In this document: in pieces, positions 1 to 32,000 of the stretch
Layout: every line of letters starts with the position of its first letter
How positions within the stretch are numbered: the stretch's first letter is position 1
NCBI RefSeq assembly: GCF_000025685.1
Contig: NC_013967.1
Location: forward strand, 360,001 to 392,000
Length of the DNA: 32,000 nt
Reading direction: 5' to 3'
Origin: Haloferax volcanii DS2
GTDB taxonomy: Archaea > Halobacteriota > Halobacteria > Halobacteriales > Haloferacaceae
Position numbers and translations under genes: made by a program
The notes under the pieces: model-generated
The model's input: the letters and a program-made list of their open reading frames with translations, nothing else
The model's database searches: none
What the model was told of the DNA's origin: nothing

Positions 1-1
1 C

Positions 2-1420
<1,419 letters not shown>

Positions 1421-1426
1421 CCCACC

Positions 1427-1432
1427 TTTTTT
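1427..1432 (+). terminator. oligo-T archaeal terminator signal after the NifU-like gene
   Basis: A tttttt run begins 7 nt after the TAA stop. A small hairpin, ggcaac-gtc-gttgcc, follows at about 1445-1459. Confidence 0.5.
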
Positions 1433-1485
1433 CGCGGGATCCTCGGCAACGTCGTTGCCTCGAACCCCGCCAAAAAATCTGGACC

Positions 1486-1518
1486 AAAAAAGGCGGCTAC
1501 TCCCTCCGGTCGTAGCCG
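1486..1518 (-). terminator. hairpin plus T-run (intrinsic-terminator-like) on the minus strand, downstream of FAU-1
   Basis: On the plus strand, cggctac (1494-1500) pairs with gtagccg (1512-1518) across an 11-nt loop. On the minus strand this stem is followed by cc + tttttt (plus-strand A6 at 1486-1491). A second T6 corresponds to plus-strand A6 at 1472-1477. Confidence 0.45.
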
Positions 1519-1645
1519 TACGGTTCCCTCCAACACTCGCACCCTGTTCCGCGGTTCTCAGTACGTATTTTCGACGACTCCCGCCACCACGACGTCTGAG
1601 TCCTCCCCGGCAACGACGACTGACCGTCTTCCGGAGTTGCGACGC

Positions 1646-3052
1646 CTACCCCGACAGCGCCGACTCCAGACTCGACGCCACCGACCGCGCCTTCTCGGCC
1701 AGTTCCTCGGAGATGTGGCCGGCCTCGACGGCCTCGTCGAGTTCGTCGTCGTCGACCCGCTCGACCGTCCCGTCGGCGTGTTTCACCACGTCCACGTGGA
1801 GGTCGACGTACCGAATCTGGTCGGGGAAGCACTCGACGGGCGTGCAGATGTTGACGTAGGTCCCCTTGACACCGCCGTCGGCGTCGCGGTACACCGTCGG
1901 GTACCACCAGCGCCCCTCGCGGAACTTCGTGACCGCCACGTCCCCGGACTCGCGGTCGACGCCGAGGGCGTCGTAGGTACCGCCGCCGGTCATGCCGCGC
2001 CGGAGTTCCACCGTTCCCTCGGGGTCGCGGTCCGTCACCTCGCCGGAGCCGAGCGTGATGAGCCGACCGTCCGGCTTCCCGTGGCCGATTTCCACGTCGT
2101 CGCCTTCCAGCGGGCCGAACTGCGCGGTCACCACACCGAAGGGGAACTCGCCGTCGCCGACCGACTCGCAGAGCGCCTCCGCGAGGTCGACGCCGGCGGA
2201 GGCCTTCTGCGAGGCGGCCTTCGTCCGGTGGTGGCCGGGCATCGTCGTCTCGACGGCCCGGCGCTGGGCGTCGAGTTCGAACCGGGTCTCGCGGCCGAAC
2301 CAGACCCACGTCGTCGCGGTGGGAGCCGCGACCGCCCGCGGGGCATCGACGGGTTCGGAGAGCGCGTCGTCGAGTTCCGCGGCCACTTCGGCGGCCCGGT
2401 CGAGCGCGTCGTTCAGGGCGCTCATGTCGGCGTCGACGGCGTCGCGGTGCCAGCGGATTCCCCAGCCCTCGGGCGGGTCACCGCCGAGCAGGTCCGACAT
2501 TCCCGCCAGTTCGCGGGCGGCGGCCTCGTCGCGGGTGTCGACGCGGACGCCCTCCGAATCGGGGTCGAGCGTCGCCAGCCCCGCGACGGCGCGGACCTCG
2601 CCGGTCAGTTCGGCGCGGCGGGAAGCCCACGGCGGGGCCGACTCCACGACCTGCACGCGGACCTCGTCACCGACCTCGACGCGGCCGTCGATGTCGCCGT
2701 ACGAGAGGTAGCCCTCGGTCTCACCGAGGTCGCAGACCGCGCCGCCGCCGAGGGTGTCAGTCACGCGGGCGTCGAACACCGCGCCGGTCGGCGCGGGGTC
2801 GTCCCACGCGAAGGTGTCGATGCCGAGGTCCGAGAGGCGCTCGGTGGCCGTTGCGACCGCCTCGGGCGCGCCGGTCGCGCCGACGCCCTGCCGGTTCCGC
2901 GTCGTCTCGACCGACACGTCGTGGTCCGACGAGTCGAACTCGGCGTCGAAGCGCTCACGAATCGGCCCGGACGCCTGCACCACGTCGTGGCCGTCGTCGA
3001 GGAAGACGCTCGTGAGCGCGGTGGCGTAGATGCCGCGGACGCGGACTCTCAT
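1646..3052 (-). CDS. fau-1: RNA-binding protein / probable ribonuclease FAU-1 (RNase E/G-like N-terminus, DUF402 C-terminus), 468 aa
   Basis: The real start is MRVRVRGIYATALTSVFLDDGHDVVQ (ATG at 3052). The upstream part of the 620-aa track ORF is Arg/Pro-rich junk. The C-terminus CFPDQIRYVDLHVDVVKHADGTVERVDDDELDEAV is DUF402-like. Confidence 0.8.
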   Translation of the reverse strand: MRVRVRGIYATALTSVFLDDGHDVVQASGPIRERFDAEFDSSDHDVSVETTRNRQGVGATGAPEAVATATERLSDLGIDTFAWDDPAPTGAVFDARVTDTLGGGAVCDLGETEGYLSYGDIDGRVEVGDEVRVQVVESAPPWASRRAELTGEVRAVAGLATLDPDSEGVRVDTRDEAAARELAGMSDLLGGDPPEGWGIRWHRDAVDADMSALNDALDRAAEVAAELDDALSEPVDAPRAVAAPTATTWVWFGRETRFELDAQRRAVETTMPGHHRTKAASQKASAGVDLAEALCESVGDGEFPFGVVTAQFGPLEGDDVEIGHGKPDGRLITLGSGEVTDRDPEGTVELRRGMTGGGTYDALGVDRESGDVAVTKFREGRWWYPTVYRDADGGVKGTYVNICTPVECFPDQIRYVDLHVDVVKHADGTVERVDDDELDEAVEAGHISEELAEKARSVASSLESALSG

Positions 3053-3447
3053 AGCTCGTCGGCGTCGCGGGCGAAGGTGACGCGGGCGTCGACCGTCGGG
3101 CCGAGGGTCAGTTCGACTTTCCCCTCCGAGAGCACGCGGCCGCCCTCGATGGGGACGCCCCACGAGTCGAACTTGAGGTAGCCCCGGAGCTCCGCGCCGT
3201 GGGTGTAGAGGTCGACGTGGTCGACGACGTGCTCCTGCACGTCGGTGGCGCTGTGGGCCATCTCCATGTCCGAGTAGACGGTGCCGCCGTCGCCGAAGAA
3301 CGCGGCGATGGCGTCTGCGTCCGATTCGACTGCGTCGCTCACGAGGTCCGACGCGGCCCGGAGGTCGTCGGTGTCGAGGCCGACCTCGCGGAGCGCCGCC
3401 TGTTCGCGGGGGTCGAAGTGCATACCCTCCCTTCGGAGCGGAGGCAT
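3049..3447 (-). CDS. conserved hypothetical acidic protein (about 124-132 aa), translationally coupled to fau-1
   Basis: Clean acidic halophile-type ORF. Its TGA overlaps the fau-1 ATG in an ATGA at 3049-3052. An alternative ATG at 3423 (MHFDPREQ) is possible. I recognise no domain. Confidence 0.55.
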   Translation of the reverse strand: MPPLRREGMHFDPREQAALREVGLDTDDLRAASDLVSDAVESDADAIAAFFGDGGTVYSDMEMAHSATDVQEHVVDHVDLYTHGAELRGYLKFDSWGVPIEGGRVLSEGKVELTLGPTVDARVTFARDADEL

Positions 3448-3560
3448 TAACGTCGTACGGTCGCCGGTCGCCAGCCATCCGACTGTCGACCCTCCGCCCC
3501 CATGTCACTGGGTGCCGTGGCCGAAGCTATTACCAGACGCAATACCCATTATGCCACGTA

Positions 3561-4598
3561 ATGGACCAGCAGGACCCAGTCGAGCAGGCGTCCGACGGCT
3601 CGGACGACCTCTACGACATCGCCACGTGGGAGGAACGAACCTCGGTTGACGGGCTGGCGGTCGCGCTCTACCGGCTGCTGGTCGCGTCGACGCGAGTGGT
3701 CGTCATCCTCGCCGCGCTGCTCATCCTCGTCGGTATCGGCGGCCTCTCGGCGCTCACCGACCCGCAGGTCGGCGCGCTCACCCTGCTTTCGGCGCTGCCG
3801 GCGCTCGCGCTCGCCGGCTACGTCTACTACTCCGACGTGACCCAAAACGAGCCGCTTTCGATGCTCGTGGTGACGTTCCTCCTCGGCGTCCTCACGGCCA
3901 CGTTCGCGGCGATTCTCAACTCGCTTCTGAGCAACGTCGGCCAGACCATCGCGGGCGAGTTCCAGCTGGCGCTCGGCTTCCTCGGCAGCGTCGTGTTCTA
4001 CTTTCTCGTCGTCGGGCCGGTCGAAGAGACCGTCAAGCTCCTCGCGGTCAGGCTGTACGCCTACTCTCACGACAGCTTCAACGCCGTCATCGACGGGGCC
4101 GTCTACGGCGCGATGGCCGGCCTCGGCTTCGCCACCATCGAAAACGCGCTGTATATCACTCGGAATCTCAGTTCTTCAGGGCTCGATGTGGGTTCCGGCG
4201 GCGTCGGCATCATCGCCGCCGGCGGGACGATTACCGCGGTCCGAGCGCTCGCCGGGCCGGGGCACGTCATCTACTCGGCCATCGCCGGCTACTACCTCGG
4301 CCTCGCCAAGTTCAACAAGGAGAACGCCGGCCCCATCGTCATCAAGGGCCTCATCCTCGCGGCGCTGGTCCACGCGACGTACAACTCGACGGTCGGCCTC
4401 GGCTCGACCGTCATCGCGGGGATAACCGGCCTCGGCGGTCTCGCGGCCTTCCTCGTCTACGTCATCATCTACGACGGCGTCTTCGGGCTCTACCTCATCG
4501 GGAAGCTCCGCCGGTACAGTCAGGCCTACCACAGCGCCCACGCGTCCGGTCCGAGCGCGGCGTCGTTCAGCTCGGAGCGAACCGAGTTCGAGGACTGA
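3561..4598 (+). CDS. PrsW-family intramembrane glutamic/metalloprotease (345 aa, multi-TM)
   Basis: Multiple hydrophobic helices. PrsW signature motifs are present: VGPVEETVKLLAV (EExxK), GFATIENALY, and LVHATYNS (HxxxN). Confidence 0.75.
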   Translation: MDQQDPVEQASDGSDDLYDIATWEERTSVDGLAVALYRLLVASTRVVVILAALLILVGIGGLSALTDPQVGALTLLSALPALALAGYVYYSDVTQNEPLSMLVVTFLLGVLTATFAAILNSLLSNVGQTIAGEFQLALGFLGSVVFYFLVVGPVEETVKLLAVRLYAYSHDSFNAVIDGAVYGAMAGLGFATIENALYITRNLSSSGLDVGSGGVGIIAAGGTITAVRALAGPGHVIYSAIAGYYLGLAKFNKENAGPIVIKGLILAALVHATYNSTVGLGSTVIAGITGLGGLAAFLVYVIIYDGVFGLYLIGKLRRYSQAYHSAHASGPSAASFSSERTEFED

Positions 4599-4648
4599 AG
4601 CGAGGCGGCGACGGCGCGGGAACGTACGAAACGAAAGAACCGGCCGCC

Positions 4649-5260
4649 CTACTCGACGACCAACCGCTCGGCGTAGCCGTCGAGCATCGATTCGACGTAC
4701 TTCGCCACCACGTCCACCTCGACGTGAATCGGATCACCGACCGCCTTTTCGGAGAGCGTCGTCAGGTCGTAGGTCGTCGGGATGATGGCCACGGCGAAGG
4801 TGCCTTCGCGGCGGTCCGCCACGGTGAGGCTGATGCCGTCGAGACAGACCGAGCCCTTCTGGACGACGTAGTTCGCCAGCGACTCGGGGAGGTCGAACTC
4901 GAAGAACCAGTCGTCGCCGACGCGTTCGACGTTCGTGACCGTCGTCGTCCCGTCGACGTGGCCCTGCACGATGTGGCCGTCGAAGCGGTCGTCGGCCGCG
5001 AGGGCGCGTTCGAGGTTGACGCGGTCGCCTTCGACCGCATCACCGAGGTAGGTCTTCTCGATGGTTTCGGCCGCGAGGAACACCTCGAACCAGTCGTCAC
5101 CGAACGCCTCGACGGTCAGGCAGACGCCCGAGACCGCGATTGACTGGCCGTGGTGGAGGTCGTCGAACGCGAGGTCGGTTCGGATACGGAGGCGGCGACC
5201 GCCGTCGGTGTCGGTCACAGCGACGATTTCGCCCGGACCCTCCACGATTCCCGTGAACAT
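4649..5260 (-). CDS. ribE: riboflavin synthase alpha chain (eubacterial type), 203 aa
   Basis: MFTGIVEGPGEIV at the N-terminus. Internal duplication with GQSIAVSGVCLTV and GSVCLDGISLTV lumazine-binding repeats. Confidence 0.9.
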   Translation of the reverse strand: MFTGIVEGPGEIVAVTDTDGGRRLRIRTDLAFDDLHHGQSIAVSGVCLTVEAFGDDWFEVFLAAETIEKTYLGDAVEGDRVNLERALAADDRFDGHIVQGHVDGTTTVTNVERVGDDWFFEFDLPESLANYVVQKGSVCLDGISLTVADRREGTFAVAIIPTTYDLTTLSEKAVGDPIHVEVDVVAKYVESMLDGYAERLVVE

Positions 5261-5369
5261 ACCCGCGGCTTCGGTCGGGTGCAGTTAATGCCTATCGTTT
5301 CCGTTCTTCATCACGTTTTCGTGACTCTTTCGCCCATACAATTTTACCGTCATCGTCCGGAGAGTCGGT

Positions 5370-5955
5370 ATGGACGTTCTGGCCCGACTGCGGAGCAGTT
5401 TCGTCACCGGCCTCATTCTCGTGACCCCGCTGGCCGTGACCGTGTTCGTCCTCCAGTTCGCGTTCAACCGCATCACCGCCGCGCTCCGCCCGGTCGTCCG
5501 TGAAGTGACGCCCTTCCTCGCCGGGGCGCTCAACTACTCCGGCGACATCGTCTTCATCTCGCAGGTGCTGTCGGCGCTCACCATCGCCGTGGCCATCTCG
5601 CTTCTCGGCTACCTCGCGTCGATGAGCCTCGGTCAGCGGCTCTTCGGGAGCTTCGAGCGCGGCGTTCGGCTCCTGCCGCTCGTCCGCACCATCTACTTCG
5701 GCGTCCGGCAGGTGTCGGAGTCGCTCACCGAACCCGACCGCCGGGGCGCTCGTCATGGTCTCGGCCGACGAGATTCGCGAACTCGACATGCCGGTCCGCC
5801 GCGGTCTCCGGCTGCTCGTCACCACGGGGCTGAGCGTCGACGACCCCGAGACGCTCCCCTCCGGCCCCGCGGGGTACGACCCCTCGAACGGCGAGGACGG
5901 CGTCCGGGCGGAGACTGACCAGCGTCGCAGCGCGGGCGAGAGCCGGGCCGAGTGA
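5370..5955 (+). pseudogene. DUF502-family membrane protein disrupted by an internal deletion and frame change
   Basis: The N-terminal 119 aa (frame 3, ending LPLVRTIYFGVRQVSESL) are DUF502-like. From about 5725 the homologous continuation SPNPTAGALVMVSADEIRELDMPVRRGLRLLVTTGL is in frame 1. The span of 586 nt is not a multiple of 3. The conserved middle block (YPR..G..GFVT) is absent. Confidence 0.7.
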
Positions 5956-5956
5956 G

Positions 5957-7695
5957 TTACACGCCCCAGATGAGGGCGATGCCGGCGGTCGTGACGACCG
6001 CGAGCAGGAGTTGGAGCGGCGCGCCCACGCGGAGGTAGTCGGTGAATCGGTAGCCGCCCGGCCCGTACACCATGAGGTTCGTCTGGTAGCCGATGGGCGT
6101 CATGAAGGCCGTGCTCCCGCCGAACGTGACCGCGAGCGCGAAGCCGAAGGGGTCGGCACCGAGGCCGAACGCGGTGTCGATGGCGACCGGGAGCAGGAGG
6201 ACGACGCTCGCGACCGGGGTGATGACGTTCGCTAGCAGCCCCGTGAGCAGGTAGAACGCGGCGACCACGGCGATGACGGGCAGGTAGGTCGCGGCGACGC
6301 CGACGAACTCAGAGATGAGCGCGACGCCGCCGGTCAGTTGGAGCGCCCGGCCGAGCGGGATGACGCCCGCCAGCAGGAAGATGACGTTCCAGCTCACCGC
6401 GTCGTAGGCGTCGCTCGCGGACAGACAGCCGAGCGAGACCATCGCGGCGACGCCGCCGAGCGCGGCGATGGCGATGGGGACGACGCCGAGCGCGGCCAGC
6501 CCGATGACCGCCGCGACGACGGCGAACGCCCGGAACGCCGTGGGCGACAGCCCGCCGTTGTCCTCGATGAACTCGTCTGCGACCTCGCTCGTCACGACGA
6601 AGTCGCCGCTGTCGCGGAGATACCGCGCCGGCGGACCGCGAGCACGGTCGCGTCGTACCGCTCGCGGAGTCGCGCGCCGCCGACGGTCTCGCCGACGAGG
6701 CCGGATTCTCGGGGGACGACGAGTTCGACGAGCGCCACGCGGTCGGGTCGGTCGAGTTCGGCGTCGGTGACCGACGCCCGCGGGAGAGATCGCAGGCCCG
6801 CGAGGTCGCAGAAGCGCCGAATCGTCGCCGGGTCGCCCCGGACGGTCAGGATGTCGCGGGCGGCCACCTCGCGGTCGGAGTCGGCCGCGATGAAGTGTTC
6901 GCCGCCGCGGAGCACGTCGAGGATGTCCACGTTGAGGTCGCGGTAGGTGTCGTCCGACACCTCGCCCGCGGGGATGCCGACGAGCGGCGACCGCGCGGGG
7001 ACGAGCACGCGGGCGAGAAACGGCTCGACGCCGTAGTTGCCGGTTCGGTTCCCGGGCTCGATTCGCTCGGGGAGGAGCCGCGGCGCGACCGCAAGCAGGT
7101 AGCCCGCGCCGACGACGAACACGAGCGCCCCGAGCGGCGTGAACGTGAACATCGAAAACGGCGGCAGTCCGGTGGCCTCGGCGTAGGCCTCGCTGGCGAC
7201 GAGGTTCGTCGCCGTCCCGACGAGCGTGAGCGTGCCGCCGAGCATCGAGGCGTACGAGAGGGGAATGAGGAGCTTCGACGGCGAGACGTTCGCCTGGTCC
7301 GCGAGGTCCGACACCATCGGCACGAACACCGCCACGACCGGCGTGTTGTTGACGACGCCCGCGATGGGGCCGGTGAGGCCGACGACCGCGGCGAGCAGTC
7401 GGCTCTCGCTGCCGTTCGTGAACGAGGCGACCGCGTCGCCGAGGACGCGAATCGCGCCGGTCTGTCGAACCCCCTCGCTGAGGGCGTACATCGAGAGGAT
7501 GGTAATCGTCGCGGCGCTCGAAAACCCCGACAGCCCCGTCTGGAGGCCGACTCGCGTCCACGGTTCGAGGACGACCAGCGCGACGATGACGCCGATGGCC
7601 GTCACGTCCGTCGGGGCCGCCTCCGTCACGAACAGCGCCATCGTGACGACGACGAGGGCGAAGACGACGAGCATTCCGGACGTGACGGCGACCAT
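5957..7695 (-). pseudogene. DASS/SLC13-type (ArsB/NhaD superfamily) anion transporter with two TrkA-C (RCK_C) domains, frameshifted
   Basis: The N-terminal half (7695->6592 ORF) contains TM helices and TrkA-C-like segments. The C-terminal TM half (YLRDSGDFVVTSEV...MTPIGYQTNLMVYGPGGYRFTDYL) is in another frame down to 5957. The frame switch maps to 6623-6633. Total length is 1739 nt (3n+2). Confidence 0.7.
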
Positions 7696-7842
7696 GCGGG
7701 CAGTCGACTCGGCGGCGGCTTAATGCTACCCCGCGCGACTGTCGGCCGCGGCGACGGGTCGCTTGCCGCCGGCGTCCCATCGGCGCTCGCGCTCACTCGC
7801 TGGGCGCGACGCTTTTAGTCGCCCGCGGTGTAGCCTCGGGCG

Positions 7843-8085
7843 ATGCGACTCGGAATCATGGAGATGGTCGGTCTCGCGGCGACCCTCATCTTCGCCATCC
7901 CCGTCGGCGGCTTCGGCCTCACGCTCCTCGCCGACGGGCGGACCGCCTTCGGCGGCGCGATGCTCCTTCTCGCGGTGCTCATGGTCGCGCTCCCGAAGTT
8001 CCTCACCATGCCGCAGGACCTCCCCTCGCTCGCGGCCGAGAAAGTCGTCGGCGGCGTTGCGAAAGAGCCGGACAACGAGGAATAA
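7843..8085 (+). CDS. small two-TM membrane protein (80 aa), function unknown
   Basis: Two hydrophobic helices (LAATLIFAIPVGGFGLTLL and GGAMLLLAVLMVAL) and an acidic tail. TATA-like 'cttttag' lies about 30 nt upstream of the ATG. Confidence 0.55.
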   Translation: MRLGIMEMVGLAATLIFAIPVGGFGLTLLADGRTAFGGAMLLLAVLMVALPKFLTMPQDLPSLAAEKVVGGVAKEPDNEE

Positions 8086-9234
8086 CTACCAGCGACTCGG
8101 GTCGAGACCGGTCGGCGCGCCGCCGAGCAGCCGCGGGCCGTCGTCACCGACGACCAACACGTCGGTCAGTTCGACTCGCCCGTGGTCCGCGTGCGTGACC
8201 GCGGCGCGGACGCGCAGGACGTTGCCGGCGACGAGTTCTCTGTCGCCGTCGAGCGGCGGGTCCTCCCGGGCCGCGAGGCCGATGCCGCCGCCCACGTCTC
8301 TCGTCACCTCGTCGGCCATCGAGAAGCCGAACGCGGCGGTCTCCGCCCGGAGTTCGCTCCCGAGGAAGCCGGCGTCGTCGCCGGGGTCGGCCTCGGCCAG
8401 ACTGACTTTTCTGGCGGCGTCGCAGGCGACGTGCGCCCGGCGCTCCCACCCGCCGTCGGGGTCGACGACGAACGTGCGAGCCAGCGCGCCGCGGTAGCCG
8501 GTCGGTCCGCGCGGGCCGACCGAGACGACGATGGGTTCGCCCGGTCGGAGTTCGACCGGCTCGCCCCCGCCCCCGTCGCCTCGGGGTCCCGCGCGAACCG
8601 TCGTCGCGCCCGCGGCATCGACGCCCTCGGCCGCGAGCGTCGCGTTCACCTGCCGGCGGAGTCGCTCGGTCGACAGCGGTGCGCCGTCCCAGTGGAGGAC
8701 GGACTGTTCGTCGTCGCCGTTGTCGTCGCCGTCGTCAGCTTCCTCGACCGTCGCCGCCGACAGTATCGCGGCGGCGCGCCCGACGCCGCGAGTCGCCGCG
8801 CGCTGAGCGGCCTCGATGGCGTCGCGCTCGGCGTCGTCTTTCACGGCGCGGGCGGCTTCGACCGCCGGGGTCGACGCGAGGTCGTAGCCCGCCGATTCGA
8901 GGTGGAGCGCGGCGTCGTGCGGAACCGTCCGCGGCGCGAGGACGGTCCCGTCGGAAGCGCCGTGTTCCGCGAGGACGGCCGCGGCGGCCGTCCCCGGCGG
9001 CCTGTCGTCGACGCGGACCGAGGCGACCGGGAGCGACGGCGGTTCGACGGTCGAGGGGACTCGGAGATGCGTCTCGCCGTCAACGCGGACGAACACGAGG
9101 TCGCAGTCGAACTCGCGGCCGGTGAGGTAGCGACTCGTCGGGTCGGCACCGCGGGAGACGGCGACGAAGCCGACGGCGTCTCGCTCGGACACGGCGGCGT
9201 CGATGGCGTCGCCGCCGCGCGGACTCCACCGCAC
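8086..9234 (-). CDS. M24-fold (creatinase/prolidase-like) protein, probably catalytically degenerate, 382 aa
   Basis: Pita-bread C-terminal domain pattern (GYRGALARTFVV, GGGIGLAAREDPPL, GRVELTDVLVV). GTG start at 9234 lies 6 nt after the helicase stop. By-eye alignment suggests 4 of 5 M24 metal ligands are substituted. Confidence 0.65.
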   Translation of the reverse strand: MRWSPRGGDAIDAAVSERDAVGFVAVSRGADPTSRYLTGREFDCDLVFVRVDGETHLRVPSTVEPPSLPVASVRVDDRPPGTAAAAVLAEHGASDGTVLAPRTVPHDAALHLESAGYDLASTPAVEAARAVKDDAERDAIEAAQRAATRGVGRAAAILSAATVEEADDGDDNGDDEQSVLHWDGAPLSTERLRRQVNATLAAEGVDAAGATTVRAGPRGDGGGGEPVELRPGEPIVVSVGPRGPTGYRGALARTFVVDPDGGWERRAHVACDAARKVSLAEADPGDDAGFLGSELRAETAAFGFSMADEVTRDVGGGIGLAAREDPPLDGDRELVAGNVLRVRAAVTHADHGRVELTDVLVVGDDGPRLLGGAPTGLDPSRW

Positions 9235-9240
9235 GGGACG

Positions 9241-11091
9241 TTACGCCTCTGGTTCGGGCGCGGGCAGTTCCTGCGCGTCGTCGACGAGTCCCTGCGCGGG
9301 TTCCTCGCGAATCTCGTTGTGGAGCAGGACGCTGATGGGGAGCGTCGGCGCGCCGGTGACGAGGTTTTCGAGGACGATGAGGCGCTCGCGGGCGCGGGAC
9401 ATCCCGACGTAGAAGACGCGGCGCTCGTTGTCGGTGATGAGCGGGACGGGGCTCGTCGTCGCGGTGAACTCCTCGATGCCGCGGGCTTCGAGCTCCTCGT
9501 CGGAGACGGACGCCGCCATCTGCTCGACCACCTTCTCGGTCAGGTCGGTCGCCATGAACACGTGGTCGGCCTCGCGACCCTTCGCGGAGTGGATGGTGCC
9601 GACGCGGACGCGACTGGGGTCCATCTCCTCGTAGCCGCCGCCGAAGTACGCGTTAACGGACTTGCGCTGGAAGCTCGTCACCTTGCGGACCATGTCGCTC
9701 GCGGACGAACTGTCGGGGGCGAACGGTGCGAAGTTCTTGATTTCCTTCGGCGTGAACTCGATGTTCGTGATGTCGTCGACGCCGACTTCCTCCTGTCTGT
9801 CGTCGATGGCGTCGAAGAGGTCGTCGCGGTCGTTCGTGCCGAACGCGGAGTCCTGGAGCATGTCCGCGAGGCGACGGGCCTCCAGCCCGTTGACGGGCTC
9901 TTCGGCGTCGAGCGCCTCGACCGCGCGGACGTACTGCGTGAGCCGGTCGGTCCACATGCGCTGGTCGGTCAGCGTCGAGAAGGGGATGCCCGACGGGAGG
10001 AACTCGTCGATGAACTGGAACATCTGGTAGCGCGCGCGGAACAGCACCATCACGGTGCCCTCGTCTTTCTCGACGGTGTAGCGGACGTTCCGGGCGAGTT
10101 CGAGCATCGACGGACTCTCGACGGCCTCGACCGCGCCGCCTTCCTTGCGCGGCTTGAGGTCCTTCTCCTGTCGCTTGTCGATGTGGCGAATCTCTCGGTT
10201 GACGACGTTGAGGACGTTCGACGGGAGGCGGTAGGAGTTCGGCAGAATCTCGTCGTTGTCGCGTTCGGCGTCGAGGAGGAGGTTCGGGTCCGCGCCCTGC
10301 CACGCGTAGACGACCTGGTCGTCGTCGCCGGCGATGAGGACGCCCCGCATGTGGGGCTTCCACTCCTCGTACACGTCGTACTGGAGGGTCGTGATGTCCT
10401 GGAACTCGTCGATGACGAGGTAGTCGACGTTGGGGACGAGCGCGCGCTGCTTGACGCGTTCGAGCATGTCAGCGAATCCGACCAGCCCGTGTTCGCCCTT
10501 GTAGGCGCGCCACGCGCGGATGGCCTCGGGGATGTCGATGCGGTCGTCGTCGGACGGCCACGTCGGCGTGTACTTGTTCCCTTCCTGCGCGTTCGGGTCG
10601 ACTTCCGGCGGGAGGCGGACCTCCTCGACGTTCCACTGGAACGGCACGTCGTACCAGTCGGACACGTCGCGGCGGGTGCGCTGGAGCCACTGGCTCGTGG
10701 CGATGACCTTGTTCCCGATGGTGGTCGAGCGGGCGGTCCGACGGCCCGCGCCGCCGTACTCGTCTTCGAACTCGACGCCGTAGTCCTCGCAGAACTCCTG
10801 TTTGTCGCTCTCGCCGACCACGTCGTTCCGCGAGAGGCTCAAGAGTTCGTACGCCTTCGCGTGCATCGTCGAGACGTTCCCCTTCAGCGACCGGGGGTTG
10901 ATGTCGAGTCGCTCAGCGAGTCGGTCGCGGACCTCGGCCGCCGCGGCTCGGGTGTAAGAGACAACGAGAATGTCGCGGATGGTGACGCCGTCTTGTTCGA
11001 GAATCTCCTCGACCTTGTCGAGCAAGGCCGTGGTCTTCCCGCTTCCCGGGCCGCCGAACAGCCGGGTGACGGTCACGTCGGATTCGCTCAT
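9241..11091 (-). CDS. uvrD: UvrD/REP-family superfamily-1 ATP-dependent DNA helicase, 616 aa
   Basis: Walker A FGGPGSGKTT at the N-terminus, VVSYTRAAAAEVRDRL (motif Ia), LVIDEFQD (Walker B/DEXQ), GTIHSAKGREADHV and FYVGMSRARERL (motifs V/VI). Confidence 0.8.
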   Translation of the reverse strand: MSESDVTVTRLFGGPGSGKTTALLDKVEEILEQDGVTIRDILVVSYTRAAAAEVRDRLAERLDINPRSLKGNVSTMHAKAYELLSLSRNDVVGESDKQEFCEDYGVEFEDEYGGAGRRTARSTTIGNKVIATSQWLQRTRRDVSDWYDVPFQWNVEEVRLPPEVDPNAQEGNKYTPTWPSDDDRIDIPEAIRAWRAYKGEHGLVGFADMLERVKQRALVPNVDYLVIDEFQDITTLQYDVYEEWKPHMRGVLIAGDDDQVVYAWQGADPNLLLDAERDNDEILPNSYRLPSNVLNVVNREIRHIDKRQEKDLKPRKEGGAVEAVESPSMLELARNVRYTVEKDEGTVMVLFRARYQMFQFIDEFLPSGIPFSTLTDQRMWTDRLTQYVRAVEALDAEEPVNGLEARRLADMLQDSAFGTNDRDDLFDAIDDRQEEVGVDDITNIEFTPKEIKNFAPFAPDSSSASDMVRKVTSFQRKSVNAYFGGGYEEMDPSRVRVGTIHSAKGREADHVFMATDLTEKVVEQMAASVSDEELEARGIEEFTATTSPVPLITDNERRVFYVGMSRARERLIVLENLVTGAPTLPISVLLHNEIREEPAQGLVDDAQELPAPEPEA

Positions 11092-11107
11092 TGTGCACGT
11101 TCACGGC

Positions 11108-11122
11108 CTTATCGGTGATAAG
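11108..11122 (-). promoter_or_regulatory. perfect 6-3-6 palindrome cttatc-ggt-gataag at the helicase promoter/TATA position
   Basis: Lies 17-31 nt upstream of the uvrD-like ATG (11091), where the TATA box of a leaderless transcript is expected. Confidence 0.4.
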
Positions 11123-11249
11123 CGACGTGCTTCTGACGAGGGCGAACGCGCCCGGAGCAGTCGTACTCGCCGGGCGTTCGCGGACGGCTCACCGAACGGG
11201 TGAGAAACCGTCGAGAACAGGTGCTTGTGGCTTGGTCAGTTCGGACGCG

Positions 11250-11426
11250 TCAGGCCTCCGGCACCCACCCGCAGACGGAGCAGGTCGCCGCGCCCATGTC
11301 GTGCAGGGCCCCGCAGTCGGGACACTGCAACTTGTTATAGGATCGGTCCCAGCGTGCCGGTTCTGTCTCGTGACCGCGGTCGGTCAAGAACTGGTCGAAC
11401 AAGTCGTCACTGGGTGCTGAGGCCAT
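11250..11426 (-). CDS. small zinc-ribbon protein (58 aa), HVO_0416-like; below the ORF-track length cutoff
   Basis: My translation of the minus strand gives MASAPSDDLFDQFLTDRGHETEPARWDRSYNKLQCPDCGALHDMGAATCSVCGWVPEA*. It has CPxC...CxxC. TATA-like 'ctaaata' (plus-strand 11451-11457) lies 25-31 nt upstream of the ATG. Confidence 0.7.
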   Translation of the reverse strand: MASAPSDDLFDQFLTDRGHETEPARWDRSYNKLQCPDCGALHDMGAATCSVCGWVPEA

Positions 11427-11517
11427 ACATGGTATGATATGTCATGCCTCTATTTAGTTCCTACGACAACTCCGAGTCGTCGAAAACCGGGCGACTGCGG
11501 CGGACTGTTCCGCTCGT

Positions 11518-13026
11518 TTACAGGTCGTACAGCGCGCCGTATTTCGACTCGACGTAGTCGAGGAAGTCGTCGGCGGCGAACGCTTCGCCGGTGGCTCGCT
11601 TCACGAGGTCGTTCGTCTCGTAGCGCCGACCGTGGCGGTGGACGTTCTCCCGGAGCCACTCCCGGAGGTCGCCGAACTCGCCGTCGGCCAGTTTCCCGTC
11701 GAGGTCGTCGATGTCCTCCTCGGCGGCCGAAAACAGTTGGGCGGCCATGATGGAGCCGAGCGAGTAGGTCGGGAAGTAGCCGAAGTTCCCGTACGCCCAG
11801 TGGATGTCCTGCAGACAGCCCTCGGAATCGGTGTCCGGCCGGATGCCGAGGTACTCCTCGTACTTGTCGTTCCACGCCTCCGGCACGTCCTCGACGGCGA
11901 GGTCGCCGGCGATGAGTTCGCGTTCGAGTTCGAACCGGATGACGATGTGCAGGTGGTAGGTCAGTTCGTCCGCCTCGACGCGGATGAGGTTGTCGTCGTA
12001 CACCTGATTGGCGGCCTCGTAGGCCTCTTCGACCGTCGCGTCGACCTCCGGGAACCGGTCTTCGAGCGTGGGCAGGAAGTGCCGCCAGAAGGCCCGCGAG
12101 CGCCCGACGTGGTTCTCCCAGAGCCGCGACTGCGACTCGTGGACTGAGAGGTTGCGGTTCTCACCGAGCGGCGTCGCGTAGTGTTCGTCCGGCAGGCCGA
12201 GCGTGTACAGCGCGTGGCCGAACTCGTGGACGGTCGAGAACAGCGACCCGAGCACGTCGGACTCGTCGTAGCGGGTCGTCACGCGGGCGTCGAACTGCGT
12301 CCCCGACGAGAACGGGTGCGGGGCGGTGTCGAGGCGGCCGCGCTCCCACGGGTAGCCGAGCGTCGAGAGCGCGTCGCGGACGAGCGTCTCCTGGTCTTCC
12401 TCGGGGAACTCGCCCTCGAAGGCGTCCACCGCGAGGTCGACGTCGGACTCGCGGATGTCCTCTATCATCGGGACGAGCACCTCGCGCACCTCGGCGAGAA
12501 TCTCCTCGGCCTGTTCGAGGGGCAGACACGGCTCGTAGTCCTCGAACAGCACCTCGTAGGGGTCGCGGTCGGGGTCGATGTGCTCGGCGTACTGCCGCTT
12601 CAGTTCGACGTGCTTCTCCAGATGCGGCGCGAACGTCTCGAAGTCGTCTTCGGCCTTCGCCTGCTTCCACGCCGGGATGGCCTCCGAGGACGCCGCGGAA
12701 ATCTTCTCGACGAGGTCGTTCGGCACGCGGGCCGCCCGCTCGTAGTCGCGGCGGAGTTCGCGCAGCACGTCGGCCTGCTCGTCGGTCGGGTCGTCGGCCT
12801 CGGCCGAGTCGAGGAGTTCTCCGAACTCGTCGTCGGTCAGGAGTTCGTGGCTCAGCGCCGACAGCGCCGACATCTGCTGGGAGCGCGCGGGCGTCCCCTC
12901 GTCGGGCATCATGACCTGCTGGTCCCACGAGAGGATGCCGCCGGCGTTCTCGACGTTGGCGATTCGCTTGTACTTCTGGAGAAGCTGGTCGTACGGCGAT
13001 GCGTCTTCGGTGGGGGATTGTGCCAT
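11518..13026 (-). CDS. M32 family (Taq-type) metallocarboxypeptidase, 502 aa
   Basis: HEFGHALY (HExxH), HESQSRLWEN, IRVEADELTYHLH and DIHW motifs are typical of carboxypeptidase Taq/M32. Confidence 0.9.
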   Translation of the reverse strand: MAQSPTEDASPYDQLLQKYKRIANVENAGGILSWDQQVMMPDEGTPARSQQMSALSALSHELLTDDEFGELLDSAEADDPTDEQADVLRELRRDYERAARVPNDLVEKISAASSEAIPAWKQAKAEDDFETFAPHLEKHVELKRQYAEHIDPDRDPYEVLFEDYEPCLPLEQAEEILAEVREVLVPMIEDIRESDVDLAVDAFEGEFPEEDQETLVRDALSTLGYPWERGRLDTAPHPFSSGTQFDARVTTRYDESDVLGSLFSTVHEFGHALYTLGLPDEHYATPLGENRNLSVHESQSRLWENHVGRSRAFWRHFLPTLEDRFPEVDATVEEAYEAANQVYDDNLIRVEADELTYHLHIVIRFELERELIAGDLAVEDVPEAWNDKYEEYLGIRPDTDSEGCLQDIHWAYGNFGYFPTYSLGSIMAAQLFSAAEEDIDDLDGKLADGEFGDLREWLRENVHRHGRRYETNDLVKRATGEAFAADDFLDYVESKYGALYDL

Positions 13027-13052
13027 ATGATATCAGGTCGGTCCGGAACCGT

Positions 13053-13060
13053 AATAAAAT
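13053..13060 (-). promoter_or_regulatory. TATA box of the carboxypeptidase gene
   Basis: The minus strand reads ttttatta, 27-34 nt upstream of the ATG at 13026. Confidence 0.45.
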
Positions 13061-13220
13061 GAAGGAGATGCGAATTATAGTCCGTTGTTGTTCATTCGGG
13101 TGCTATCAGATGTGAAACCTCAAACCCATGGTGAATAGATAGTATGCCGACTTCGTTCAATCGACAGTGTCGGTTGTTGGGCTTGCTTATTCACCGTGTC
13201 GCGAGGTGAGTAACTAGACC

Positions 13221-14717
13221 TCACTGTTCGCCAACAATTTCCTCATTATGATACCGTAATAACTCGGTCGAAATATGGTGGTCTGAGTCCACGGCTAACT
13301 GTCTATCAGAGAGTGCTGAAGTGTGGGTATGTTCCAATTCAAGCGATTCTGGAGAGACACTTACGACACCATTGTCGAAGTCCGTGTGATGGTTTGGACA
13401 CAAGACTAGCATGTTTGATCTTTTGTCTGGTCCACTATGTGGCTCACCGAGAGGGACGATATGGTGAACTTCTGAGTACCGAGTACCGTCGTTCCGAAGT
13501 AACGTGGTTCCACACACCTGGCACTTATCGTCGTAGAGACGTTTCAACTCGTTGACTACCTCGCGATCGCGTCGTACTCTGTCGAGGACCGTCTGGTATC
13601 TTCCTATGTCTTCGTACAGTTCCGGTTCAACCTGTACTGGGTCGAAGTCTTCTCGTGGGAATGGGTCGGTACGTTGCCTCGTTTTGGTGTCTTCGTCTCT
13701 ATTCTCTTGCAGCAGGAGCTCGTCGCTCCAGATTTCTTCGAAGTAGGAAGGGTTGTACTCTCGTTTTCGGAAGGGCCCTCCCGTTCGGTCGCCAACGTAT
13801 AGGCAGTCACAGAGCAACTTGTAGAACCCTGTCTTCGTCGTGTGTACGTCCTCCTCGAACCGTGGGAGAATCGATTCGAGCATCAGTTCAGAGTGCTGTC
13901 TGAGGACGATAGAGTGCGGCAACAGTGTCTCGATAATCTTCCTCACATTTTGATGGGCAGTGAAATAGACCTGAAAATCGTGCCGCGTCGAGGAATTACC
14001 GTAGTCAATGCCTGTCGATTCACAATAGTCTAGTGCATAGTCGACGAGTTGTTTACTCACCCCTGTCAGATGCATTCGTGCAATTGGGTACATCGTGTAC
14101 CCAATTCGAACTTCGTCCGTTTGCGCGATGCTCGCACGGTAGCGGCAAATTCCATCAAACAAGCCAGCAAACCACTTTTCTGAATACCCAGATCGGCATC
14201 GTCCATCTGGCAGAGGAAGCGAGTCCACTCTCGACGGACGGACGTCGTACTCGTCGCTGAAGTCCTGCGGTGTGGTGTGATTCCGGCCTCTCGGACGCCA
14301 TCCATGCCGGAGTTCGTCACGCGTGATGAGCAGTTGATAGACGTCTTCGGCTGTCAACAATTGCCCACCGAACTGGTTGTCAGACAGGCTGGTCACGAAC
14401 GCTAATTCGTTGGCTAACTGCGCAGAGTGCCCGGCGAGATACTCATCAAGTTGTTGCAACTCACTATGCTGGTCAAGCAGAAAATACGATATCGAGTAGT
14501 CACCGTCGACAAATCGAGTGCTGTCGTACGATTGGCTGTCGAGAAACATACCCAGTACGTCACGGCGTGCTGTCGACTCGTAGGTCCGAATTCGGAGCGA
14601 AGGACGGACGGTGAATTTGTTGTCGGGCTGGGAGTGGATATTGAATTGTACCCTCCCAGTGGCGTCTAAGAGCCCAGCGACGTACTCCGGAGAAAGGACC
14701 TCTTCGGTTTCATTCAT
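13221..14717 (-). CDS. tandem LAGLIDADG-like domains fused to a C-terminal HNH (CCCH zinc) nuclease, 498 aa
   Basis: Motif 1 is YVAGLLDATG (aa 12-21) and motif 2 is WFAGLFDGIC (aa 182-191). HNH core: C399QVC402 ... EVH418H419IVP ... N435MLVLC440PNH443H444TDFDNG. A/T-rich codon third positions. Acidic composition, roughly 84 D+E against 53 K+R by hand count. Confidence 0.75.
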   Translation of the reverse strand: MNETEEVLSPEYVAGLLDATGRVQFNIHSQPDNKFTVRPSLRIRTYESTARRDVLGMFLDSQSYDSTRFVDGDYSISYFLLDQHSELQQLDEYLAGHSAQLANELAFVTSLSDNQFGGQLLTAEDVYQLLITRDELRHGWRPRGRNHTTPQDFSDEYDVRPSRVDSLPLPDGRCRSGYSEKWFAGLFDGICRYRASIAQTDEVRIGYTMYPIARMHLTGVSKQLVDYALDYCESTGIDYGNSSTRHDFQVYFTAHQNVRKIIETLLPHSIVLRQHSELMLESILPRFEEDVHTTKTGFYKLLCDCLYVGDRTGGPFRKREYNPSYFEEIWSDELLLQENRDEDTKTRQRTDPFPREDFDPVQVEPELYEDIGRYQTVLDRVRRDREVVNELKRLYDDKCQVCGTTLLRNDGTRYSEVHHIVPLGEPHSGPDKRSNMLVLCPNHHTDFDNGVVSVSPESLELEHTHTSALSDRQLAVDSDHHISTELLRYHNEEIVGEQ

Positions 14718-14738
14718 TTACCAGACGGTGACAGTATG

Positions 14739-14746
14739 ATTAAATG
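14739..14746 (-). promoter_or_regulatory. TATA box of the LAGLIDADG-HNH gene (leaderless spacing)
   Basis: The minus strand reads catttaat, 22-29 nt upstream of the ATG at 14717. Confidence 0.45.
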
Positions 14747-14823
14747 ATAGTTGTGGTTGAACGTCTCTGTTGACATCCTTGGAGTCGCCGCCACCGGCTA
14801 CTTACCTCTCCCCAGGCCCGAAA

Positions 14824-15918
14824 TCACCAATTTGCCACGAGCGCGCGGTACGTCTCGTAACACCGCGCCAGCACGTCGAGCGACACGCTCTCGTCTTTCG
14901 TGTGCGCCTCGCCCGGCTCCGAGGGGCCGTAGACGACGCAGGTCGTCCCGGCCTGCGCCAGCCATCCGGCGTCGGTCGCGTGGGGCTTCGTCGTCTGCTC
15001 CGGCTCCGCGTCGCTGCGGGCCTCGTGAACCGACCGGGCGGCGTCGAGGACGCGCTCGGCGAAGTCGGCGTCGTCGCACGCCATCGGCGGGAGGTCCTGT
15101 TCGACGACCCACTCGACGCCCTCGAGTTCCGCCGTCCGCGCGAGGTCAGCAAAGCCGCCGGGGACGGTCCGCTCGTCGAGAGTCACCTCGCAGCGGTCGG
15201 GGATGACGTTCCACGCGCTCCCGCCGTCGATTTCGGTGACGGCGATGCTCCCCGAGACGGGGTGGTCGAGGACCTCGGCGTCCGGCACGGAGAGACCGCG
15301 AACCACGTCCACGGCGTCGGTCGCGCGGTAGACGGCGTTCTCGCCGCGCTCGGGTCCGCTGGCGTGGCAGGCGGTCCCAGACGCGACGAGGGTGCTCGCC
15401 CGGCGGCCCCGGTGGGCGACGGCCACGTCCGTCCGGTTCGGTCCCGAGTAGTTCGTCGAGCCCTCGGCGACGACGGCGTAGTCGAGTTCGAAGCCGTCGT
15501 CGAGGGCGGCGCGGACGCCCTCCCCGCCGATTTCCTCGCCGACGAACGAGGCGAAGGCGACCTCCGAGTCGGCGTCGGCGGCCGCGTCGCGGAAGGCGAG
15601 CATCGACGCCGCGACGGCACCTTTCATGTCCGCGGCCCCGCGGCCGTAGAGGCGGCCGTCGCGGGTCTCGACCACGTAGTCGCCGCTGTCCGTGGTCTGC
15701 CGGTCGGCCGGCGGGACCACGTCGTGGTGGCCGACGAGCGCGAGCGACTCGCCGACGCCGGGGTTGACGCGGGCGACGACGTTCCCCGCGTCGTCTCTGG
15801 CCACGTCGGCGTCGGTCTCCTCGCGGAGCCACGCTTCGATGGCGTCGCCGGCGGCGGTCTCGTCCTCGTGGCTCGGCACCGACACGAGCGTCTCCGTGAG
15901 GTCGCGGAGTTCGTCCAT
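14824..15918 (-). CDS. M20 family metallopeptidase (ArgE/DapE-type deacylase), 364 aa
   Basis: [12 protein letters not shown] and GRGAADMKG motifs. Dimerisation-domain insert. C-terminal [11 protein letters not shown]. Confidence 0.85.
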
Positions 15919-16084
15919 GCCGGCCCGTCGGCGGGTCGCTCCAAAAGCGTGTGCGTCCGGCAGTCCGCACGCAGGTCCGCCGCGATGCGGTCGGGCACTC
16001 CCTCGCGCCGCCTCGCGGGGAGACCGTTATCAAATTCCGAGAATACCCGGTCCGGCTTATGACGTATACCCCACACGTCGGAGT

Positions 16085-17716
16085 ATGCGACTCGTCTCGA
16101 CGTACGAACGGTTGCTCTGGGGAAGCATGGACGCGCTCGGTATCTCGGGTTCGGTCGAGAGAAAGGTCGTCGCCGCCGTCGCCATCCAGTTCGTGGTCTC
16201 GCTCGCGCAGGCCGCGCTTCCGTGGGTCGCGACCGGCGCGCTCCGGCTCGAACTCTCGGCACTCCTCCTGTTCGGTGCCGGCCTCGCGTTCGTCAACACG
16301 ATTATCATCACGCGAAAAGACATCGTCTCGCCAATCGAGTCCATCTCGTCGGCGGCCGCGGGCGTCGCGGCGGGCGACCTGTCGGTCCGCCCCCCGGACG
16401 TGAGCGGCACCGACGAGGTGGCCCGCCTCGCCGACGACTTCGGCGCGATGCACGACCACCTCTGCGTCGTCGCCTCGCAGGCGGGCGCGCTTGCTGACCA
16501 GCGGTTCGACGACCCGGCGCTCGACGAGAACTTACCGGGCGAGTTCGGTGACGCGCTCGACCGGATGCAGCGCGACCTCGCGGACTACACGCGCAACCTC
16601 CAGCACCTCGTGGAGGCGTTCGCGGAGGCGACTTCGCGGGCGCAGGCGGGCGACCTCACCGCCACCATCGACACCGACGACTGGGGCGTCGACGACGAGC
16701 GATACGAGGAGGTCGCGGCAACCTACAACGACCTCGTCCGCACCCTCTCGTCGACCATCGGCGAGGTGCAGTCGTTCGCACAGGAGGTGTCGGAGATGAG
16801 TTCGACCGCCCGCGAGCACGTCCGCCGGGCCGACGCCGCCAGCGAGGAAGTCGCCGCCTCGGTCACCGAAATCTCCGACGGCGCGGGGACGCAGACCGAA
16901 CACCTCCAGACGGTCTCCGACGAACTCAACACGCTCTCCGCGACCGTCGAGGAGATAGCCGCCTCCGCCGACGAGGTCGCCACCACGGCCGAGACGGCCT
17001 CCGACCGCGGCGAGGTCGGCCGCGCCGCCGCGACCGAGGCGATGGAGGAGTTAGACACCGTGGAGGCCCGCATCGCCCGCACCGCCGACGCCGTCGCGGA
17101 ACTCACCGAGAGCATCGAGGAGATAGACGAAATCGCGGCGTTCATCGACCACGTCGGCTCGCAGACCGACCTGCTCGCCATCAACGCGGCCATCGAGGCC
17201 GCCCACGCGGGCGAGGCCGGCGACGGCTTCGGCGTCGTCGCACAGGAGGTCAAGTCGCTCGCCGAGGAGACCCGCGACTCCGCCGACGAGGTATCGGGCC
17301 TCATCGCAGACATCACCGAGCACTCCGAGGAGACGCTCGCCGACGTGCGGGAGATGAACCGGCAGGTCGCCGACAGTCTGGAGACGGTCACGGAGGCCAT
17401 CGGCGAGTTCGAGACCATCGTGGACATGGTGACGGATATCGACGCCAGCGTGGCCGAGGTGAGCGCCGCGACCGACCAGCAGGCCGAGTCGGCGGCGGAC
17501 ATCGCCGCCCGCGTCGACGACGTGGCGAACATCTCCGAGGAGACCGCCGGCCAGTCGCGAACCGTCGTCGAGACCGCACAGGAGCAGTCCGAGTCCATCG
17601 GCGACCTCGCGGACCAAACCGAGGTGCTGTCGTCGCAGGCCGCCGACCTCGACCACCTCGTCGAGTCGTTCGAGGTGGTCGACGGCGAGCGAGCCGTCGC
17701 GCCGGGCGACGACTGA
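16085..17716 (+). CDS. methyl-accepting chemotaxis transducer (Htr) with a two-TM hairpin, HAMP and MCP signalling domain, 543 aa
   Basis: Start at [11 protein letters not shown] (ATG 16085); the upstream track ORF is junk. Two TM helices separated by about 8 aa. HAMP segment [10 protein letters not shown]...[13 protein letters not shown]. Signalling tip [38 protein letters not shown]. Confidence 0.85.
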
Positions 17717-17833
17717 GTCGGGGTCGCAGGACGCGGGGCGCGGAACGCGGGACGCGGTACCACCCGACGACCCGCCGGCGGTGTCACCGCTTTTATCTAC
17801 AACCTTATCCGTCACCCGCCCAAACTCACGCGC

Positions 17834-19714
17834 ATGAAGATAGTGCCGGACACGAGCGCGGTCATCGACGGTCGCGTGTCCGAGCGAGTCGACGACGGCA
17901 CCTACGAGGGTGCCGACGTACTCGTCCCCGAGGCGGTCGTCAGCGAACTCGAATCGCAGGCCAACGACGGCCGTGACACGGGCTGGGAGGGCCTTTCGGA
18001 GCTCCAGCGCCTCGCAGAGTTCGCCGACGACGGCGTCATCGACCTCAACTACGTCGGCCGTCGCCCGAGTTCGGGCGAGACGAAAGGTGCCGGCGAGGGC
18101 GACATCGACGCGCTCATCCGCGACATCGCCACCGAGCGGTCGGCGACGCTCCTGACGAGCGACGTGGTGCAGGCCGAAGTGGCGAAGGCGAAGGGCGTCT
18201 CGGTCGAGTACGTCGAGGCCGCGGTCCGCGGCTCCGGCGGGCTCATCATCGAGCGCTTCTTCGACGACCAGACGATGTCGGTCCACCTCAAGACCGACAC
18301 CCGCCCGAAGGCCAAACGCGGCGCGGTCGGCGAGATGCACTACCAGCCCATCGCCGACGAGCCGACCGACGAGGCGACGATGAAGGAGTGGGCCGACGAC
18401 ATCGTCAACTCCGCTCGCGCCGCCACCGACGGCTTCGTCGAACTCTCCGAACCGGGCATGGACATCGTCCAGTTCCGCGACTACCGCATCGCGGTCGCCC
18501 GCCCGCCGTTCGCCGACGGCATCGAAATCACCGCCGTCCGGCCCATCGTCAAGACCGAACTCGACGACTACGAGTTCGCCGACGAACTCCGCGACCGACT
18601 CGCCGAGCGCCAGCGCGGCGTCCTCATCGCCGGGTCGCCCGGTGCCGGGAAGTCCACGTTCGCGCAGGCGGTCGCCGAGTTCCTCAACGACAGCGACTAC
18701 GCAGTCAAGACGATGGAGAAGCCGCGCGACCTGCAGGTCGGTCCCGACATCACCCAATACACCGCCCTCGGCGGCGATATGGCGAAGACGGCCGACTCGC
18801 TGCTGCTCGTCCGCCCCGACTACACCATCTACGACGAGGTCAGAAAGACCGAGGACTTCTCGGTGTTCTCCGACATGCGTCTGGCGGGCGTCGGCATGGT
18901 CGGCGTCGTCCACGCCACCCGCGCCATCGACGCGCTCCAGCGCCTCGTCGGCAGGGTCGAACTCGGCATGATCCCGCAGGTCGTCGACACCGTCGTCTAC
19001 ATCGAAGACGGCGAGGTCCACACGGTGTACGACGTGCGCACCGAGGTCAAGGTGCCCGAGGGCCTCTTCGCGGAGGACCTCGCCCGCCCGGTCATCCAGA
19101 TTCGGGACTTCGAGAGCGGCACGCCGGAGTACGAGATTTACACGTTCAACCGGCAGGTCGTCACCGTCCCGCTCGGCGAGGGCGGAGAAGAGAAAGAAAG
19201 CGGCGTCTCCCGGCTTGCGAAACAGGAGATCGAACGCGAGATTCGCTCCATCGCCCGCGGCCACGTCGACGTCGACTTGCAGGGACAGAACCGGGCGGTC
19301 GTCTACGTCGAGGAAGACGACATCTCCTACGTCATCGGGAAGGGCGGCGGCCGCATCTCGGACGTGGAAGACCGACTCGGAATCGACATCGACGTGCGGA
19401 CCCACGACGAGAAGCCCTCGTCGTCGGGGCAGCACGCGGGCGCGAACGCCGGCGGACAGTCCGGCGCGTCAGCCTCCGCGGGCGGGGCCGACGAGGGCGT
19501 CGTCGTGACGCCCGAGGTCACCTCGCGGCACGTCGTCGTTCGGATGGACGGCCACGTCGGTGAGACGGTCGAGGTCCGCGCCGACGGGGAGTACCTGTTC
19601 ACGGCGACGGTCGGTCGCGGCGGCGACATTCAGGTCTCCCGCGGCAGCGCCATCGCCGAGGAACTGGAGAACGCAATCGACAGAAAACAGCAGATTACGG
19701 TCGTTCCGGCCTAA
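17834..19714 (+). CDS. PIN-domain / PilT-like ATPase with C-terminal KH domain (COG1855-type), 626 aa
   Basis: MKIVPDTSAVIDGRVS (PIN), Walker A GSPGAGKSTFAQA, and the KH GxxG motif VIGKGGGRISDVEDRLGIDIDV. Confidence 0.8.
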   Translation: MKIVPDTSAVIDGRVSERVDDGTYEGADVLVPEAVVSELESQANDGRDTGWEGLSELQRLAEFADDGVIDLNYVGRRPSSGETKGAGEGDIDALIRDIATERSATLLTSDVVQAEVAKAKGVSVEYVEAAVRGSGGLIIERFFDDQTMSVHLKTDTRPKAKRGAVGEMHYQPIADEPTDEATMKEWADDIVNSARAATDGFVELSEPGMDIVQFRDYRIAVARPPFADGIEITAVRPIVKTELDDYEFADELRDRLAERQRGVLIAGSPGAGKSTFAQAVAEFLNDSDYAVKTMEKPRDLQVGPDITQYTALGGDMAKTADSLLLVRPDYTIYDEVRKTEDFSVFSDMRLAGVGMVGVVHATRAIDALQRLVGRVELGMIPQVVDTVVYIEDGEVHTVYDVRTEVKVPEGLFAEDLARPVIQIRDFESGTPEYEIYTFNRQVVTVPLGEGGEEKESGVSRLAKQEIEREIRSIARGHVDVDLQGQNRAVVYVEEDDISYVIGKGGGRISDVEDRLGIDIDVRTHDEKPSSSGQHAGANAGGQSGASASAGGADEGVVVTPEVTSRHVVVRMDGHVGETVEVRADGEYLFTATVGRGGDIQVSRGSAIAEELENAIDRKQQITVVPA

Positions 19715-19828
19715 CAGAACGGCCGAATCGTCGTTTTCGTCGGTCGGAGTTCGACCGGGTCGACACGTCGCAACTGGTCTCTTACGACACCGACTGCGAA
19801 GCGTGCGGTGGTTCCGCGGCGGTTCTGA

Positions 19829-20122
19829 TTATTCGGCGCAGCAGGCCTTTTCCTTGCCGCCGTCGGCTTTGGCCTGCGCCTGCTGCGGCGCGAGATCGGT
19901 CAACTGATAGAGGTTCTGTCGGGCGTCGGCGAAGTAGACGTCCTCGTCGACGATACCGATTCCCTCCAGTCGTTCGAGCGCGTAGCGAACAGTTCGCGCC
20001 GAGAGCATCGACTCTTCGACGATGCCTTTCTGGGTGAGCGGACCGTTGTATTCGAGCACTTTGAAAACAAGCTTCGCACTCGGTGGGAGGTCGTCGAGAC
20101 TCTCCTCTTCTGTTCCAGCCAT
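19829..20122 (-). CDS. small winged-helix (MarR/TrmB-like) transcriptional regulator, 97 aa
   Basis: LPPSAKLVFKVLEYNGPLTQKGIVEESMLSARTVRYALERLEGIGIV has the typical wHTH layout. Confidence 0.7.
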   Translation of the reverse strand: MAGTEEESLDDLPPSAKLVFKVLEYNGPLTQKGIVEESMLSARTVRYALERLEGIGIVDEDVYFADARQNLYQLTDLAPQQAQAKADGGKEKACCAE

Positions 20123-20246
20123 CGTTACGAATCGAAACGCGCTACCAGCATAAACCTTGTTGGCCTGCGACCGGCCGACAACGCTTTATCCGCGGGGCGG
20201 CGGGAGGAACGAACGCCTTTTGACGCCGGATATCGCACGGGAACAC

Positions 20247-20561
20247 ATGGCCACGGAAACGCAGACCGGACTCTCCAGTCACATTCGCGGAGTGACGGTC
20301 ACGACACTCGCCTGCCTCGCCGGCATCGCCGCCGCGGTGGTTTCGGGTGCTGTGGTGGGGACGAGTCCCGAGGCCGCGACCAATCAGTTGGCCGTGGGTA
20401 TCCTCGGGGCGCTCGTCCTCATTCAGTTCCCCGTGCTTCGCGTCGTCGGCGTCGACGTCAACGGGTTCGGCGCGAAGGACTACCTCTACGTGGTGTTCAT
20501 GACCTTCGCGCTCTGGTTCATCACGTTCGCCATCCTGCTGACTTCGGGTGTTCAGCTCTAA
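20247..20561 (+). CDS. small three-TM membrane protein (104 aa), possibly EMC6-like, co-transcribed with ABCE1
   Basis: ATG at 20247 (MATETQTGL...) with TATA-like 'cttttga' about 28 nt upstream. Three hydrophobic helices. The stop lies 2 nt before the ABCE1 ATG. The family assignment is tentative. Confidence 0.6.
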   Translation: MATETQTGLSSHIRGVTVTTLACLAGIAAAVVSGAVVGTSPEAATNQLAVGILGALVLIQFPVLRVVGVDVNGFGAKDYLYVVFMTFALWFITFAILLTSGVQL

Positions 20562-20563
20562 CG

Positions 20564-22378
20564 ATGGCCGACGATAGTATCGCCGTCGTCGACTTGGACC
20601 GGTGTTCCCCGGACCGTTGTAGCTACGAGTGCTCGAACTTCTGTCCGCCGAACCGGACGGGCAAAGAGTGCATCACGCTCCGCGGCGAGGACGCCGAGCA
20701 GGGCGGCCCCGACCAGGTGCGCATCTCCGAGGAAATCTGTCTCGGCGAGACCTGCGGCATCTGCGTCGAGAAATGCCCCTTCGATGCAATCGAAATCATC
20801 AACCTCCCGTCGGAGCTCGACGAGGAGCCGACCCACCGCTACGGCGAGAACGCCTTCTCGCTGTACGGGCTTCCGGTCCCCGAGGCCGGCTCGGTCACGG
20901 GCATCCTCGGCCCGAACGGTATCGGGAAGACGACCGCCGTCCGCGCCCTCGCGGGCGAGATGGTCCCCAACCTCGGCAACTACGACGACGACCCGACGTG
21001 GGAGGCCGTCCTCGACCGCTTCCGCGGGACCGAACTCCAGAACTACGTCGAGCAGGTCCGCGACGGCGAGGTCTCCATCGCGCGCAAGCCGCAGTACGTC
21101 GACCAGATTCCCAAGCAGTTCGACGGGACGGCGCGCGAACTCCTCGAAGCGACCGACGAGCGCGGCGCGCTCGACTCCTACATCGACCGCCTCGACATCG
21201 GGCCCGTCGTCGACAACGACATCGAGACGCTCTCCGGCGGCGAACTCCAGCGAGTCGCCCTCGCGGCGACGCTCGCCCGCGACCGCGACTTCTACTTCCT
21301 CGACGAGATTTCGCCGTACCTCGACATCGGCCAGCGCGTCACCGCCGCGCGGCTCATCCGCGAACTCGCGGAGGACGAAGACCGCGCGGTGCTCGTGGTC
21401 GAACACGACCTCGCCATCCTCGACCTGCTCGCCGACACGCTCCACGTCGCCTACGGTGAGCCCGGCGCGTACGGTGTCATCACCGACCCCAAGTCGGTCC
21501 GAAACGGCATCAACGAGTATCTGAAGGGCTACCTCTCGAACGAGAACATGCGCATCCGCCCGGAGGCCATCACCTTCGAGGAACACGCGCCGCGGGAGAC
21601 GACGAAGGCCGAACCCCTCGTCGAGTACCCCGACCTCGCCAAGTCCTACGGCGACGGCGAGTTCTCGCTCGAAGTCGAATCCGGCACCATCTACAACGGC
21701 GAAGTGCTCGGCGTCGTCGGCCCGAACGGTATCGGGAAGTCGACGCTCGCACAGCTGTTTACGGGCGACCTGACGCCCGACGCGGGCGACCTCGACTTCG
21801 CGCTCGACATCTCCTACAAGCCGCAGTACATCGAAATCGACCAGCCGATGCGGGTCGACGCGTTCCTCTCGTCCATCACCGACCAGTTCGGTTCGTCGTA
21901 CTGGAACACCGAAATCGCGAACCCGCTCCAGCTCAACCGCATCATGGAGCGCAACCTCACCGACCTCTCCGGTGGCGAGCGCCAGCGCGTCGCCATCGCG
22001 GCGTGTCTCTCGCAGGACGCCGACCTCTACCTGCTCGACGAGCCGTCGGCCCACCTCGACGTCGAACAGCGCGTGCAGGCCACCTCGGCCATCCGCCGCT
22101 ACGCTGAGAATCACGACGCGACGGTCATGGTCATCGACCACGACATCTACATGATGGACCTGCTCGCGGACCGCCTGATGGTGTTCGACGGCGAGCCGTC
22201 CATCGAGGGCCACGCCTCGAAACCGCAGGAGATGCGCGACGGCATGAACGACTTCCTGTCGGACCTCGACATCACGTTCCGCCGCGACGAGCGCACCCAG
22301 CGCCCGCGCATCAACAAGCCCGACTCGCAACTCGACCGCGAGCAGAAGCGCGCCGGCGAGTACTACTACGCCGAGTAG
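20564..22378 (+). CDS. abce1: ABCE1 / RNase L inhibitor (Rli1) ribosome-recycling ATPase, 604 aa
   Basis: N-terminal Fe-S cluster Cys motifs (CSPDRCSYECSNFCP, CLGETCGICVEKCP). Two ABC cassettes (GPNGIGKTT, GPNGIGKST; LSGGELQR, LSGGERQR). Confidence 0.95.
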   Translation: MADDSIAVVDLDRCSPDRCSYECSNFCPPNRTGKECITLRGEDAEQGGPDQVRISEEICLGETCGICVEKCPFDAIEIINLPSELDEEPTHRYGENAFSLYGLPVPEAGSVTGILGPNGIGKTTAVRALAGEMVPNLGNYDDDPTWEAVLDRFRGTELQNYVEQVRDGEVSIARKPQYVDQIPKQFDGTARELLEATDERGALDSYIDRLDIGPVVDNDIETLSGGELQRVALAATLARDRDFYFLDEISPYLDIGQRVTAARLIRELAEDEDRAVLVVEHDLAILDLLADTLHVAYGEPGAYGVITDPKSVRNGINEYLKGYLSNENMRIRPEAITFEEHAPRETTKAEPLVEYPDLAKSYGDGEFSLEVESGTIYNGEVLGVVGPNGIGKSTLAQLFTGDLTPDAGDLDFALDISYKPQYIEIDQPMRVDAFLSSITDQFGSSYWNTEIANPLQLNRIMERNLTDLSGGERQRVAIAACLSQDADLYLLDEPSAHLDVEQRVQATSAIRRYAENHDATVMVIDHDIYMMDLLADRLMVFDGEPSIEGHASKPQEMRDGMNDFLSDLDITFRRDERTQRPRINKPDSQLDREQKRAGEYYYAE

Positions 22379-22514
22379 CGACCCGGTCGCCCGTTCGCGT
22401 TTCCGTCACGCTTCGGTCCTTTTTCGCACCTACTGGCCCCCGGTTACACGCCGCGCCGCGAGTGACTCCGATGTTACTACGGACGTTTTCACGGCCACGC
22501 TCGAAGACGGGGGT

Positions 22515-23456
22515 ATGACGAACGATTCCCCATCCGACGGCTCGCTCACGGACGACACCCACCTCGATCGGGTCGCGCTCCGCGTCGGCTCGCTCGACCG
22601 CGTCGTCCCGTTCTACCGCGACGTGGTCGGCCTCGCGGTCGAGCGCGAACGCGACGGGTCGCGGGCGGTGCTCTCGGCCGGCGAGACGCCCGTCGTCGTC
22701 CTCGACGAGGACTCCGACGCCCCCGAGCGCGGTCGCCGGGAGGCCGGGCTGTTCCACCTCGCGGTTCGCGTGCCCGACCGCGGCGCGCTCGGTGACGTGC
22801 TCGCCCGCGCCCGAACCCGCGCCAGCGACACGGGTGCGACGCTCTCCGGCGCGTCCGACCACCTCGTCAGCGAGGCGCTGTACTTCCGCGACCCGGAGGG
22901 CAACGGCGTCGAGGTCTACCGCGACCGCCCGCGCGAGGAGTGGCCGTGGACCGACGACCGCCGGGTGTCGATGGACACGCTCCCGCTGGACCTCGGTGCG
23001 CTCGCCGACGACGCCGCCGGCGACGAGGTCGCGCCCGCCGGCACCGACCTCGGCCACGTCCACCTCGAAGTCACGAACGTCCCTCGTTCGCGGGATTTCT
23101 ACGTCGACGCGCTCGGTATGCGCGTCCGCGACGAGGGTTACCCCGGCGCGGCGTTCGTCGCCGCCGGCGAGTACCACCACCACGTCGGCCTGAACAGCTG
23201 GAATACCCGAAGCGCCCCGGCCGGCGGGAGCCGCGGCATCGAGTGGTTCGAAATCGTCGTCCCCGACGCCGCGACGCTCGACGCGGTCCGCGAGTCGCTG
23301 GTCGACGCCGGCCACGAGATCGAACAGGACGGGTCCGACGAGTCCGGGTCCGGCGACGGCGACGCGACTGACGCGGCCGACGCGTCAACCGCGACCGAGT
23401 CGCTCGTCCTCTCCGACCCCGACGGAATCGGCGTTCGCGTCGTTCGCAGCCGCTGA
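22515..23456 (+). CDS. two-domain VOC (glyoxalase/bleomycin-resistance/extradiol dioxygenase) family protein, 313 aa
   Basis: Repeated modules: HLDRVALRVGSLDRVVPFYRDVVGL ... GLFHLA and LGHVHLEVTNVPRSRDFYVDALGM ... HHHVGLN. Acidic low-complexity tail. Confidence 0.75.
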   Translation: MTNDSPSDGSLTDDTHLDRVALRVGSLDRVVPFYRDVVGLAVERERDGSRAVLSAGETPVVVLDEDSDAPERGRREAGLFHLAVRVPDRGALGDVLARARTRASDTGATLSGASDHLVSEALYFRDPEGNGVEVYRDRPREEWPWTDDRRVSMDTLPLDLGALADDAAGDEVAPAGTDLGHVHLEVTNVPRSRDFYVDALGMRVRDEGYPGAAFVAAGEYHHHVGLNSWNTRSAPAGGSRGIEWFEIVVPDAATLDAVRESLVDAGHEIEQDGSDESGSGDGDATDAADASTATESLVLSDPDGIGVRVVRSR

Positions 23457-23510
23457 CGCGTCGGGTTTCCCGAACGAATAATTTTGTCGCTGGTCGCCCA
23501 ACGCGACGGT

Positions 23511-23993
23511 ATGATAGCGAGCGATTCGAGCGAGCGCCGTCGCGGGCTCACCCCCCGGAGCCCGGCGTTCGACGACGGATGCCCGATACCCCGCCCCCAC
23601 GGCTACGCGGCCGCAAACGAGAGTCCGCCGCTCCGCATCGGCGGCGTGCCACCCGGGACCGCCTCGCTCGCCCTCGTGATGGACGACCCCGACGCGGTGA
23701 AACCCGCGGGCGAGGTGTGGGACCACTGGTTCGTCTGGAACGTCGCCCCCGAGACGGACGCCATCGCGGCGGGCGAGACGCCACCGGGCGCGGTCGAGGG
23801 AACGAACAGCTACGGCGAGCGGGGCTACGGCGGCCCGAACCCGCCGGACGGCGAGCACACCTACCGGTTCCTGCTGTACGCGCTCGATGCACCCCTCGAC
23901 CTCGACGCGGGCGCGACGAAGGCCGACCTGAAGCGCGCCATCGCGGGACACGTCGTCGCCGAGACGAAACTGGCCGGGAGCTACGCGCTCTGA
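23511..23993 (+). CDS. YbhB/YbcL-family PEBP (Raf kinase inhibitor-like) protein, about 160 aa
   Basis: DDPDAVKPAGEVWDHWFVWNV and GYGGPNPPDGEHTYRFLLYALD are PEBP signatures. The ATG at 23511 is preferred over the TTG at 23484 because 'aataatttt' (23477-23485) sits 26-34 nt upstream. Confidence 0.8.
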   Translation: MIASDSSERRRGLTPRSPAFDDGCPIPRPHGYAAANESPPLRIGGVPPGTASLALVMDDPDAVKPAGEVWDHWFVWNVAPETDAIAAGETPPGAVEGTNSYGERGYGGPNPPDGEHTYRFLLYALDAPLDLDAGATKADLKRAIAGHVVAETKLAGSYAL

Positions 23994-24017
23994 CCCGGCC
24001 GAAAACGGGTCCCTCGC

Positions 24018-25076
24018 TCACCGGCCGCCATCGGACTCCACGACCGCGCCGTCGCCGTCGTCGCCCACCAGAAGCGTCACGTCGTAGCCGAAGGCTCGAA
24101 TCACGTCGAGGTTCGTCCGCACGTGGTCCGTGACGGCGGGAATCCGCAGGCGACCCCCGGCGAGCGCGACCCAGACGAGCAGCTGGTCGGCCATGTGTCG
24201 GTCCACGGGCGCGTCGCCGCCGAGCCAGTCGAGGAACGACGCGGCCGCCCGCGACCCGACCGCCTCGGCCGGCGTGCCGCGCTCGCCGTAGGCGTCGAAG
24301 CCGGCGACGACCGACTCGGAGCCGTCGCCGGCGCGCTCGTCATCCTCTCCCCGCGCGACGGCGACCACGACCGACCCGGGCGAGTCGCTTTCGACCGACG
24401 AGACCGCGGCGCGAACCGGGAGGTCGACGCCCGCTTCGGCGAGCGCGTCGCGGACGCCTTCGACCTGCCGTTCGGCCACCGCGGCGGCCGCGAGCGAGCC
24501 GCTTTCGACCGAATAGACCCGGAGTTCGTCGGGGTCCGCGCGGCGGTCCAGCGCCAGCGGGGTCGGCTCGGCCGGTTCGATGCGGAGCGAAAGCCTGCCG
24601 CCGCCGGCCGGGTAGAAGCCGCGGCGGGGCACCGAGACGCCGAACTCGACGCCGAACCTCGAACACAACGGGCGCTTCACGTGCCGGTGGTAGTCGGCCG
24701 GCGGCGACCACCGAACGTCGGTGCCGCCGGTGACGGTGAGCGAAAGCGGGTCGTCGAGGGCGACGGCCGCCGGGAGCACCGTCTCACAGACGAGCGTCGC
24801 GCTCCCGGCCGTGCCGACGGCGACCTCGACGGGGTCGGTTCGGACGCGGTCGGGCGAAAAGCGGAGCGTCGAGGAGCCGACCTCGCCGCCCTCGACCGCG
24901 GCGTTCGAGACGGCCGCCGCGACCGAGACGCAGGCGACGTGCTGGGCCTTCAGTCCGGGCGTCGAGCGGTTCCCGCGGACGTTCGTCATCTCGAACGATT
25001 CGCCGGTGACGAGCGAGAGCGCGAGGGCGGTTCGCAGGGGTTGACCGCCGCCGTTTCGGCCGTCCAGTCGTCGCAT
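24018..25076 (-). CDS. rtcA: RNA 3'-terminal phosphate cyclase
   Basis: LDGRNGGGQPLRTALALSLVTGESFEMTNVRGNRSTPGLKAQHV, plus later HMADQLLV, are typical of RtcA. Confidence 0.9.
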   Translation of the reverse strand: MRRLDGRNGGGQPLRTALALSLVTGESFEMTNVRGNRSTPGLKAQHVACVSVAAAVSNAAVEGGEVGSSTLRFSPDRVRTDPVEVAVGTAGSATLVCETVLPAAVALDDPLSLTVTGGTDVRWSPPADYHRHVKRPLCSRFGVEFGVSVPRRGFYPAGGGRLSLRIEPAEPTPLALDRRADPDELRVYSVESGSLAAAAVAERQVEGVRDALAEAGVDLPVRAAVSSVESDSPGSVVVAVARGEDDERAGDGSESVVAGFDAYGERGTPAEAVGSRAAASFLDWLGGDAPVDRHMADQLLVWVALAGGRLRIPAVTDHVRTNLDVIRAFGYDVTLLVGDDGDGAVVESDGGR

Positions 25077-25526
25077 TCAGCGGACGACGGTGACGGGGCA
25101 GGACGCCCGTTCGACCAGTTCCTTGGCGACGCTGCCGACCAGCCCCTCGTAGCGCTTCGAGAGGCCGCGGTGGCCGACGAAGATGCCGTCCGCGTCCGCC
25201 TCGTCGGCGTAGGTCGGAATCGCCTCGACGGGGTCGCCGTAGAGGAGTTCCGTGGCCGCGTCGACGCCGGCGTCGGCGGCGCGTTCGGCGGCCGCGTTGA
25301 GGACGCGTTCGGCGCGCGACTCCGCGTCTTCGAGGCTCTCGGCGACGATGCGGTCGCCCGTCCCCGCGACGCCCGCGACCGGCCCCTCGCCGCCTTCGAC
25401 GAGGACCTGCGGTTCGACCGCGTGGACGATTGTGACCGTCGCACCCAGCGGTTCGAGCATCGAAAGCGCGTGGTCGAGCGCTCTGTCGGCGGCCGCAGAG
25501 CCGTCTACTGCAACGACGAAGTTCAT
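25077..25526 (-). CDS. universal stress protein (UspA family), 149 aa
   Basis: FVVAVDGSAAADRALDHAL ... IFVGHRGLSKRYEGLVGSVAKELVERASCPVTVVR. Its stop codon directly abuts the rtcA start. Confidence 0.85.
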   Translation of the reverse strand: MNFVVAVDGSAAADRALDHALSMLEPLGATVTIVHAVEPQVLVEGGEGPVAGVAGTGDRIVAESLEDAESRAERVLNAAAERAADAGVDAATELLYGDPVEAIPTYADEADADGIFVGHRGLSKRYEGLVGSVAKELVERASCPVTVVR

Positions 25527-25607
25527 ACCTGAATACAGGTGCCGAGACGAGAAAAGGGGTGAGTCGAGACGGAGCGAGACGAGACGGGCGGGACTCGCGT
25601 TCGGGCG

Positions 25608-26129
25608 CTAGTGGACGAGCCGACTGCAAGTGCCACAGAGGTTCTCTTCTTTCACGTCGACCTCTCGGACCGTCGGCGAGAAGGACATGACGCACTTGTT
25701 GTTGTCGCAGTGTTCGAGGCCGAGGGTGTGGCCGATTTCGTGGACGACCTCTTTTCGCACGCGGTCGGACAGCACCTCCTCGGCGGGTTTGTTCGTGATG
25801 CCGCCGTCGCTGGTGGTTTGGAGACGGTACGTGGAGATGACGGAGCCGTTGCCGTTGAGGTACGCGAGGCCGAAGACGTAGTTTCGGCGGCGGTAGTAGA
25901 GGTCTTTTTCGGTGATGCCGATGTTCTTCTCGCCGCGCCCGATGCGGCTCGCCAGCTCGATGAACTGCTCGGCCCGGTACTGGTTTCGGCTCCGGTCGAA
26001 CGCGCCCTCGGGTATCGCCTGATTCGATTGCACGGTCACGTCGCAGTCGTAGACGGAGCGGAGTCCGGCGGATGCCTCCCGCTTGACGGCCGCAGAAATA
26101 TCCCCGATAGGCACGATATCGACGAGCAT
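25608..26129 (-). CDS. amzA: archaemetzincin (zinc metalloprotease), 173 aa
   Basis: Start at MLVDIVPIGD (ATG 26129). HEIGHTLGLEHC plus the C-terminal CVMSF...CGTC zinc motif. The longer 335-aa track ORF is an artefactual extension. Confidence 0.85.
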   Translation of the reverse strand: MLVDIVPIGDISAAVKREASAGLRSVYDCDVTVQSNQAIPEGAFDRSRNQYRAEQFIELASRIGRGEKNIGITEKDLYYRRRNYVFGLAYLNGNGSVISTYRLQTTSDGGITNKPAEEVLSDRVRKEVVHEIGHTLGLEHCDNNKCVMSFSPTVREVDVKEENLCGTCSRLVH

Positions 26130-26168
26130 GCGAGGGATTAAGCGGGGACGCTTCATAAATATCCCGAC

Positions 26169-26621
26169 GTGAAAAAATCGCTGCGCGACGCGCTCGTCGG
26201 ACAGTTGTCGGGGTACGACCGCGCGGTCGAAGTCGGGGTCGGCCGGGAGCCGTCGGTGGCGGCCGCCCTCGCCGCCCGCGGGGTCGACGTGGTCGCCGTC
26301 GACGTCCACGACTTCCCCGTCCCCGACGGCGTCTCGTTCGTCCGCGACGACGTGTTCGCCCGCGCCGACGCCGCCGACCTCGGCCCCTACGCCGCCGCCG
26401 AGGTCGTCTACGCGCTGAACGTCCCCGTCGAACTCCACCGCCCCGCCGCGGAGGTCGCCCGCCGCGCCGACGCCGACTTCCTGTTTACCACGCTCGGCTA
26501 CGACGAGCCGTCGGTTCCGGTCTCCCGCGAGTCGCTTCCGGGCGAGACCCTGTACGTCGCCGAGCGCGGGCGACGGGACCAGCGCGCCCGGCGGGACTCT
26601 CCCGGTCGGTCCCAAGAGTAA
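26169..26621 (+). CDS. UPF0146-family (methyltransferase-fold-like) protein, 150 aa
   Basis: GTG start. [29 protein letters not shown] (Rossmann-like GxG) and [12 protein letters not shown] resemble archaeal UPF0146. Confidence 0.6.
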
Positions 26622-26652
26622 GGCACTTGCCCGCTCGTCGCGGGCTTCCGGT

Positions 26653-27507
26653 ATGCACGCGGACGCTGTCGTCCTCGATATCGACGGAGTGCTCGTCGAC
26701 GTCGCCGACTCCTACCGGCGCGCCATCGTCGAATCCGTGGACCGACACTACGGCACGACCATCTCCCGCGACGAGGTCCAACTGTTCAAGGACGCCGGCG
26801 GCTTCAACAACGACTGGGAACTCACCTACGCGGCGGCGCTGTCCGTCCTCGCCGCCCGCGAGGCCGACCTGTCGGTCGCCGCGTTCACCGGCGAAATCGA
26901 GGCCCGCGGCGGCGGCCTCGACGCCGCCAAGGCGACCGTCGAGGCCCTGCTCTCGGAGCCGAGCGTCGTCTTCGACGAGTGGGACCCGGAGGCGCTCCGC
27001 GAGACGTTTCAGGCGCTCTACCTCGGGAGCGACCTGTACCGCGACCTCGAAGACGGCGACCCGCCGTTCGAGGCTCCCGGCTACATCCACGACGAACCGG
27101 TGCTCCTCCGCCCGGAGACGCTCGACGCCCTCGGCGACCGCGAACTCGGCGTCGTCACGGGTCGTCCCGCCGCCGAGGCCGACATCGCGCTCGACCGCGT
27201 CGCCCTCGACGTGGCCGACGACCACCGGTTCACGATGGACGACTGGGAGGAGGGCAAGCCCCACCCGGCCGCGCTCGTGACGGTCGCGGAGCGCCTCGGA
27301 GCCGACTCGGTCGTCTTCGTCGGCGACACCCTCGACGACGTGAAGACGGCGCTGAACGCCGACGCCGCCGACCCCGAGCGCGTCTACTACGGCGTGGGCG
27401 TCCTCTCGGGCGGCCTGACCGGCGACGACGGCCGACAGAAGTTCTCCGAAATCGGTGCGGCCGCCGTCGTCGAGGACGTGAACGAGGTTCCGGACCTGCT
27501 CGACTGA
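26653..27507 (+). CDS. HAD-superfamily hydrolase (subfamily IA-like), 284 aa
   Basis: [11 protein letters not shown] (DxDG motif I), VVTGRP (motif II), and [11 protein letters not shown] (motif IV). Confidence 0.8.
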
Positions 27508-27556
27508 TGGCTCAGACGCCGACTCAGACTCCCGTTTCGCCGCCGGAGGGTCGCTG

Positions 27557-27772
27557 ATGGGACACCTCCGCGCCTTCGTCGTCACGCTGCTCGCGCTCGA
27601 CGCGCTCGTGGTCGTCGTCGGGACGTACCTCCTCCCGCCGGACCCGTTCGCGCAGTTGGTCCTCGTCGGGCCGCTCCTGCTTTTGGCCCCGGTGGTCGCG
27701 TGGTGGCTCGTCTACCGCGACGGCTTCGAGCGGGTGCAGGCGCTCGTCGAGTCCGACGGCGGGGGTCGATAG
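27557..27772 (+). CDS. small two-TM membrane protein, 71 aa
   Basis: Hydrophobic helices FVVTLLALDALVVVVGTYLL and LVLVGPLLLLAPVVAWWLV. The ATG overlaps an upstream TGA (TGATG). Confidence 0.5.
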   Translation: MGHLRAFVVTLLALDALVVVVGTYLLPPDPFAQLVLVGPLLLLAPVVAWWLVYRDGFERVQALVESDGGGR

Positions 27773-27863
27773 CGCCGTCCACCCGCCGCCGCCCGCCCGC
27801 GAACACAGGCAGAACCCACCGGTCGCACAACCCTTTAGGTCGGCTCGGTCCGGAGGTGTGTGT

Positions 27864-28532
27864 ATGCGAATCGCACTCCTCGGTGGGACCGGCGACATCG
27901 GCGAGGGCCTCGCCCTCCGCTGGGCCTACCACACCGACCACGAGGTCATCGTCGGGTCGCGCGACCCCGACAAGGCCCGCGCGAAGGCCGACGAGTACGA
28001 GACCGAACTCTCCAGCCGCGGCCGCGACGTGAAGGTAAACGGCTTCACGAACGAGATGGCCGCCGACCGCGCCTCCGTGGTCGTCCTCGCCGTGCCGCCG
28101 TACCACGTCTCCGACACCGTCGAGGCCGTTTCCGACTCGCTGTCCGAGGGCGACGTGCTCGTCACGCCCGCGGCGGGCATGAAGCGCGACGACGACGGCT
28201 TCCACTACCACCCGCCGAAGGCGGGGAGCGTGACGGCGCTCGTCGCCGACGCGGCCCCCGACGACGTGCCGGTCGTCGGCGCGTTCCACAACCTCGCGGC
28301 CGGCCGACTGGCCGACCTCGACGCCGACCTCGGCATCGACACGCTGCTCGTCGCCGACGACGAGGACGCCAAAGAGACGGTGCGCCTGCTCGCCGAGGGC
28401 ATCGACGGCCTCCGCGCGCTCGACGGCGGCGGCCTCGCCAACGCCCCCGAAATCGAGGGTATCACCCCGCTTCTCATCAACGTCGCGCGGAACAACGACG
28501 GCCTACACGACCTCGGCATCCGGTTCAAGTAG
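27864..28532 (+). CDS. npdG: NADPH-dependent F420 reductase, 222 aa
   Basis: MRIALLGGTGDIGEGLALRWA...HEVIVGSRDPDKA Rossmann N-terminus typical of NpdG. TATA-like 'cctttagg' lies about 30 nt upstream of ATG 27864. Confidence 0.8.
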   Translation: MRIALLGGTGDIGEGLALRWAYHTDHEVIVGSRDPDKARAKADEYETELSSRGRDVKVNGFTNEMAADRASVVVLAVPPYHVSDTVEAVSDSLSEGDVLVTPAAGMKRDDDGFHYHPPKAGSVTALVADAAPDDVPVVGAFHNLAAGRLADLDADLGIDTLLVADDEDAKETVRLLAEGIDGLRALDGGGLANAPEIEGITPLLINVARNNDGLHDLGIRFK

Positions 28533-28562
28533 CGCCGTCCGACCCGCGCCCGAAGCCATTTT

Positions 28563-29816
28563 TCACGACAGTTCCGACCCCGGCACCGTCGCGGCCTCCC
28601 CGTAGAGCGTCCGCGCCACGAGCAGTCCGACGACGACGACGAGCGCGACGCAGGCGAGGTACTCGACGCGGAAGCCGACCACCTCGGCCAGCGGGACGGC
28701 CACGAGCGGGCCGAGCGTCGACCCCGAATCGCCGAAGACGTTGTAGACGCCGCCGAGTTTGCCCACGTCGTCGGCCGGGCTGAGGTCTCCGAGATAGGCC
28801 AAAAGCGGCGGGTTCGACCCGCCGACGCCGACGCCGATGAGCGCCACGCCCGCGAGCGTCGAGGGGAGCGTCGGTACGAGCGCCAGCAGGGTGAACCCGG
28901 CCGCGAGGACGCCCAGCGCGGGGAGCGTCAGCGCCGCGCGGTTCGACAGACGGTCGGAGTACCGGCCGACGACGAGCGTCGTGACGCTCGACGCGACGAC
29001 GCCGACGGCCATCACGACGCCGCTGACGCCGGCCCCCGACAGCCCGCCGAGCGAGATGTCGTTCGCCGTCGCGTACAGCACGGCCGTCGAGAGGAGGACG
29101 CCGGAAAACAGAAAGCGGACGGCGAAGTTGACGGTGCCGACGGTGAAGATGCGGATGTCGGCGCTGACAAGCCGCGGCACCTCGCGGAGCGAACTCGCCG
29201 CCGTCACGTCGGTTTTCACGTCCGGGAGGACGGAGATGGCGACGAGGGCGGCGAACAGCCCCGCGTACCCCGCGACGGCGAACGCGGTGGCGTAGCCGAA
29301 CGCGTCGGTGACGAGGCCGCCGACGACGAGGCCCGCGGGGAAGCCGAGGCTCTGCCCGCCGCGCATGTAGCCGACCCACTTCCCGCGGTTTCCGTCCGAG
29401 GTGACGTGGGTGATGGTGCTGAACGCGCCGACGAAGACGAACGCCGAGCCGACGCCCCAGCAGGCCCGCGACAGGAGGAAGACGGTCGCGCTGTCGAGCG
29501 GAATCGGCCCGGGGTTCAGCCCGAGGACGTAGCCGAACGGCGACAGCCCCTGCACGACGAAGCCGGCTATCATCGGCCGGCGCGTCCCCATCCGGTCGAG
29601 TATCTGCCCGGCGGGCGTGTTCACGACCAGCCGGGTGAACCGGTTGGCCGAGAGGATGAGACCGACCACGAACGGCGTGATGCCGATGATGGGGCCGAGC
29701 GTCGGGAGCGTCGGGAAGGCGACGCCCGCGCCGACGCCGCCGAAGAAGACGCCCGCGATGAGGCTGCCCGCGACGAACTCGACCGACGGCTCGTCGCCGC
29801 CGAACAGCCGACTCAC
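28563..29816 (-). CDS. MFS transporter, 417 aa (GTG start, uncertain)
   Basis: About 12 hydrophobic helices. MFS loop motif DRMGTRRPMIAG between TM2 and TM3, and a second-half RYSDRLSNRAA. Confidence 0.8.
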   Translation of the reverse strand: MSRLFGGDEPSVEFVAGSLIAGVFFGGVGAGVAFPTLPTLGPIIGITPFVVGLILSANRFTRLVVNTPAGQILDRMGTRRPMIAGFVVQGLSPFGYVLGLNPGPIPLDSATVFLLSRACWGVGSAFVFVGAFSTITHVTSDGNRGKWVGYMRGGQSLGFPAGLVVGGLVTDAFGYATAFAVAGYAGLFAALVAISVLPDVKTDVTAASSLREVPRLVSADIRIFTVGTVNFAVRFLFSGVLLSTAVLYATANDISLGGLSGAGVSGVVMAVGVVASSVTTLVVGRYSDRLSNRAALTLPALGVLAAGFTLLALVPTLPSTLAGVALIGVGVGGSNPPLLAYLGDLSPADDVGKLGGVYNVFGDSGSTLGPLVAVPLAEVVGFRVEYLACVALVVVVGLLVARTLYGEAATVPGSELS

Positions 29817-30010
29817 GCCGCCGACCCTCGGGTGGCGGGCGCGGCGCGGTGGGGCGTGGGGTGCGCGGGAGCGGACTGGGAGTCGCGGGTTCGAGGGGCG
29901 TGCATCGAGAGGGTGCGCTATCGTAAACGCACGCTCTTGGTGCTTTGCAATCGGGCCGTCTCGTCCGGGAACTGCGGGCGTCGGCGCGGCGAGCGACTAC
30001 CGGCGTCGTC

Positions 30011-30038
30011 GTCGCGGTCGCGGTCGCGGTCGCGGTCG
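30011..30038. repeat. hexanucleotide tandem repeat (GTCGCG) x4.7 in intergenic DNA
   Basis: gtcgcg gtcgcg gtcgcg gtcgcg gtcg, read directly. It is preceded by gtcgtc. It sits 13 nt downstream of the hisE stop. Confidence 0.8.
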
Positions 30039-30050
30039 TGGGACCCCGTC

Positions 30051-30353
30051 TCAGAAGCGGGCTTTCAGTTCGTCGCGCAGGTCGTCGAGCGAGGCGTCTT
30101 TCATCGACAGCAGGACGAGCAGGTGGTAGACGAGGTCGGCGCTCTCGTAGAGCAGTTCCTCGCCGTCGTCGTCCTTGGCCGCGAGGATGGTCTCCGTCGT
30201 CTCCTCGCCGAGCTTTTCGAGGACGTAGTTCTCGCCTTTCTCGTGGGTGAAAAGCGTCGTCGTGTAGGAGTCTTCGGGGAGGTCGGCTTTGCGCGACTCG
30301 ATGGTCGCAAAGAGTTCGTCCAAGACCTCGTCGGTCGGGGTGTCGGCGTCCAT
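30051..30353 (-). CDS. hisE: phosphoribosyl-ATP pyrophosphatase
   Basis: LFATIESRKADLPEDSYTTTLF...KLGEETTETILAAKD...ESADLVYHLLVLL is the HisE/MazG-like pattern. Confidence 0.9.
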   Translation of the reverse strand: MDADTPTDEVLDELFATIESRKADLPEDSYTTTLFTHEKGENYVLEKLGEETTETILAAKDDDGEELLYESADLVYHLLVLLSMKDASLDDLRDELKARF

Positions 30354-30431
30354 GGTCGCACGACGGGCGGGCGCGGAAAAAGACCCTCTGGTTCCGGCGA
30401 GCGGCCGTCACTCAGCCAGTTAGCCGGCCGC

Positions 30432-31040
30432 TCAGGCGTCGATTTCGACCGCCAGTTCGTCGAAGAACGCGAGGTCGTGGAGGCGGCTGTCGGGCGTCAA
30501 CTCGGGGTGGAACGACGTGCCGACGACGGGGCCGTCGCGGACGGCGACGGGGTTGCCGTCCCACTCGGCGAGCACCTCGACGCCCTCACCGACCTCGTCG
30601 ATGAGGGGCGCGCGGATGAACACCGCGGGGAACGGCGAGTCGAGGCCGGCCACGTCCAGCGGGGCCTCGAAGCTGTCGACCTGCCGGCCGAAGGCGTTGC
30701 GGTCGACCGTCGCGTCGAGGAGGTCGAGCGTCGTCACGCGGTCGTCCTTGGCGTCGCGGGAGGCGACGATGAGGCCGGCACAAGTGGCGAGGACGGGCTT
30801 TTCAGCCTCGACGTGGGCGCGAATCTCGTCGGCGATGCCCTCGCGTTCGAGGAGTCTGGAGATGGTTGTCGACTCCCCGCCCGGCATGAGTAACACGTCG
30901 CAGTCGGGGACGAGGCCGTCGCTTCGAATCTCGACGATTTCGGCGTCGACGCCGTGGGCCTCGGCGGCCCGCTCGACGGCGTCGGCGTGTTCGGACACGT
31001 CGCCTTGCACGGCGACGACACCGGCGCGTAGCGTGGTCAT
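30432..31040 (-). CDS. pdxT: pyridoxal 5'-phosphate synthase glutaminase subunit
   Basis: GVVAVQGDVSEH, LLMPGGESTTI, ATCAGLI (catalytic Cys) and TSFHPELT. The ATG at 31040 is preferred over the TTG at 31067. Confidence 0.9.
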   Translation of the reverse strand: MTTLRAGVVAVQGDVSEHADAVERAAEAHGVDAEIVEIRSDGLVPDCDVLLMPGGESTTISRLLEREGIADEIRAHVEAEKPVLATCAGLIVASRDAKDDRVTTLDLLDATVDRNAFGRQVDSFEAPLDVAGLDSPFPAVFIRAPLIDEVGEGVEVLAEWDGNPVAVRDGPVVGTSFHPELTPDSRLHDLAFFDELAVEIDA

Positions 31041-31095
31041 AGACGGGTCTCGGGAAGCCGTGGACAAAAAGCGTCCGTTCAGCGGTCGGCGCGGT

Positions 31096-31260
31096 TCAGA
31101 ACGCGAGCGAGTTCAGTACCAGCACGCCGATGCCGAACAGCGCCCCCGCGGCGAAGATGGTCTTGGGGTTGACTCGAATCGCGTTGCGGTCCTCCGCGTC
31201 GAAGTAGCGGACGAGGCCCGCACTCGACATCAGACCGCCGCTGTTCTGGCCCTTGCTCAT
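31096..31260 (-). CDS. secG: preprotein translocase subunit Sec61beta (archaeal SecG), 54 aa
   Basis: [58 protein letters not shown]-like 'cgtttagg' lies about 30 nt upstream. The track ORF extension to 31482 was rejected. Confidence 0.85.
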
Positions 31261-31498
31261 GTTCCACCGTCCGTGCGTCCGCCGCCTAAACGTTTCGGCT
31301 CGCTCCGGTCCCGGGGGTCGCCCGGCCGGAACGCCTCCCGACTTGCCGGCGAATCCGCTCGGATTGCGAGTCGGCTGACGGCCCCCTCGACGCTCAGAAG
31401 GCTGGAATTCGACTGAACTGGACGGGCGCACAACCGGAGAGCCGCGGGCCCATGAGTAATCCTTATGCGCCGGGGCGGGCAAGTTGCGCCGGGATACG

Positions 31499-31768
31499 AT
31501 GACTGTTCGACTCTTGGACTTCTACGCGGACTGGTGCGGCCCTTGTAAGACGCAGGACCCGATTCTCGACGAGCTCGAAGGCGACTACGAGACCGTCGAG
31601 TTCGTCAAGGTCGACGTCGACGAGGAGCAGGACGTGGCCAACCAGTATCAGGTTCGCTCGCTTCCGACGCTCATCGTCGAGAACGACGACGACGGCATCG
31701 TCGACCGCTTCGTGGGCGTCACCCAGCGCGACGACATCGAGTCGGCGCTGAGCCAGGCCGGCGCGTAA
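31499..31768 (+). CDS. trxA: thioredoxin, 89 aa
   Basis: [13 protein letters not shown] active site, and VRSLPTLIV. Confidence 0.9.
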
Positions 31769-31774
31769 GCGCGC

Positions 31775-31792
31775 CGCGGACCGCCGCGTTTT
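31775..31792 (+). terminator. short GC hairpin plus T4 after the thioredoxin gene
   Basis: cgcgg (31775-79) pairs with ccgcg (31784-88) across a 4-nt loop, followed by tttt (31789-92). Confidence 0.4.
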
Positions 31793-31852
31793 CCGACCCA
31801 TCCGGACGAACGCCGAGCGCGCCGCGAGCGCCGGCGGTGTGTCTCGCAAGCG

Positions 31853-31858
31853 TTATAC
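31853..31858 (+). promoter_or_regulatory. TATA box of the L40e gene
   Basis: ttatac lies 24-29 nt upstream of ATG 31882. Confidence 0.45.
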
Positions 31859-31881
31859 GACCGGCGGCGGGACTCGTATGC

Positions 31882-32000
31882 ATGGCTAGTGACGCTGCGA
31901 CGAAGCGGACGCTCGAGAAGCAGATTTGCATGCGGTGCAACGCGCGCAACCCCCAGAAGGCAAAGCAGTGCCGCAAGTGCGGTTACAAGCACCTTCGACC
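31882..32000 (+). CDS. rpl40e: 50S ribosomal protein L40e, 3'-partial at the window edge
   Basis: My translation is [39 protein letters not shown]..., with the CxxC...CxxC zinc ribbon typical of L40e. Confidence 0.85.

What the first reader, a model, noticed from the sequence alone, without database searches (positions are those of the whole stretch)
13063..14785. Low-GC ~1.7 kb islet between two core peptidase genes carrying a solo tandem-LAGLIDADG + HNH fusion protein
Hand counts of 60-nt lines give about 40-57% G+C across this stretch, against about 65-70% in both flanks. The 498-aa ORF (13221-14717, minus) uses A/T-rich third codon positions, unlike every neighbouring gene. The flanks are same-strand housekeeping genes: M32 carboxypeptidase at 11518-13026 and an M20 deacylase at 14824-15918. 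The ORF reads as three parts. First come two LAGLIDADG-like modules (YVAGLLDATG at aa 12-21 and WFAGLFDGIC at aa 182-191, each followed by about 100 aa). Next is an acidic linker of about 100 aa. Last is a textbook CCCH-zinc HNH core (CQVC...EVHHIVP...NMLVLCPNHHTDFDNG). LAGLIDADG and HNH are normally alternative homing-endonuclease families. Here both occur in one free-standing chromosomal protein with its own TATA box (14739-14746). There is no intron or intein context and no methyltransferase, immunity, integrase or toxin-antitoxin partner. I cannot assign this architecture to a described family. Plausible roles are a selfish free-standing homing endonuclease, a single-gene restriction-like or antiviral nuclease, or a domesticated DNA-targeting factor.
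Basis: partly seen in the sequence, partly recalled or inferred. Interest (0 to 1): 0.85.

Follow-up and report, generated by a model that had tools for sequence, protein, structure and literature searches.

The report
Dead-LAGLIDADG reader fused to HNH nuclease
A recently acquired 1.8-kb low-GC islet in the Haloferax volcanii chromosome carries one gene (HVO_0418) whose protein joins a homing-endonuclease-type DNA-binding body that has lost its own cutting residues to an intact restriction-enzyme-type HNH cutter, a natural "re-armed meganuclease" that I found described nowhere in the searchable literature.

Summary
Window 13027-14823 has GC 0.45-0.56 against 0.63-0.75 in the flanks. It carries one 498-aa ORF (13221-14717, minus strand; GC3 0.57 against 0.92-0.93) between M32 and M20 peptidase genes. 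The window is Haloferax volcanii DS2, and the gene is HVO_0418.

The AF2 model (pLDDT 84) and Foldseek show that aa 1-335 form a monomeric tandem LAGLIDADG fold. The catalytic Asp/Glu of both motifs is missing (T20, I190) in all 25 full-length family members. Residues 337-379 are disordered. Residues 380-498 are a TagI/McrA-class HNH domain with the full catalytic and CCCH-zinc set.

So this is not two nucleases in one protein. It is a dead LAGLIDADG DNA reader tethered to a restriction-type cutter.

H. lucentense, H. gibbonsii and another H. volcanii strain carry a 328-350-bp GC-rich spacer at this site. The islet is therefore a recent replacement.

About 27 haloarchaeal homologues are solo genes with no conserved partner. 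Several lie next to McrBC, helicases or methyltransferases, and two lineages keep the gene stably.

The most likely role is a stand-alone restriction-like nuclease. A free-standing homing endonuclease is the main rival. I rate it a new variant of known kinds.

The parts
13221..14717 (-). ORF of 498 aa = HVO_0418 of Haloferax volcanii DS2 (dead tandem LAGLIDADG, then linker, then HNH)
14208..14696 (-). LAGLIDADG-fold domain 1 (aa 8-170). The motif YVAGLLDATG lies at 14655-14684. The catalytic position is T20, which aligns with I-CreI D20.
13713..14207 (-). LAGLIDADG-fold domain 2 (aa 171-335). The motif WFAGLFDGIC lies at 14145-14174. The catalytic position is I190, which aligns with I-LtrI E29/E184.
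13581..13712 (-). Disordered acidic linker (aa 336-379; pLDDT below 50; net charge -6; the least conserved segment)
13224..13580 (-). TagI/McrA-class HNH (beta-beta-alpha-Me) domain with a C-terminal extension (aa 380-498). Zn ligands are C399, C402, C440 and H443. Catalytic residues are H419, N435, H444 and D448. N449 matches the TagI dimer-interface Asn.
14718..14823 (-). Upstream region of the islet, with a TATA-like TTTAAT at 14739-14744 lying 21 nt before the ATG
   Evidence: sequence reading only; the homology break with empty alleles is at 14824
13027..13220 (-). Islet DNA between the ORF stop and the M32 start. It replaces the conserved Haloferax M32 promoter and supplies a new TATA-like TTTTATTA at 13052-13059.
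12991..13026 (-). First 12 codons of M32, which travel with the islet. They carry a 6-nt deletion and substitutions, giving a 502-aa M32 in islet carriers against 504 aa in empty genomes.
14824..14838 (-). Last 4 codons and the stop of M20 (GTGGCAAATTGGTGA), which travel with the islet. They are shared by DS2 and H. chudinovii and differ in empty genomes.

Best explanation
HVO_0418 is a single-chain, modular, site-directed DNase. I describe the parts first, then the inferred mechanism, then the role.

Shown from the sequence and the model. (1) Residues about 8-335 fold as a pseudo-dimeric tandem LAGLIDADG saddle. Both metal-binding acidic residues are replaced (T20, I190). (2) Residues 337-379 form a flexible acidic tether. 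(3) Residues 380-498 are a complete TagI/McrA-class HNH domain with a CCCH zinc site.

Inferred mechanism. The saddle cannot cut and acts as a DNA reader for a long site. Its beta1-beta2 hairpins keep an invariant Arg/Thr ladder and a net positive charge in an otherwise very acidic protein. Two protomers pair through their HNH domains, as TagI does, and make a double-strand break at a loosely fixed distance from the bound site or sites.

Inferred role. It is a stand-alone, restriction-like innate-immunity nuclease. It travels as a single-gene islet and is exchanged between Haloferax lineages by recombination in the adjacent M20 and M32 genes.
For: Fold. [quoted passage not shown] Foldseek against PDB returns monomeric LAGLIDADG meganucleases over about 320 columns, with E down to 2e-13 and TMt 0.58-0.70.

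Dead active site. T20 aligns to I-CreI D20. The family motif 'GlfDglc' aligns to I-LtrI 'GFADGES' and 'GFTAGEG'. Acidic residues occur at neither position in 0 of 25 members. More distant relatives found in the same search carry D/E there in 60 motifs, so the motif finder is not biased.

Reader retained. The beta-hairpins have net charge +4 and +2 in a protein of net charge -31. R22, R24, T36, R38, R42, R192, R194 and R214 are conserved in at least 84% of members.

HNH. Pfam HNH_2 scores above its cut-off. TagI matches at E 2.8e-24 over aa 377-496. The residues equivalent to TagI H229, N245, H254, D258 and N259 and to its Zn ligands are invariant or nearly so. TagI dimerises through its HNH domains (PMC6212794). 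Haloarchaeal sister proteins pair the same HNH cassette (46-54% identity) with other heads, two of which show weak, below-cut-off SRA-like matches.

Selection. dN/dS is 0.17 against the H. chudinovii copy.

Context. There is no conserved partner. Neighbours include a PD-(D/E)XK nuclease, McrB/McrC, an HSDR_N protein and a DUF1156 methyltransferase (L092, L094, L096). They also include a ResIII helicase with another HNH_2 protein (L099), and a 1568-aa ResIII/HNH_repeat protein (L170).

Stable inheritance. The gene diverges as much as or more than its flanks in Haloplanus (70% against mostly 78-90%) and about as much as its neighbours in the McrBC island (80% against 76-88%).

Relatives. Tandem-only dead-LAGLIDADG relatives sit in PbeC/DndD-type operons next to methyltransferases.

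Recent acquisition. Empty sites exist in genomes whose flanks are 97-98% identical to the window.
Against: No biochemistry exists. Loss of LAGLIDADG activity is inferred only from the canonical residues. DNA binding by the saddle is not shown, and in WhiA the saddle may have given up DNA binding. A fixed long-site reader is a weak antiviral design because point mutations escape it, and there is no methyltransferase to protect self DNA. Only about 3 of about 9 independent contexts are clearly defence islands. In Haloferax the islet shows homing-like signs: presence/absence polymorphism at one site, and lower dS than the flanks. Three of 25 members have Tyr at the general-base His, and two copies are degraded, so not all copies are maintained. 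No member was found on viral contigs, and no PADLOC system model covers the protein.
Confidence: 0.45

Rival explanations
1. It is a free-standing homing endonuclease. The dead LAGLIDADG saddle recognises a long site in the empty M20-M32 allele. The HNH cuts that site, and repair from an islet-bearing chromosome after Haloferax cell fusion copies the islet in. The selfish element thereby destroys its own target.
For: The islet is present or absent at one precise site among genomes whose flanks are 97-98% identical. It replaces the whole spacer. It is linked to variant ends of both flanking genes, shared by DS2 and H. chudinovii, which looks like short co-conversion tracts. DS2's M20 3' end, about 250 nt, looks donor-like. 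Islet dS is 0.060 against 0.144 and 0.165 in the flanks (Fisher p = 2e-7 on raw differences). Degraded copies exist (BAB-2207 fragments; L097 frameshift), which fits a homing-decay cycle. GC is low. Each subfamily has its own constant site. Homing is experimentally known in Haloferax for an intein, and another free-standing LAGLIDADG gene has been proposed there (PMC5867893). This model also solves the self-targeting problem without a methyltransferase.
Against: In Haloplanus and in the McrBC-island lineage the gene is not more conserved than its flanks and has host-like GC, which indicates long vertical residence with an intact ORF. The same M20|M32 spacer holds unrelated low-GC cargo in H. 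larsenii, H. elongans, strain S1W and strain DFSO60, so it is a general hot spot. The HNH belongs to the restriction (COG3440/TagI) class, not to the homing HNH classes. The identity pattern lies within the mosaic range seen elsewhere in the window. Ordinary flank-homology recombination plus selection gives the same footprint.
Confidence: 0.28
2. It is a Type IV, modification-dependent restriction enzyme. In this reading the LAGLIDADG saddle replaces SRA, EVE, SBD or wH domains as the sensor of a modified base or backbone, such as phosphorothioate or methylated or hypermodified viral DNA.
For: The closest solved and profiled relatives of the HNH are TagI, EcoKMcrA and PT-dependent SBD-HNH enzymes. 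PADLOC gives mREase_IV at 2.9e-6. Two haloarchaeal proteins with the same HNH cassette show weak, below-cut-off SRA-like matches. One subfamily lies next to McrBC. LAGLIDADG-only relatives sit in PbeC/DndD-type neighbourhoods. The central DNA-facing residues are invariant across the family, which suits a common chemical ligand. No methyltransferase partner would be needed.
Against: No LAGLIDADG fold is known to read DNA modifications. No base-flipping pocket or sulfur-binding motif could be tested here. The 335-aa saddle is far larger than known modification sensors and is typical of reading about 20 bp of sequence.
Confidence: 0.15
3. It is a domesticated DNA-binding factor, either a regulator or a repair or recombination initiator in the manner of WhiA or HO, with little or no role in conflict.
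For: The dead LAGLIDADG scaffold resembles WhiA (PMC3384342). A relative, P0081, joins the same scaffold to a TFIIB-like C-terminus. The gene is a stable GC-ameliorated resident in Haloplanus.
Against: The catalytic HNH set is invariant and under purifying selection. Distribution is sporadic and strain-variable, and close relatives lack the gene without any replacement. Copies occur on plasmids and in variable regions.
Confidence: 0.07

Closest known systems
Monomeric LAGLIDADG homing endonucleases (I-OnuI, I-LtrI, I-SmaMI, single-chain I-MsoI/I-CreI)
   Same: [quoted passage not shown] Foldseek gives E down to 2e-13 and TMt 0.58-0.70 over about 320 columns.
   Different: Both catalytic Asp/Glu residues are missing across the family. 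Sequence identity is only 11-15%. No Pfam LAGLIDADG model matches. This protein carries an extra nuclease domain and has no intron or intein context.
TagI / ScoA3IV (SRA-HNH) and EcoKMcrA, modular NTP-independent Type IV restriction enzymes
   Same: The HNH domain and its C-terminal extension are homologous (profile E 2.8e-24 to TagI). The catalytic residues and the CxxC...CxxH/D zinc site match, and the dimer-interface Asn is conserved. The layout is also shared: an N-terminal reader, a disordered linker and a C-terminal HNH.
   Different: Dependence on modification is unknown.
WhiA/DUF199 (domesticated LAGLIDADG plus HTH)
   Same: Both are tandem LAGLIDADG scaffolds that have lost the metal-binding acids and are fused to a second, unrelated C-terminal DNA-interacting domain.
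   Different: The C-terminal partner here is an active-looking nuclease, not an HTH. There is no sequence membership: no WhiA Pfam model matches. The lineage is haloarchaeal and the distribution is sporadic rather than universal. Unlike WhiA, the saddle keeps positive charge.
Engineered chimeric nucleases (megaTev = I-TevI + I-OnuI; inactive I-SceI + MutH; inactive BamHI + phage Gamma HNH nicking domain)
   Same: The design principle is the same: a catalytically inactive, highly specific DNA-binding endonuclease body directs a separate tethered nuclease domain (PMC3627573 and PMC8845596, listed).
   Different: Those proteins are man-made. This one is a natural family of about 27 haloarchaeal members, with a second distant lineage (P0080).
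Free-standing homing endonuclease genes (phage T4 seg/mob genes; the LAGLIDADG_2 gene in Haloferax glycosylation islands, PMC5867893)
   Same: It is a solo nuclease gene between conserved genes, with presence/absence polymorphism and flanking co-transferred tracts.
   Different: The catalytic domain is of the restriction class. The LAGLIDADG part is dead. Some lineages keep the gene vertically and inside defence islands.

Membership tests
LAGLIDADG homing endonuclease | [quoted passage not shown] | tested here: met
   AF2 secondary structure and pLDDT above 90 over most of aa 10-330. Top 50 Foldseek PDB hits are all LAGLIDADG meganucleases.
LAGLIDADG homing endonuclease | A metal-binding Asp/Glu at the C-terminal end of each LAGLIDADG helix (I-CreI D20; I-LtrI E29/E184) | tested here: not met
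   T20 and I190 in the query. Position 20 is T, I or V and position 190 is L, R, A, I, W or V in 25 of 25 members. Distant relatives carry D/E there.
LAGLIDADG homing endonuclease | Matches a curated LAGLIDADG sequence model | tested here: not met
   No Pfam LAGLIDADG_1, _2, _3 or WhiA hit at E up to 1. The only signals are PADLOC HEase at 5e-5 and I-CreI at 0.008-1.
LAGLIDADG homing endonuclease | Encoded in an intron or intein, or shown to home | tested here: inconclusive
   There is no intron or intein. The population footprint in Haloferax is compatible with homing but also with ordinary recombination. No cleavage data exist.
HNH (beta-beta-alpha-Me) nuclease, HNH_2 / TagI-McrA class | Score above the Pfam gathering threshold | tested here: met
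   PF13391 scores 41.2 bits against a cut-off of 21. PF01844 scores 25.4 against 21.4.
HNH (beta-beta-alpha-Me) nuclease, HNH_2 / TagI-McrA class | General-base His, structural Asn, and metal-binding His and Asp | tested here: met
   H419, N435, H444 and D448 align to TagI H229, N245, H254 and D258. They are invariant, except H419 (22 of 25, with Tyr in 3) and H444 (24 of 25).
HNH (beta-beta-alpha-Me) nuclease, HNH_2 / TagI-McrA class | Structural zinc site CxxC...CxxC/H/D | tested here: met
   C399, C402, C440 and H443 are invariant. The CxxH variant is described as equivalent in PMC6212794.
HNH (beta-beta-alpha-Me) nuclease, HNH_2 / TagI-McrA class | Dimerisation through the HNH domains to make a double-strand break | not testable with these tools
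   N449, equivalent to TagI N259 at the dimer interface, is invariant. No multimer prediction or experiment was available.
Type IV modification-dependent restriction endonuclease | A recognised modification-sensor domain (SRA, EVE/PUA, SBD/wH, NEco, DUF3427) | tested here: not met
   No such domain was found in Pfam, NCBIfam or PADLOC. The N-terminus has the LAGLIDADG fold.
Type IV modification-dependent restriction endonuclease | Cleavage requires modified DNA | not testable with these tools
   This needs enzyme assays.
WhiA/DUF199 | Tandem LAGLIDADG scaffold without catalytic acids | tested here: met
   The WhiA description comes from PMC3384342.
WhiA/DUF199 | C-terminal HTH domain and a match to the WhiA sequence models | tested here: not met
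   The C-terminus is an HNH domain and no WhiA Pfam hit was found.
Restriction-modification system (Type II/IIS-like) | A cognate methyltransferase encoded next to the nuclease | tested here: not met
   The neighbours in the window and in H. chudinovii are housekeeping genes. No methyltransferase is conserved across about 9 contexts.

The most novel reading that the evidence does not exclude
Haloarchaea and their viruses share a previously unrecognised clade of catalytically dead LAGLIDADG DNA readers that serve as interchangeable long-site targeting modules. The forms seen are single-domain proteins in Hafunaviridae tailed viruses, tandem-only proteins inside PbeC/DndD-type defence operons, a fusion to a TFIIB-like domain, and at least two independent fusions to HNH_2 nucleases. 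On this reading, HVO_0418 is a host-captured reader re-armed with a restriction-type HNH. It directs cleavage to a specific foreign sequence, for example one also bound by the viral homologue, with no methyltransferase. That would make it a natural programmable-style meganuclease immunity gene in a genetically tractable model archaeon.
Probability: 0.15. Interest if true: 0.8.

Novelty: new variant of a known kind. Interest (0 to 1): 0.6.

Why it matters
Three reasons. First, it would be a natural example of the design used in engineered chimeric nucleases, where an inactivated high-specificity endonuclease body guides a separate cutter. That would show evolution reached the same solution and would give a new scaffold for long-site targeting that works at high salt. 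Second, it extends the modular reader-linker-HNH logic of Type IV enzymes to a reader of a completely different kind. It also exposes a whole dead-LAGLIDADG clade, currently annotated as 'LAGLIDADG endonuclease' or 'HNH endonuclease' in haloviruses and haloarchaea, whose members are probably not LAGLIDADG nucleases. Third, the gene is HVO_0418 in Haloferax volcanii DS2, and natural empty-site strains are available. Deletion, mating and virus-challenge tools already exist for this organism, so the homing-versus-defence question can be tested directly.

Tried and rejected
Mobile-element hallmarks were absent. No terminal direct or inverted repeats of note flank the islet and the window holds no tRNA gene. 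Rfam found nothing in the islet or in the empty spacer, and the 199-nt 3' spacer does not fold unusually (z -0.26).

A scan of viral contigs with the family alignment found no relative. The BFVD structure search found only ordinary LAGLIDADG or HNH proteins, none with the full architecture.

The true empty sites were recovered later through M32 cluster members.

I first argued that a fully conserved DNA-binding surface implies one common target and hence no homing. I withdrew this. Per-position analysis shows an invariant Arg/Thr core with variable peripheral DNA-facing positions, so subfamilies could differ in target.

Literature searches for 'LAGLIDADG-HNH' and 'HVO_0418' returned nothing.

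The higher identity of the islet to H. chudinovii (97.9% against 94-95% in the flanks) was not treated as proof of homing, because other parts of the window reach 97-99%.
Full report
OBSERVATION. The window holds a 498-aa ORF at 13221-14717 on the minus strand. GC in 300-nt windows falls to 0.45-0.56 between about 13000 and 14800, against 0.60-0.75 on both sides. At 1-kb resolution this is the only low-GC stretch in the 32 kb. GC3 of the ORF is 0.57, against 0.92 for M32, 0.93 for M20 and 0.92 for the UvrD-like helicase. The flanking genes are Peptidase_M32 (11518-13026, E 6e-172) and Peptidase_M20 (14824-15918). An exact-sequence look-up identifies the source as the Haloferax volcanii DS2 main chromosome. 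The ORF is HVO_0418 (ADE03339.1), named by its sources 'HNH endonuclease' or 'homing endonuclease domain protein' and assigned to COG3440. No paper in the searchable library contains 'HVO_0418'.

ANATOMY OF THE PROTEIN. An AlphaFold2 model built on a 27-sequence family alignment has mean pLDDT 84. [quoted passage not shown]

Foldseek against the PDB returns only monomeric or single-chain LAGLIDADG meganucleases in its top 50. These include mMsoI, I-OnuI, I-LtrI, I-SmaMI and I-PanMI, aligned over about 320 columns with E down to 2e-13 and target-normalised TM 0.58-0.70.

The enzyme's defining chemistry is missing, however. HMMER aligns aa 12-96 to I-CreI residues 12-95, which puts T20 on the catalytic D20. 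The family profile aligns 'iaGlfDglcryR' to I-LtrI 'ItGFADGESSF' and 'vAGFTAGEGSF', which puts a hydrophobic residue on the catalytic E29 and E184. Across 25 full-length family members, position 20 is T, I or V and position 190 is L, R, A, I, W or V. Neither is ever Asp or Glu.

A control supports this. A search of 1.8 billion representative proteins with the N-terminal 335 aa found 166 relatives. The more distant ones, about 200-260 aa long, carry canonical GxxDGEG, DAEG or DGDG motifs: 60 motifs have D/E at that position. The closer ones do not. The closer group comprises tandem-only proteins of 330-346 aa, the HNH fusions, and single-domain halovirus proteins. The scaffold is thus a dead LAGLIDADG, as in WhiA/DUF199, where loss of the same acids abolishes nuclease activity (PMC3384342).

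The saddle still looks like a DNA-binding surface. The beta1-beta2 hairpins carry net charge +4 and +2 in a protein of net charge -31. They are as conserved as the HNH core, with top-residue frequencies of 0.69-0.83 against 0.76. R22, R24, T36, R38, R42, R192, R194, S196, Y207 and R214 are each conserved in at least 84% of members. Interleaved positions 26, 28-30, 34, 40, 44, 199, 208, 210, 216 and 218 vary more.

THE HNH DOMAIN. Pfam HNH_2 (PF13391) scores 41.2 bits against a cut-off of 21. The best solved relative is the SRA-HNH Type IV enzyme TagI, at E 3.7e-17 with the single sequence and 2.8e-24 with the family profile, over aa 375/377-494/496. EcoKMcrA comes next. NCBIfam's nearest model is the phosphorothioate-dependent SBD-HNH family, below its cut-off. 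PADLOC gives mREase_IV at 2.9e-6.

I mapped the residues using the TagI paper (PMC6212794):
- H419 corresponds to H229, the general base.
- N435 corresponds to N245.
- H444 corresponds to H254, a metal ligand.
- D448 corresponds to D258, a metal ligand.
- N449 corresponds to N259, at the dimer interface.
- The zinc ligands are C399, C402, C440 and H443, a CxxH variant that the paper calls equivalent.

All of these are invariant or nearly so. The exception is H419, which is Tyr in 3 of 25 members. TagI and the other modular Type IV enzymes dimerise through their nuclease domains while the reader domains stay separate. By homology I infer the same here, but this is not shown.

Haloarchaeal proteins share 46-54% identity over this HNH cassette while having other N-termini. 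Two of them show weak, below-cut-off SRA-like matches. The cassette therefore appears to be combined with different heads.

THE ISLET IS A RECENT REPLACEMENT. H. chudinovii carries the same gene at the same site, at 98% aa identity. Clean empty sites were recovered from H. gibbonsii (L175), H. lucentense DSM 14919 (L179) and another assembly labelled H. volcanii (L177). In these, the M20 stop codon is followed by a 328-350-bp spacer of GC 0.68-0.70 and then by the M32 ATG.

Against L177 and L179 the window is 98.1-98.2% identical over 5.7 kb on the M20 side and 96.9% identical over 6.4 kb on the M32 side. Homology breaks exactly at 14824 and 13026. Nothing of the ancestral spacer survives in DS2. 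The lost sequence includes the M32 promoter block conserved across Haloferax (CCTGCGrTTTAATAC...) and a conserved 130-nt GC-rich hairpin.

The last 12 nt of M20 and the first roughly 36 nt of M32 are shared by the islet carriers DS2 and H. chudinovii and differ in all empty genomes. The M32 segment includes a 6-nt deletion. Accordingly, M32 is 502 aa in DS2, H. chudinovii, Atlit-47N and BAB-2207, and 504 aa in the empty species. The 3' roughly 250 nt of DS2's M20 are closer to H. chudinovii and H. gibbonsii than to H. lucentense, whereas the 5' part is identical to H. lucentense.

Between DS2 and H. chudinovii the islet gene has dS 0.060, against 0.144 for M32 and 0.165 for M20. Its dN/dS is 0.17, similar to the flanks at 0.15-0.19. 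The islet was therefore imported by recombination with crossovers in the ends of the flanking genes, and the gene is under purifying selection.

Other Haloferax lineages carry unrelated low-GC cargo in the same spacer, so the site is also a general hot spot. H. larsenii, H. elongans and strain S1W have a filler with a small membrane ORF. Strain DFSO60 has a 3.6-kb two-gene insert.

THE FAMILY AND ITS CONTEXTS. A word-indexed search of 5.8 billion proteins found about 27 full-length homologues at 38-53% identity. Every one that carries an organism name is haloarchaeal; most are unnamed metagenome sequences. None was found on viral contigs. The contexts are as follows:
- The M20|M32 site in Haloferax.
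- Between Lhr and the mevalonate-kinase operon in Haloplanus salilacus, and again in a metagenome contig.
- A region resembling a mobile element in H. marisrubri.
- Next to ParA on a 38-kb Halobacterium salinarum plasmid.
- Between a 1116-aa PD-(D/E)XK protein and McrB/McrC in three contigs, L092, L094 and L096; L092, the longest, also shows an HSDR_N protein and a DUF1156 methyltransferase further downstream.
- Near a ResIII helicase and another HNH_2 protein (L099).
- After a 1568-aa ResIII/Helicase_C/HNH_repeat protein (L170).
- Two uninformative short contigs.
- One frameshifted copy (L097).

No partner gene is conserved, and no methyltransferase recurs.

In two lineages the gene is a stable resident. 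The Haloplanus pair is 70% identical, against mostly 78-90% for the flanking genes, and its GC3 of 0.82-0.83 is close to the host's. The McrBC-island copies are about 80% identical, against 76-88% for their neighbours.

Relatives of the N-terminal scaffold occur in three further settings:
- Single-domain proteins of about 160 aa in 51 haloarchaeal tailed-virus records, for example HCTV-8 gp76. This is PHROG 12980, which is labelled 'HNH endonuclease'.
- Tandem-only 330-aa proteins in a conserved operon on Halococcus dombrowskii and Halobaculum rubrum plasmids. The operon's ATPase matches PbeC at E 1e-228 and lies next to two methyltransferases. The PbeC class is described in PMC10853773.
- Fusions: P0081 carries a TFIIB-like C-terminus, and P0080 (26% identity) is a second HNH_2 fusion with a cysteine-less HNH.

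All of these lack the catalytic acid.

MECHANISM. Shown: the fold, the loss of the canonical LAGLIDADG acids, the complete HNH catalytic and zinc set, the disordered tether, purifying selection, recent acquisition, and solo status. Inferred: the saddle binds a long DNA site, HNH domains from two protomers pair to cut both strands near that site, and the linker gives a loosely fixed cut distance.

For the biological role I favour a stand-alone restriction-like nuclease. The reasons are the restriction-class HNH, heads that are swapped on the same cassette, the defence-island neighbours, the relatives in Pbe-type operons, and stable maintenance in two lineages.

A free-standing homing endonuclease is a serious rival, because the Haloferax population footprint is exactly what homing would leave and because homing removes the self-targeting problem. 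A modification-sensing (Type IV) variant and a domesticated non-conflict role are less likely but are not excluded.

COMPARISON AND NOVELTY. Both domains belong to well-known superfamilies. As a LAGLIDADG homing endonuclease the protein fails the catalytic-residue test. As a Type IV enzyme it lacks any recognised modification sensor. As a WhiA it has the wrong C-terminal domain. The closest functional analogues are engineered chimeras in which an inactivated specific endonuclease guides a tethered nuclease (PMC3627573 and PMC8845596, listed). I found no description of a natural LAGLIDADG-HNH fusion. Surveys of haloarchaeal restriction-modification genes list HNH endonuclease groups only as uncharacterised candidates (PMC6471742). 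The free-standing LAGLIDADG gene previously noted in Haloferax is a different, PF03161-type gene (PMC5867893). I therefore rate this a new variant of known kinds. Interest is moderate to high because it lies in a tractable model organism for which natural empty-site strains exist.

Noticed in passing
L088 380-4954 (Halococcus dombrowskii plasmid NZ_CP095007.1) and L089 302-4885 (Halobaculum rubrum plasmid NZ_CP082285.1): A conserved four-gene operon ends in a 330-aa tandem LAGLIDADG-like protein with no HNH and no catalytic acids. It is about 24% identical to the HVO_0418 N-terminus. The other genes are a PbeC/DndD-type ATPase (PADLOC PbeC E 1e-228), a protein of about 145 aa and a protein of about 390 aa. 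Two DNA methyltransferases lie next to the operon, and in L089 also a DEAD-box helicase. The three smaller proteins match no PADLOC model. This may be an undescribed Pbe-like defence variant.
   Followed up: partly
L087 2525-3010 (Haloarcula virus HCTV-8 gp76) and 50 other halovirus records: Single-domain proteins of about 160 aa in Hafunaviridae tailed viruses are annotated 'LAGLIDADG endonuclease' or 'HNH endonuclease' (PHROG 12980). They are the closest viral relatives of the scaffold. In the copies I read (HCTV-8 gp76 and the identical P0108) the motif is YIAGVVDSLGR, which lacks the catalytic Asp/Glu; the other records were not read. These proteins are probably DNA-binding proteins rather than LAGLIDADG nucleases.
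   Followed up: partly
L179 5730-5870 (H. lucentense); also L177 and L175: The empty M20-M32 spacer contains a conserved, roughly 130-nt GC-rich imperfect hairpin (MFE -83.7 kcal/mol, z -2.76). It is single-copy among the fetched loci and has no Rfam match. It is deleted in DS2 by the islet replacement. Its function is unknown; it could be a terminator, a small RNA or a recombination hot spot.
   Followed up: partly
window 12991-13059: The islet replaced the conserved Haloferax M32 promoter and the first 12 codons of M32. M32 in DS2 (502 aa, against 504 aa elsewhere) is now presumably expressed from an islet-borne TATA-like TTTTATTA at 13052-13059.
   Followed up: partly
L010 2449-5391 (Haloferax sp. 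DFSO60); L007 5467-6000, L008 2588-3070, L009 5576-6000: The same M20|M32 spacer holds unrelated low-GC cargo in other Haloferax lineages. DFSO60 has two genes of 361 and 618 aa, with GC 0.49 over the 3.6-kb insert. H. larsenii, H. elongans and strain S1W have fillers of 425-534 bp; in H. larsenii and H. elongans the filler appears to encode a small hydrophobic ORF. The site is a recurrent insertion hot spot.
   Followed up: partly
P0081 (651 aa) and P0080 (489 aa), from the representative search: P0081 joins the dead tandem LAGLIDADG scaffold to a C-terminus of about 300 aa with a weak TFIIB-repeat match. P0080 is a distant (26% identity) second fusion to an HNH_2 domain that lacks the zinc cysteines. 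The scaffold appears to be reused with several partner domains.
   Followed up: no
A1 alignment, position 419; L097 4142-5622; Haloferax sp. BAB-2207 proteins P0223 and P0224: Three of 25 family members have Tyr in place of the HNH general-base His. One metagenome copy is split by a frameshift into 269 + 168 aa. The BAB-2207 copy at the M20|M32 site appears as fragments of 246 and 98 aa. Some copies are therefore decaying.
   Followed up: partly
L099 16396-17382: A second, unrelated 328-aa HNH_2 protein lies 7 kb from the family member on the same metagenome contig. A ResIII helicase and a DUF2250 protein lie between them.
   Followed up: no
window 8182-11118 (+): A 978-aa ORF lies antisense to the UvrD-like helicase gene (9241-11091, minus). 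It is Arg/Gly/Val-rich and is the usual spurious long ORF seen in high-GC DNA, not a gene.
   Followed up: no

What the first reader, a model, noticed from the sequence alone, without database searches (positions are those of the whole stretch)
13848..14690. Both LAGLIDADG motifs appear to lack the catalytic acidic residue, suggesting a DNA-targeting scaffold with HNH as the only active site
In canonical LAGLIDADG enzymes (for example the I-CreI motif LAGFVDGDG), the eighth motif position is the metal-binding Asp or Glu. Aligning by eye, motif 1 (V13-A-G-L-L-D-A-T20-G, nt 14655-14684) has Thr there. Motif 2 (F183-A-G-L-F-D-G-I190-C, nt 14145-14174) has Ile, followed by Cys instead of Gly. If that alignment holds, the pseudo-dimeric LAGLIDADG core cannot cleave DNA. 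It would act as a long-site DNA-recognition module, as in maturases and inactive LAGLIDADG derivatives. Cleavage would then be delegated to the intact HNH at aa 399-450 (nt 13368-13523). This would be a natural counterpart of engineered 'megaTev'-style chimeric nucleases.
Basis: inference. Interest (0 to 1): 0.65.

Follow-up and report, generated by a model that had tools for sequence, protein, structure and literature searches.

The report
Dead LAGLIDADG scaffold fused to HNH nuclease
A horizontally acquired Haloferax gene encodes a natural chimeric nuclease: a double LAGLIDADG "meganuclease" fold that has lost both catalytic acids, tethered by a floppy linker to an intact restriction-enzyme-type HNH cutter. 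Its unfused relatives turn out to be unrecognised parts of archaeal antiviral gene clusters.

Summary
ORF 13221-14717 (-), 498 aa, folds as a two-domain LAGLIDADG protein. Motif position 8 is Thr20 in motif 1 and Ile190 in motif 2. None of 26 family members has Asp or Glu at either position.

The HNH domain (aa 386-498) belongs to the TagI/EcoKMcrA class. All TagI residues shown essential by mutagenesis are conserved.

- **The acid loss is older than the fusion.** The N-terminal module belongs to a large haloarchaeal and haloviral clade of LAGLIDADG proteins that already lack the acids.
- **Unfused relatives sit in defence clusters.** Seven two-domain genes in six loci all lie beside PbeABCD-like helicase / small protein / ABC-ATPase / DndE-like clusters, five of the six with N6/N4 methyltransferases.
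- **The HNH is the dimerising restriction type,** not a homing type.

The gene is solitary and sits in a 1.8 kb low-GC segment. That segment replaces the spacer between two peptidase genes. It is absent from a Haloferax genome whose flanks are 98% identical to the window. It is less diverged from its H. chudinovii copy than the flanks are.

Best reading: a mobile, stand-alone nuclease in which the LAGLIDADG module directs and the HNH cuts. A defence role is favoured over selfish homing, but this is not settled. I class it as a new variant of a known kind.

The parts
13221..14717 (-). Complete ORF, 498 aa: LAGLIDADG-like domain 1, connector, LAGLIDADG-like domain 2, disordered linker, HNH domain
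   Evidence: ORF list. 25 full-length homologues at 38-98% identity. AlphaFold2 model.
14313..14693 (-). LAGLIDADG-like domain 1 (aa 9-135), I-CreI-like
   Evidence: Secondary structure H10-20, E21-30, E34-44, H49-61, E68-70, E78-81, H84-94. Gapless alignment to I-CreI residues 12-61. PADLOC homing-endonuclease model (HEase), E 5e-5.
14655..14681 (-). Motif 1, VAGLLDATG. Position 8 is T20 (codon 14658-14660). D18 at position 6 is invariant.
   Evidence: Sequence. Position 20 is T16/I6/V4 in 26 sequences. T20 aligns with I-CreI D20.
14193..14312 (-). Inter-domain connector (aa 136-175), following the conserved R-D-E-L-R-Y-G-W-R-P-R-G stretch
   Evidence: Alignment A1. pLDDT dips at aa 143-145.
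13713..14192 (-). LAGLIDADG-like domain 2 (aa 176-335), of the LAGLIDADG_1 / I-OnuI / I-LtrI type. It carries the C-terminal helices with the ILPRFE..H.TK.GFY and Y..YFE..W motifs.
   Evidence: Profile alignments to I-PanMI and I-LtrI. phrog_12980 at E 2e-28 over aa 182-334. Secondary structure.
14145..14171 (-). Motif 2, FAGLFDGIC. Position 8 is I190 (codon 14148-14150). D188 at position 6 is invariant.
   Evidence: Sequence. Position 190 is L7/R6/A5/I3/W/V and others, never D or E. It aligns with the catalytic Glu of I-PanMI and I-LtrI.
13563..13712 (-). Flexible linker (aa 336-385), slightly acidic (net charge -4) and poorly conserved
   Evidence: pLDDT 25-39 over aa 337-382. Mean column entropy 2.21 bits, against about 1.3 in the domains.
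13356..13523 (-). HNH beta-beta-alpha-metal core (aa 399-454): C399-x2-C402, H418-H419, N435, C440-P-N-H443-H444, D448-N449
   Evidence: Pfam HNH_2 at E 1.6e-10, 41.2 bits against a cut-off of 21. TagI 6ghs at E 4e-17 and EcoKMcrA 6ghc at E 2e-5. Roles of the TagI residues from PMC6212794.
13224..13355 (-). C-terminal extension of the HNH domain (aa 455-498), shared with TagI. Contains H480, Y489 and H490.
   Evidence: The alignment to TagI runs to query residue 494. H480 aligns with TagI H288, whose mutation nearly abolishes activity. These residues are invariant or nearly so in A1.
13000..14836 (.). Low-GC segment of about 1.8 kb (46-56% GC in most 100-nt windows, host about 69%). It replaces the 328-353 bp GC-rich spacer found between the M20 and M32 peptidase genes in other Haloferax genomes.
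   Evidence: GC profile. Homology to the empty-site genomes L091, L092 and L094 stops at window 14837 (L091/L092; 14824 for L094) and 12999. No terminal repeats and no Rfam match.
14739..14744 (-). TATA-like TTTAAT, 27 nt upstream of the ATG. It suggests a leaderless haloarchaeal transcript. This is inference only.
   Evidence: Read directly from the sequence. Not tested.

Best explanation
The gene encodes a single-chain modular nuclease.

**Architecture**
- Residues 1-335 form a pseudo-dimeric LAGLIDADG saddle. It lacks both metal-binding acids and so cannot cut DNA by the canonical mechanism.
- The saddle keeps a conserved set of arginines on its beta-sheets. I infer that it serves as the DNA-recognition part.
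- A disordered linker of about 50 residues tethers it to a TagI/EcoKMcrA-class HNH domain with a complete active site and structural zinc site. This domain does the cutting.
- By analogy with TagI, cutting would follow dimerisation through the HNH domains, at a variable short distance from the bound site.

**Origin**
The N-terminal module was recruited from a clade of LAGLIDADG proteins that already lacked the acids. Unfused members of that clade are components of PbeABCD-like defence clusters: SF2 helicase, small protein, CxC-type ABC ATPase and a DndE-like protein, usually with methyltransferases.

**Role**
I think the fused protein is most likely a stand-alone, horizontally mobile restriction or defence nuclease, not an intron or intein homing enzyme.

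**Shown versus inferred**
- Shown here: the fold, the missing acids across the family, the intact HNH, the gene contexts, and the presence/absence polymorphism.
- Inferred: DNA binding by the saddle, HNH dimerisation, the defence role, and how the host protects its own DNA (unknown).
For: **Fold and missing acids**
- AlphaFold2 model and Foldseek matches.
- Profile and pairwise alignments place T20 and I190 on the catalytic D/E of I-CreI, I-PanMI and I-LtrI.
- None of 26 family members has an acid at either position.
- The Asp at motif position 6 (D18, D188) occurs in 205 of 217 motif instances, whether or not position 8 is acidic. It is therefore an ancestral structural residue, not a relocated catalytic one.

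**Intact HNH**
- HNH_2 scores above its Pfam cut-off.
- TagI matches at E 4e-17.
- TagI H229, N245, H254, D258, N259 and H288 correspond to H419, N435, H444, D448, N449 and H480.

**Conserved DNA-facing arginines**
R22, R24, R38, R42, R192, R194 and R214 are conserved, and they sit next to hypervariable positions 26, 40, 44, 208 and 216.

**Acid loss predates the fusion**
91 of 146 remote homologues lack the acid in every detected motif, including all the closest ones.

**Link to defence systems**
- Seven unfused genes in six loci all sit beside Pbe-like clusters.
- The closest HNH relatives are haloarchaeal and bacterial HNH proteins with other N-terminal domains, two of them with weak SRA-domain matches.
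- PADLOC gives a weak Type IV methyl-directed restriction enzyme (mREase_IV) hit.

**Mobility**
- The gene has a different context in each genome: plasmid, variable islands, or between housekeeping genes.
- Only 3 of 185,579 species-representative genomes carry it.
Against: - No biochemical data exist.
- No atom-level check was possible that D18 and D188 cannot reach the scissile phosphates.
- The fused gene itself is never adjacent to a Pbe-like cluster. In four of five contexts it has no methyltransferase partner, so self/non-self discrimination is unexplained.
- Its placement between conserved housekeeping genes fits a homing element as well as a defence gene. So does same-site occupancy in two lineages, with the insert less diverged than its flanks.
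- Domain 1 has net charge -13. This is usual for haloarchaeal proteins but not obviously favourable for DNA binding.
- Three of 26 homologues have Tyr at the position of the general-base His419.
Confidence: 0.55

Rival explanations
1. It is a free-standing homing endonuclease, that is, a selfish element. The LAGLIDADG saddle recognises a long site in the empty M20-M32 spacer or in the ends of the flanking genes. The HNH nicks or cuts there, and repair copies the gene into the empty allele.
For: - The module has LAGLIDADG ancestry.
- The gene is free-standing between conserved housekeeping genes here and in Haloplanus.
- The site is empty in Haloferax genomes whose flanks are 98% identical to the window.
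- The site is occupied in H. chudinovii, whose flanks are only about 95% identical. Yet the insert is 97.9% identical, and 96.5-99% in each 200-nt window.
- The replaced tract ends inside the termini of both flanking genes, which resembles co-conversion.
- DNA-facing beta-strand positions are hypervariable between homologues.
Against: - Haloferax species exchange chromosomal segments by homologous recombination without needing an endonuclease, so the same-site pattern is not diagnostic.
- The HNH is of the restriction (TagI) class, not the phage or intron homing class.
- The nearest unfused relatives of the targeting module are operon members of defence clusters, not mobile introns or inteins.
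- Other copies lie on a plasmid and in variable islands.
Confidence: 0.3
2. The LAGLIDADG part no longer binds DNA, as has been proposed for WhiA. It would serve instead as a protein-interaction or regulatory domain, for example docking to other defence proteins or sensing a viral protein. The HNH domain would then bind and cut DNA on its own.
For: - The WhiA precedent: an acid-less LAGLIDADG fold whose DNA binding may have passed to another domain (PMC3384342).
- Unfused relatives are subunits of multi-protein systems.
- In the related enzyme HHPV4I, the HNH domain itself contributes to DNA binding (PMC10101028).
- Domain 1 has a net negative charge.
Against: - Invariant or near-invariant arginines (R22, R24, R38, R42, R192, R194, R214) lie at positions that face the DNA in I-CreI register.
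- I-CreI R51 is retained.
- Variable residues are interleaved with them, in the way specificity residues are in true homing enzymes.
Confidence: 0.1
3. The LAGLIDADG core is still a nuclease that uses a non-canonical site, for example the invariant D18 and D188. The protein would then have two kinds of active centre.
For: D18 and D188 are invariant and lie two residues from the canonical position.
Against: - The same Asp at motif position 6 is present in canonical relatives that also have the position-8 acid. It is therefore not a substitute for that acid.
- Two residues apart on a helix point in nearly opposite directions.
- Positions equivalent to I-CreI Q47 and K98 are variable.
- The whole clade, including 160-aa viral proteins, lacks the acid.
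Confidence: 0.04
4. It is a decaying, non-functional remnant of a mobile gene.
For: Low GC content and sporadic distribution.
Against: - The reading frame is intact in all 26 homologues at 38-98% identity, with conserved domains.
- Synonymous changes outnumber non-synonymous ones, 18 to 11, against the nearest copy.
- All HNH catalytic residues are retained.
Confidence: 0.02

Closest known systems
TagI, ScoA3IV and EcoKMcrA: modular, NTP-independent, modification-dependent HNH restriction enzymes (PDB 6ghs, 6ghc). HHPV4I from a haloarchaeal virus belongs to the same kind.
   Same: - A C-terminal HNH_2-type beta-beta-alpha-metal domain with a CxxC...C zinc site.
- The same catalytic His, Asn, His and Asp, plus the C-terminal extension.
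- A non-catalytic N-terminal DNA-reading domain joined by a flexible linker.
- A solitary gene.
   Different: - The N-terminal reader is a double LAGLIDADG fold of about 335 aa. The known enzymes use an SRA, PUA/EVE, winged-helix or sulphur-binding domain instead.
- Nothing indicates that a modified base is read.
Monomeric LAGLIDADG homing endonucleases (I-OnuI, I-LtrI, I-PanMI, I-MsoI, single-chain I-CreI)
   Same: [quoted passage not shown]
- The LAGLIDADG_1 C-terminal 'H-x-T-K-x-G-F/L' helix motif.
- The Asp at motif position 6.
   Different: - Both position-8 acids are absent.
- The peripheral catalytic Lys and Gln are not conserved.
- The gene is not in an intron or intein.
- An HNH domain is appended.
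WhiA/DUF199 (a domesticated LAGLIDADG fold fused to a helix-turn-helix domain)
   Same: - A two-domain LAGLIDADG fold lacking the acids at the base of both helices.
- Fusion to a different functional C-terminal domain.
   Different: - No sequence membership: there is no WhiA Pfam hit.
- The partner domain is a nuclease, not a helix-turn-helix.
- The saddle keeps conserved arginines.
- It occurs in archaea and their viruses, not in Gram-positive bacteria.
Engineered chimeras: megaTev (I-TevI nuclease fused to I-OnuI) and inactive I-SceI fused to PvuII or MutH (PMC3258161, PMC3627573)
   Same: The same design principle: a LAGLIDADG scaffold provides the address and a tethered unrelated nuclease provides the cut.
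   Different: - This one is natural.
- The nuclease is C-terminal and of the HNH type.
- The scaffold is inactive by evolution, not by design.
PbeABCD / CxC-ABC-ATPase-DndE defence systems (PMC6459918, PMC10853773)
   Same: Unfused homologues of the N-terminal module are encoded in or beside such clusters in six of six loci examined.
   Different: - The window gene is not next to such a cluster.
- The LAGLIDADG-like component is not mentioned in PMC10853773, the one paper on these systems that I searched for the term.

Membership tests
LAGLIDADG homing endonuclease (active enzyme) | [quoted passage not shown] | tested here: met
   AlphaFold2 topology. Foldseek E 4e-13 to I-MsoI and other LAGLIDADG enzymes. 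Profile E 1e-18 to 1e-12 against solved LAGLIDADG enzymes.
LAGLIDADG homing endonuclease (active enzyme) | Asp or Glu at the last helical position of each motif (position 8), which binds the catalytic metals | tested here: not met
   T20 and I190 in the window. None of 26 homologues has D or E at either position. Register confirmed against I-CreI D20 and I-LtrI E29/E184.
LAGLIDADG homing endonuclease (active enzyme) | Conserved peripheral basic or polar active-site residues (I-CreI Q47, K98; I-DmoI K42, K120) | tested here: not met
   The columns aligned with I-CreI Q47 and K98 are variable in A1. Only R51 is conserved. The roles of these residues come from PMC3384342 and from my recollection of I-CreI studies.
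LAGLIDADG homing endonuclease (active enzyme) | Encoded in a group I intron or an intein, or free-standing with a cognate homing site | tested here: inconclusive
   There is no intron, intein or Rfam hit. The gene is free-standing. An empty site exists in close relatives. Cleavage of that site is not testable here.
HNH_2 / TagI-EcoKMcrA class HNH nuclease | Match to PF13391 above the gathering score | tested here: met
   41.2 bits against a cut-off of 21, over aa 399-454.
HNH_2 / TagI-EcoKMcrA class HNH nuclease | General-base His, structural Asn, metal-binding His and Asp, and zinc-site cysteines | tested here: met
   H419, N435, H444, D448 and C399/C402/C440 align with TagI H229, N245, H254, D258 and C210/C213/C250 (residue roles). 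They are invariant or nearly so in A1, except that H419 is Tyr in 3 of 26.
Modification-dependent (Type IV) restriction enzyme | A modified-base sensor domain (SRA, PUA/EVE, sulphur-binding winged helix) | tested here: not met
   No such Pfam or NCBIfam domain is found. The N-terminus is LAGLIDADG-like. Only the HNH part matches the NCBIfam phosphorothioated-DNA restriction endonuclease model (NF045808) and the PADLOC Type IV restriction model (mREase_IV), and both matches fall well below full-length scores.
Modification-dependent (Type IV) restriction enzyme | Cleavage only of modified DNA | not testable with these tools
   This needs biochemistry.
WhiA/DUF199 | [quoted passage not shown] | tested here: not met
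   The acid-less fold is present. There is no helix-turn-helix and no WhiA Pfam match.
PbeABCD-like (CxC ABC ATPase-DndE) defence system component | Encoded in a cluster with an SF2 helicase, small protein, ABC ATPase and DndE-like protein | tested here: not met
   The window gene lies between M20 and M32 peptidase genes. Only its unfused relatives show the linkage.

The most novel reading that the evidence does not exclude
Acid-less LAGLIDADG proteins may be a previously unrecognised DNA-recognition subunit of archaeal PbeABCD-like / CxC-ABC-ATPase defence systems, possibly one that reads the site or its methylation state. Haloviruses may carry one-domain copies as mimics or regulators. The window protein would then be the self-contained effector version: a natural long-site reader hard-wired to a restriction-type HNH. 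It could be mined as a new scaffold for programmable nickases or nucleases.
Probability: 0.3. Interest if true: 0.78.

Novelty: new variant of a known kind. Interest (0 to 1): 0.6.

Why it matters
- **A natural precedent for engineered chimeras.** Engineered nucleases use an inactivated meganuclease as the address label and a tethered nuclease as the blade. A natural, evolutionarily maintained example would show which linker lengths and geometries work. It would also offer new halophilic scaffolds.
- **A second domestication of the LAGLIDADG fold.** After WhiA, this is another large case of the fold being reused without its catalytic acids, this time in conflict systems.
- **A missing part of Pbe-like systems.** The consistent placement of unfused relatives inside PbeABCD-like clusters points to a component of those systems that has not been described. 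Their mechanism is still unclear: no DNA degradation was seen in the original study.
- **An experimentally tractable host.** The host appears to be a commonly sequenced Haloferax, and strains with an empty site are available. Homing versus defence could therefore be tested directly.

Tried and rejected
- **Split-gene idea.** In L008 an unfused LAGLIDADG-like gene is followed by a separate HNH_2 gene. That HNH is only 32% identical in the core, and the protein has its own 260-aa N-terminal domain. I do not treat it as a split version of the fusion.
- **Hidden LAGLIDADG folds in the closest HNH relatives.** I tested one of them, P0029, against the family profile. hhalign probability was 0.1%. 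Rejected for that protein.
- **Transposon, intron or intein.** There are no terminal repeats of note and no Rfam hit. Rejected.
- **Viral origin of the fused gene.** IMG/VR and GenBank phage searches found only HNH-only or single-domain LAGLIDADG-like relatives.
- **Genome scans with broad N-terminal alignments.** I used A1 instead, which mostly returned HNH-only loci.
- **Literature.** I found no paper describing a natural LAGLIDADG-HNH fusion or a LAGLIDADG component of Pbe/CxC systems. I found none mentioning HVO_0417 to HVO_0419. This is absence from the searchable library only.
- **Atom-level superposition.** Coordinates of the model against I-CreI are not exposed by the tools, so this was not possible.
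Full report
**1. What is there**

The finding lies in ORF 13221-14717 on the minus strand, 498 aa. The gene and its two spacers form a low-GC block from about window 13000 to 14836. Most 100-nt windows there are 46-56% GC, and the gene itself is 51.5% GC. The rest of the window is about 69% GC. On either side are an M32 carboxypeptidase gene (11518-13026, -) and an M20 peptidase gene (14824-15918, -).

- Motif 1, VAGLLDATG, is aa 13-21 (nt 14655-14681).
- Motif 2, FAGLFDGIC, is aa 183-191 (nt 14145-14171).
- The HNH motif is aa 399-450 (nt 13368-13523).

**2. The fold is a genuine two-domain LAGLIDADG fold**

Pfam and NCBIfam recognise only the HNH part. Four other lines of evidence establish the N-terminal fold:
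- An AlphaFold2 model built on 26 homologues has mean pLDDT 80.5, and about 90 over aa 9-335. [quoted passage not shown]
- The best Foldseek matches in the PDB are monomeric LAGLIDADG enzymes: I-MsoI, single-chain I-CreI, I-PanMI, I-LtrI, I-OnuI and I-SmaMI, at E 4e-13 to 1e-10.
- A profile of the N-terminal family (A2) hits solved LAGLIDADG enzymes at E 1e-18 to 1e-12.
- Domain 1 aligns without gaps to I-CreI residues 12-61.

**3. The catalytic acids are absent, across the whole family**

In the gapless I-CreI alignment, T20 falls on D20. In the profile alignments, the family's position 8 falls on the catalytic Glu of I-PanMI and of I-LtrI (E29/E184).

Among 26 full-length homologues (38-98% identity, all haloarchaeal), position 20 is Thr, Ile or Val. 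Position 190 is almost free to vary (L, R, A, I, W, V, G, Q, C). Neither is ever Asp or Glu.

The columns aligned with the peripheral I-CreI active-site residues Q47 and K98 are also variable. R51 is invariant. The roles of these residues come from PMC3384342 and from my recollection of I-CreI work.

The invariant D18 and D188 sit at motif position 6. The same Asp is present in 205 of 217 motif instances among remote relatives, including canonical ones that also carry the position-8 acid. It is therefore an ancestral structural residue, not a relocated catalytic one. I could not verify this with coordinates.

The module is under constraint:
- Column entropy is about 1.3 bits in both domains, 2.2 in the linker and 0.9 in the HNH core.
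- The comparison with the nearest copy gives 18 synonymous and 11 non-synonymous codon changes.

**4. The HNH domain is intact and of the restriction-enzyme class**

Residues 375-494 match TagI (6ghs) at E 4e-17 and EcoKMcrA (6ghc) at E 2e-5.

| TagI residue | Role in TagI | Window residue |
|---|---|---|
| H229 | nucleophile activation | H419 |
| N245 | structural | N435 |
| H254 | binds catalytic metal | H444 |
| D258 | binds catalytic metal | D448 |
| N259 | dimer interface | N449 |
| H288 | essential, role unexplained | H480 |

These roles come from the TagI structure paper (PMC6212794). The CxxC...C zinc ligands are also present. All of these residues are invariant or nearly so in the family. 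The exception is H419, which is Tyr in 3 of 26.

TagI dimerises through its HNH domains, and its two domains are mobile relative to each other. The window protein has a comparable disordered linker (aa 337-382, pLDDT 25-39).

The HNH cassette is widespread in bacteria and archaea, fused to other N-terminal domains. Two haloarchaeal relatives (P0041, P0046) give weak SRA-domain matches, below the Pfam cut-off.

**5. The acid loss predates the fusion**

I ran an exhaustive phmmer search with aa 1-340 against 1.8 billion representative proteins. It gave 168 hits.
- The closest hits are stand-alone two-domain proteins of 325-347 aa. Further out are one-domain proteins of about 160-185 aa.
- Of 146 homologues with a detectable motif, 91 have no acid at position 8 in any motif. 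This includes all the nearest ones.
- The 55 canonical ones are mostly compact 200-260 aa two-motif proteins.
- One-domain acid-less members match in 51 haloarchaeal virus records, many of them tailed viruses of the family Hafunaviridae, plus Hardygib1. Examples are HCTV-6 gp71 (LAGVFDVVGSV) and Hardygib1 (IAGVVDSLGRF). They form phrog_12980, which is labelled 'HNH endonuclease'.
- A second, very divergent double-LAGLIDADG-HNH_2 fusion exists (P0080, 27% identity, no zinc cysteines).

**6. Unfused relatives belong to defence clusters**

I could retrieve context for seven unfused two-domain genes, in six independent loci. In every case the gene lies beside the same cluster:
- an SF2/ResIII helicase (about 670 aa);
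- a small protein of about 60 aa;
- an AAA_23/SMC_N ABC ATPase (656 aa);
- a protein of about 140 aa; in the four metagenomic loci it matches PF27807 (DndE-like), while the one plasmid copy scanned (L099) gave no Pfam hit.

Five of the six loci also carry N6/N4 methyltransferases, one of which is fused to an HATPase_c_3 domain in L007 and L099.

The loci are L007, L008, L099 (Halococcus dombrowskii plasmid), L100 (Halobaculum rubrum plasmid), L101/L102 and L103, which holds two paralogues. In L099 and L100 the gene overlaps the stop codon of the preceding gene and is co-directional with the cluster.

This gene order is that of PbeABCD (PMC6459918). PbeABCD was later re-annotated as a CxC ABC-ATPase-DndE system (PMC10853773). 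That paper does not mention a LAGLIDADG component.

**7. The fused gene is solitary and mobile**

Its neighbours differ in every genome:
- between M20 and M32 peptidase genes here and in H. chudinovii;
- between an Lhr-type helicase gene and a mevalonate-pathway operon in Haloplanus salilacus;
- in a variable island in H. marisrubri;
- next to parA on a 38 kb Halobacterium salinarum plasmid;
- next to a C5 cytosine methyltransferase gene and genes with 'homing endonuclease associated repeat' domains in Saliphagus.

Only 3 of 185,579 species-representative genomes carry a full-length copy.

Two Haloferax genomes whose flanks are 97.5-98.1% identical to the window lack the gene. So does H. denitrificans. 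All three have a 328-353 bp GC-rich spacer instead. Homology to the window ends at 14837 for the two close genomes (14824 for H. denitrificans) and at 12999, just inside the termini of both flanking genes.

The H. chudinovii copy is 97.9% identical in nucleotides. Its flanking genes are only 94-95% identical. A 200-nt sliding comparison shows the step at the borders of the insert.

There are no terminal repeats and no RNA family hits.

This pattern shows recent horizontal spread into one and the same site. It is what homing predicts. It is also what ordinary homologous-recombination exchange between Haloferax species predicts.

**8. Mechanism and role**

I commit to the following model.
- The LAGLIDADG saddle is a non-catalytic reader. 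I infer DNA binding from invariant arginines (R22, R24, R38, R42, R192, R194, R214) at positions that face DNA in I-CreI register. Hypervariable positions (26, 40, 44, 208, 216) are interleaved with them.
- The tethered HNH is the only nuclease centre.
- By analogy with TagI, two protomers dimerise through the HNH domains and cut near the bound site.

For the biological role I favour a stand-alone defence or restriction function, at about 0.55. Both modules have their nearest relatives in defence contexts. A selfish homing role is the main rival, at about 0.3. Self-protection is unexplained under the defence reading.

**9. Novelty**

Modular reader-linker-HNH restriction enzymes are known. So are domesticated acid-less LAGLIDADG folds (WhiA) and engineered chimeras of dead LAGLIDADG scaffolds with other nucleases. 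I found no description of a natural LAGLIDADG-HNH fusion, or of LAGLIDADG-like subunits in Pbe-like systems, in the searchable literature. I therefore class it as a new variant of a known kind, with interest 0.6.

Noticed in passing
L007:8001-9017; L008:7949-8983; L099:9971-10963; L100:9896-10885; L101:6414-7433; L103:769-1767 and 7956-8936: Unfused acid-less double-LAGLIDADG genes (about 330-345 aa) sit in or beside PbeABCD-like clusters in all six loci examined. Each cluster has an SF2 helicase, a small protein, an ABC ATPase and a protein of about 140 aa that matches the DndE-like family PF27807 in the four metagenomic loci. Five of the six loci also carry N6/N4 methyltransferases. An uncharacterised gene of 365-393 aa with no Pfam match lies next to the LAGLIDADG-like gene in L099, L100, L101/L102 and L103. 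This looks like an undescribed component of these systems.
   Followed up: partly
L097:2926-3465 (HCTV-6 gp71); L098:3025-3510 (Hardygib1): One-domain acid-less LAGLIDADG proteins match in 51 haloarchaeal virus records. In the two loci I examined, each sits in the same place, near an ERCC4 nuclease gene. They are annotated as 'LAGLIDADG endonuclease', and in PHROGs (phrog_12980) as 'HNH endonuclease'. Neither label fits a protein without the catalytic acid.
   Followed up: partly
L091:6096-6423; L094:6096-6448 (empty-site spacers): Where the gene is absent, the M20-M32 spacer is very GC-rich. It carries repeated CCGCCCGCGACGA-like units and long self-complementary stretches. I did not examine its nature (structured RNA or repeat element).
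   Followed up: no
window 13027-13220 and 12999-13026: The replaced low-GC tract includes the promoter region and the first approximately nine codons of the M32 carboxypeptidase gene. That protein is 502 aa here and 504 aa in empty-site genomes. The insertion therefore brought a new 5' end and a new TATA-like box (CATTTTATTA) for the neighbouring housekeeping gene.
   Followed up: partly
A1 alignment column of H419 (homologues P0012, P0017, P0020): Three of 26 family members have His-Tyr instead of His-His at the position of the HNH general base. They may be inactive, or they may use the preceding His.
   Followed up: no
L010:11827-12990 and L010:7342-9822: In Saliphagus the fused gene is followed, about 340 bp downstream, by a gene for a C5 cytosine DNA methyltransferase. 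It is preceded by a gene for a protein with three 'homing endonuclease associated repeat' (PF18780) units. This could be a restriction-modification-like pairing, but it is seen only once.
   Followed up: no
P0080 (489 aa) and P0081 (651 aa), metagenomic: P0080 is a second, very divergent double-LAGLIDADG-HNH_2 fusion without the zinc cysteines. P0081 carries a different C-terminal extension of about 300 aa, with a weak TFIIB-repeat match. The acid-less scaffold has apparently been fused to more than one partner.
   Followed up: partly
window 11250-11426 (-) and 11518-13026 (-): The exact M32 protein of the window is indexed in 358 blocks of the public assembly collection. Just downstream lies a 58-aa zinc-finger gene of Pfam family 'HVO_0416'. 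The source is probably a very frequently sequenced Haloferax, possibly H. volcanii. The identification is inference only.
   Followed up: partly
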